Below, piece by piece: positions 1 to 41,425 of a stretch of DNA of 41,425 nt. The stretch is from positions 1 through 41,425 of the forward strand of contig JAEOTC010000257.1 in assembly GCA_016840035.1 (NCBI GenBank). Direction: 5' to 3'. A program made the translations under genes and the position numbers. Numbering within the stretch: position 1 is the first letter of the stretch; each line of letters begins with the position of its first letter. The notes beneath the pieces were generated by a model. That model was not told the DNA's origin and made no database searches. It saw only the letters and a list, made by a program, of their open reading frames with translations. This stretch comes from Candidatus Hodarchaeota archaeon. GTDB lineage: Archaea; Asgardarchaeota; Heimdallarchaeia; Hodarchaeales; Hodarchaeaceae.

Positions 1-595
1 AATCTATTATTTCAGGATCAGATAATGCTGGTCGGATAACAAGATCACCATTTACAACAAATCTCGCGGGTATTGTATAATCATCAATTACGTCAATAAG
101 TGAAAAACGGGTCTTATATTCAAGAGGTAACTCTCTAATTACTGGAAGACCTCCAACATAGCAAGTGTAAGAATCGATTTTCTCTAAGGAGCTATAGAGA
201 TGGCCTAGTATAATACTGCTAAGACCAGGAGCAACTCCGCAGTCTACTACTGCGGTTACATTATTTTCTTTAGCAAGTTTATCAAGTTTAAAAGGGTCTT
301 CAGAAAAAAATGCGATATCTACAACATTTTTACCGGTTTCTATAATAGATTTAAGCGTTTCAAAACCCATGAAACCCGGTAATGCCCCAACAATAATATC
401 AAAGTCCTTTACCATGTTTTTCAAAGTTTGCGAGTCTGATAAATCAGCGTGTATTGCATTGATATTCTGGGGTTTCAATTTATCTAAGGAAGATTGGTTG
501 GCATCTGCAACTGTTACATTCATATCTTGATCCATTGCTAAATCAAGGGCGATAGCACTCCCAACTAAACCTGCTCCTAAAACAAGGCACTTCAT
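1..595 (-). CDS. Saccharopine dehydrogenase / lysine 6-dehydrogenase family oxidoreductase (partial, runs off left edge)
   Basis: Not in the ORF track. Manual translation from ATG 595 gives MKCLVLGAGLVGSAIALDLAMDQDMNVTVADAN (Rossmann GxGxxG), then VGALPGFMG, VDIAFF, VDCGVAPGLS and YVGGLP, all typical of the family. Confidence 0.88.
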   Translation of the reverse strand, partial: MKCLVLGAGLVGSAIALDLAMDQDMNVTVADANQSSLDKLKPQNINAIHADLSDSQTLKNMVKDFDIIVGALPGFMGFETLKSIIETGKNVVDIAFFSEDPFKLDKLAKENNVTAVVDCGVAPGLSSIILGHLYSSLEKIDSYTCYVGGLPVIRELPLEYKTRFSLIDVIDDYTIPARFVVNGDLVIRPALSDPEIID

Positions 596-660
596 TATAT
601 TTCCCTCAATGATACAGTATATTTTAAACATGTACACTCTACCATAGAAGAGATGAAGCA

Positions 661-1095
661 ATGAGTCAGAGAAATGAACACAAAAATTGTATTTTTTGTA
701 ATATAATAGATGGTAACGTCCCATGTTTCAAAGTATTTGAAACAGCAGATGTTATTGCGTTTGCTCCTAAGAAAGAAACAATAATTGCTCGCGGTCATTT
801 GTTAATTATTCCAAAAGAACATATTCGGAATTTTTACGATATCTCCAAAAATCAGTTATCAAAATTGCTTCATGGTGTAAAAGAAATCAGTATGAAATTA
901 AAAACAAAATATCACGTTAACGGGATTAATATTCTTCACGCTAGTGGGGAAATTGCTCAACAATCAGTTTTTCACTTTCATCTTCATTTAATTCCTCGAT
1001 ATAAAGATGATGGTTTAGATCTTTGGCCCACAACTGGATATCAGGATGATAATTATCCTTCGACCTATATAGAAATGGCTTCTATACTGCTTTAA
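661..1095 (+). CDS. HIT (histidine triad) family nucleotide hydrolase
   Basis: N-terminal CIFC, GHLLIIPKEH and triad AQQSVFHFHLHLIPR. Confidence 0.93.
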   Translation: MSQRNEHKNCIFCNIIDGNVPCFKVFETADVIAFAPKKETIIARGHLLIIPKEHIRNFYDISKNQLSKLLHGVKEISMKLKTKYHVNGINILHASGEIAQQSVFHFHLHLIPRYKDDGLDLWPTTGYQDDNYPSTYIEMASILL

Positions 1096-1202
1096 ACTGA
1101 TTTTCAGTGTATTGTTATATGTGGAGAAATGTTCTCTCGAATTATATCAAGAAATATCTAATATCTCCTTCACAATTGCATTCATAAAATAGTGTACCTA
1201 TC

Positions 1203-1721
1203 TTATAATAAATAGGGATCGGAATGTTTCCAACGATTAATATCATTCAAGGAAAAGGATTCTCGATCTTCTTTGGTTGTTGTGAGATATTCTAGGGTAC
1301 ATCGATTATCGCCACGCGCTTCACATGACGTATGAATAAGTTTTTTCTCCAAGTCAGATGCCATACTCTTGGCAGGATCCACATAACAGTAATATCGTCC
1401 TAGATCTAATTCATTAAATTGTTTGAAAACTTTGGCTAAATTACATCCCGTAACATTGTACCTCCCTTCGTCATCTTGATATACTTCTCCTGAATAGACT
1501 CCATAGGAAGGTAGATCTTGTTCCCCTTGTTTTACCATATCTGCAATTCGTCGACCGTATTCTACGATAGATTTGATGATTATCTCCTCTCCATGAATAT
1601 CCCCTAACTCTTCAATTAGAGTTTTAGAATAAGCTAAGTGCATCAGAGCTAACCGTGTTATTGCTACTCCCACTTCTTTCTTCGCTTCTTTTAAAGAAAC
1701 AACATTTTCTGTGTCATTCAT
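1203..1721 (-). CDS. L-2-amino-thiazoline-4-carboxylate hydrolase-like protein (V4R/H-NOX clan)
   Basis: Pattern 'YG..IA', 'VTGCNLAKVF', 'LGRYYCYVDPA' and 'GDNRC' with three conserved Cys. Confidence 0.7.
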   Translation of the reverse strand: MNDTENVVSLKEAKKEVGVAITRLALMHLAYSKTLIEELGDIHGEEIIIKSIVEYGRRIADMVKQGEQDLPSYGVYSGEVYQDDEGRYNVTGCNLAKVFKQFNELDLGRYYCYVDPAKSMASDLEKKLIHTSCEARGDNRCTLEYLTTTKEDRESFSLNDINRWKHSDPYLL

Positions 1722-1851
1722 CTGTAACCACTTTCTCTAGTTAATTTTTAACTGTGATAGGTAATCTTCCTTAGTAGTAGGAACATTTTGAAGTAATCCA
1801 TATCTTAATTATAGTTTCCATGGAATTATAATAAAATTGAATTCTAAATAT

Positions 1852-3303
1852 TCAAAAAATATCTAATATCTCCTTAACAAGATCAATTTTTTCATTAATG
1901 TTTGCTTGACGCGAGATCATAATTCTCTGTGCTTGGGGTGAACCAGCCCCGTGCAGTGATTCAGTTTTGTAACTTAAGGAAGCGACTCCCATGGAAAGAT
2001 TTTCGATAAAACGAAGTAGCTTATATCTATCCTGAACAGGAACCTCTTCACAGGTGGAAAGGTACTTCTGAATCAAGGGACCGATTTCTGGCTCTTCGAA
2101 GTCTTGTTGACTAGGCATGGTACAAATAATTCCACCAGCTAAATCTTCAGCAAGTCTGCCAATCTCATACGGGAATCGTGTAACATTTTGTTTATTCACA
2201 TTAGCTAAGAGCATGTCCATCTCATAATTACCTGCATCACGTTTGAAACCTTTTGTCGAACAAGCCACAGCACAACTCCATAGAGTTTCATTCAAATGAA
2301 TCATCTCTACCAGTTTATCTCGAATATGAGAGGCCTTTTCCACTCTATTATACCTCGCAATTAAAGCTGCGGCACCGATAAGTACATCTCCAACTCCCGT
2401 TTTACATGCATAAGATTGCCTATGATAACCTGCAAAACGATTAACGAGAGCTCCTGTGAAGTCCGTTTCTCCTTTCATAAAGATTTGTTCATTTGGTACA
2501 AAGACATTATCAAAAATTACAAAAATTTCTTGCCCCCCATATTTGAAGTTACCAATATCAAGAATCCCTTCTTCTAGCTTACGTGTATCGGAAGTTTGTC
2601 TTCCATAGACCATCGTAAGACCTTTGACTGTTGTTTCAATTCCAAAACTTACCGCGTAAGCTTCTTCTCCCTTCCTTAATGCTAATGTGGGCATAACAAT
2701 GGCCTGATGGGAGTTCAAAAATCCAGTTTGATGAACTTTAGCTCCTGATACGAAAATTCCTCTATTATTCTCATCAACAATGTGTAAAAACGCGTCAGGA
2801 TCGGTTTGATCAATGGGCCGTTTACTTCGATCTCCTTTCGAATCAGTCATACTACCTGCAACAAAAAGATCATTTTTCTGAATCTCAGTCCAATATTCTT
2901 TGAATCTATTGTGATACTCACCTTCACATTTTTTGTCTATCTCCCAGGTAACACTGTAGAGTGCGTTGGCAGCATCAAAACCCACACAGCGTTGAAAACA
3001 GCAAGCAGTTTTCTGTCCCAACAAACGTTGCATTTCCACTTTTAATAACAAATCATCGATGGATTGATGGATATGTGTAAAACGGTTGACAATTTCACCA
3101 GTTAGATGAGATTGTGCAGTCATAAGACGCTTGAACTCATCTACTTGGGCTAATTCGTAAATTTTTTTGACAGTATTGATAGAAGGTTCAATGATTTTAT
3201 AATAAGGATGCTCCCAAAATTTGGTGATTCTCTCTCCAAACATATACAGGTTAATTTCCCGTTTAATACTTTCTAAATATTCTTCTGGTGTTTTCAAGGG
3301 CAT
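1852..3303 (-). CDS. abfD: 4-hydroxybutyryl-CoA dehydratase / vinylacetyl-CoA delta-isomerase (FAD, [4Fe-4S])
   Basis: CFQRCVG, MTDSKGDRS, GAKVHQTG, YHRQSYACK and ESLHGAGSPQAQR. The Cys/Cys/His/Cys cluster ligands are present; 483 aa. Confidence 0.9.
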   Translation of the reverse strand: MPLKTPEEYLESIKREINLYMFGERITKFWEHPYYKIIEPSINTVKKIYELAQVDEFKRLMTAQSHLTGEIVNRFTHIHQSIDDLLLKVEMQRLLGQKTACCFQRCVGFDAANALYSVTWEIDKKCEGEYHNRFKEYWTEIQKNDLFVAGSMTDSKGDRSKRPIDQTDPDAFLHIVDENNRGIFVSGAKVHQTGFLNSHQAIVMPTLALRKGEEAYAVSFGIETTVKGLTMVYGRQTSDTRKLEEGILDIGNFKYGGQEIFVIFDNVFVPNEQIFMKGETDFTGALVNRFAGYHRQSYACKTGVGDVLIGAAALIARYNRVEKASHIRDKLVEMIHLNETLWSCAVACSTKGFKRDAGNYEMDMLLANVNKQNVTRFPYEIGRLAEDLAGGIICTMPSQQDFEEPEIGPLIQKYLSTCEEVPVQDRYKLLRFIENLSMGVASLSYKTESLHGAGSPQAQRIMISRQANINEKIDLVKEILDIF

Positions 3304-3389
3304 AAGATCAAACCTCGGCCATTTAAACTAGAATTTACAAATAATCATTCAGAATTGATTGATGAGATTAAAACATGTCTCAAGAGAAT

Positions 3390-3410
3390 TACCATAAGGT
3401 TTATATAATC
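3390..3410 (+). promoter_or_regulatory. Putative archaeal BRE/TATA promoter of the surface-protein array
   Basis: CATAAGGTTTATATAA upstream of the first array gene. A similar CATAAGGTTTTATAA precedes the gene at 33829. Confidence 0.45.
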
Positions 3411-3488
3411 TAATATTATTTTACAATAGTAATCATTAGGATGTAATGAAGAATGCCTCCTAATGAAAAACACTATGAGGTAAGAGGA

Positions 3489-4418
3489 ATGAAGAAAAAA
3501 ACCATGATTTTGGCCTTAATAATAGTAATTATAACCTCATCCATAAACTCTGGCTCTGCTGTCCTAGTATGGGAAGAGGATTTCGAGAATCTACCATTAA
3601 ATGATTGGTTTCTCGAAAGTTATGATACAGGAGGATTAGTTTATCCATTTGAACCAATTGATTGCGATCCATTTATTGATAATGGAAGTATACACCTACA
3701 TACACCAAGTGAAGCGGTATCCCCAAATGATTTTTTGGTCACTGCTATTCATAATAGCTCAGTAGCCTATGGTTCATGGAGTTTTGACTTTTTTACTCCA
3801 GAGGGTCAGGATCCTCAGTCTGTTGGTGGTGCTATGTTCATTGGAAACAATTATGGTTGTGGTAACGTTAATCTAACTGGAATTAGATACTCTCAACTCA
3901 GAGCCTGCTTCCAATCGTATGTTATTTATATTGGAACAGGTGGGTGGGGACGTGGTAATTCAATAACTATAAATATGTACAATGGAGGTGATTACACTTT
4001 TATTGGTGATTCTGGATCTCCCAATCTAAACATCACTGGATTTCATCATCTAAATATCACTCGTGACCTTACGGGATTATTTACAGTCTACCTTGACTCA
4101 GAAGAAATTTTTCAAGAAACGAATAATGAAATCACAACGTCAGAGATTTTTGAGTTTGTTTCTTTTTATGGGCAAATATCATTCGATAATCTTACTGTTT
4201 GTGATAGCGTTGGCCCTTGTCTTCCGACACCTACCACAACAACGACTACGCTACCTGTAACAACAACTACAACAACGTCTACTACAGTAGGAACTACTGA
4301 GGATACAACTTCCACCACAACTTCCGAAAGTGAGACTACTAGTATACATCTAGAAGTAACTTTGCTAATTGCCATGGTTAGCATGTTCTTCATTCGAAAG
4401 AGGAGACAGAAGGAATAA
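3489..4418 (+). CDS. Secreted/cell-surface protein, ConA/LamG-like beta-sandwich, Thr-rich stalk, C-terminal membrane anchor (paralogue 1)
   Basis: Signal peptide MKKKTMILALII...SA, then VWEEDFEN, YGSWSFDF, HHLNITRD, SFDNLTV, poly-Thr, TM helix and RKRR tail. ATG 3489 (after GAGG) preferred over 3453. The fold is an inference. Confidence 0.75.
   Translation: MKKKTMILALIIVIITSSINSGSAVLVWEEDFENLPLNDWFLESYDTGGLVYPFEPIDCDPFIDNGSIHLHTPSEAVSPNDFLVTAIHNSSVAYGSWSFDFFTPEGQDPQSVGGAMFIGNNYGCGNVNLTGIRYSQLRACFQSYVIYIGTGGWGRGNSITINMYNGGDYTFIGDSGSPNLNITGFHHLNITRDLTGLFTVYLDSEEIFQETNNEITTSEIFEFVSFYGQISFDNLTVCDSVGPCLPTPTTTTTTLPVTTTTTTSTTVGTTEDTTSTTTSESETTSIHLEVTLLIAMVSMFFIRKRRQKE
4183..4309 (+). repeat. 127-bp direct repeat copy 1 (partner 5150..5276)
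   Basis: Base-by-base comparison shows a single mismatch (ACT/ATT). Confidence 0.95.
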
Positions 4419-4455
4419 TCTTGATAATTATTAGTCAAAGATGAATGAGGATTGA

Positions 4456-5385
4456 ATGATGAAGAAAAAGAAATTGAACCTTTATATTGCTTGTATTTCG
4501 ATAGGGTTAATCTTTGGATTGGTTATAAACCAAACCTCTGCTACATTAGTATGGGAAGAGGATTTCGAGAACCCACCTTTTGATGATTGGTCTCTCTATG
4601 GTTATGATACTGTGGGCCCATGGCAATCGGCCAATTGCCCCCCAATTATTGCAAATGGAGCAATGACAACGCACATTAGTCAAGGGAAACAAGCTATTGC
4701 TATCCATACTAGTTTAGTAGCTTACGGAACTTGGAGTTTTGACTTTGATATCCCCGAGGATCAGGAAAGTCTTTTCTCTATAATGTTCATTGCGAACAAT
4801 TATGGTGGAGGTAACCTTAACTTCACTGGAAAAACTTACTCTGAAATTTCTTATGATATGGTATGTTATATCATTTATATCAAATCTGGTACAGAGGGTG
4901 GGGATTGGGTAAATGATTACTCTATAACATTAAAAATTTGGATTGGAAATTCAAGTCTTTATTTAAATCTCGCGGAGTACATTCTTTCTTCCTCTCTTAT
5001 TGGAACCCATCATATGACTATTACACGCAATTCTACCCAAGGAGAATTTCAAATCAACCTTGACTCAGAACGTATTATTCGTGTTACTAATAATATCATC
5101 AAGACATCAGAGATTTTAGAATTTTCGACATTTTACGGAGAAGTTTCAATCGATAATCTTACTGTTTGTGATAGCGTTGGCCCTTGTCTTCCGACACCTA
5201 CCACAACAACGATTACGCTACCTGTAACAACAACTACAACAACGTCTACTACAGTAGGAACTACTGAGGATACAACACCCACGACAACATCCGAGGACCA
5301 AACTACTGGCATACATCTAGAAGTAACTTTGCTAATTGTCATGGTTAGTATGTTCTTCAACCGAAAGAGGAAACAGAAAGCATAA
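4456..5385 (+). CDS. Cell-surface protein paralogue 2 (mosaic of paralogues 1 and 3)
   Basis: Same motif order: VWEEDFEN, YGTWSFDF, NNYGGGNLN, DNLTV, Thr stalk, TM, basic tail. Confidence 0.78.
   Translation: MMKKKKLNLYIACISIGLIFGLVINQTSATLVWEEDFENPPFDDWSLYGYDTVGPWQSANCPPIIANGAMTTHISQGKQAIAIHTSLVAYGTWSFDFDIPEDQESLFSIMFIANNYGGGNLNFTGKTYSEISYDMVCYIIYIKSGTEGGDWVNDYSITLKIWIGNSSLYLNLAEYILSSSLIGTHHMTITRNSTQGEFQINLDSERIIRVTNNIIKTSEILEFSTFYGEVSIDNLTVCDSVGPCLPTPTTTTITLPVTTTTTTSTTVGTTEDTTPTTTSEDQTTGIHLEVTLLIVMVSMFFNRKRKQKA
5150..5276 (+). repeat. 127-bp direct repeat copy 2 (partner 4183..4309)
   Basis: Near-identical to 4183..4309. A 38-bp sub-block recurs at 6223..6260 in paralogue 3. Confidence 0.95.
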
Positions 5386-5423
5386 GGCCGGCTAATTATT
5401 AGTTAAAGGAGAAAGGAGACTGA

Positions 5424-6368
5424 ATGATGAAGAGAAGGAAATTGAAACTATTCATTGTTTGTATATCGATAGGATTAATCTTTGGATTAGCTATAAATCA
5501 AACCGCTGCTATCCTCGTGTGGGAAGAGGACTTTGAAAATCCCCCGTTTGACGAATGGACTCTTTTTGGATATGATCATGGGGACTGGAAGGAACCATAT
5601 CAGCTAATCGATTGTCCCCCAATTATTGCAAATGGAATAATGACAACGAACATTACTCAAGGGAAGCTAGCTTGTGCGCTCCATCCTAGCCCAGTGGTAT
5701 ACGGGACCTGGGATGTTGATTTTTATATCCCCGAGGATCAGGAAAGTCTTTTAGGTATACACTTCATTGTAAACGGTTATGGTGGAGGAAATCTTAACTT
5801 GACTGGAATAAGTTACCCTGAAATCTCTTCCACTATGCTATCTTATGTCCTCTATATAAAATCAGGGACAGAGGGGGAACCTTGGGTAAAAGATTATTCA
5901 ATATCATTAGTTCTCTGGATTGGGAGAGTGCACCGTGAACCTCTTCCCACTTTATGGAGCATAATCGCTGAACACAATTTCTCTTTCCCTCTTATTGGTT
6001 CCCATCACCTAACCATTTCCCGTGAATCTACCCATGGAGAGTTTGAAGTCTTTCTTGACTCAAATCACATTTTTCGGGTAATAAATAATGAAATCACAAC
6101 ATCAGAGCATTTTGAGTTAGTTACATTTATCGGAGAGGTTTCCTTCGATAATCTTACGGTATCTAATACTGAACCTGAACCTACTACAACAACGACTACA
6201 ATACCTACCGCGACAACTACAGCAACGTCTACTACAGTAGGAACTACTGAGGATACAACTACTACGACACCTACTACAAGTGAAACTACTGGTAAACATC
6301 TAGGAGTAATTGCACTCCTTACCGTGGTTAGCATGTACTTCATCCGAAGAAGGAAACAGAAAAGATAG
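5424..6368 (+). CDS. Cell-surface protein paralogue 3
   Basis: Signal peptide almost the same as paralogue 2; VWEEDFEN, YGTWDVDF, IPEDQESL, SFDNLTV, Thr stalk, TM and RRRK. Confidence 0.78.
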   Translation: MMKRRKLKLFIVCISIGLIFGLAINQTAAILVWEEDFENPPFDEWTLFGYDHGDWKEPYQLIDCPPIIANGIMTTNITQGKLACALHPSPVVYGTWDVDFYIPEDQESLLGIHFIVNGYGGGNLNLTGISYPEISSTMLSYVLYIKSGTEGEPWVKDYSISLVLWIGRVHREPLPTLWSIIAEHNFSFPLIGSHHLTISRESTHGEFEVFLDSNHIFRVINNEITTSEHFELVTFIGEVSFDNLTVSNTEPEPTTTTTTIPTATTTATSTTVGTTEDTTTTTPTTSETTGKHLGVIALLTVVSMYFIRRRKQKR

Positions 6369-6390
6369 TGTTGATTGTATGATAAAGAGA

Positions 6391-6428
6391 AATAGAAGAG
6401 CTAGAGAAATTCCCCTCTTCCTTTTTTC
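6391..6428 (+). terminator. Putative terminator (GAAGAG...CTCTTC stem plus T-run) after the array
   Basis: Inverted repeat 6395-6400/6415-6420 followed by CTTTTTT, between convergent genes. Confidence 0.5.
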
Positions 6429-6453
6429 ATCCAAAATATCCCCTGTAAGGAGT

Positions 6454-7197
6454 TTATATTTTTAAATTACCTATAACTTGCTGTAGTGATCGAGAAAACT
6501 CGTGTTCAAGCGAAAATATTGTTGTTTCATGAGCCATCTCATAAGCTGTATGACAGGAGCAGGAGATGTAGCCAACATATTTTATTCCTTCTAACTGGAG
6601 TTTTTTTGCCCATGTTTCAAGATCGTTCTCCATGTCAACCTCTGGAACTTGATTGAAAAGAAGATTGACATCGAAACTCATGGAGGGTTTTGCTCTTTTG
6701 TATAGAATATCTAGAAGTTGTTTTGTACCTGATACTTCAAAAGAATTAGGTCTGAGTAGGAGAATAACAGTATCAGCTAATGCAATCAGGTTTACAAGGA
6801 TTAGTTGCCAGCCAGGGGGTGTATCAAAAATGACGTAATCATACTTGTCTTCACATGCTTTGAGATTTTCCATCATTTTCTCAAGTAATTTGAGGAACCA
6901 TGCTTGATTTGAACCCATAATTTCTGCAGAAGGATCAAATTGTGTTTTAGCAAAGATGATATCTAGATTGGGTTTGATACCTGCTTGAATTATCTCGTTA
7001 AAAGTTGCAGAATCTTTGCAAAAATCATTGAAATAGACTTTTGGTTCGTGTTTAAAGATATTAACAAAGGTGGGCATGCCGAAATCGTTTTCAATCAAAA
7101 GAACTCTCGTTTTCTGTGATAGAATATTAGCTAGATTGACTGCTACCGTTGTTTTACCTGTACCACCTTTATAGCTGTGAATGAGAATTTTTTTCAT
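6454..7197 (-). CDS. ParA/MinD family P-loop ATPase
   Basis: Deviant Walker A SYKGGTGKTT, A' VLLIENDF, Walker B YDYVIFDTPPG, LLFNQV. Start is ATG 7197 (alternative 7221). Confidence 0.9.
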   Translation of the reverse strand: MKKILIHSYKGGTGKTTVAVNLANILSQKTRVLLIENDFGMPTFVNIFKHEPKVYFNDFCKDSATFNEIIQAGIKPNLDIIFAKTQFDPSAEIMGSNQAWFLKLLEKMMENLKACEDKYDYVIFDTPPGWQLILVNLIALADTVILLLRPNSFEVSGTKQLLDILYKRAKPSMSFDVNLLFNQVPEVDMENDLETWAKKLQLEGIKYVGYISCSCHTAYEMAHETTIFSLEHEFSRSLQQVIGNLKI

Positions 7198-7224
7198 GAT
7201 AATCAACACCCAATTTTTCATTGG

Positions 7225-7767
7225 TTAGTGGACATAATAATAAATCTTACCATGAGACTCTCTAAAATCAAGAAGTGCATCTGCCATGAATTTCTCAAGA
7301 TGCTTGAGTAGAATCTTCTTATCTTTCTTCATATGACTAGCTAAATCCTCAATGGTTACTCCGGGCATTTTTTGGAGTTGTAATTCAAGTAAGGCTAAAG
7401 CGGTGTCATTTTCTTCTTCAGAGAGAGTTTGTCGCATATTCCAGTTGCGTAAACTCCATTCCTCTTTTAATGTGGTCAAAAATTCGCTCATCGCTCGTTT
7501 GATAAAATCATCAACACTGGTAATAGCGTATTTGACCTTTATTGATTTACTGGATATGATTTTATGAATTTCATTATACATATCAGCATCGATTTCTAAG
7601 GCCATTCCGTGATATACCTTGTTAACACAAAAACGTAATACTTCAGCTTTATTTTTTAATTTGAAATTATCCTGAATATGTGTAAATTTTTCTGCATCTT
7701 CTTCATCAAGATCTACACGAATGGGTAACTTTGGAGGTCCTCGTCCTTTCTCATCGTTTTTAGCCAT
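7225..7767 (-). CDS. Putative DNA-binding protein (two ribbon-helix-helix-like units plus C-terminal winged helix)
   Basis: 'PIRVDLDEEDAEKF...KNKAEVLRFCV' and 'ALEIDADMYNEI...SVDDFIKRAMSEF' look like RHH units. 'GVTIEDLASHMKKDKKILLKHLEKF...GKIYYY' looks like a wHTH. Directly upstream of and co-oriented with the ATPase. Confidence 0.6.
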   Translation of the reverse strand: MAKNDEKGRGPPKLPIRVDLDEEDAEKFTHIQDNFKLKNKAEVLRFCVNKVYHGMALEIDADMYNEIHKIISSKSIKVKYAITSVDDFIKRAMSEFLTTLKEEWSLRNWNMRQTLSEEENDTALALLELQLQKMPGVTIEDLASHMKKDKKILLKHLEKFMADALLDFRESHGKIYYYVH

Positions 7768-7955
7768 AACGGTACACCATAAATTTACTAAGATTATGTA
7801 TTATAACCTTCGTAAAATAATATTGGGTATTAATAGATATGGAAATCATAAGAATATATGTCGCTTGTACCATGGTAAAACTTATAAATGTTATTATGAT
7901 ACAATAGTACTTAATAGGATATAATGGGAAATTATGTCTTATTGAATAAAACATA

Positions 7956-8477
7956 TTGGATGTGAATAGAATTATAGGTAATAAAAAAACACAGGTTTCC
8001 TTATTTCTACTATTTCTTGTTGTATTAGCCGTACCCTTATTATCCACGAATGCAGGTAGAAGTAGAAAATCTAGGTTTACAATGGCTGAAAGTCTTTGGC
8101 AATATACACCTGAAATCCTAGATGTACAAGTTATAGACGATGACACAATATTACGAACGAGAGAGGATGCAGTTTGGTCAGGAACTTTTGAGGGAACATC
8201 GACGGAACAGTGTGTTGTAGTGATATCTGCTTCTGGAGCATGGTCTGTTGTTGGTTTTGTCTTTTTTGATGGTGAAGTCAACGGGATGTCTGGAACCCTA
8301 TTGATCTACTTTTGGGGTTCGAGACCAGATGGGTTTTCTGAATGGGATGGCCGATGGCTAATAGAAAGTGGGACAGGAGATTTAGAATACCTTAATGGGC
8401 GAGGAATCTTTTGGGGACCTGGAGCTCCAGACGTGGGACAACAAGGGGATATTTACGTAAGAGGTATCCTCTTTTAA
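7956..8477 (+). CDS. Secreted DUF3224-like beta-barrel protein
   Basis: Hydrophobic signal peptide; 'FDGEVNGMSGTLLI...WLIESGTGDLEYLNGRG' resembles the DUF3224 signature. Confidence 0.6.
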   Translation: MDVNRIIGNKKTQVSLFLLFLVVLAVPLLSTNAGRSRKSRFTMAESLWQYTPEILDVQVIDDDTILRTREDAVWSGTFEGTSTEQCVVVISASGAWSVVGFVFFDGEVNGMSGTLLIYFWGSRPDGFSEWDGRWLIESGTGDLEYLNGRGIFWGPGAPDVGQQGDIYVRGILF

Positions 8478-8498
8478 ATGTCCAATCATCAATAGAAG

Positions 8499-8529
8499 GA
8501 GCTAATGAAAGTTAGCTCTACCTTTTTTC
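8499..8529 (+). terminator. Hairpin terminator with GAAA tetraloop
   Basis: GAGCTAAT-GAAA-GTTAGCTC followed by TACCTTTTTT, 22 nt after the stop of 7956..8477. Confidence 0.65.
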
Positions 8530-8621
8530 TCATAGATATCTTATTTTATGGAATTCCGATGCTTTTTCTTTTTTAAATATACGAATTTTTGAAGAATTTC
8601 TCAGTTTTCCACGAGTATCAC

Positions 8622-9014
8622 TTAAAGGGGTGCGTCATAATTGAAACAATCTCTAGCAATCTTCCAAGAACCATCTTCTTGTTTTTCGAAGATTGTTGTA
8701 AATTTTCCAATCACTCGTACTGTTTCTCCTTCTTTTGGAGTCATATCAAACCAATAGTTTCCACGAGAGAAACCCCACTCTGGAGTCTCTCTAACTTCTT
8801 CACTCGTAATAACCATTTTTGATACTGGTGGTCCAGCCATTAGGTTTTTCGCGAAGAGCTTGATTTTTTCTTTACCAACATTTATGGGAGCATTTGGTGG
8901 CATTTGTATTCCATCCTCGATCCATAAAGATATCCACCGTTCAATATCACTTGCTTCTACAGCCGCAGCATATTCCTTCCACAATGATTTAATAGAATCC
9001 TTTAAACTTGTCAA
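8622..9014 (-). CDS. NTF2-like (SnoaL/DUF4440, SgcJ/EcaC-like) protein
   Basis: 'SLWIEDGIQMPPNAP..VGKEKI' and 'GKFTTIFEKQEDGSWKIARDCFN'; TTG start with strong GGAGGTGA RBS. Confidence 0.85.
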   Translation of the reverse strand: MTSLKDSIKSLWKEYAAAVEASDIERWISLWIEDGIQMPPNAPINVGKEKIKLFAKNLMAGPPVSKMVITSEEVRETPEWGFSRGNYWFDMTPKEGETVRVIGKFTTIFEKQEDGSWKIARDCFNYDAPL

Positions 9015-9037
9015 CTTCCTTCACCTCCTAATCTATT

Positions 9038-10585
9038 TTATTGATGATGAAATGTTAGAAAGTCTTGTACTTCCTTCAAATATTTCTCGATTTCCACTTG
9101 TCTTATCCTCTCCCTTACAGAAACAGCTGAATCCCATTTCGTAAATTCCTTATCTATCCGTTTAATCTCTAATCCGATATTTTCTTCCAGACGGTAGAGA
9201 TTATTTATATTTGCTATCTGTTTAATATCTTCTAGGATATTTAAGGCTTTTTTAATTTTTCCTTCAATAATTAATAGTTTTGCTTGTAACAATGACAGCT
9301 CGATATATTCAGGGGAAAACTTTTGGTCGTTTGCACTTTGAAGTTCATTATTGATTAATTCCTGGACTTCTTGTAGGATAATATTCTCCTCTGAAAGTTT
9401 AAATTCGTCTAAATACAGCTCTGCAAGATGAAATATAACGAAAAATGAAAAGAATTTGTCCGAGGTGATCCACACATAGGATCCATGCGATTGAAGTTCA
9501 TTATCTTTATCCTGTAATAACTGAAGAAAGAGTTTCTGAGCTTGGGCTTTATCGATCAATCGTGGGCTAGATTTTAGAAATATTGCTTCGGTAGCAAGAC
9601 TGTGCACTTTTACTCGATCACTGCTCTGGCCTTTGGAAAGATCTTTGAACTTCTGGATACATTTTTCTGCTTTTGAGCGGATTCCTATTTCGATATAGAG
9701 TAAAACCAAGGGGATAAGACAATAAGAAGTGATCATAGGATTTCCAATTTCAATAGATGAGTCAAAACTCGTTTCCAAGATGACTCTTGCCTGTTCCAAC
9801 TTTCTTTGCTGATATAACATTAAACCTATGAGTGAATTAACAAGATTAACACCCTGTAAGTCTTTAATCACTTTAAATAGTTCTAATGCTTCAGAAAAGT
9901 GCGTTTGTGCTGTGTCTAAATCCCCTTTTTGTAAATAATAGTTTCCCAACCATGCTTTCACCCAAGCAATCCCCTGTTTAGCATCAATTGATCGGTAGAT
10001 TCTCAAACATCTTTCAAGATTTTTAAAGAAGCTAGTTAACTTGCCCTTCTCTAGTTCTAGAAAAGCCATGTAGTATAAAGACTTAGCTTTCACATATAAA
10101 TTAGTGTGATCTCCTTCAAAACCTTTCTGAAAGTATTGTTTTGCACGCTCGTTTTGAAATTGATAGAAATAGGCTATCCCAAGAAGGAAATGTAAAAACG
10201 CACACCAATGCGAGAGCAGACGAGGATTCTTAGATAAATCGTCTTTATTCTTTTCCACTAAAGCTAACGTAATTTCTCCATTTTTTATCGATTCAGAATT
10301 GTCTCCTTTGGTAATTTGGAAATTGATTCTAGTAGTCTGAGATATCATCTTGGAAATAGAAAAATTTTCGTTTATATCAATATTTATAATTTCTTGAACG
10401 AGTTTCTCTGCTTCATCTATTTTTCCAAGTCGAATTAATGCCCTACTATGGTAAGATAGACAAATAGCTCTTTCAATCTCGTCTATTGGAGTGGATGGCT
10501 TAGTGAATTTTAATTGAGAGATTTCTTCTAAAAGTGATGAATATTTGCCTGTTACATAAAGAATCTCGAATTTCTTTTGATTCAT
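9038..10585 (-). CDS. Tetratricopeptide-repeat (MalT-like helical) protein, Asgard type
   Basis: Repeats such as LGIAYFYQ, LGNYYLQKGDLDTAQTHFSEALEL and IGLMLYQQRKLEQA. Confidence 0.85.
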   Translation of the reverse strand: MNQKKFEILYVTGKYSSLLEEISQLKFTKPSTPIDEIERAICLSYHSRALIRLGKIDEAEKLVQEIINIDINENFSISKMISQTTRINFQITKGDNSESIKNGEITLALVEKNKDDLSKNPRLLSHWCAFLHFLLGIAYFYQFQNERAKQYFQKGFEGDHTNLYVKAKSLYYMAFLELEKGKLTSFFKNLERCLRIYRSIDAKQGIAWVKAWLGNYYLQKGDLDTAQTHFSEALELFKVIKDLQGVNLVNSLIGLMLYQQRKLEQARVILETSFDSSIEIGNPMITSYCLIPLVLLYIEIGIRSKAEKCIQKFKDLSKGQSSDRVKVHSLATEAIFLKSSPRLIDKAQAQKLFLQLLQDKDNELQSHGSYVWITSDKFFSFFVIFHLAELYLDEFKLSEENIILQEVQELINNELQSANDQKFSPEYIELSLLQAKLLIIEGKIKKALNILEDIKQIANINNLYRLEENIGLEIKRIDKEFTKWDSAVSVRERIRQVEIEKYLKEVQDFLTFHHQ

Positions 10586-10725
10586 TTCCAATCCGGGTTG
10601 AAATTTTTCAGATCGATTTAGATACTTCTTAGGTAAATCTCCTATCGGATTGGTTTTTGTTTTTATAAGTTTTTCACTCCTAACTCAACAAAAAGATAAG
10701 AGGAGACATTGAGCACCAGATTGAG

Positions 10726-11403
10726 TTGAATTTGACCTTAAATACCTCCCAAAAGAACGAAATCATTGATAAAATACAACGTGCATGTATTTTAGCTATC
10801 TTCGGATTTTTATTATATTATGGATCAATTCTGGTTGCAGCACTGCTTTATCCTGGTGGATATAATTTTTATACAAATTATTTTAGTGATTTGGGTAGAA
10901 CTGTAACACCAGAAGGAAATGATAATATTTTTTCAGTAATTTTCTTTGTTTCAGGAACTACTGTAACAGGTTTACTATTTATTCCATTTTGGACAAGGTA
11001 TTATACGATTTTTAGTTCTTCGACATTCTCACGCAAGGTTGCAAGGTTGGGATCAGCATTCGGAGTATTTGTAATCCCTAGCTTATTCGGAATAGCTTTA
11101 ATCCCAATTAATATATGGCTTGATCTTCATGCAATTTTTTCCTTTGCTTATTATTTAACAATCTCATTATCTTTACTTTGTTACTCACTTTCAATCATTC
11201 TAGATCCTTTTTATCCAAGTAAAAGCGGGTATATGGGTGTTTTGATTGTACTTTTTGAATTACTGTTCATAATTGGGATTTTCTCAGAAATTGAACCTTT
11301 CATTCAAAAATTAACGTCACTGTGCTTTTTTTGTTGGTTTGTGGTTCAGTATGTTATTCTTAGTCGGGGTTTGAATTCTTCTGACAACGTAATTACAAGT
11401 TAA
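10726..11403 (+). CDS. DUF998-like integral membrane protein
   Basis: 'LYPGGYNFYTNYFSDLG' motif, a conserved His (LHAIFS) and about six TM segments. Confidence 0.75.
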   Translation: MNLTLNTSQKNEIIDKIQRACILAIFGFLLYYGSILVAALLYPGGYNFYTNYFSDLGRTVTPEGNDNIFSVIFFVSGTTVTGLLFIPFWTRYYTIFSSSTFSRKVARLGSAFGVFVIPSLFGIALIPINIWLDLHAIFSFAYYLTISLSLLCYSLSIILDPFYPSKSGYMGVLIVLFELLFIIGIFSEIEPFIQKLTSLCFFCWFVVQYVILSRGLNSSDNVITS

Positions 11404-11530
11404 ATTTTATCTGATACATTAAAAATTAATAAACCTGCGAAAAGCTTTGTGCCTTAGTCATTAAAAGTGTCTTTCTCAAAGCAGACATTTTAAATCTTTA
11501 TTAAATACAGTTTATTAGGAGAAACTAGGT

Positions 11531-14458
11531 ATGGCTCGATTCCCTTTTTTTATGTTGTCCATTAGGAACATTAAAAGATCCAAGATGCGATCATATATGC
11601 TGTTGGCAGGTGTAGCACTTACAGTGTCACTTCAAATCGGTATTGCGATTTCTGTCGATTCCTTAAAGGAGGATTTTATCCAAACAAATCGGGTTCACAA
11701 TTTCACAGATATTACTCTGTATGGAAGAGACAATGTGACACTTGATGATATCAATGCTATTCTTCCAACAGTTAGAGACGATTTTAAAGTTGAGGGAGTT
11801 TCTCCTACAGTGAGTTTAAACTTATCTACTTTGATTAATCTACCCGATGATTTTGGAGCTACCTATTTATTTGGAATAACTACCGAACATCCGGATTTTT
11901 CACGATTTGATCGATTAGATGGAGAGCGATCATTAAAGAATAATGAAATCATTGTTTCTGAAGAAATTGCTAGGTTATATCAACTTGAACCTGAAGATGA
12001 ATTCACATTCAACGAAAGAATTTCCAATACTCTCCCAGGTGGAAATTTTACAGGTGGTACCTTCATTATCTCTGGAATTATTGAGGATGACTATCCTTTT
12101 GGAAATAGACCAGGTTCCCACATTGTTGTCGAATTAGATCATCTTCTATCACTTTTTTCTGATACCTCATCTCTTGAGCTATTTGTCTCAATGATGGTTC
12201 CAGATCTTTTAAACTTAAATGATATTGCCAATGATCTAACTGATGCATTTCCTGAGTACATTATCATTCGAGAAAAAAATATTGATCAGCTTAAGGCAAC
12301 GGGTCTTCAAACCTATTCCACTGCAATGACTGTTCTAATTATTGCTTCGTATGCAATCGAATTTCTTTTCATAACCAACATCTTTGGTTTTAGCATGAAA
12401 GAAAGATCACGAGAATTCGGAATTCTCAGATCTATTGGAACAGCCAAAAGACAAGTAACTTTACTTATCCTTACTGAAGCATTTCTAATTGGAGTCGGTG
12501 GCAGTGTTATTGGAGGAATCGCTGGAATAGGGTTCGCGACCTTCCTGTTAATGGTGTTTAGGTACACTCTGGGTGTTTCAAGCTTATCCGCAATGGTGAT
12601 TTCACCGACGACCTTTAGTTTTTCTATTCTCACAGGAATTAGTGTAACGATCTTGTCTGGTATGTGGCCTTTATGGATTGCCATGAGTATGCCAATAGTA
12701 CAAACCATTCACAGTGCTCGAATCTTCAAAAAGTCGAGAAGACGAATATTTACTTGGAAAACTGCTCTTATTGGAGGGTTATTAGCAATCATTGCTGGAA
12801 TGATTACTATGAACGTTGTTGAAGAATCCAGCTTTCTAGGTTTTGAATTGGGTTCGACGCAAGTGTTTGTTATTGGTGCAATTTTCCTCGGGACTCTTGC
12901 CGTTGAAGGTGCACTTGTTTCTTTTATACCAAAAATTGCATTAAACATCTTAGTTCGAACGACAAAAGCTCCTATGCTTCTTGCTACTAAGGATATTCAA
13001 CGAGATATGCAAAAAGCCTTGATTACTATTTTTACAGCAGCCCTCTCATTAAGTTTAATTCTAATTGTTAGTATGGTAAGTAGTGGTTTATTTGACGCTG
13101 TTCCAGCGTTTTATGAAGACAGTTTTGGTGATAATTTGAATATTGTAATCGAAACCTGGGATCATTTGGAATTCCCCAATAACTTCACTGAAACACTCAA
13201 AGAAGATTTGGATTGGATTCAACAAACCAATTTCATACAGGAACAACGAGCATCGTTCGAAAAAGGGGGAAATTTACATTATTTCGGAGTAGATAGATCG
13301 ACTATAGGTTACTTTGTTGATGAATTTATAACTGAACCTGTCGATACTCCAATTTCTACACTCTTAGATAATTCTTCTCTAAAAATAGTTGTAACTGATG
13401 CGATTGTGGCAAAGTTCAATTTGCTTCTGAATGATGAGGTCTTAATTCGTGCTGCAAATGGAACTGATTTTTCAGCGCTAGTAAGCGGGATTGTCCATGG
13501 TAATCCTTTCATTAGAAATGGAGAGTATGTCTTTATCGACACAGTACTGTTTCAAGATCTCTGGGGTAAGAACACTTCAAAGTGGTATTGGGGAGATTAC
13601 GATCAATCATTCCCGAAAGTAAGTGTAGTTAGGGATATTGAAGCATTTTATCCTAATCTTAAATCAGTGATGACGATTTTCGATTATCATACGATGATTG
13701 AAGCGAGCTTAGGAGTACAAGGATCCTTTATTCAATTAATTTTCATTCACTCATTCATACTCTCTGGATTAACCCAATTTATTGCAATTTTAGTTTCAAC
13801 TATTAGGATGGAGCGTGATGTTGCGATAACACGCTCAATAGGAATGTCTAAAAGAAGAGTTTTCTTTGTCTTTCTTATTGAAGCTAGTATTTTGGGATTC
13901 ACAGGAGTATTTCTAGGGATATTCAACTCCTTTTTAGGGGCAGAGCTCATTTCTTGGTATATTGGACAGAGTATTCCGGTAGATGTATCTATCAATTCTC
14001 TAGTTGATACAGCAATGTTTATACTATGGGTTGGTCTAGCTAGCTTGGTCACGTTAGGAAGTACATGGATACCTGCTAGACGTGCTTCTCAAACAAATAT
14101 TATCGCAGCCATTTCTGGCCGTAAGGAATTAGCGACTGCGAGAAGTTATTTTAAACCAGCAGAATTTGATATTGATTCTGTTATTGAAAAAATGCACACC
14201 ACCCCAGAATACTACAAGGAACATCAGACACAGCAAACTAAAATTCTTGATAGTGTTTCAACAGATGAGATAGAAAAACTAAAGGAACAAATATCTAGTC
14301 TTATTCAAAATGTCGATATAAGTAATCCAGAGTATCAAAAATGGAAATCACTATATGAATCACAGTCAAATAGGTTTTCATCTGGAGAAATCGATGTACA
14401 ACGATACACAGTGAGTCTTCGTAGATATCTTGACTTCTTGAAGAAGAATTCAAATTAA
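11531..14458 (+). CDS. FtsX/MacB-like ABC transporter permease (duplicated)
   Basis: Two permease units (ERSREFGILRSIG...EA and RMERDVAITRSIG...EA), each preceded by a large extracytoplasmic loop. Confidence 0.92.
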   Translation: MARFPFFMLSIRNIKRSKMRSYMLLAGVALTVSLQIGIAISVDSLKEDFIQTNRVHNFTDITLYGRDNVTLDDINAILPTVRDDFKVEGVSPTVSLNLSTLINLPDDFGATYLFGITTEHPDFSRFDRLDGERSLKNNEIIVSEEIARLYQLEPEDEFTFNERISNTLPGGNFTGGTFIISGIIEDDYPFGNRPGSHIVVELDHLLSLFSDTSSLELFVSMMVPDLLNLNDIANDLTDAFPEYIIIREKNIDQLKATGLQTYSTAMTVLIIASYAIEFLFITNIFGFSMKERSREFGILRSIGTAKRQVTLLILTEAFLIGVGGSVIGGIAGIGFATFLLMVFRYTLGVSSLSAMVISPTTFSFSILTGISVTILSGMWPLWIAMSMPIVQTIHSARIFKKSRRRIFTWKTALIGGLLAIIAGMITMNVVEESSFLGFELGSTQVFVIGAIFLGTLAVEGALVSFIPKIALNILVRTTKAPMLLATKDIQRDMQKALITIFTAALSLSLILIVSMVSSGLFDAVPAFYEDSFGDNLNIVIETWDHLEFPNNFTETLKEDLDWIQQTNFIQEQRASFEKGGNLHYFGVDRSTIGYFVDEFITEPVDTPISTLLDNSSLKIVVTDAIVAKFNLLLNDEVLIRAANGTDFSALVSGIVHGNPFIRNGEYVFIDTVLFQDLWGKNTSKWYWGDYDQSFPKVSVVRDIEAFYPNLKSVMTIFDYHTMIEASLGVQGSFIQLIFIHSFILSGLTQFIAILVSTIRMERDVAITRSIGMSKRRVFFVFLIEASILGFTGVFLGIFNSFLGAELISWYIGQSIPVDVSINSLVDTAMFILWVGLASLVTLGSTWIPARRASQTNIIAAISGRKELATARSYFKPAEFDIDSVIEKMHTTPEYYKEHQTQQTKILDSVSTDEIEKLKEQISSLIQNVDISNPEYQKWKSLYESQSNRFSSGEIDVQRYTVSLRRYLDFLKKNSN

Positions 14459-14583
14459 TTCCATTAAAATCGATTTCTTCTTCCTTCTCTTTTATTTCTA
14501 GTTATTAAAAGAAATCTCTAGAGTTGTTATTATGTATAAAAGTGAATTTCAGATAGATATTTTGTCTTAGGTTGAAAAAAGGA

Positions 14584-15150
14584 CTAAATTGTGTGATCCA
14601 TCCCTTTTTTTTTCCAGATCCTGAGGTATTTCTCTTTAATTGCCTTCCAAATTGAAATTTTCTTGACAGTTGGAAGGGTTTTCATTGCACAGGCATCACC
14701 TAATGGACAAGTATCAGCCCACCCACCCTTGGTGTGAAATAGAGGTGCAAGAACTTTTGCAACAAGAGATTCTCCGAATTCCTCCCCAAATCGAGTATCA
14801 ATTATTGCCCAGTTTGTATCAGCATAATCAGTTCGAATAAAGGTCTCAATTCCATCAAAAATATCTCGAGCTATTGATGGCGAGTCCTCTGAAAGGCCTA
14901 GTACCACATTATGACCCGAAGGTAGGACTTTACTAAACCGCATTACAGTTGGACCAATCTTCATCGCTTCAAGAGAGGATTCAGTATCTGATCCATTAGG
15001 AGTTAGCTGGGTACTAAATGTTTGTAACGCGGTCAAAAATCCACTTAATAGCATAGGATCTTTTACATTTAGAGAACAGAAGCCTTTAAAGCATTTACTA
15101 AAAATAGGAAGGCCAGATGCTTGATAAATCATAAGATACTCTAAATTCAT
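14584..15150 (-). CDS. Longin-like domain protein (eukaryotic signature protein-like)
   Basis: 'YLMIYQASGLPIFSK...DPMLLSGFLTALQTFSTQL...LEAMKIG' fits the beta-beta-alpha-beta-beta-beta-alpha-alpha pattern of Asgard longin-like proteins. Confidence 0.7.
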   Translation of the reverse strand: MNLEYLMIYQASGLPIFSKCFKGFCSLNVKDPMLLSGFLTALQTFSTQLTPNGSDTESSLEAMKIGPTVMRFSKVLPSGHNVVLGLSEDSPSIARDIFDGIETFIRTDYADTNWAIIDTRFGEEFGESLVAKVLAPLFHTKGGWADTCPLGDACAMKTLPTVKKISIWKAIKEKYLRIWKKKGMDHTI

Positions 15151-15239
15151 TGCTATCTCTCAGGATTTTTGTTAACAAAGGTTATTTAAAGATTATTCAT
15201 AGAGATTTTCCGCAACTCTCTCCTAAAAGGGATAATTTT

Positions 15240-16100
15240 ATGGTTTCAGTCGGGATTATATCAGATATTCATTCCAACTTCTTTGCACTTGAAATCGTAT
15301 TAGACTTTCTTACCGATAAAATAGATTCACTAATTTGTGCTGGTGATTTTGTTGGTTATGGATTCCAACCAACTGAATGTCTTGAATCTCTCATTGATTA
15401 TTCTCTTCCAACCTACTATTGTCTAGGCAATCATGATATAGGAGTAAGATATGAGTATTGTAAATTATCAGAGAAAAACTCTTGCGATAAAGACTTACAA
15501 TTCTTTACATTGGATGAAGTTAGACCTGCAGCGAGACAAATGTTTGAAAACAATGCAGAGGTCATTTCAGAAGAACATTACAACTTTTTAGAACAGCTTC
15601 CCGTTTTCAATCAGTTTCAAATCGGACAGAAACTCATTCATCTAACTCATGGAACGCCTTCAAAGATTGAGAAAGATAAAGTAACCAGATATCTTCCAGC
15701 CCCCCCTATCCAACCCTTACGACAAACGATAGATCGGGCACAACAGTATTCTGGAACAAAGAATGTCGATATAATTATTGTAGGTCATACTCATCAGCGA
15801 TTTTTCATTAATCGGGATCGTATTCAAGGATGGTCTCATCTAGGTGATCGCTACAATAATATCATGGTTAAATATCCTAAGGAGTTTAATTTTCCAAGGG
15901 ATAAAATCATTCTAAATCCTGGTGCAATAGGACAACCTCGTGATGGTGATCCTGGAGCATCTTTCGTGATTCTTGACTTAGATGCCAATAATGTGCGTTT
16001 TTATTCTCTCGAATACTCTAGAAAAGAACTCTATAAGATAGCGAAAAGGAAATGCCCCTCCTCTATTCAAGATTCGACATTTTGGGAAATACGATTTTAG
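15240..16100 (+). CDS. Calcineurin-like metallophosphoesterase (YfcE/MJ0912-like)
   Basis: SDIHSN, GDFVGYG, GNHD, HG, GHTH and NPGAIGQPRDGD motifs. ATG 15240 preferred to TTG 15150. Confidence 0.92.
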   Translation: MVSVGIISDIHSNFFALEIVLDFLTDKIDSLICAGDFVGYGFQPTECLESLIDYSLPTYYCLGNHDIGVRYEYCKLSEKNSCDKDLQFFTLDEVRPAARQMFENNAEVISEEHYNFLEQLPVFNQFQIGQKLIHLTHGTPSKIEKDKVTRYLPAPPIQPLRQTIDRAQQYSGTKNVDIIIVGHTHQRFFINRDRIQGWSHLGDRYNNIMVKYPKEFNFPRDKIILNPGAIGQPRDGDPGASFVILDLDANNVRFYSLEYSRKELYKIAKRKCPSSIQDSTFWEIRF

Positions 16101-17644
16101 TCGAAGAGTGCTATTATCTTCTTTGCCCCCTTTACATATTCTACAATGCGAGCATATTCAAATCGTTCGTCAAGAGGAGCATTTCTTTGAATCAATGCAA
16201 CCCATTTCTCTTTCTCCTCCTCAAATCTAGTAATTTCTTCCTCTAATTTATGAATCAGAGAATCTAAATTATTGATTTTAGCAATAGAATTTGCTTTTTG
16301 TAATAGGTTTAATGATTTTTGAAGTTTCCCGTTTAAAATAGCAAACCGCGATTGAAGAATGTAGATTTCCACTAGTAATAAATGTGAATGATATTCGATA
16401 GCAATACTCTGCAGACGAGTAATATATTTATCAATACGGGAGATAGTTTCAAATTCATCTTTACTGATCTCTTGTGATAAGATATCACATAGGTGAATCA
16501 ATGTAGTTATTGTTAATTCGTGACAAGAAGTTTCTTCATTAACTATATCAGTTAATATTTCTTTTGACCTAGCTATATCCTCTGGGGTCTTTTTTTTCTT
16601 GAGGATAAGAGCTTCAGCTATAGCTGCTCGATGTGTGATCACGCGATTTATGGGATTGTCTTTTCCCAGTTGAATTAGCGATGAAAGATGACTTTGTGCT
16701 TCTTTGATTAATTTTAAATCAAGTAAAACTACAATTAAATTGAAAATAGTCTCCGCACGGTCAACATCGTTATCTACAGATTCATTAATTACTGTTAGAG
16801 CTTTCTCAAGGTTTTCCCGTGCTAAATGATAATTTCCTTTAGCTTGATAGATCAAACCATGATTATGGTAAGAATGAGCTAAATCCTGAGAATTTCCAAG
16901 AATTCGGAATTGCTCAAAGCTAGATTGATAATATTGTAGTGCATTATTTAATTCTCCCTTGAATCTATAGATCTCTCCGATATTGTTCAGATTCTTCGCG
17001 ATATATTGTCGATCCCCCAGATTTTTATTGATATCCAGACTTTTCAGGTAATGATTGAGAGCTTTGGTATAGTTACCTTTTTGAAAGTAAATTATCCCAA
17101 GAATGTTGTGAGAATAGGCAGTATCTTGTAAGAGTGCATTTGTTTCTTGAAGAACAAGACTTTGCGCACCATAATATATTGCATCATCTAGATCACCAGT
17201 ACTACGATGAATAACTGCAGATCGATAGAGTAGGGCTGCAATTCTAATAATCTTTTCAGATGGTACTAAATCTAGAGAATTTAACATCTTCTCAGTAGTT
17301 TCAACCAAAATAAGTGCTTCGTTTGACTTACCAAGCCGATAAGTCGCCTCTATTTTACATAAAAGAAGGTCAATAGTCTGTATACTCTTGCCATACTCCT
17401 TTGAAAGCTTATCAATTTCTTCTACCGCTTTTTTATACTCCCCTTGTCTCACGTAGAGTAGATTGGTAAGTAAATCTAGTTTAAATTTGGAATCCAAGGA
17501 TAAAGAATTTTTGGAGTGCTCTACTTTGAGGATATCTAGAGCTTCAGTAAATCTACCATTTAACATAAGCTCTTTTGCCTCTGTCAGAAAATTCAGATCA
17601 TTATCTGTCAAACTAATCGAGCAACTCCAGAATATATTCAACAC
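16097..17644 (-). CDS. Tetratricopeptide-repeat protein, Asgard type
   Basis: Canonical TPRs (HNILGIIYFQKGNYTKALNHY; LNNIGEIYRFKGELNNALQYY). The true start may be near 17617-17611 after GGAG. Confidence 0.9.
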   Translation of the reverse strand: MLNIFWSCSISLTDNDLNFLTEAKELMLNGRFTEALDILKVEHSKNSLSLDSKFKLDLLTNLLYVRQGEYKKAVEEIDKLSKEYGKSIQTIDLLLCKIEATYRLGKSNEALILVETTEKMLNSLDLVPSEKIIRIAALLYRSAVIHRSTGDLDDAIYYGAQSLVLQETNALLQDTAYSHNILGIIYFQKGNYTKALNHYLKSLDINKNLGDRQYIAKNLNNIGEIYRFKGELNNALQYYQSSFEQFRILGNSQDLAHSYHNHGLIYQAKGNYHLARENLEKALTVINESVDNDVDRAETIFNLIVVLLDLKLIKEAQSHLSSLIQLGKDNPINRVITHRAAIAEALILKKKKTPEDIARSKEILTDIVNEETSCHELTITTLIHLCDILSQEISKDEFETISRIDKYITRLQSIAIEYHSHLLLVEIYILQSRFAILNGKLQKSLNLLQKANSIAKINNLDSLIHKLEEEITRFEEEKEKWVALIQRNAPLDERFEYARIVEYVKGAKKIIALFD

Positions 17645-17680
17645 AACATATTTTTTCTTTTATTTCTTGCGGTAAAGACA

Positions 17681-18451
17681 TCATTTAAACGATAGTTTAA
17701 GTCCAACAGGACAATGATCTGACCCATAAACCTCGGGGAGAATAAAAGCATCTTTAACATTCGATATTAGGTCTTCAGTAATTATAAAGTAATCGATACG
17801 CCATCCAATGTTTCTTTCTCGTGCATTTGAACGATAAGTCCACCATGAGTAGTGTTCAGGATCTTGATTAAACATCCGAAAAGTATCCAAATAACCATGA
17901 TCAAGAAACTCAGTAAAAAATGCTCTCTCAGTCGGAGAAAAACCTGCGTTTTTTTGATTAGACTTAGGATTTTTCAGGTCAATTTCTTTATGAGCAACAT
18001 TGAAATCACCACAGAGAATAACAGGTTTCTTTTGTTTCAACTTTTCAGTGTATTTTAAGAGCGTTTGGTTAAACTCCTCTTTGTAGCTAATTCGTTTTAA
18101 CCCTCTTTGGGCGTTAGGAAAATATAAGTTAATCAGAAAGAATTTCTCAAGTTCCAATTGAAGAAATCTCCCCTCAGTATCGAGAATAGATTGGTTGCTT
18201 TTACTCACTACTGATAAAGGTTTATGTCTGGTTAAGGTTAAAACACCACTATACCCCTTCTTTTCGGCAGAATTCCAGAAAGCATTATATTCAGGTAAAT
18301 CAATCGCTAAGGATAACTGATCAGGTTGAGCTTTTGTTTCTTGAATGCATAAAAAATCTGGATTCCGTTGTCTTATCCATTTAAAGAATTCTCCTTTCGC
18401 TATACATGCCCGAATTCCATTTACGTTCCAAGACAGTAATTCTAAATCCAT
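17681..18451 (-). CDS. xth: Exodeoxyribonuclease III / AP endonuclease
   Basis: SWNVNGIRA, CIQETK, GYSGV, CGDFNVAH, GWRIDYF and GSDHCPV. Confidence 0.96.
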   Translation of the reverse strand: MDLELLSWNVNGIRACIAKGEFFKWIRQRNPDFLCIQETKAQPDQLSLAIDLPEYNAFWNSAEKKGYSGVLTLTRHKPLSVVSKSNQSILDTEGRFLQLELEKFFLINLYFPNAQRGLKRISYKEEFNQTLLKYTEKLKQKKPVILCGDFNVAHKEIDLKNPKSNQKNAGFSPTERAFFTEFLDHGYLDTFRMFNQDPEHYSWWTYRSNARERNIGWRIDYFIITEDLISNVKDAFILPEVYGSDHCPVGLKLSFK

Positions 18452-18598
18452 TGAACACACCATTGACTGTATCTAAGACAAATTTTGAGTAATTAAGTTG
18501 TTTTGCTCCACAGGAGAACCAAGGAAAAAATTTCTATAAACAAGTCGATAGATAAAAATAGACCATACTATCCTACTGAAGTAAGTGTTGAAGTGAAA

Positions 18599-19432
18599 AT
18601 GGTAGTTATAGGTCCAGTGGACGAACTTGTGAGAAAAATAATAACTCCTAAGAAGAAGATTTCCTTTGGAGGAGCAGCTCTCTTTCTAAAACCAATGGAA
18701 GTAGTTAGAGAAATCATTCGTCAAGAAATAAAAGGATTAAAAATATATACACTAATTGGCGATCTAGATATTGACCTCCTCTTGGGTGTTAACGCGATAA
18801 AAGAACTGCACGCAAGTTATGTTGGATTACCCATGGTTGGTATGGCAAAACATTTCCGTACTGCTATAGAAAAAGAGCAAAGTGTAGTATTTAAAGAATG
18901 GACAGAATTATCTATGGTTCGTGCTTTTCAAGCAGGAGCAATAGGAACACCTGCTATAATGCTACGGACTTTATTGGGTTCTGATTTAGTAAAAATTAGA
19001 GATGATTTTGAGGAAGTAACTTATAAAGGAAAAATGTATATCCAAGTTCCAGCAATTGTACCAGATTTAGCTATAGTCCACGCTTATGCCGCAGATAAGA
19101 ATGGTAATGTGTATTACCCCAAGCATCATGCATTAGATGAATTTTCTACATTACCAGCGCACTGTGCAAAGGAATTGTTCGTGACAGTTGAGAAAATAAT
19201 CACAAATGAAGAAGGGAGAGATCTAATAAAAAACGGACAATCAACAATGTTCTCTTCAATTGATACAGATTATATTGCAGAAGCACCCAGAGGAGCATGG
19301 CCCTCTGGTTTTCCCCCCTTCTATGCGAGTGATATGGGACATATTATGACCTATTCAGGGATGGCTCAAATGCCAGAAACATTTCAAATGTATCTCCAAG
19401 AATACATCTTTGGAGAGAAGGAGGAGAACTAG
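18599..19432 (+). CDS. Class I CoA-transferase-fold protein, alpha subunit (GctA/IpdA-like)
   Basis: SFGG...KPM, DIDLLLG, QAGAIGTP...LLGSDL, PDLAIVHA..AD..GN, VTVEKI and GAWPSG. ATG 18599 preferred. Confidence 0.88.
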   Translation: MVVIGPVDELVRKIITPKKKISFGGAALFLKPMEVVREIIRQEIKGLKIYTLIGDLDIDLLLGVNAIKELHASYVGLPMVGMAKHFRTAIEKEQSVVFKEWTELSMVRAFQAGAIGTPAIMLRTLLGSDLVKIRDDFEEVTYKGKMYIQVPAIVPDLAIVHAYAADKNGNVYYPKHHALDEFSTLPAHCAKELFVTVEKIITNEEGRDLIKNGQSTMFSSIDTDYIAEAPRGAWPSGFPPFYASDMGHIMTYSGMAQMPETFQMYLQEYIFGEKEEN

Positions 19433-19433
19433 T

Positions 19434-20240
19434 ATGTCTTCTGAGTATACTCCTATTGATCAAATCGTTGTTTCTCTATCTCGAGAGATAAATAATAATG
19501 AAACCTGTTACACTGGTATCGCTATCCCATCAGCAGTTGTAGCTGTTCAACTGGCCCGTATGACACATGCTCCAAATCTAAAATTCTTTTACGGAGGGTA
19601 TTGGATAAATCCTGATTTGGATGTGGATCTTTTTACAATAATGACTGATACAGAGGCATTCAGGAACTCAATTTCGAAAGCACAAGGTTTTTCACACCTT
19701 ATACGACTATATGAGTATTGGGAAGGGCCAAAGCATACTCTTTCATTTGGTTTTATCCGACCAGCTCAAATAGATCAGTTTGGAAATATAAATAACAGTG
19801 TGATAGGTGATCCTAATCATCCTAAGTTCCGATTTCCAGGAGGAGCAGCTGCAGGTGATATTTCGAATGCCTGCAGTCGAGTCATTGCCTATGTACCACG
19901 ACATGATGCACGAACATTTGTTGAAAAAGTCGATTTTATCACGGGAAAAGGTGCCTCTCCTGAGTGGAGAAAACGAGTTGGATTAGACAATTATACTGGT
20001 ATCGCTAGTATCATTACGGATCTTGGCATTTTAGATTTTAATTCCCCCAGTGGAACAATGAGAGTTCGTTCAATACATGAATTTTCTACAACAGAAGAGA
20101 TTCGAGAGAATACGGGTTTTGATCTTGAGATTCCTCCAGATGTCCCTACTACAGAAGTTCCTACTCAAGTAGAGCTAGAAGTTTTGAGGACAAAAGCAGA
20201 TCCGTTAGAAATTCGTAACTTTGATTCCCGCAACAGGTAA
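19434..20240 (+). CDS. Class I CoA-transferase-fold protein, beta subunit (GctB/IpdB-like), canonical Glu absent
   Basis: TGIAIP, LARMTHAPNL, AQIDQFGNINNS, RFPGGAA, FVEKVDFITG, ITDLGILDF and ENTGF; starts 2 nt after the alpha stop. Confidence 0.88.
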   Translation: MSSEYTPIDQIVVSLSREINNNETCYTGIAIPSAVVAVQLARMTHAPNLKFFYGGYWINPDLDVDLFTIMTDTEAFRNSISKAQGFSHLIRLYEYWEGPKHTLSFGFIRPAQIDQFGNINNSVIGDPNHPKFRFPGGAAAGDISNACSRVIAYVPRHDARTFVEKVDFITGKGASPEWRKRVGLDNYTGIASIITDLGILDFNSPSGTMRVRSIHEFSTTEEIRENTGFDLEIPPDVPTTEVPTQVELEVLRTKADPLEIRNFDSRNR

Positions 20241-20308
20241 AAAAATAAGAGCATGAGTAATAGCCTGAATTAACCCTAATTGTTTTTCTTTTATATCTAG
20301 GTGTAACT

Positions 20309-21568
20309 ATGGAACCAAAGACTGTCCTTGCTCCCGTTTCTTACCATCGTGCCACTTGGACCGCAGGATTTGCAACCTTATTTGCAAATATTCCTCTATT
20401 AATATACGGGCTATATGTAAATCTCTTTCTAAGAGAAGATCTCCTTACAGTAATTTTGATTGTGACAATAATCGGTACATTACGCAATATTCTTCAAATA
20501 TTTTTACGGATACCACTTGGAGAGCTATCTCAAATCATTGGACGAAAACCATTAATGATTTTGGGTCATTTTAGCTATACAATTGCACTTATACTTATGT
20601 CTATTGCCACAGATTGGATTTTAGTATTTATTGCTACAGCATTTATTGGATTGGGTATGTCTGCTTATTGGCCTGCGATATTTGGATATTTAGGGGATGT
20701 TGATATTGAAAGAATGGGGGAATCGCAGGGAATAGTATTCAGACAGAGTGATATCGGGTCAATTTTCGGAGCTGTTTTTGCTTTCTACCTCTTAGATCAA
20801 GTACAATTTTCTCTTCAGGAACTGTTCGGTACTATTGCACTAATCTCTTTGATCACAGGGATAGTAACGATCGTTTTGCTACCAGAATCACTTCCAAAAG
20901 AAAATCGTAAATCAGTAGAAAACGTTCCAAGAGCTTTACTTAATTCTTGGTGGACTAGTATCAAATCATTTAAGCAAATGAGTGCTACAAATCGTTTGTG
21001 GCAGGTATATTTCTTCCATTTTATTCTTGCGTTTATTGAGTTTACCACTAGCTATTATGTTCCATTAATTATTGTCTCAAAGGGATTTACGAATGCTGAT
21101 GTTTCAGCGATTTGGTTATGGTCATTAGTCCTTGTTTTTTGGATCAAACCATATCTAGGAAGGTTAACTGATAGGTTTGAGTTTGTTACTTCGATATCAA
21201 TATCATTGATCTTACTTTGTATTACGGTATTAAGTTATGTCTTTATAAACCAATTTATGTTTTTAGTCGTGGCATATTTATTTACCAATAGTACGATATT
21301 AACAGCATACATCGCTGCAAATGGGGAAACGGCACGTCGGGCCCCAATTGAGAGTCGAGGAATGGCACTGGGTGTTTTTGGAGTATATGTCTCAATGGGA
21401 AGAACTACATCAACTGTAGTATTGGGGCCTATCTGGGAATTATTTGACTTAATCGCTGTTTTTATTTTTTCATCTGTATTAGTATTTTGTTTGGTTTTCC
21501 TACTCATATTAGTGATAAAGAGGTATAATAACCAATCCAGAACTGTAAATGCTTCAATTTCGCAGTAA
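20309..21568 (+). CDS. Major facilitator superfamily transporter
   Basis: About 12 TM segments, motif A variants GELSQIIGRK and GRLTDRF, RGMALG. Confidence 0.9.
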   Translation: MEPKTVLAPVSYHRATWTAGFATLFANIPLLIYGLYVNLFLREDLLTVILIVTIIGTLRNILQIFLRIPLGELSQIIGRKPLMILGHFSYTIALILMSIATDWILVFIATAFIGLGMSAYWPAIFGYLGDVDIERMGESQGIVFRQSDIGSIFGAVFAFYLLDQVQFSLQELFGTIALISLITGIVTIVLLPESLPKENRKSVENVPRALLNSWWTSIKSFKQMSATNRLWQVYFFHFILAFIEFTTSYYVPLIIVSKGFTNADVSAIWLWSLVLVFWIKPYLGRLTDRFEFVTSISISLILLCITVLSYVFINQFMFLVVAYLFTNSTILTAYIAANGETARRAPIESRGMALGVFGVYVSMGRTTSTVVLGPIWELFDLIAVFIFSSVLVFCLVFLLILVIKRYNNQSRTVNASISQ

Positions 21569-21704
21569 ATCCTTTTAAAAAGTAAAGAACGGAAAGCTTT
21601 AAACACAAAAGAAATTTAGATTTAGTCAGTAATAATGGAGAAACTAAGATATAATTATCAGGAAGCTCCATAAATTGAACTAGAAGTCAATTACGTGGTC
21701 AAAA

Positions 21705-21998
21705 GTGAGTTTACCCACTCAAAAAGATATAGAAATACTTGTAGATACTATTTATGAAGAATCAACCAAGTTATTCAAGTATGAAAATAACCTAAACCCC
21801 AATTTAAATTTTACCAAGTTTTTAACTGCTTTGGATCAAAGAAATTTACTGGTGGTTGTCCATTTCCGCTTAGAAAAGGATATACTAGTCTTGAATTTTT
21901 TTGGAAACGCTTCACCATATTACAAAATCATTGCATATATTTATGCCCTTGCTTTCATAAAATACGATGATACTATTAACAATGTTTCAATTGAGTGA
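21705..21998 (+). CDS. Hypothetical protein
   Basis: 97-aa ORF filling an otherwise empty gap; no motif recognised. Confidence 0.4.
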   Translation: MSLPTQKDIEILVDTIYEESTKLFKYENNLNPNLNFTKFLTALDQRNLLVVVHFRLEKDILVLNFFGNASPYYKIIAYIYALAFIKYDDTINNVSIE

Positions 21999-22046
21999 CA
22001 AGTATAATTAATAAAGAGTAAAGGTTGCATAAAAAACATACAATTC

Positions 22047-22529
22047 TCATTTAATCTTTTGAATAACAGTAGCTGGACAAATCTTAGTAATTCCAGAAAG
22101 GTTTTCTAATTTTTTAAGAAAAGCGGTTAAATGATCATTATCTTTGAACCAACACTCCATAAGAAAATCATGATCTAAACTTGTTTGAAAAATGCTTCTA
22201 ACCTCAGACCAAGTTTTTAATTCCTCAACTGTTGGAAGATAGGATTCAGCGTCAACATCGAACCCAATAAACGATGAAAGTTCAAAACCTAACTTTCTAG
22301 GATCGAGTTCAATGGTAAATTTCTTAATCACTCCATCTTTTTTGAGTTTGCTAACTCGTTTACGAACTGCTGTATCAGAAACATTTAATACTTCTGCGAT
22401 ATCAGTCCATTTTTTACTAGAATCCTCCAATAGAATATTCAGTAATTGCTCTCTAACAATCGACCCTTTTCGATCTTTAACTCTAAGTTCGTGTGCCATT
22501 TCAAACTGATCCGAAGTATATTGGTTCAT
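22047..22529 (-). CDS. Lrp/AsnC family transcriptional regulator (LrpA-like)
   Basis: HTH 'TDIAEVLNVSDTAVRKRVSKLKKDGVIKKFTIELDPRKLG' and RAM domain 'DHDFLMECW...ICPA'. Confidence 0.92.
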   Translation of the reverse strand: MNQYTSDQFEMAHELRVKDRKGSIVREQLLNILLEDSSKKWTDIAEVLNVSDTAVRKRVSKLKKDGVIKKFTIELDPRKLGFELSSFIGFDVDAESYLPTVEELKTWSEVRSIFQTSLDHDFLMECWFKDNDHLTAFLKKLENLSGITKICPATVIQKIK

Positions 22530-22562
22530 GTTTCCTTGTTTCTAATTTGAAATAAGTTAATA

Positions 22563-22583
22563 TTGGTTCGGATTTCGAACCAA
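22563..22583. promoter_or_regulatory. Palindromic operator, probable Lrp-family binding site
   Basis: TTGGTTCG-GATTT-CGAACCAA: perfect 8-bp arms around a 5-bp AT-rich spacer, 34 nt upstream of the Lrp start. Confidence 0.65.
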
Positions 22584-22698
22584 GAACTACTAAAATTGAC
22601 CTAATAAAGTGCAGTTAGATATTAACTTATGCACCTAATTCGCATAAGGATACCTAATATCGGGTTAAAAGTATAAATTTAGAAAAGGATGTCTCAAT

Positions 22699-23193
22699 AT
22701 GGCATTAATTAGTGAAAGATTTAATGATGCGTTAAACGCACAAATTGGTGAGGAGTTAAATTCTGCTTACATTTACTTATCAATGAGTACATGGTTAAAA
22801 GAAAATAGCTTCAATAATTTAGGTGAATGGTTCGTCCTTCAGTATAATGAAGAACTGGCTCATGCTTACAAATTTATGGATTATATAGTAGAAACTGGAG
22901 GCACTGTAAAACTTCCAGGATTTGAAGCACCCAAAAATGATTGGCAAAGTGTAGAAGAAATTGTTAAAGCAGCTTATGCACATGAACAGCATATTACCGG
23001 AAAAATCAATGAATTAGTTGTTCTAGCTGAGGAATTGAAGGATTATGGTCCACGTGAATTACTTACATGGTTTGTTAGTGAACAGATAGAAGAAGAAGCT
23101 TCTACTAGTGAAATGGTTGATCGTCAAGCTGCATTCCGTAACGATATGCTTTTTGATCATCATACACACCGCGCACCTGAATCTGAAGAGTAG
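22699..23193 (+). CDS. ftnA: Non-haem ferritin
   Basis: LNAQIGEELNSAYIYLSM, QYNEELAHA, HEQHIT and WFVSEQIEEE ferroxidase-centre motifs. Confidence 0.93.
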   Translation: MALISERFNDALNAQIGEELNSAYIYLSMSTWLKENSFNNLGEWFVLQYNEELAHAYKFMDYIVETGGTVKLPGFEAPKNDWQSVEEIVKAAYAHEQHITGKINELVVLAEELKDYGPRELLTWFVSEQIEEEASTSEMVDRQAAFRNDMLFDHHTHRAPESEE

Positions 23194-23210
23194 ATTTAGC
23201 AGGATTTCTG

Positions 23211-23250
23211 GGAGATTGGTGTATAACCAACTCCTAATTATTTATTTTTA
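23211..23250 (+). terminator. Hairpin plus T-rich tract after ferritin
   Basis: GGAG(A)TTGGT-GTATA-ACCAACTCC followed by TAATTATTTATTTTT. Confidence 0.5.
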
Positions 23251-23326
23251 CCACCCCTTCATTTTCCACAGGCATATTTTCGGTAAGAGATTCTATTTTT
23301 AGAAATTATCTTTGTAGTCTGTAAAT

Positions 23327-25525
23327 TTATCCCTCATAGAGAAAAAGTTTGATTTCATCAACGAGCTTATTCAATGCTCTGTTTTCGTCTCTGGGGAGTA
23401 ATAATTCCTGAACATGGGGTTCGATCACATCATCAATACTTCGGGATTCAGCAACTTCATATTCATATTTGAGTTCCATTGGATCAATGATGAGCTCAAA
23501 GAGTTTCGCAACTTTTCCAGGTCGAGTTGCCCTTCCAACACGCTGTATTTGTTCACGTCGGTTTTTAGTTCCTGAAACAATAATGATTGTATCGGCTGGA
23601 GCATCAAATCCCTCATTTAACATTTTTACTAAAATAAGAGTGTTTATTTCTTTATGTCTAAACTTATCTAGGAGAATGTTAAACTCCTTATCATTTAATA
23701 CGGTTTCTCCTGTTAGTAAGGTGCTGTCAATTTTCCTTTCCTTTAGAAACTTGTGAAGCGCTTTTGCGTGGTTGATACGGCTTGTAAAAACAAGAGTTTG
23801 AGAGGTTAATGGAGATTCTAGTATTTTTTGAACGGCAAACATCTTGTATCTTGCTTCTCGGGAAACTTTCCCGTATGAGGATTTCCCTTTTTGGTTAATT
23901 ATTCCTTTCTCTTCCGAAGTGAGGGGAATGTGAATACGTTCGGAATAAATTGGTGCAATAAATCCTTCTCGAGCTAATAGTCCATAATTGATTTTATGAA
24001 TGATTGGGCCCATACAACTAACTACTAGACTTGAGTGTAATGTCTTTTCTATGGTAGCACTAAGCGCCATACGTCTTGGTATCTCTAAATCGACTGCTAT
24101 ATGACGAAAGGTCTCTGCTTGAATGTGGTGTGATTCATCAGCTATCAATAAGCCAAATTTATCGGTAAAGAAACCAATTGTATCTTTAACTAAAATCTTA
24201 TCACGAGATACTTTCTCAAGTTCCTTCTTCTTTAAGGCATGGAAGTCCTGTAAGTATTGCGCAAGCAATTGAAAAGTAGAGATAACAATCTGATACTGTC
24301 TAAAAGCTTTTTTCTGACCAGTAAAGATTCCAATTTCTGCAGGTTTTACACCAATGAATGTTCCAATTTGATCTATCCATTGGTCAACTAATGCAAGATT
24401 AGGAACTAATATCAATGTTCTCTGTTGAATCTGACGTATCGCATCAATGCCAATGATGGTTTTACCTGCCCCAGTTGGCAATTGAATTGTTCCAAATTCC
24501 TGATTTTCAAACCATTTGTCAATTCCTGTTTGCTGATAAGACCGCAATTCATAATTATGTTGCATTTCTGTTTTCCATATTTTTTTGCTTGGGGTAGGTG
24601 TAAATGGAGTAAATTTAAGTTCAAATAATGATTGACTCTTCGAGTCATTGATACTTTTCTCAACCATTCGCCAAAAATGATTAGCTCGGAAAGCGGCCCA
24701 ATAAGCTACTTCAATTTCTCGTTCTCCGACCTGAGTAATACAATGTAAATAATCTGCATTAGGATCATCTTCTGATCGTATGGCCATATATCGGGTGAAA
24801 ATATCAAACAAAGTGTGAAACCACGTATTAAATGCTTTATTCCATTTTATTCTCAATTTATCATCAGTCGATTCAACAGTAATTGAGTATTCCTGTTGTC
24901 CTGTCTCGGAAAGCGCGTCTAGTTTTTCTTTCACACCAGGACTATACTTTATTGTGATCCCTGTTTTCTGTAAAAGCTTTATATCTTCTTGAACTAGGTG
25001 AGGAAACTGAAGAATGAATTTCGTGGGACGATGAGTTCGCTTGTGTTCCCAATAACCATTATGCTTGCGCCAGTTCCTCTCCCAGATTCGAAATTGCTCA
25101 CCAACCCAAGGGAAGTAGAAAAATTTTCTGTCATATTCCTCCGAATCTTCCTCTTTCTTAAGATATTCGAAATAACCCTCCACATTTAAACTACGGGAGC
25201 GTTCCTTTTTGTAGTGAGAACGTCGAATCGGGATCCAAGCATTAATCTGTGTAAAAGGATACCAGGGGAAATCCACTAGGAAACTTAGGTCTTCTTGGAT
25301 AGTAATCTGGAATCCATTTTGTTGTGCAGTAATAAAGTTTACCCATGCGTCTTCAGTAATCGAAGCACCTTTCATTCGAGGACTTTGTTTTCCTCTTAAA
25401 CCGAGACTGGGAGAAGAACAAACGTGAGTCCTAATTTTATGGCGACATAAAGGTGCTGAACACTTACTACAGCGGTAAATTTTTGCACCTGCTTCTGCGC
25501 ATTCATTACAAATTTCTAAGCTAAT
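23327..25525 (-). CDS. XPB/Rad25-like SF2 DExH helicase with long N-terminal region and N-terminal zinc finger
   Basis: LRSYQ, LPTGAGKT, DESHH, SAT, MLNEGFD and QRVGRATR. The frame stays open for 50 codons upstream of ATG 25375 and encodes a Cys/His cluster; proposed start is ATT 25525. Confidence 0.85.
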   Translation of the reverse strand: MSLEICNECAEAGAKIYRCSKCSAPLCRHKIRTHVCSSPSLGLRGKQSPRMKGASITEDAWVNFITAQQNGFQITIQEDLSFLVDFPWYPFTQINAWIPIRRSHYKKERSRSLNVEGYFEYLKKEEDSEEYDRKFFYFPWVGEQFRIWERNWRKHNGYWEHKRTHRPTKFILQFPHLVQEDIKLLQKTGITIKYSPGVKEKLDALSETGQQEYSITVESTDDKLRIKWNKAFNTWFHTLFDIFTRYMAIRSEDDPNADYLHCITQVGEREIEVAYWAAFRANHFWRMVEKSINDSKSQSLFELKFTPFTPTPSKKIWKTEMQHNYELRSYQQTGIDKWFENQEFGTIQLPTGAGKTIIGIDAIRQIQQRTLILVPNLALVDQWIDQIGTFIGVKPAEIGIFTGQKKAFRQYQIVISTFQLLAQYLQDFHALKKKELEKVSRDKILVKDTIGFFTDKFGLLIADESHHIQAETFRHIAVDLEIPRRMALSATIEKTLHSSLVVSCMGPIIHKINYGLLAREGFIAPIYSERIHIPLTSEEKGIINQKGKSSYGKVSREARYKMFAVQKILESPLTSQTLVFTSRINHAKALHKFLKERKIDSTLLTGETVLNDKEFNILLDKFRHKEINTLILVKMLNEGFDAPADTIIIVSGTKNRREQIQRVGRATRPGKVAKLFELIIDPMELKYEYEVAESRSIDDVIEPHVQELLLPRDENRALNKLVDEIKLFLYEG

Positions 25526-25751
25526 GATAAGCCCTCATATGGCTATATAGAGATTTTTTAAGTAGTTTAATTATCGTCGAATACAGATTTCCAGAGGCTT
25601 TCCTCTGAGTGTTAAAAAATGATAAGTAACGACATGTCTTTAAATTTTGGAAAAAATCCCTCTGATAAATAAATCCTTATGGGAAAATTAAATATTTTTC
25701 GTTGTTGTACACTCTTTTGAAGGAGGTCTTTTGAAATCTCAACTTTAACCT

Positions 25752-27986
25752 TTATTTTGGAAAGGTTAGCGTAAACCGTGTTCCATGCCCTTTTCCGTCG
25801 CTATGAGCTATTATCGATCCACCATGAGAACTCATTATTTCTCTTGAAAGGTAGAGGCCAATTCCTGTTCCTTGAGTTGAGTATTCAGTTTCAATTGTCA
25901 CAAATTGGTCAAAAACTCTCTCAAGATCTCCAGAATCAATCCCTGCTCCATTATCAATAACATCAACTTCAATAGCCGTCAAAGTATTTCTAATTTCAAC
26001 CCTGATTTTCCTGCTGTCTTTCGAGCTGTTTTTAATTGCATTATCAATTATATTATCAATTACTTGTTGAATTCGATCACTGTCTATGTCATAACTAATT
26101 ACAGCGTCCTCTTCAAAGTTAATAAATTCAAATTCAAATTGTTCTTCTAATAGGTCTTCGTAAGGTGCAAGTATTTTAAGCATGTGTTCTTTAAAATCAA
26201 TAGTTCGTAAATTGATTTGAAAGAGACCTCTTTCTAATTGAGTAATCGCTTGACTATCTGAAATTAGGCGTTCAAGTCGATTTAGATTCTTATTAATGAT
26301 TGAAAAAATATCCGTTTTCTGCGTTTCGGTCATCATTTCTAGTTTTTTCTGCAAAAATTCATTGTATCCAAACAAGACAGTTAATGGTGTTCTCAATTCA
26401 TGATTAACCATTCTGATAAAATTATCCCGTCTTTTCTGTAATTCCGTTCTGATCTGTTCTGCTTTTTTTCGTTCTTCTACGTTCCTAAATATTCCTATAT
26501 GATATTTATTATCTTCCAATGTTACGGGTGAGACATTGATATCTGCATGGAAAATTGTTCCATCTTTCTTTCTTAAGGGGATTTCTGAAGCGAAAGATAG
26601 ATTTTGTTGGTTGATTTCTGCCATTTCTTCTTCAAAATTTCTATAGATTTGATCTTGGCGAAGATGAGAGAGGGATAAATGCATTACTTCTTCTTGTGAA
26701 TATCCAAACATTTCACAAAAAGAATGGTTTGCGAGAAATATTTCTCCATCCTTTGGATTTACAAGTATTATTCCATCTGTGACGTTGTCAAAAATCGTTT
26801 TAAATCGTTTTTCTGATTCTCTCAACTCTTTCTCTGTCATTTTGAGTTCTGTAATATCGAGAACAGATACCGTTGATTTAGCAGATACACCTTGTTCGAT
26901 ATCCCAATTTGCTCTTACTAATGCCCAAAGTTTCCTTCCAGATTTTGTTACAATCTGATATTCAACGGTTTCTTCGATTTCCTCATTTGAGAAGAGTTTG
27001 GCTGATCTTTCAAGCCAAGTTTCTTTACTTTCCTCAGTTAACATCTCATAGAGGTTGAGATTTCCTGCTTCCTCTGCTGTTACTTCAAATAACTCAAGGA
27101 GAAGATCATTTGCGAACAGGACCTTCGTTTCACCAGTAGGAAAATCTAATTCGATTTCATAAATCCCCGTTGGTGCTTTTTTGACTAGTTCGCGATATCT
27201 TTGTTCACTTTCTCGTAGAGCATTTTCAATTTCCTTAATATCGGATATGTCAAGAATTACACCACGAAGACCAACTCGTTCATTATCCTTGATTATCGAA
27301 TTGGAATATATTAGCACTGGGAACGATTTTCCATCTTTATGAATAGCTGTATATTCATGATCTTCAAATAACTCCCCCTTCAGTATTTTACGAATATTTT
27401 TTCCAATTCGAGCTAAATCTTCAGGAATGAAAAGCTTAGAGACATTTAAACCTCTTTTCAATTCTTCTAATGTGTAACCAAAGGTTTCTAAGCCTTTAGG
27501 ATTCGCATAAATTATGTTTCCTTTCGTGTCCAGCTCAAAAACAGTCTGGGGTAGTAGCTCAGCAAGATCTTTGATACTTCGTTCACCTTCTTCAAGATGG
27601 TATCTAAGCTGCGCATCAAGTGATTTTGAGTGAAGAAATTGACGGTAACAGCCATATACTCCCAACAATGCCCCAACAAGGAAGAAGATTAAATCAACGT
27701 CTTTAAGTAAGTCATCAGTTCCAATCTCCATTCCATTCGGAGTGAATGACCTTAGAAAGTCTTGAAAAACATCAAAAAATACTGGTATCACTAGTAGAAT
27801 AACTGCAACAAAAAACCATGGACCTGCTCCTTCATAAAACAGCCGATTTCTTCTCATGCCGTAATAAATAATAAATATTAGAGCTAAAAGGAGAAAAAAT
27901 ATCGCAGACTCGAAGAAAAAGTCAAGATAATCTAAGGAATCTAAAAAATATTTCGAGGACACATTAAAGTTGACCATTCTTGGCAA
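25752..27986 (-). CDS. Membrane-anchored PAS-domain sensor histidine kinase
   Basis: Three N-terminal TM segments, three PAS/PAC units, H-box NHELRTPL, N-box DNIIDNAIK, DNGAGI and GTGIGL. Confidence 0.94.
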   Translation of the reverse strand: MPRMVNFNVSSKYFLDSLDYLDFFFESAIFFLLLALIFIIYYGMRRNRLFYEGAGPWFFVAVILLVIPVFFDVFQDFLRSFTPNGMEIGTDDLLKDVDLIFFLVGALLGVYGCYRQFLHSKSLDAQLRYHLEEGERSIKDLAELLPQTVFELDTKGNIIYANPKGLETFGYTLEELKRGLNVSKLFIPEDLARIGKNIRKILKGELFEDHEYTAIHKDGKSFPVLIYSNSIIKDNERVGLRGVILDISDIKEIENALRESEQRYRELVKKAPTGIYEIELDFPTGETKVLFANDLLLELFEVTAEEAGNLNLYEMLTEESKETWLERSAKLFSNEEIEETVEYQIVTKSGRKLWALVRANWDIEQGVSAKSTVSVLDITELKMTEKELRESEKRFKTIFDNVTDGIILVNPKDGEIFLANHSFCEMFGYSQEEVMHLSLSHLRQDQIYRNFEEEMAEINQQNLSFASEIPLRKKDGTIFHADINVSPVTLEDNKYHIGIFRNVEERKKAEQIRTELQKRRDNFIRMVNHELRTPLTVLFGYNEFLQKKLEMMTETQKTDIFSIINKNLNRLERLISDSQAITQLERGLFQINLRTIDFKEHMLKILAPYEDLLEEQFEFEFINFEEDAVISYDIDSDRIQQVIDNIIDNAIKNSSKDSRKIRVEIRNTLTAIEVDVIDNGAGIDSGDLERVFDQFVTIETEYSTQGTGIGLYLSREIMSSHGGSIIAHSDGKGHGTRFTLTFPK

Positions 27987-28125
27987 TTCCTTGAATTCAC
28001 TGTAATTTGTACTTAAGAATTAGCCTCTGCAATTATTGAGAGGAGCTAGGTCTTAGTGCGCATAGTTCCCTTCACCAATGTTCCTTTTTATTTACTTCCT
28101 TATAGTTCGATTAATAGAATTCAAT

Positions 28126-29094
28126 TTAATCAGATTGAAGTTGGGAACCACAGGTTTCACAGAAATAATCATCTCTCAGAACCATTTCACCGCATTGGTC
28201 ACAATAGCGAAGGAAATCATTGATTTGAACATCAGGAACAGTTAAAAATTGTTCCAAGGAAGATTGTGCTTTTTCTCCAGCTCTTCTTCTAACTACAGCC
28301 ATGTCAATCGTTTCCAACTTTTTGAGAGGTTGTTTTAGAAGAATAGCCAGTTGACGTGCATTGGATGGGGCAGATCCGGCGGGGTGATTATTAAAATAGG
28401 TAAATATTTCCCTGGTCTGATCTTTTAGTGCCTCAATTTTGTCTTTCCATGTAAGTAACTCCTTCCGCGAGTATAAATAGCGATACCATATCTTCAAACC
28501 ATGACCATGTAAACGAATGTATGAAAAATCAGCTGTAACGGGGGTAATCGGGGGTAACAGTGGTTCATCCACGATACAAAACGCTACGTTATATTTGGAA
28601 AGTAAATTTACTGTTTGATCTAAATGCTTCACCCATGATCGTTCTCTAAACTCTACAGCTAATTTTAGTTCTGATGGCCAATGTTTAAGAAATACTGCGA
28701 GTGCTTGTCGGTTTTCGTCAGAGAATTTGGGTGGTAATTGAAGGAGAGCGGGACCTAATTTTTTCCTTAGTCCGCTGGTCATTGTGTTTAGGAATCGTTC
28801 AAGATCAGTGTGAAAATCTATCAGTTTTTTCTCATGTGTAATTAGTTTGGGGATCTTGAATGCAAAAAGAAAGTTTTCTGGGACATGCTTTTCCCAACGC
28901 CGCACCACCCCGAGTCGTGGAAAATGATAAAAGCTTGTGTTAATCTCTACCGTCGGAAAAACTTCACTATACCATGCAAGTCGTTGTTGTTCTGTTAGTA
29001 TCGAAGGATAAAAAGCGATTTTCGTTTTCTCGTTCCTTGCCTGCCAATCTGAATATCCAAACCCTGAAGTTCCAAGCAATATTTTGGCAGTCAT
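28126..29094 (-). CDS. DUF72 (YecE-like) TIM-barrel protein with PIP-like motif and C-terminal zinc ribbon
   Basis: GTSGFGYSDW, TVEINTSFY, FKIPKLITH, LLQLPP, VEFR, YIRLHG and YFNN, then QSSLEQFL and CDQC-x10-CETC. Confidence 0.92.
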   Translation of the reverse strand: MTAKILLGTSGFGYSDWQARNEKTKIAFYPSILTEQQRLAWYSEVFPTVEINTSFYHFPRLGVVRRWEKHVPENFLFAFKIPKLITHEKKLIDFHTDLERFLNTMTSGLRKKLGPALLQLPPKFSDENRQALAVFLKHWPSELKLAVEFRERSWVKHLDQTVNLLSKYNVAFCIVDEPLLPPITPVTADFSYIRLHGHGLKIWYRYLYSRKELLTWKDKIEALKDQTREIFTYFNNHPAGSAPSNARQLAILLKQPLKKLETIDMAVVRRRAGEKAQSSLEQFLTVPDVQINDFLRYCDQCGEMVLRDDYFCETCGSQLQSD

Positions 29095-29217
29095 TCACTT
29101 TATTCTCCTTTTGTTTATTCACTGTAGTTGTACCTAGTTCATATCTTGTCTACTTTCTTCTGGTCGGATCCCGTCAGATTTTGTCATTCGCTTTGAGGTG
29201 AAAGAGTGAACCTGAAA

Positions 29218-30003
29218 CTATCTTTTTCGTCTATTCTGTACAAATATTATGGTAGCTATGGACAATGTGAGTCCCAGTGTGTCTATAGGCGTTATATTCG
29301 GGTTTGTACTCGGTTCAGAATCAGTTGGAATTGAACTGTCTGTTTTCGTTGTGGTTGTTGAGGACTCCAACTGAGTTGTGTCTATCGATGGATTGAGGGA
29401 AACTTGATAGGCAATTCCCGCAAATCGATGGAGTAGTACTGAATATTCCCCTGCTGACTCATTTTCATAATGCCAAAATGCTATATCAATAGTATCGGAT
29501 AATTGAAGACCTAAATCCGCTAATAGGAAATAATATTCCACGGTACTATTTGTCGTAATATCAATCGCCACAGAATTTTGATAGTCAACATATTCGTGAT
29601 TTGTTTTATCATTAAGAAAACTCGATAAATTTCTACCTGGAAATATTGCTGAAAACGACCAAAAGGGGTGCGATTCATAAACAATTTGGTACATTAATAT
29701 GTAGACCTCATTAGATGGGGTACGGATTGTAATATTTCCTAATAAGGAATCCCAGTAGTCAAGTGGAGCTGCATAGTCAAGACGAATAAACAAAGTAGTC
29801 TCATTGGCTGCTACAAACCCTTTTTGAATATCTACCCAGTATTCCGGATGTATCTCATCGTCAACAAAGACGGGTGCTATTCCTTCCCAATCTGTAAAGT
29901 CACCATCTATATTGATTGTTACTCCACCACCCATACTTGGAAAAACTACGCTAATAACGATTAGAAGTAGTAATCCCAGAATTAAACTCCTTTGCTTTGT
30001 CAT
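29218..30003 (-). CDS. Secreted surface protein (DOMON/CBM9-like 'IDG..DW' domain) with Thr/Ser stalk and C-terminal anchor
   Basis: Signal peptide, INIDGDFTDWEGI, LFIRLD, T/S-rich linker, TM and RRKR. Confidence 0.7.
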   Translation of the reverse strand: MTKQRSLILGLLLLIVISVVFPSMGGGVTINIDGDFTDWEGIAPVFVDDEIHPEYWVDIQKGFVAANETTLFIRLDYAAPLDYWDSLLGNITIRTPSNEVYILMYQIVYESHPFWSFSAIFPGRNLSSFLNDKTNHEYVDYQNSVAIDITTNSTVEYYFLLADLGLQLSDTIDIAFWHYENESAGEYSVLLHRFAGIAYQVSLNPSIDTTQLESSTTTTKTDSSIPTDSEPSTNPNITPIDTLGLTLSIATIIFVQNRRKR

Positions 30004-30093
30004 GAATTTTCCTCCTGTCTTTCTACAGTATTCTGGTTAAAAAAGATTTAGATGACAGACCGACTTCACAATACATAGTACTGATTCCTCTCC

Positions 30094-30294
30094 TCAGCTC
30101 GTATTTTGAGCATGAAAGATTGACCCTGATACTGTTAATGCAAGACCAACTAGGCCATATACTATAACAGTAGCTAGCTCACGAACTTCAATAGGATCCA
30201 ATTGTGTAGAGTCTGCCCCAATTCTATTCGCAGCAAAAAGGGCAAATAGAAAGAAAAAAGCTCCAAGTATCCAACAAACTGTTTCTTTAATCAT
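30094..30294 (-). CDS. Small two-TM membrane protein
   Basis: Two hydrophobic helices; ATG 30294 preceded by GGTGAG (ORF extends to 30330). Confidence 0.55.
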   Translation of the reverse strand: MIKETVCWILGAFFFLFALFAANRIGADSTQLDPIEVRELATVIVYGLVGLALTVSGSIFHAQNTS

Positions 30295-30382
30295 AATTTT
30301 CTCACCAAGTGTGTTCACGACTTTCACCATCTTGTACCTTATTAAGCTTGATTTGACGGAACGTTGGTTTTACCAAAACAGC

Positions 30383-30400
30383 CATTTTCATCATTTTCAC
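30383..30400 (+). promoter_or_regulatory. Tandem ATTTTC (ANTTTC-type) boxes upstream of the PolB2 operon
   Basis: CATTTTCAT-CATTTTCAC, with hexamers at 30384-30389 and 30393-30398. Function is inferred by analogy only. Confidence 0.35.
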
Positions 30401-30461
30401 TGAAGTCTCAGACTCAGTATCATAGTCATTAGCACAGAGTGGTACAAGTAATTTGAGACAA

Positions 30462-31259
30462 ATGAGTACTGATACTAGTCCGTGGTCCTCGGCGTGGGAA
30501 TTGAAACAGAGGCCAAGATACAAATCAGGAGTGCTTGCAATAGATGCACTGATACCTGATGGAATGGTACAGGGTAGTTTAATCTTGATACAAGGTGATG
30601 TGGGCCGGAAATTACTCCGACATTTAGTAACAAAGCTCACCATAGGGCTTTTGACGATGAATAATCCATCAGAATTAGCTTTTATTGATGGAGAAAACAT
30701 CTTTCCTTATTATGACATATCATCAGAAGCACGAAGAAATGGATATGATCCGTTGACGATTCTCGACCGTATTCAATTATCTCGGGCTTTTAATTTTCAT
30801 CAGCTAACGGAAATTATTACTAAAAGACTTCCCAATCTCCTGGAAGTAAAGAAACAGTTGAAAATCGTTTTTGTACCGCAGATTTCATCACTCTACCTTT
30901 CTACGGAAGCATTAGAGTATTTAGAATATGCAAATCTGTCTCCAGCAGAGGGAGCATTAACGGAGCTAACGCAGGCAGTTGGTACTTTAAAGAGTCTGGC
31001 GTTACAAAATAATTTGGTGGTCATTATGACGGCGGCTAGCGCCACAGGATCGAAAACTAAAGGCTTGGGAGGAACGTACTTGACTCATTCGGCATCTTCG
31101 GTTATCAGAATGGCCTCCTCGGCTGAAAGCTCGGCTAAGGAGTTTGATCTTCATTTTTCATTACAAAAGGATCCAGCCCGACCTGCAATCCAATTGACAC
31201 ATTCACATCGGCGAAAAAAACCTGTTAATAGTCAAACATCACTTAATCGTTATTGGTGA
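30462..31259 (+). CDS. Inactivated RadA/RecA-like protein (iRadA, ImuA-analogous)
   Basis: RecA-fold landmarks SGVLAIDALIPDG, FIDGEN, IQLSRAFNFHQL and GGTYLTH. Walker A is degenerate (GDVGRKLL, no GKT) and Walker B lacks Asp. Confidence 0.85.
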   Translation: MSTDTSPWSSAWELKQRPRYKSGVLAIDALIPDGMVQGSLILIQGDVGRKLLRHLVTKLTIGLLTMNNPSELAFIDGENIFPYYDISSEARRNGYDPLTILDRIQLSRAFNFHQLTEIITKRLPNLLEVKKQLKIVFVPQISSLYLSTEALEYLEYANLSPAEGALTELTQAVGTLKSLALQNNLVVIMTAASATGSKTKGLGGTYLTHSASSVIRMASSAESSAKEFDLHFSLQKDPARPAIQLTHSHRRKKPVNSQTSLNRYW

Positions 31260-31263
31260 GAAC

Positions 31264-31530
31264 ATGGGACGTACATTACCCTCCTATCGAATGGTATTAG
31301 AGCATGAACGAGACCTTTGGATAAAGCATTTTGCTAAGCGGTTACGAGAACCATATCGTACCAGTTTTGACTATCTCTGGGAGAAGGCCTTTCAATTGGC
31401 AGATGCTGCTTCGGCAAACACACGACCAGTAGCATTAGATAACATTCTTATGAGTATGGTAGTGGCTCAACAAGCAGAAATTCAGCGGTTACAGAAAGAT
31501 CTTAGTACATTGCGAAAACAAATTGATTGA
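31264..31530 (+). CDS. Small PolB2-associated protein (arCOG07300/PPB2-like)
   Basis: Characteristic N-terminus MGRTLPSYR, helical body and coiled-coil C-terminus; lies between iRadA and PolB2. Confidence 0.8.
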   Translation: MGRTLPSYRMVLEHERDLWIKHFAKRLREPYRTSFDYLWEKAFQLADAASANTRPVALDNILMSMVVAQQAEIQRLQKDLSTLRKQID

Positions 31531-31540
31531 CTGGATAGTT

Positions 31541-33766
31541 ATGGTGACCCGACGTGCTTGGTTACATGATGTAGCGGCAACGGAATGGGGGGTAAATACA
31601 TATTGGATTACTTCAAAAGGGGGAATTAAAGCATTTTATCCGATGACGGTTGAGTTTTTCCTTGCGAAAACTGATCTGGAAACACAAAAACGTGTTCTAA
31701 GTCACCCCGAAGTCGAGGCAGTCGAAGAAGTCTCAAAATTTGTATCAATTCACGATTGGCAAGCCAGTCCAGTTCTCCGTGTGCGAGTCAATCCAACTAA
31801 GATACGGACAACCTTTGAGGATCTCCGTAAATACTGGGACAAGTACCTCTATAATGCAGATCTCAGTATTTATCAACAGTTTAGTTTCCAGACGGGACTA
31901 TTTCCATATGTGTATGCGAAAATTGAAGTGAAAAACGGACGATTACAAAAAAATTGGGAGCTCCTTGAGCACTATCTCCAAGCGGACTATCGAACAGTTC
32001 CCTTTCGTACCCTCTGGATGCAACCATTCTTTGAGGAACAGAATTTCTCACGAGGACAGATCCAGGAAATCCATATGCGTCAGTCGCTCAGTCAAGAAGA
32101 AGAACCAATTGTCTTTATCGAGGATACGGAAGCAGAGACAATTCGTGAGAGCATGATGTACCTCAACAAAATTGACCCTGATATCCTCTTTACATCAGGT
32201 GGGGACACTTTTCTACCGATCATTGCCCAGCGGGCCACCGATCTGGGAATTGGATACATTCATCCTGGCCGAGGGAGACGCAAACTCTATAGCTATGTCA
32301 AAAAACAGACCAAACCACGAGGACATAGTTATATGTCATACGGGAGAGTATATTTTTCACAGTATGGGGTTTATTTAGATGGCGGGAGGCATCATTACGA
32401 TGTAGGTAATTCCTTTATGTGGAAGGAAGGAGCTATCGATGGTATTCATGAACTTGTTCGATTAGGGTGCTCTGATCCACAACGAGTTGCAAGAGCAACA
32501 ATTGGAACCGCATTAACTGCTGTACAAATGCGAACGGCATATCGACGGAATATTCTGATTCCCGCTAGAAAAGCCGATAGTGAAGATTTTCGGCCCGCAT
32601 GGTCGATGATGAGTGATGTAGGAGGACTAGTGTTTTCTCCTCAAGTGGGTTTCCATCAAAACCTTGTAGAACTTGATTTTCTGTCTATGTACCCATCGAT
32701 AATGACGTATAGAAACGTAAGCCCTGATACAGTCAATTGTGGCTGTTGTAAACACGATCAGCAACAGCTTGTTCCTGGAACGGGTCATTATATTTGTACC
32801 CAACGCCCAGGTTTAGTTAGTTTAGCTTTGAAGAATATCCTCGATAGGAGGGCTTATTTCAAAAGTAAAAGAGATGTAGAATCGTATGATCGGCGTCAAA
32901 AAGTTCTTAAATGGCTACTTGTCACGAGTTTTGGCTACCAAGGGTACAGGAACTCCCGTTTTGGTCGTATCGAGGCACATGAGGCGATTTCTGCCTATGG
33001 CCGAGAAGCGTTAACTCGTACCAATCAAGTTGCTACTGAATTTGGGCTTGAAGTGGTTGCTGGGATTGTAGACTCGATTTGGTTAAAAAATCCTGATAAT
33101 ACTCCTATTGAACAATCAATTGTTGATAAAATCTGCCAAAAAATTCAAGATGAAGTCAAACTTCCCATCGAACATGCCGCTAACTATCATTGGATTGTTT
33201 TTCTTTCTAGACGTCATGAACCTACTATCGGAGTTCTTAATAGGTATTATGGCTTAAAAACTAATGGGTCTTATAAAATTCGCGGTATTGAGATACGTCA
33301 ATCCAGTAGTCCTCTATTTGTGAAGAAGCTCCAACGCCAACTGTTGAAGATTCTATCTGTAGCTCGTACTCCTGAGGAATTCAAAGAGTGTGCGCATAAA
33401 GCGAAGCGAGTCATGCGACGACATTTGATGGATTTGAAGGCAGGGAATATTCCATTGAGTGATCTTCTTGTGACAATTCGACCTTCACGCGGGCCTGACG
33501 AGTATGTGAGTAATACACGACAAGCTATTGCTTCTCGTCAATTAGCCAAAGCTGGAGTGAAGGTGGAAGCTGGTGTTAAACTTAGCTATCTTATTCTGGA
33601 TGCATATGCGTCTGATCCAACAGAGCGTGTCAAAGTCACTCAGCTCTTAACAGGTAAAGAGCAGTATGACTATCCGGAATATCGTAAACTGTGTATTCGC
33701 GCTTATGAGGGACTCATTCCCCCCGAATTAGAACAAAGGAAATTGACAATTGAAGAGTATCTCTGA
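31541..33766 (+). CDS. polB2: Family B DNA polymerase, group 2 (PolB2/Dpo2)
   Basis: Motif A ELDFLSMYPSIM, motif B RQKVLKWLLVTSFGY, RFGRIEAHEAI, altered motif C GIVDSIW (instead of YGDTDS), NRYYG and KIRGIEIR. No recognisable Exo I DxE motif. Alternative TTG start at 31523. Confidence 0.92.
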   Translation: MVTRRAWLHDVAATEWGVNTYWITSKGGIKAFYPMTVEFFLAKTDLETQKRVLSHPEVEAVEEVSKFVSIHDWQASPVLRVRVNPTKIRTTFEDLRKYWDKYLYNADLSIYQQFSFQTGLFPYVYAKIEVKNGRLQKNWELLEHYLQADYRTVPFRTLWMQPFFEEQNFSRGQIQEIHMRQSLSQEEEPIVFIEDTEAETIRESMMYLNKIDPDILFTSGGDTFLPIIAQRATDLGIGYIHPGRGRRKLYSYVKKQTKPRGHSYMSYGRVYFSQYGVYLDGGRHHYDVGNSFMWKEGAIDGIHELVRLGCSDPQRVARATIGTALTAVQMRTAYRRNILIPARKADSEDFRPAWSMMSDVGGLVFSPQVGFHQNLVELDFLSMYPSIMTYRNVSPDTVNCGCCKHDQQQLVPGTGHYICTQRPGLVSLALKNILDRRAYFKSKRDVESYDRRQKVLKWLLVTSFGYQGYRNSRFGRIEAHEAISAYGREALTRTNQVATEFGLEVVAGIVDSIWLKNPDNTPIEQSIVDKICQKIQDEVKLPIEHAANYHWIVFLSRRHEPTIGVLNRYYGLKTNGSYKIRGIEIRQSSSPLFVKKLQRQLLKILSVARTPEEFKECAHKAKRVMRRHLMDLKAGNIPLSDLLVTIRPSRGPDEYVSNTRQAIASRQLAKAGVKVEAGVKLSYLILDAYASDPTERVKVTQLLTGKEQYDYPEYRKLCIRAYEGLIPPELEQRKLTIEEYL

Positions 33767-33828
33767 AGTTAGACTTCATAAGGTTTTATAATGGGTATTT
33801 TTCCTTAAGTTTTCTTCAGGGATTATTC

Positions 33829-34845
33829 ATGAAACCGTCACTATCTCAATTCCAAGGATGTCTCATTGGACAGTGTTTAGGGGATGCCTTAGGGTTTCCT
33901 GTTGAAGGATATGGACCTGAATCATGTTCAACGTATGTAGAGGAAAATATTCGTCATCCCTCTGATAAAATATTAGGACGTGCCCATTACCCCTTTGGCC
34001 AGTATACGGATGACTCTCAGTTAGCAAGAGACCTTATTCGAAGCTATAATGAAAATGATGGACAATTTCGACCAGAAGATTATGCAAGGCGTATTGCAAC
34101 TATATTTGAAGAAAATCGGATTGTAGGAAGAGGATTAGCAACCCATCAAGCTGCAGAGAATTTGATAGCAGGAGCTTCATGGGAGGAGTCAGGTATTCCT
34201 CCGCCTAGTGCAGGGAATGGAAGTGCAATGCGAGCGGCTCCGGTTGGAATGTTTTTCTTTGATAATCCAAAACTTCTTACCAAGTGTGCTATTGATCAAG
34301 GTCGAATTACTCATACTGATCCTCGTTGTCATGCGGGAGCAGTGGCTATTGCTGGAGCTGTGGCTCTAGTATTATGTGAAGATGAAATAATTCCCTCAAA
34401 CTTCCTCACTGCATTGATAGACTATGTAAGACCAATTGACCCCACTTTGACTCAAGGGCTAGAAAAGCTTCACATTTGGTTGGATTGGGATTACAAGGAA
34501 GCGGTAAAAGTCGTAGGTCCATTTGGCCGAAAAGCGGGGTATGATGAGAGTTATTCCTGGAGGTATATATCACCTTATGTCATTAGTAGTGTTCTATGGA
34601 GCATTTATGCTTTTTTAAAAACCCCAGAATCATATATGGAAGCAATAATCACGTCTATAATAATTGGAGGAGATGTAGATACTACTGCGGCAATGACAGG
34701 TGCCATTAGTGGTGCATTTCTAGGAATAAAAGAAATTCCTCAAGAATGGGCTTCTCTGTTAACTGATCAAAATTCATGGGGTTATGAAGAACTCATGGAA
34801 ATAGCTACTAGCTGTTATAACATCAAAATGAGCGAAAATCGTTAA
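33829..34845 (+). CDS. ADP-ribosylglycohydrolase (DraG/ARH family)
   Basis: GDALG..VE, YTDDSQL, GNGSAMRAAP, THTD and GGDVDTTAAMTGAISGA; metal ligands intact. Confidence 0.93.
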   Translation: MKPSLSQFQGCLIGQCLGDALGFPVEGYGPESCSTYVEENIRHPSDKILGRAHYPFGQYTDDSQLARDLIRSYNENDGQFRPEDYARRIATIFEENRIVGRGLATHQAAENLIAGASWEESGIPPPSAGNGSAMRAAPVGMFFFDNPKLLTKCAIDQGRITHTDPRCHAGAVAIAGAVALVLCEDEIIPSNFLTALIDYVRPIDPTLTQGLEKLHIWLDWDYKEAVKVVGPFGRKAGYDESYSWRYISPYVISSVLWSIYAFLKTPESYMEAIITSIIIGGDVDTTAAMTGAISGAFLGIKEIPQEWASLLTDQNSWGYEELMEIATSCYNIKMSENR

Positions 34846-34940
34846 AATTCTTGTTTTTCCAGATTCTCCATTGGTTTTGAACATCGTAGAGGAAAGATAA
34901 TGAAAGAATACTGACATCTAATCATTTGAAGGGTTCTATT

Positions 34941-35807
34941 ATGGATAATCTACTAGAACTTAAGGGACATTCGAATTATGTCATTGACTTAGTTTTCACG
35001 CCTGATAATAGATTTTTGATTTCTGCTGGGATGGATAATCTAATCGTTTTCTGGGATCCAAAAGATTGGAGTAAAATCGGTGAATTATCCGGACATACAA
35101 AGAGTGTAAATGGTCTTTTAGTAACTGATGATAGTCAAGATCTGATATCCAGTTCGACTGATATGACAATAAAAATCTGGGAAATTTCAACAAAAAAGGA
35201 ACTAATGTCGTTTACTGGACATAAGAAAACTGTGAGTGAAATTGATTTATCACCTGATAATCAACATATAGCTTCAGGTTCTTATGATGCGACCATACGA
35301 TTATGGTCACTTTCGACAGGGAAGGAGGAAAGCATCTTGAAGGGTGAAAGAGCTCGACCACGCTTTTCTCCACAGGGAGATTTAGCGATTGGAGGGAAGA
35401 ATGGAATGATAAAGATCTATCAAATACCTGATTTACAGGTCCTAGAGGAATTCACTGCACACGAGCGATATGTGATGGATTTTATTTATACTAAGGATGG
35501 CCGTTACATAATTTCAAGTGGGTACGATAATAAGTTGAAAAAATGGAAGGTTGAAACACAGGAGGAAGTGTTTTCAATTGACTTGAAAACAAAAGGAGGA
35601 GTATACCCCCTCGCAATATCCCCCGATGGCAAGGAATTTACTATTGCTGGTGATTATAAACTTACGAGATACCTTACTGATTCTGGCGAATTGATTCAAG
35701 AAGTAGACTTAAAACCCAAGGGAAACTACTCCGTGAAGTATTCTCCTGATGGTCATCTCTTAGCTTTAGCTTCAGCTGATAAGTTGATTCGTATCTGGGA
35801 AGTATAA
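34941..35807 (+). CDS. WD40-repeat beta-propeller protein (about 7 blades, stand-alone)
   Basis: Repeated GH...V...SPD...S.S.D.TI.IW units; ATG 34941. Confidence 0.92.
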   Translation: MDNLLELKGHSNYVIDLVFTPDNRFLISAGMDNLIVFWDPKDWSKIGELSGHTKSVNGLLVTDDSQDLISSSTDMTIKIWEISTKKELMSFTGHKKTVSEIDLSPDNQHIASGSYDATIRLWSLSTGKEESILKGERARPRFSPQGDLAIGGKNGMIKIYQIPDLQVLEEFTAHERYVMDFIYTKDGRYIISSGYDNKLKKWKVETQEEVFSIDLKTKGGVYPLAISPDGKEFTIAGDYKLTRYLTDSGELIQEVDLKPKGNYSVKYSPDGHLLALASADKLIRIWEV

Positions 35808-35831
35808 GACTCTTCTAAACCCTATTAATGT

Positions 35832-36698
35832 TCATTCAAGGTTTTTGCTATAAAATACTGATTTACTACGCTGTGTAAGATTGAAAGTTTCTACTGTCTC
35901 GATGATCGGGTCATCTTCTTCAAGAGTGATACTTACATATTTCCGTCCTAGATTTTGTAATTTTGCTAAGGTAACTTCTATGATATCGTGGGTTGCCTTT
36001 GTATAATCGTTATCAACGACTATTAGATTCATTTCTGAATAAGCAGTATCTTCACGACTTGTAACAGCAGACATTGCAATTGGCTGGTTAGTATCATAAA
36101 GTACAGTTATAAGGTCAAAATCTACATCTTCATAAAAACTACTTAATTCTGACAAATTTTCCTTCTTGAACCGGACATCTTTTAAAGCTAAATCAAACAG
36201 GATGTTATTTGGAAGAGTGTCAACAGTTTTACTTTCAAATTGAGAGGTTGAAGTGTCAAATTCCGCGGTTTTGAGACTCCGAATATAGATAGGATAACCA
36301 AACGCAAAAGTAAACCCTTTCTCAAGGAAAAATTCGATTTGTGTTTTCCATTCTTCACGAAAGCGCTGTAGGAAACTTGTCCCATTCAAAGGTCCAGAGG
36401 CAAATCTAAATGTCCTTCTATATAGTTCTTCTCTAACTTCTCCCTCGTACTTTTTCTTTACCCACGGGTATCCAAATGGAATAAATTTCTCTCTTTTAAT
36501 ACAGCTCATATAACCGACTAATTTGCCAGCATCAAATGCAAATAATTTAGTACGAGGATCGAAATTCGAAGATTGAGCGAAATTCTTTTGACTTTTATTC
36601 GGCTTCCATGCCCAAGGTAAATCTTTCGTAATTTCTAACCAGAAGCTTTTCTGAAGTTCGAGATCTTCTTCCTCTTGATAGTTTCGATACGTAATCAT
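35832..36698 (-). CDS. Tandem GNAT-like acetyltransferase-fold protein
   Basis: MITYRNYQ start, 'LFAFDAGKLVGYM', 'PWVKKKY' and 'FFLEKGF', with a second degenerate half. Confidence 0.6.
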   Translation of the reverse strand: MITYRNYQEEEDLELQKSFWLEITKDLPWAWKPNKSQKNFAQSSNFDPRTKLFAFDAGKLVGYMSCIKREKFIPFGYPWVKKKYEGEVREELYRRTFRFASGPLNGTSFLQRFREEWKTQIEFFLEKGFTFAFGYPIYIRSLKTAEFDTSTSQFESKTVDTLPNNILFDLALKDVRFKKENLSELSSFYEDVDFDLITVLYDTNQPIAMSAVTSREDTAYSEMNLIVVDNDYTKATHDIIEVTLAKLQNLGRKYVSITLEEDDPIIETVETFNLTQRSKSVFYSKNLE

Positions 36699-36862
36699 TT
36701 GCCTATCCTATCCAATTTTAACCCGTCTATCCTCCCCTTCCTTTCCGAATTTATGTCTTTGCTTGTTCCACAATCAGAACAGGAAAAATCTTACTGTTCT
36801 AATGTGTATCCTAAAGAATAGAGTTGCAGACTAACTGAAGTAGGTTTATCTGGTTATTATGA

Positions 36863-38152
36863 GTGAATGAGTTGATTATTGTGGTAAAAAAAGTTAGAAC
36901 CTTGGTTAATTTATCCTCAATTGTTGTAGGCATTCTTTTTCTTATTATATTACTGGTTCCGCATTTAGCGGTAGCTACAACGACTGAGGATATTCCAATT
37001 GGTTCAGAATATGCATCTGGAGTCATTACTCGACAAGATTCCACTATGAAGATGTCTTATGCCTGGGTAAATACAAATTCGTCGGAATTTCTTTCGATTA
37101 CTATGTTTGATGATATTTACAAGGTAGCTCTTTTCCGTCCGTTTTTTGGGCAAGCTTACAAGGTGGGTACGAGTGAATTCTTTGTCGGAACTATGTTAAC
37201 AGGATTTGAATTATTCCAAGATTTGAATGGAAATATGGTTCTTGATCAAGCTGAAGAACTTAGATACTATATAATGTTGAATGCATCACAGCAATATATT
37301 TTACCTGAAATACAAAAAACTGTAGTTGATAATATGACTCAGTATTCATGGAAAATATGTTATTTGGAAATTGATGGATTTTTCAACCCAACTGATGGGA
37401 CCTACCCAATTAGAACGATAATAGAGAGTGTTAATCTTTCCTACCGTTATGAAGTGTATGAAAATTATACAGAGTTAAAGCTGGCTATTGAAATGGGAGA
37501 ATGGGATGCCTATGAGTTCGATTTTGATGTTAACACAGGTGGGTTGATACGTATAGCAGATGTAAATCTGGACGACCACAGTCTTTCCTTATTATTCGGG
37601 ACAACCGTTAGTAGTGAAGAACCATTTGAAATGGTTATGCACAATGGATCAGCAGGTCTTGAAGATTTACGAGTTGAAGTGAATGGTATACCGATCTTTC
37701 AATCGTTGTTTTTGGATACATACTCTTTCGGATCAAGCGAAGCAGCTTATATGGCATATACCGTCCCAGCAAGTGTGGATACGTTATATGATGACCAATT
37801 AATGTTTTGGGGAACTCCTGCTTCTTTCTATGAATGGTGGCAAACTTGGTTCCCGTCAATGAGTGATTTGACGACTGTTCCTGCGATTGGACTTGAAGAA
37901 GCTTCCTTTCTCTACCGAATATGTTATCCTATCTGGGGTGGAAAATCATTCATCCATGATCCTAGATACCGTGCATTATTTGATGGTGAATTAGGTTTTC
38001 CAACAACAACAGAACCCACCTCAACTGTTCCAACAACCTCGTCTATTCCAACAACTTCTACTATCCCTGAAATCACATCAGTGGAAATCTCAGTTATCTT
38101 GATGGGTGTATTATTGGTTACACTCCCCCTTAGTCGAAAGCGTAGGAATTAA
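36863..38152 (+). CDS. Secreted surface protein with Thr/Pro stalk and C-terminal anchor
   Basis: Signal peptide, DxDxN-like loop FQDLNGNMVLD, 'YPIWGG...HDP', PTTS repeats, TM and RKRR. The exact start is uncertain. Confidence 0.72.
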   Translation: MNELIIVVKKVRTLVNLSSIVVGILFLIILLVPHLAVATTTEDIPIGSEYASGVITRQDSTMKMSYAWVNTNSSEFLSITMFDDIYKVALFRPFFGQAYKVGTSEFFVGTMLTGFELFQDLNGNMVLDQAEELRYYIMLNASQQYILPEIQKTVVDNMTQYSWKICYLEIDGFFNPTDGTYPIRTIIESVNLSYRYEVYENYTELKLAIEMGEWDAYEFDFDVNTGGLIRIADVNLDDHSLSLLFGTTVSSEEPFEMVMHNGSAGLEDLRVEVNGIPIFQSLFLDTYSFGSSEAAYMAYTVPASVDTLYDDQLMFWGTPASFYEWWQTWFPSMSDLTTVPAIGLEEASFLYRICYPIWGGKSFIHDPRYRALFDGELGFPTTTEPTSTVPTTSSIPTTSTIPEITSVEISVILMGVLLVTLPLSRKRRN

Positions 38153-38172
38153 ATTTTCCTATCGCCTTTCTT

Positions 38173-39690
38173 CTATTTTTTTCTTTTCACATAAAACAAG
38201 TATTCATCTTTACCTGGAATTATTTCTACTTCCTCTCCTTTCGCCAAATCCAGTTTTGACAAAAGATCTGCTGGGATTACTAGCTTACTATCAACCAATT
38301 TTGAGCCTATTTTCTTAGCATCTTTAAAGGAAGGCGCTGGAACTCCACGTAGCCGACTTCGGACCTGTTCCTGAATTTTTACGGTATTTTGTACTGCTTC
38401 AGTTAACTTCATATCGAGGTCATCGACATTTTGAAAGCCTAAAAATGTCGCAAACTCCTCCCTAGATAATTGGATTAGGTTTTCTTTTAAGTTCTCCCAA
38501 TCTGTTTTTGAAATCCGATGAACAGTACTGCCCTCCAGATGAAGTGATGTTCCTTTCTTTTCTATCTTCTTCGTTTTTTTTCTAGAGCTACCCTTGCTAA
38601 TAGTATATGTAAAACTTTTTTCCGTTCTGACTCCTGATCGTTTTTTGGTAGCTTTTATCATTCCCCGACGATTAAAGTGAAAGAGAAACACCCCAGTAGT
38701 ATCTTGTATTTCGTTTGAAAAAGGAAAGTGTAAGATTACATCATTAGGATAAAGAGTAGCGACTTCTCTAGATTTATGAATAGTAATTTCACGTGGAACA
38801 CGATAAACTTCATCAAACTGTTGAAGTGTATCGAGAGAACTCATACTGACCACTTCATCAATCACTTTGGGTATAACTTTCTGACCTTCTTTAGTACGGG
38901 ATTCAATAACTCCACTAGATAACGTGAGCTTTGTAATGGCCGTTCCAAGTGATATTATTCCCACAAATATTGCTGCAAAGATTAATGAAAGCGTAAAAAA
39001 ATCTAATTCCATCTGTCCTAGAATAATAAAGATAAAAGGTAATAAAACCCATTTAAAAGCTTCACTTAAGCCTGCGAGAAGAGTTTTCACCAATTTCAAA
39101 GGGTTCAGAATTAAATCTACGTAGTTAATAGTAACCTGTCGACTATAGAAAAGAATAAGCTCAAAAAAGCCAACAAGTAGAAAGATGATAACAGCTAGAT
39201 CTGTGAGAAAATTTAATTCCCTTAAACTCACTAAGAATAAGAAAAGAATGGATAATTTCCATAGATTAAGAATAAGATTACTGAGAAGAGGAGGTGACCC
39301 GAATACTATTTCCTGGGTGATTTTCTTCGGGGAAATTGTAAACCAGGTAATAAAGGTTAAAGCAAGATAGAGAACCATTATTTCGTTTAACGATAGCTGC
39401 AGGGAAGGTATAAGTACCTCTTTGTCATGGTAGATAAAATAAGTAAGCACCCAAACGACAAGATATCCAAAAATACCTCCCTCGTTATCCATCTGATGTT
39501 TCCTCCTCGCTTGAACACGGACAGTAAACATCAGAAGAAAATTAAGCCCTCCAAGGGTAAGGAATAAAATTGGATCTTCCTGAAGAATACTGATCATCAC
39601 CCAAGCAAGTGCGAATAAGACACCTAAGCTAGTTAAGCGTGAGGGACGAATATTTGACGGATCTTGCCATGAAAAAGAGCTATCAGACAT
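38173..39690 (-). CDS. Polytopic membrane protein with soluble C-terminal region ending in an AbrB/SpoVT-like motif
   Basis: About eight TM segments in the first half; C-terminus 'SKLVIPADLLSKLDLAKGEEVEII...YLFYVKR'. Confidence 0.6.
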   Translation of the reverse strand: MSDSSFSWQDPSNIRPSRLTSLGVLFALAWVMISILQEDPILFLTLGGLNFLLMFTVRVQARRKHQMDNEGGIFGYLVVWVLTYFIYHDKEVLIPSLQLSLNEIMVLYLALTFITWFTISPKKITQEIVFGSPPLLSNLILNLWKLSILFLFLVSLRELNFLTDLAVIIFLLVGFFELILFYSRQVTINYVDLILNPLKLVKTLLAGLSEAFKWVLLPFIFIILGQMELDFFTLSLIFAAIFVGIISLGTAITKLTLSSGVIESRTKEGQKVIPKVIDEVVSMSSLDTLQQFDEVYRVPREITIHKSREVATLYPNDVILHFPFSNEIQDTTGVFLFHFNRRGMIKATKKRSGVRTEKSFTYTISKGSSRKKTKKIEKKGTSLHLEGSTVHRISKTDWENLKENLIQLSREEFATFLGFQNVDDLDMKLTEAVQNTVKIQEQVRSRLRGVPAPSFKDAKKIGSKLVDSKLVIPADLLSKLDLAKGEEVEIIPGKDEYLFYVKRKK

Positions 39691-39851
39691 AAGGTTCACA
39701 ACTTGAATTTCTTCGAGTAGGAAATTAATATCTATCCCCCTATTAACGGTTGATAATTGATACTTGTAGTACTCCTAATATCGGAGCGGGAAAGAAGTAC
39801 CTCGAAGAAGAGTTCTTTTAATACCTAATGAATAAAGAAACTTGACTGACT

Positions 39852-40556
39852 ATGTCAAAAGGAACGAAACTCTCTGATAACGTATTACTGAAGGACTATA
39901 TTGATGAAAACACTGGATTAGTCAATTATCAGAAGTTAAAAGCGGATAATTGGTTGCATGACAAACTAGAGGAATGGGAGAAAGCGGATCTATCAAATTT
40001 CTCCAAGAATGAAGAATTTGCTTTCTGGTTAAATGCCTATAATCTGTTTACACTAAAAGGGGCGTTAATAGAATTAGAAAAAGATCCTAATTGGAAAGGA
40101 AACACCTCGTTATTCTCGAAATTAAAGTTCTTTGTTTTACGTAAATTTGTAATTGCAGGTGAAAAAATTAACCTACGAAACTTGGAGAACAAAATTCTAC
40201 GGAAACGCTTTCGAGATCCCCGCTTACATTTTGCAATTAATTGTGCCAGTTATAGCTGCCCTTATTTGCCAGGACGTCTTTTTCGGGCTGAAATATTAGA
40301 TGAATACTTAGATCAACTAACCTCGGAGTTTGTAAACAACTCAATGAATGTATTAATTGATGAACAAAAGAAAGAAATAAAATTAAATATGATTTTTAAG
40401 TGGTACGAGAAAGATTTTGGGACGAAAAAAGATTTAGTAACATTTCTCCAAAAGTATCACGGCACTACTCCCCAAAACATGGCAGAATTCTCATTGGAAT
40501 ATTTTAAGTACAATTGGGCATTAAATGCCAAATCAACGACTGAACTAAGACTATAG
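39852..40556 (+). CDS. DUF547 family protein
   Basis: GLVNY, AFWLNAYN, LENKILR, DPRLHFAINCASYSCP, IFKWY..DF and YNWALN. Confidence 0.92.
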   Translation: MSKGTKLSDNVLLKDYIDENTGLVNYQKLKADNWLHDKLEEWEKADLSNFSKNEEFAFWLNAYNLFTLKGALIELEKDPNWKGNTSLFSKLKFFVLRKFVIAGEKINLRNLENKILRKRFRDPRLHFAINCASYSCPYLPGRLFRAEILDEYLDQLTSEFVNNSMNVLIDEQKKEIKLNMIFKWYEKDFGTKKDLVTFLQKYHGTTPQNMAEFSLEYFKYNWALNAKSTTELRL

Positions 40557-40615
40557 ACGTGGCTAACTCATCTGAGGGAGAAGAAAATTAGAAGAAGTAA
40601 TGAACTAAATGCTCA

Positions 40616-41152
40616 TTAATCTTCCGTAGAAGTAACATTGATATCTACTGCTGGATCTAAGGCATCTACCCCGAAGAAAGTCAGCTTCAAAATCCCTGTT
40701 TTATATTCAGCATCGATTTTATCGGGATTGATTGGGAAAGGAAGACGAACTTTCTCTGAAACTTTTTCACCATAGAGCTTTTGAAATTCCTCAAGATATT
40801 TGCTCTCGATCAAAACCGCTTTCTTTTTAGCTTTCACTGAAAGGGTTGTTTTATCGATTCCAGGAAGGGTTAGAAACATAATTCGATTACCTTCCTCCTT
40901 GAGAATTTCCACTCTCATAATTTTCTTCATTTTATGCATCTTGTGCATTCCTCTTCCACTACTACCCTTCTTAATGATCATACGGTGTTGATCTTCTTCA
41001 CAACAATCATCAAGTCCCATATGCATTTTTGCTTCTTTACCACCTGGTATTAGGATCTTTTTCAAAATTTTCCTACCAGGACCACCACCAATCTCATCAA
41101 AGTCTAGATCAATGTCAATTTCTTCTTCTATATGTTTTTCATGTTCATCCAT
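40616..41152 (-). CDS. Hsp20/alpha-crystallin domain protein with His/Met/Cys-rich N-terminus
   Basis: LPGIDK..LSV and 'VRLPFPINPDKIDAEYKTGILKLT'. Confidence 0.85.
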   Translation of the reverse strand: MDEHEKHIEEEIDIDLDFDEIGGGPGRKILKKILIPGGKEAKMHMGLDDCCEEDQHRMIIKKGSSGRGMHKMHKMKKIMRVEILKEEGNRIMFLTLPGIDKTTLSVKAKKKAVLIESKYLEEFQKLYGEKVSEKVRLPFPINPDKIDAEYKTGILKLTFFGVDALDPAVDINVTSTED

Positions 41153-41158
41153 ATTTTT

Positions 41159-41425
41159 TCACCGAATTTTAACATCTTTCCACTTAGATTGACCCGATTG
41201 CGTATCCTTTTTTGCCTGTTCGAATATGATTTTTGATTGATTGAGAAATTCAGTCAGTTTAATCAGAAATTCTTCTCGAAGCTCGGGGAAATTATCTTCC
41301 AGATTCTCTTGAAAAATATCTACAAAGTTGAAAAAAGTCTTGATATTATTCAAAAGTTCCAAAACTAGATTAGATAGCCGTGATTGTCCTTCATAGGAAA
41401 GCCAAACTTGCATAGGCCGACCATC
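41159..41425 (-). CDS. Probable winged-helix (PadR/MarR-like) regulator, C-terminal part (runs off right edge)
   Basis: Frame open to the edge: DGRPMQVWLSYEGQSRL resembles the wing/'LT..G' end of PadR/MarR, followed by helices. Ends 6 nt before the hsp20 start. Confidence 0.45.
   Translation of the reverse strand, partial: DGRPMQVWLSYEGQSRLSNLVLELLNNIKTFFNFVDIFQENLEDNFPELREEFLIKLTEFLNQSKIIFEQAKKDTQSGQSKWKDVKIR

Follow-up and report, generated by a model that had tools for sequence, protein, structure and literature searches.

The window, the whole stretch of 41,425 nucleotides that was analyzed, comes from an Asgard archaeon of the Hodarchaeales and contains on its plus strand three closely packed genes encoding iRadA, PPB2 (arCOG07300) and PolB2, with a gap of 4 nt between the first two and an overlap of 8 nt between the last two. 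A gene for a DUF72-family protein with a C-terminal zinc ribbon is divergent from iRadA at a distance of 1.36 kb, with two small minus-strand ORFs in between. A preliminary description, made from the sequence, had already reported a tight operon and a divergent DUF72 gene 1.4 kb away; this layout was recovered, and all four genes are located and identified as it stated. The features are listed in Table 1.

Table 1. Genes, motifs and promoter element of the PolB2/DUF72 region (positions refer to the window).
Feature	Position	Strand	Length and remarks
XPB/Rad25-like SF2 helicase	23327..25519	-	N-terminal Cys/His finger
PAS histidine kinase	25752..27986	-	between DUF72 and helicase; Pfam PAS, HisKA, HATPase_c
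DUF72-family TIM-barrel enzyme	28126..29094	-	322 aa; C-terminal linker and zinc ribbon
C4 zinc ribbon CxxC-x10-CxxC	28150..28203	-	DUF72 residues 298-315
PIP-box-like QSSLEQFL	28243..28266	-	linker, DUF72 residues 277-284
Two small ORFs	29218..30330	-	of 261 and 78 aa; not confidently assigned to any family
Tandem CATTTTC-N2-CATTTTC	30383..30398	+	ANTTTC type; ~70 nt upstream of iRadA ATG
iRadA	30453..31259	+	268 aa from TTG; ATPase-dead RadA/Rad51 core
PIP box QTSLNRYW	31233..31256	+	canonical; last 8 residues of iRadA
PPB2 (arCOG07300)	31264..31530	+	88 aa; starts MGRTLPSYR
PolB2	31523..33766	+	747 aa; family-B polymerase, motif C IVD, decayed exonuclease domain
PolB2 motif A LDFLSMYPS	32672-32698	+	
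PolB2 motif C GIVDS	33062-33076	+	
PIP-like tail KLTIEEYL	33740..33763	+	Q-less; last 8 residues of PolB2

iRadA is matched by Pfam Rad51 (1.5e-7) and by NCBIfam RadA (2.7e-9, below the cut-off of that model); the ATG at 30462 is a likelier start than the TTG. Its Walker A motif is degenerate (GDVGRKLL, residues 48-55), in agreement with the earlier view that a functional one is lacking. PPB2 has the N-terminal MGRT and the residues Arg3 and Arg9 by which this family is defined (PMC11791011), and its orthologues share 59-92% identity. PolB2 is matched by NCBIfam PRK05761.1-4 (type-B polymerase, 3e-105) and Pfam DNA_pol_B (7e-27). Its exonuclease domain (exo1) is decayed and matched at 1e-4 only; the preliminary description had found the proofreading motifs unrecognizable. 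Because the gene matches and the PPB2 orthologues fit the defining features in PMC11791011, the plus-strand genes represent an ordinary copy of the PolB2 mutasome operon already published for archaea.

A PIP-type motif closes both iRadA and PolB2. For iRadA, 12 of the 14 genus orthologues have Qxx[LI]xx[YF]W at the very C-terminus or one residue away from it; a C-terminal motif of this class has already been described (PMC11791011). The PolB2 tail is x-x-T-[LI]-[ED]-x-[YF]-[LFW] in 10 of 12 genus orthologues (genomes G001/G017 have K or N instead of T), and more distant Asgard PolB2 proteins bear [ST]Lxx[FY] tails. Chance occurrence was estimated from the 3018 ORFs of at least 150 aa of this genome, where Qxx[LIMV]xx[FYW][FYWLIM] was sought in the last 12 residues. 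Only five had such a C-terminus: iRadA, a PolB, a second DUF72 paralog, a 300-aa ORF and one probable chance match. The Q-less form of the PolB2 type is found at 290 of the 3018 C-termini, so that the PolB2 motif has no significance by itself, and the case for it is its conservation. Another PolB of the same genome ends in IIPLTEFFA, which also is Q-less.

The tandem element upstream of iRadA occurs once in the 4.3 Mb genome, and 13 of the 14 orthologous iRadA upstream regions have TCATTTTC between -78 and -67. In Sulfolobus, ANTTTC serves as the damage-response element of Orc1-2 (PMC6061795). As judged from the sequence, the PolB2 operon probably lies behind a damage-responsive promoter. A conserved ANTTTC was not found when the upstream regions of DUF72 orthologues were compared. 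The element is thus conserved for iRadA only, which does not support the co-regulation of DUF72 with PolB2 that had been considered in the preliminary description.

The DUF72 protein is matched by Pfam PF01904 (5e-68), and in its AF2 model (pLDDT 83.9) the barrel comprises residues 1-252. QSSLEQFL is modeled as a short helix, followed directly by a stretch with pLDDT <50 (residues 285-291), and is thus predicted to be located in a flexible linker between TIM barrel and zinc ribbon, 13 residues before CxxC-x10-CxxC. All four zinc-ribbon cysteines are invariant in alignment A3 (Pfam Zn_Ribbon_1 matches at 7e-4, below cut-off). The combination of DUF72 and zinc ribbon was encountered only in Hodarchaeales-type sequences among the homologues listed and 80 archaeal loci. 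The motif is conserved as Q-x-S-L-x-x-F-[LMIF] in 18 of 18 genus orthologues, and L280 is invariant among 33 homologues; in a metagenomic subclade of zinc-ribbon DUF72 proteins, R replaces Q at position 1. The preliminary description had placed all three motifs exactly, and all are kept in orthologues. Its common pattern Qxx[LIM]xx[FY][FYW] fails for QSSLEQFL because the final residue (position 8) is L, but the motif itself is present. No clamp motif on the DUF72 family was reported in the literature searched. This motif would be the new part; the mutasome, the PCNA motifs of iRadA and PolB2, and the enrichment of DUF72 near polB2 are known (PMC11791011).

Motifs of clamp-binding type recur across the DUF72 family. 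A canonical PIP box, [KR]xQxxLx[ED]F[FL], terminates the second DUF72 paralog in 18 of the 19 genus genomes, the remaining one having H for Q. Qxx-h-xx-aromatic ends 22 of 78 other complete archaeal DUF72 proteins, compared to 6 of 879 neighboring ORFs; about 15 more of the 78 have Q-less PIP-like ends, and 33 have a SWIM-like finger in place of a PIP tail. Bacterial DUF72 proteins end in the beta-clamp motif Q..[LM][FW] (QLSLF type) in 70 of 112 cases, and this motif ends 5 of the 3018 background ORFs and none of the archaeal set (0/119). A PIP end was found in none of the 112 bacterial proteins, and many of them (~245 aa) have no tail. This comparison argues strongly for the DUF72 motif being a clamp-binding motif. 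DUF72 proteins generally appear to be clients of the sliding clamp, which they would contact through a PIP box in archaea and through a QLSLF-type motif in bacteria, and such a conserved docking motif across both domains points to a role of the family in DNA repair.

Only one PCNA gene was found, so that a homotrimer with three equal pockets is expected. When PCNA (residues 1-256) was folded with DUF72 residues 258-322, an ipSAE of 0.55 was obtained (runs 0.55, 0.57, 0.54), with 0.00 for the best of three controls, at least 65% of contacts in common between runs, and a partner pLDDT of at least 57. Of 80 solved complexes, 58 pass the mark applied, as do 2 of 110 mismatched pairs; scores up to 0.60 among those passing belong to only 7 of the 80 solved complexes and to both passing mismatches. 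The fold, which the preliminary description had suggested as a check, thus weakly favors PCNA binding by the DUF72 tail, and the pass may reflect memory because PIP-PCNA complexes have already been solved. The DUF72 model aligns with 1vpy (VIA Z 26.8) and 1vpq (VIA Z 25.7). EndoIV (5zhz) aligns with Z 13.5 (rmsd 3.5, 216 aligned), in a tie with MbnB and epimerases (Z 12-15), and neither EndoIV nor UVDE is among the Foldseek top 50. The fold search thus does not distinguish between nuclease and sugar isomerase.

In 12 genus genomes, the DUF72-Zn gene and iRadA share a contig and are divergent, with DUF72-Zn on the upstream side at a distance of 0.3-10 kb. In G016, 736 kb separate it from the operon, and DUF72 and PolB2 are also unlinked in members of the class that lie outside the genus. 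The linkage of DUF72 to PolB2 in relatives, to which the preliminary description attached weight, is thus loose; since genus relatives are not independent, synteny within the genus may reflect nothing more than inheritance. Of 80 archaeal loci, 10 have a PolB2 operon adjoining DUF72, and one such arrangement, in Bathyarchaeia, is tight and divergent. Two intervening elements are outside the system. The 261-aa and 78-aa ORFs are matched in G004 only, with no match in G014 and G020, whose loci have 0.33-0.5 kb between DUF72 and iRadA, and the PAS histidine kinase, found beside DUF72 only in G000, G004, G014 and G020 among the loci compared, is an insertion in the subclade of this genome. The XPB-like helicase (ResIII 1e-26; Helicase_C; NCBIfam XPB 1.2e-50, below cut-off) is the next gene downstream of DUF72-Zn, in the same orientation, in 15 other loci and is, within the genus, a tighter and steadier neighbor of this gene than the PolB2 operon. 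Ahead of the ATG at 25375, its reading frame stays open for ~48 codons, which are conserved as well.

We consider it fairly probable that the published PolB2 mutasome docks on PCNA and that DUF72 is a clamp-tethered repair enzyme beside the mutasome, not one of its subunits. The PolB2 complex would most likely dock on homotrimeric PCNA via the C-terminal PIP box of iRadA, with the Q-less PolB2 tail as a probable additional contact. DUF72, with its own PIP box in the flexible linker and the lineage-specific zinc ribbon behind it, would most likely be a metal-dependent DNA-repair enzyme acting on clamp-loaded DNA, for which we infer an EndoIV/UVDE-like incision activity. It would act alongside the mutasome and, in the genus, probably with the adjacent XPB-like helicase. 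The preliminary description went further and had iRadA, PolB2 and DUF72 fill the three pockets of one PCNA trimer together, as a single tool-belt for lesion processing and extension. This is consistent with conserved PIP-type motifs on all three proteins, with the expected homotrimer, with the divergent gene arrangement in the genus and in Bathyarchaeia, and with the joint absence of PolB2, iRadA and DUF72-Zn from G002, G007 and G011. We nevertheless regard it as unlikely: PIP-tailed DUF72 proteins occur in many genomes where no PolB2 was found (e.g., the second paralog in G002 and G011), DUF72 is unlinked in G016 and has no promoter element in common with the operon, and the published model is a closed heteropentamer without DUF72 (PMC11791011).

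Alternatively, the DUF72 motif could be a structural element of the linker, or a dock for another partner such as the adjacent XPB-like helicase, in the way Bax1 docks on XPB. This would fit its internal position, the aliphatic residue at position 8, the constancy of the helicase as a neighbor and the weak outcome of the PCNA fold. However, other archaeal DUF72 proteins, with no such helicase nearby, have a free C-terminal canonical PIP box at the same position, and bacterial ones carry a beta-clamp motif in the same place. This switch is hard to explain except by the clamp, which makes such a reading rather improbable. Even less probable is a metabolic role for DUF72 as a TIM barrel of the sugar isomerase/epimerase type, close to PolB2 by inherited gene order without function. 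Such enzymes score equal to EndoIV in fold searches, linkage in one genus is weak evidence, and the variable spacing (0.3 to 10 kb) includes unrelated inserted genes. A DNA-associated role is much likelier, though, given that each domain of life has its own type of clamp-binding tail, and DUF72 genes are found again next to PolB2 operons in a distant phylum, with three tail architectures; its enrichment near polB2 was reported independently (PMC11791011).

The proposed clamp-tethered DUF72 and the mutasome beside it can be compared to several known systems. The PolB2 mutasome operon of archaea and bacteria was described by Makarova et al. (2014; PMC4104785), and the iRadA-PPB2-PolB2 mutasome, with PCNA motifs at iRadA or PolB2 C-termini, by Timinskas, Timinskas and Venclovas (2025; PMC11791011), who predicted in silico that PolB2 assembles with one dead RadA and a PPB2 trimer. 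Gene order, tight packing, the replaced first Asp of DxD, the decayed exonuclease, the ATPase-dead RadA, the MGRT arm of PPB2, the C-terminal PCNA motif of iRadA and a nearby DUF72 gene are common to both. Here, however, iRadA and PolB2 both have conserved PIP-type tails, which is rare in PMC11791011, and DUF72 has a PIP box and a zinc ribbon, of which that study makes no mention. Sulfolobus Dpo2/PolB2, which is damage-inducible and extends synthesis past lesions and mismatches (PMC8764526), belongs to the same polymerase group and likewise has a conserved upstream ANTTTC-type element (Orc1-2; PMC6061795), but the element described here is tandem, ~70 nt from the ATG, and in an Asgard archaeon rather than a crenarchaeon. 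The likening of the extender role to Pol zeta stems from the Dpo2 work (PMC8764526); the mutasome and Pol zeta reading of the preliminary description thus fits the literature but is not novel, being preceded by PMC11791011 and PMC8764526. DUF72/YecE proteins (PF01904; 1VPQ, 1VPY, 1ZTV) were predicted in silico to be EndoIV-like repair nucleases (Konc et al. 2013, PMC3828134). The TIM barrel is shared, whereas the PIP-box linker and the C4 zinc ribbon are additions here. Clamp-tethered repair nucleases with terminal PIP boxes include FEN1, archaeal XPF, NucS/EndoMS and RNase HII, and eukaryotic Pol eta, ZRANB3 and Spartan combine PIP and zinc-finger modules. DUF72, as a putative DNA enzyme with a short Qxx-h-xx-aromatic motif in a flexible tail next to a small zinc module, resembles these, but its catalytic fold is unrelated and its zinc ribbon belongs to a generic C4 type. 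E. coli Pol V (UmuD'2C-RecA) and ImuA-ImuB-DnaE2 are similar in outline, combining an error-prone polymerase, a RecA-family protein and a small subunit on a sliding clamp. They differ in their polymerase families and small subunits, and in PolB2 complexes it is usually the recombinase homolog that bears the clamp motif.

The window carries genes for iRadA (an ATPase-dead RadA), PPB2 (arCOG07300) and PolB2, which are adjacent and co-oriented on the forward strand, with a 4-nt gap followed by an 8-nt overlap. A DUF72 gene is divergent from iRadA, 1.36 kb apart. Two small ORFs lie between them; these were matched only in G004, another genome of the genus, and not in the closer-spaced loci of G014 and G020. 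The four genes of the preliminary description are real, and both their boundaries and the positions of the three PIP-like (PCNA-binding) motifs were reproduced exactly. The genome (4.3 Mb, 293 contigs, 87% complete) is referred to as G000, and close homologs of its DUF72 protein carry the names Hodarchaeales or Candidatus Hodarchaeum.

Features of the window discussed in the text
Feature	Position	Strand	Basis or remark
XPB/Rad25-like SF2 helicase	23327-25375	-	
Open frame upstream of the first helicase ATG	25376-25519	-	~48 codons
DUF72 with C-terminal zinc ribbon	28126-29094	-	Pfam PF01904 at 5e-68
Tandem element upstream of iRadA	30383-30398		
iRadA, 268 aa	30453-31259	+	Rad51 at 1.5e-7 over residues 25-215; Walker A reads GDVGRKLL
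PPB2, 88 aa, start MGRTLPSYR	31264-31530	+	N-terminal MGRT arm, Arg3/Arg9
PolB2	31523-33766	+	NCBIfam at 3e-105
ADP-ribosylglycohydrolase	33829-34845	+	2e-64; starts 63 nt past PolB2

PolB2, iRadA and a PPB2 trimer have been predicted to form a heteropentamer, the "PolB2 mutasome" (Timinskas, Timinskas and Venclovas 2025, PMC11791011). In that study, PPB2 is helical, and its "MGRT" arm, with Arg3 and Arg9, is predicted to insert near the active site. At the sequence level, all of the defining features that could be checked are present in the window. The genes are adjacent as an operon. PolB2 retains the motif A Asp, while the first Asp of the motif C DxD is substituted (GIVDS, residues 514-518), and the exonuclease domain has decayed and is barely recognizable (Pfam exo1 match only 1e-4). 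iRadA has a RadA/Rad51 core devoid of the ATPase residues and of the N-terminal helical domain. PPB2 is small (about 90 aa are expected) and has the arm with both arginines. The same study describes a conserved D(K/R) loop of PolB2, for which a simple string search returned no DK or DR in residues 151-420.

The same study reports PCNA-binding motifs more often at the C-terminus of iRadA than at that of PolB2, and rarely at both. It also found DUF72 and SRAP genes "enriched to some degree" near polB2. Dpo2 is known as a damage-inducible extender polymerase (PMC8764526, PMC6061795). Thus, the operon, the mutasome analogy, the clamp motifs of iRadA and PolB2 and the DUF72 neighborhood are not new, and the operon itself is one more Asgard member of a published system. 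The interpretation in the preliminary description is partly supported and had largely been published; its new part is the DUF72 motif. In the open literature, we found no paper linking DUF72, YecE or COG1801 to PCNA or another clamp. The new findings are that DUF72 has a conserved clamp motif, that such motifs are general in both archaea and bacteria, and that a helicase gene neighbors DUF72.

Some PolB2 orthologs in the genus, those of G008 (L014:2893-4392), G006, G009, G013 and G015, are interrupted in polymerase motif B, after KWLLVT, by an intein of about 500-540 aa (LAGLIDADG, 5e-17; intein splicing domain, 1.5e-9), which PolB2 of the window does not have. A weak DNA_pol_B match (4e-8) was also seen in G000 (C117:5960-6466, locus L175), inside a very long ORF (about 2020 aa). 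The ADP-ribosylglycohydrolase gene downstream of PolB2 was rejected as a conserved partner, since of the loci compared, G004 alone shares this neighbor.

Orthologs were compared across the GTDB genus (21 genomes), and the chance background for C-terminal PIP boxes was taken from the 3018 ORFs of at least 150 aa in G000, using the pattern Qxx[LIMV]xx[FYW][FYWLIM]. Only 5 of the 3018 end in this way: iRadA, a PolB (QVNLMEFFS), the second DUF72 paralog (QMTLKEFFS), a 300-aa ORF and one probable chance hit. The 300-aa ORF (contig C111, reverse strand) ends with QTDLLSYFPE and has no family assigned. The iRadA tail of the window is a canonical PIP box, and Qxx[LI]xx[YF]W is found at the C-terminus, or one residue from it, in 12 of 14 genus orthologs. 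The PolB2 tail lacks the Q and follows x-x-T-[LI]-[ED]-x-[YF]-[LFW] in 10 of 12 orthologs, the two others (G001 and G017) being close variants with K or N at the T position; more distant Asgard PolB2 proteins have similar [ST]Lxx[FY] tails. Since Q-less endings are common by chance (290 of the 3018 C-termini), the case for the PolB2 tail is based on its conservation. It is supported by another PolB of G000, which also ends without Q (IIPLTEFFA). To check the local PIP consensus, FEN1 was first considered as a positive control, but no XPG_N match was found in G000 (87% complete), and the PolB tails were used in its place. With conserved tails on both iRadA and PolB2, this lineage belongs to the rare class having clamp-type tails on both proteins.

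In DUF72, Q-x-S-L-x-x-F-[LMIF] occurs in 18 of 18 genus orthologs. In the window, the motif (QSSLEQFL, with L at position 8) sits in a low-pLDDT linker. According to the AF2 model (pLDDT 83.9), the barrel extends to residue 252 and the zinc ribbon makes up a small module of its own; the motif forms a short helix, with residues of pLDDT below 50 (285-291) directly after it. The second DUF72 paralog of the genus (about 285 aa, 30% identical) lacks the ribbon and ends with [KR]xQxxLx[ED]F[FL] in 18 of 19 genomes; the remaining one has H in place of Q. In a metagenomic subclade of zinc-ribbon DUF72 proteins (P0004-P0007, P0010 and P0011; 71-80% identical), Arg replaces Gln at position 1 (RSSLDEYF, RASLEDFI), and L and the aromatic residues are retained.

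Beyond the genus, 78 complete archaeal DUF72 loci (Bathyarchaeia, Nitrososphaeria, Asgard) were analyzed. Qxx-h-xx-aromatic endings are found in 22 of the 78, the form QxTLx in 7, the Nitrososphaerales form GEGS[IM]LE[FY]V in 12, other Q-less endings in 3 and the zinc-ribbon form in 2; 33 of the 78 have a SWIM-like zinc finger instead. Among the 879 other ORFs of the same loci, six have a Q-type ending, one of them being iRadA. The SWIM-type proteins (e.g. L064, L096, L112 and L123) have about 390 aa, with a C-terminal finger (HDCADW...CKH) replacing the PIP tail, and some of them adjoin PolB2 operons. Bacterial DUF72 proteins, named sources being Anaerolineae, Gemmatimonadaceae, Udaeobacter and Blastocatellia, end with Q..[LM][FW] in 70 of 112 cases (e.g. 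QLSLF, QMTLF, QPSLF, QRELF), compared to 5 of the 3018 background ORFs and none of an archaeal set of 119. None of the 112 has a PIP box. That the clamp tails differ between archaea and bacteria would be difficult to account for if DUF72 did not work on clamp-loaded DNA.

The DUF72 tail (residues 258-322) was folded with PCNA (residues 1-256), both entered as alignments, along with three controls. The ipSAE was 0.55 (0.55, 0.57 and 0.54 in the individual runs; best control 0.00), at least 65% of the contacts were in common between runs and the partner pLDDT was at least 57. Of 80 solved complexes, 58 reach the mark used, as do 2 of 110 mismatched pairs; scores of 0.60 or below, as here, account for only 7 of the 80 complexes and for both mismatches that passed. 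The support is weak. PIP-PCNA complexes have already been solved, and the score may thus only reflect likeness to these. Five lines of evidence favor a clamp motif on DUF72 (its position, the second paralog, the other archaea, the bacteria and the fold), and we consider it probable that DUF72 of the window binds PCNA.

The chemistry of DUF72 could be that of a nuclease or of an isomerase, and the fold does not decide between them. The protein is a member of PF01904, and its barrel (xylose-isomerase-like TIM group) aligns to 1vpy with Z 26.8 (rmsd 2.1, 230 aligned residues; VIA). Endonuclease IV structures align as well (5zhz with Z 13.5, rmsd 3.5, 216 aligned; 3aam with Z 12.3), as does the ASFV AP endonuclease (Z 13.3), and sugar epimerases and MbnB score alike in VIA. 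No EndoIV or UVDE is among the Foldseek top 50. A possible incision activity is suggested by the clamp tails, the repair neighbors and an earlier in silico prediction of a repair nuclease-type function (PMC3828134).

In 12 genus genomes, the zinc-ribbon DUF72 gene and iRadA share a contig and are divergent, with DUF72 upstream, at distances of 0.33, 0.5, 1.4, 1.5, 2.8, 3.3, 4.8, 5.4, 7.4, 8.5, 9.7 and 9.8 kb. The two are 736 kb apart in G016, and in G013 DUF72 is not within 6 kb of iRadA. PolB2, iRadA and zinc-ribbon DUF72 are missing together from G002, G007 and G011, and G005 (74% complete) has DUF72 only. As these genomes are close kin, linkage within the genus is weak evidence. Outside of it, the operon lies within 10 kb of DUF72 in 10 of 80 archaeal loci. 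Bathyarchaeia have a tight divergent arrangement, with iRadA-PPB2-PolB2 pointing one way and a tandem DUF72 pair the other way; the second DUF72 has a PIP tail or a SWIM finger. The paired genes overlap translationally (L104:9079-10810, L112:8063-10175), the one on the operon side being the second; the first is a divergent DUF72 (7e-27) and has no tail. The pair of L104 is followed by a metallo-beta-lactamase/RMMBL gene encoded on the opposite strand. The link is thus seen again with three tail architectures and in two phyla, which agrees with the enrichment reported previously. DUF72 can partly be assigned to the PolB2 system.

Several observations speak against DUF72 and the mutasome forming one machine, namely the helicase neighbor, the kinase insertion and a promoter element conserved at iRadA alone. 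The most constant neighbor of zinc-ribbon DUF72 is the XPB/Rad25-like SF2 helicase; in 15 other loci, among them that of G016, its gene is directly downstream of DUF72 in the same orientation. In the subclade of the window, a PAS histidine kinase gene is inserted between the two. A conserved "intergenic" stretch upstream of the helicase was considered as a promoter and rejected, being coding sequence: the open frame upstream of the first ATG encodes a conserved CxxC-x10-CxxC-x4-CxH-x4-HxC finger, and changes between orthologs are mostly synonymous. Since this stretch has no ATG, GTG or TTG in G000, it may be asked whether the helicase has an unusual start codon. The helicase C-terminus (conserved IK[LI]xFY) was rejected as a PIP box because its residues are spaced differently.

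Upstream regions of 14 iRadA and 15 DUF72 orthologs were aligned. A conserved TCATTTTC precedes iRadA, and only iRadA, in 13 of the 14; it matches the ANTTTC Orc1-2 element of Sulfolobus (PMC6061795). The tandem form seen in the window occurs once in G000, and single copies (720 genome-wide) are too common to define a regulon. No conserved copy of an ANTTTC-type element was found upstream of the 15 DUF72 genes, and more distant DUF72 orthologs have an A-rich TTTAAAT box. Shared regulation of DUF72 and the operon, a point raised in the preliminary description, was therefore abandoned.

In the reading that is supported best, and judging from the motifs and the published models, PCNA would recruit the mutasome to stalled primer ends via the iRadA tail, and probably via the PolB2 tail as well. 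DUF72 would be a separate PCNA client and a putative incision enzyme. In eukaryotic damage tolerance, modules that combine a PIP box with a zinc finger read the modified clamp or DNA. It is tempting to speculate, even if we regard it as rather unlikely in its full extent, that DUF72 (YecE, COG1801) is an unrecognized family of clamp-tethered DNA-lesion-processing enzymes in both prokaryotic domains. In archaea, it might be the excision/incision partner of the PolB2 mutasome on PCNA, coupling lesion processing and error-prone extension on one clamp, and the Hodarchaeales zinc ribbon beside the PIP box could read the modified clamp or DNA.

The value of these observations lies in DUF72, a very large family without a tested function (matches to 10,502 representative clusters at E <=0.001), which moves from a "domain of unknown function" to a directly testable repair-enzyme hypothesis. 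The clamp-tail reading also gives a rationale for the reported enrichment of DUF72 beside translesion PolB2 operons. The compact Asgard damage-tolerance neighborhood, with a two-clamp-tail mutasome, a clamp-tagged zinc-module enzyme and an XPB-like helicase, is relevant to the origin of eukaryotic PCNA-centered tolerance.

The preliminary description placed iRadA, PolB2 and DUF72 simultaneously on one PCNA ring as a tool-belt. In the Sulfolobus-type tool-belt, distinct PCNA subunits each have their own client. Here, a single PCNA gene was found in G000 (87% complete), with one match in 19 of the 20 genus genomes having a match and two in none, which differs from Sulfolobus and would give a homotrimer. 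Such a homotrimer could still hold three clients, and simultaneous loading may be possible. PCNA of the genus (L142:2260-2361, G000:C167) has a strongly acidic C-terminal tail of about 30 residues, D/E-rich with W or Y; its character is conserved genus-wide, and it is absent from the 251-aa PCNA of distant relatives. The switch of the DUF72 motif with the host clamp, a PIP box in archaea and the QLSLF type in bacteria, resembles that of iRadA, for which the same argument of a host-clamp-dependent motif was used (PMC11791011).
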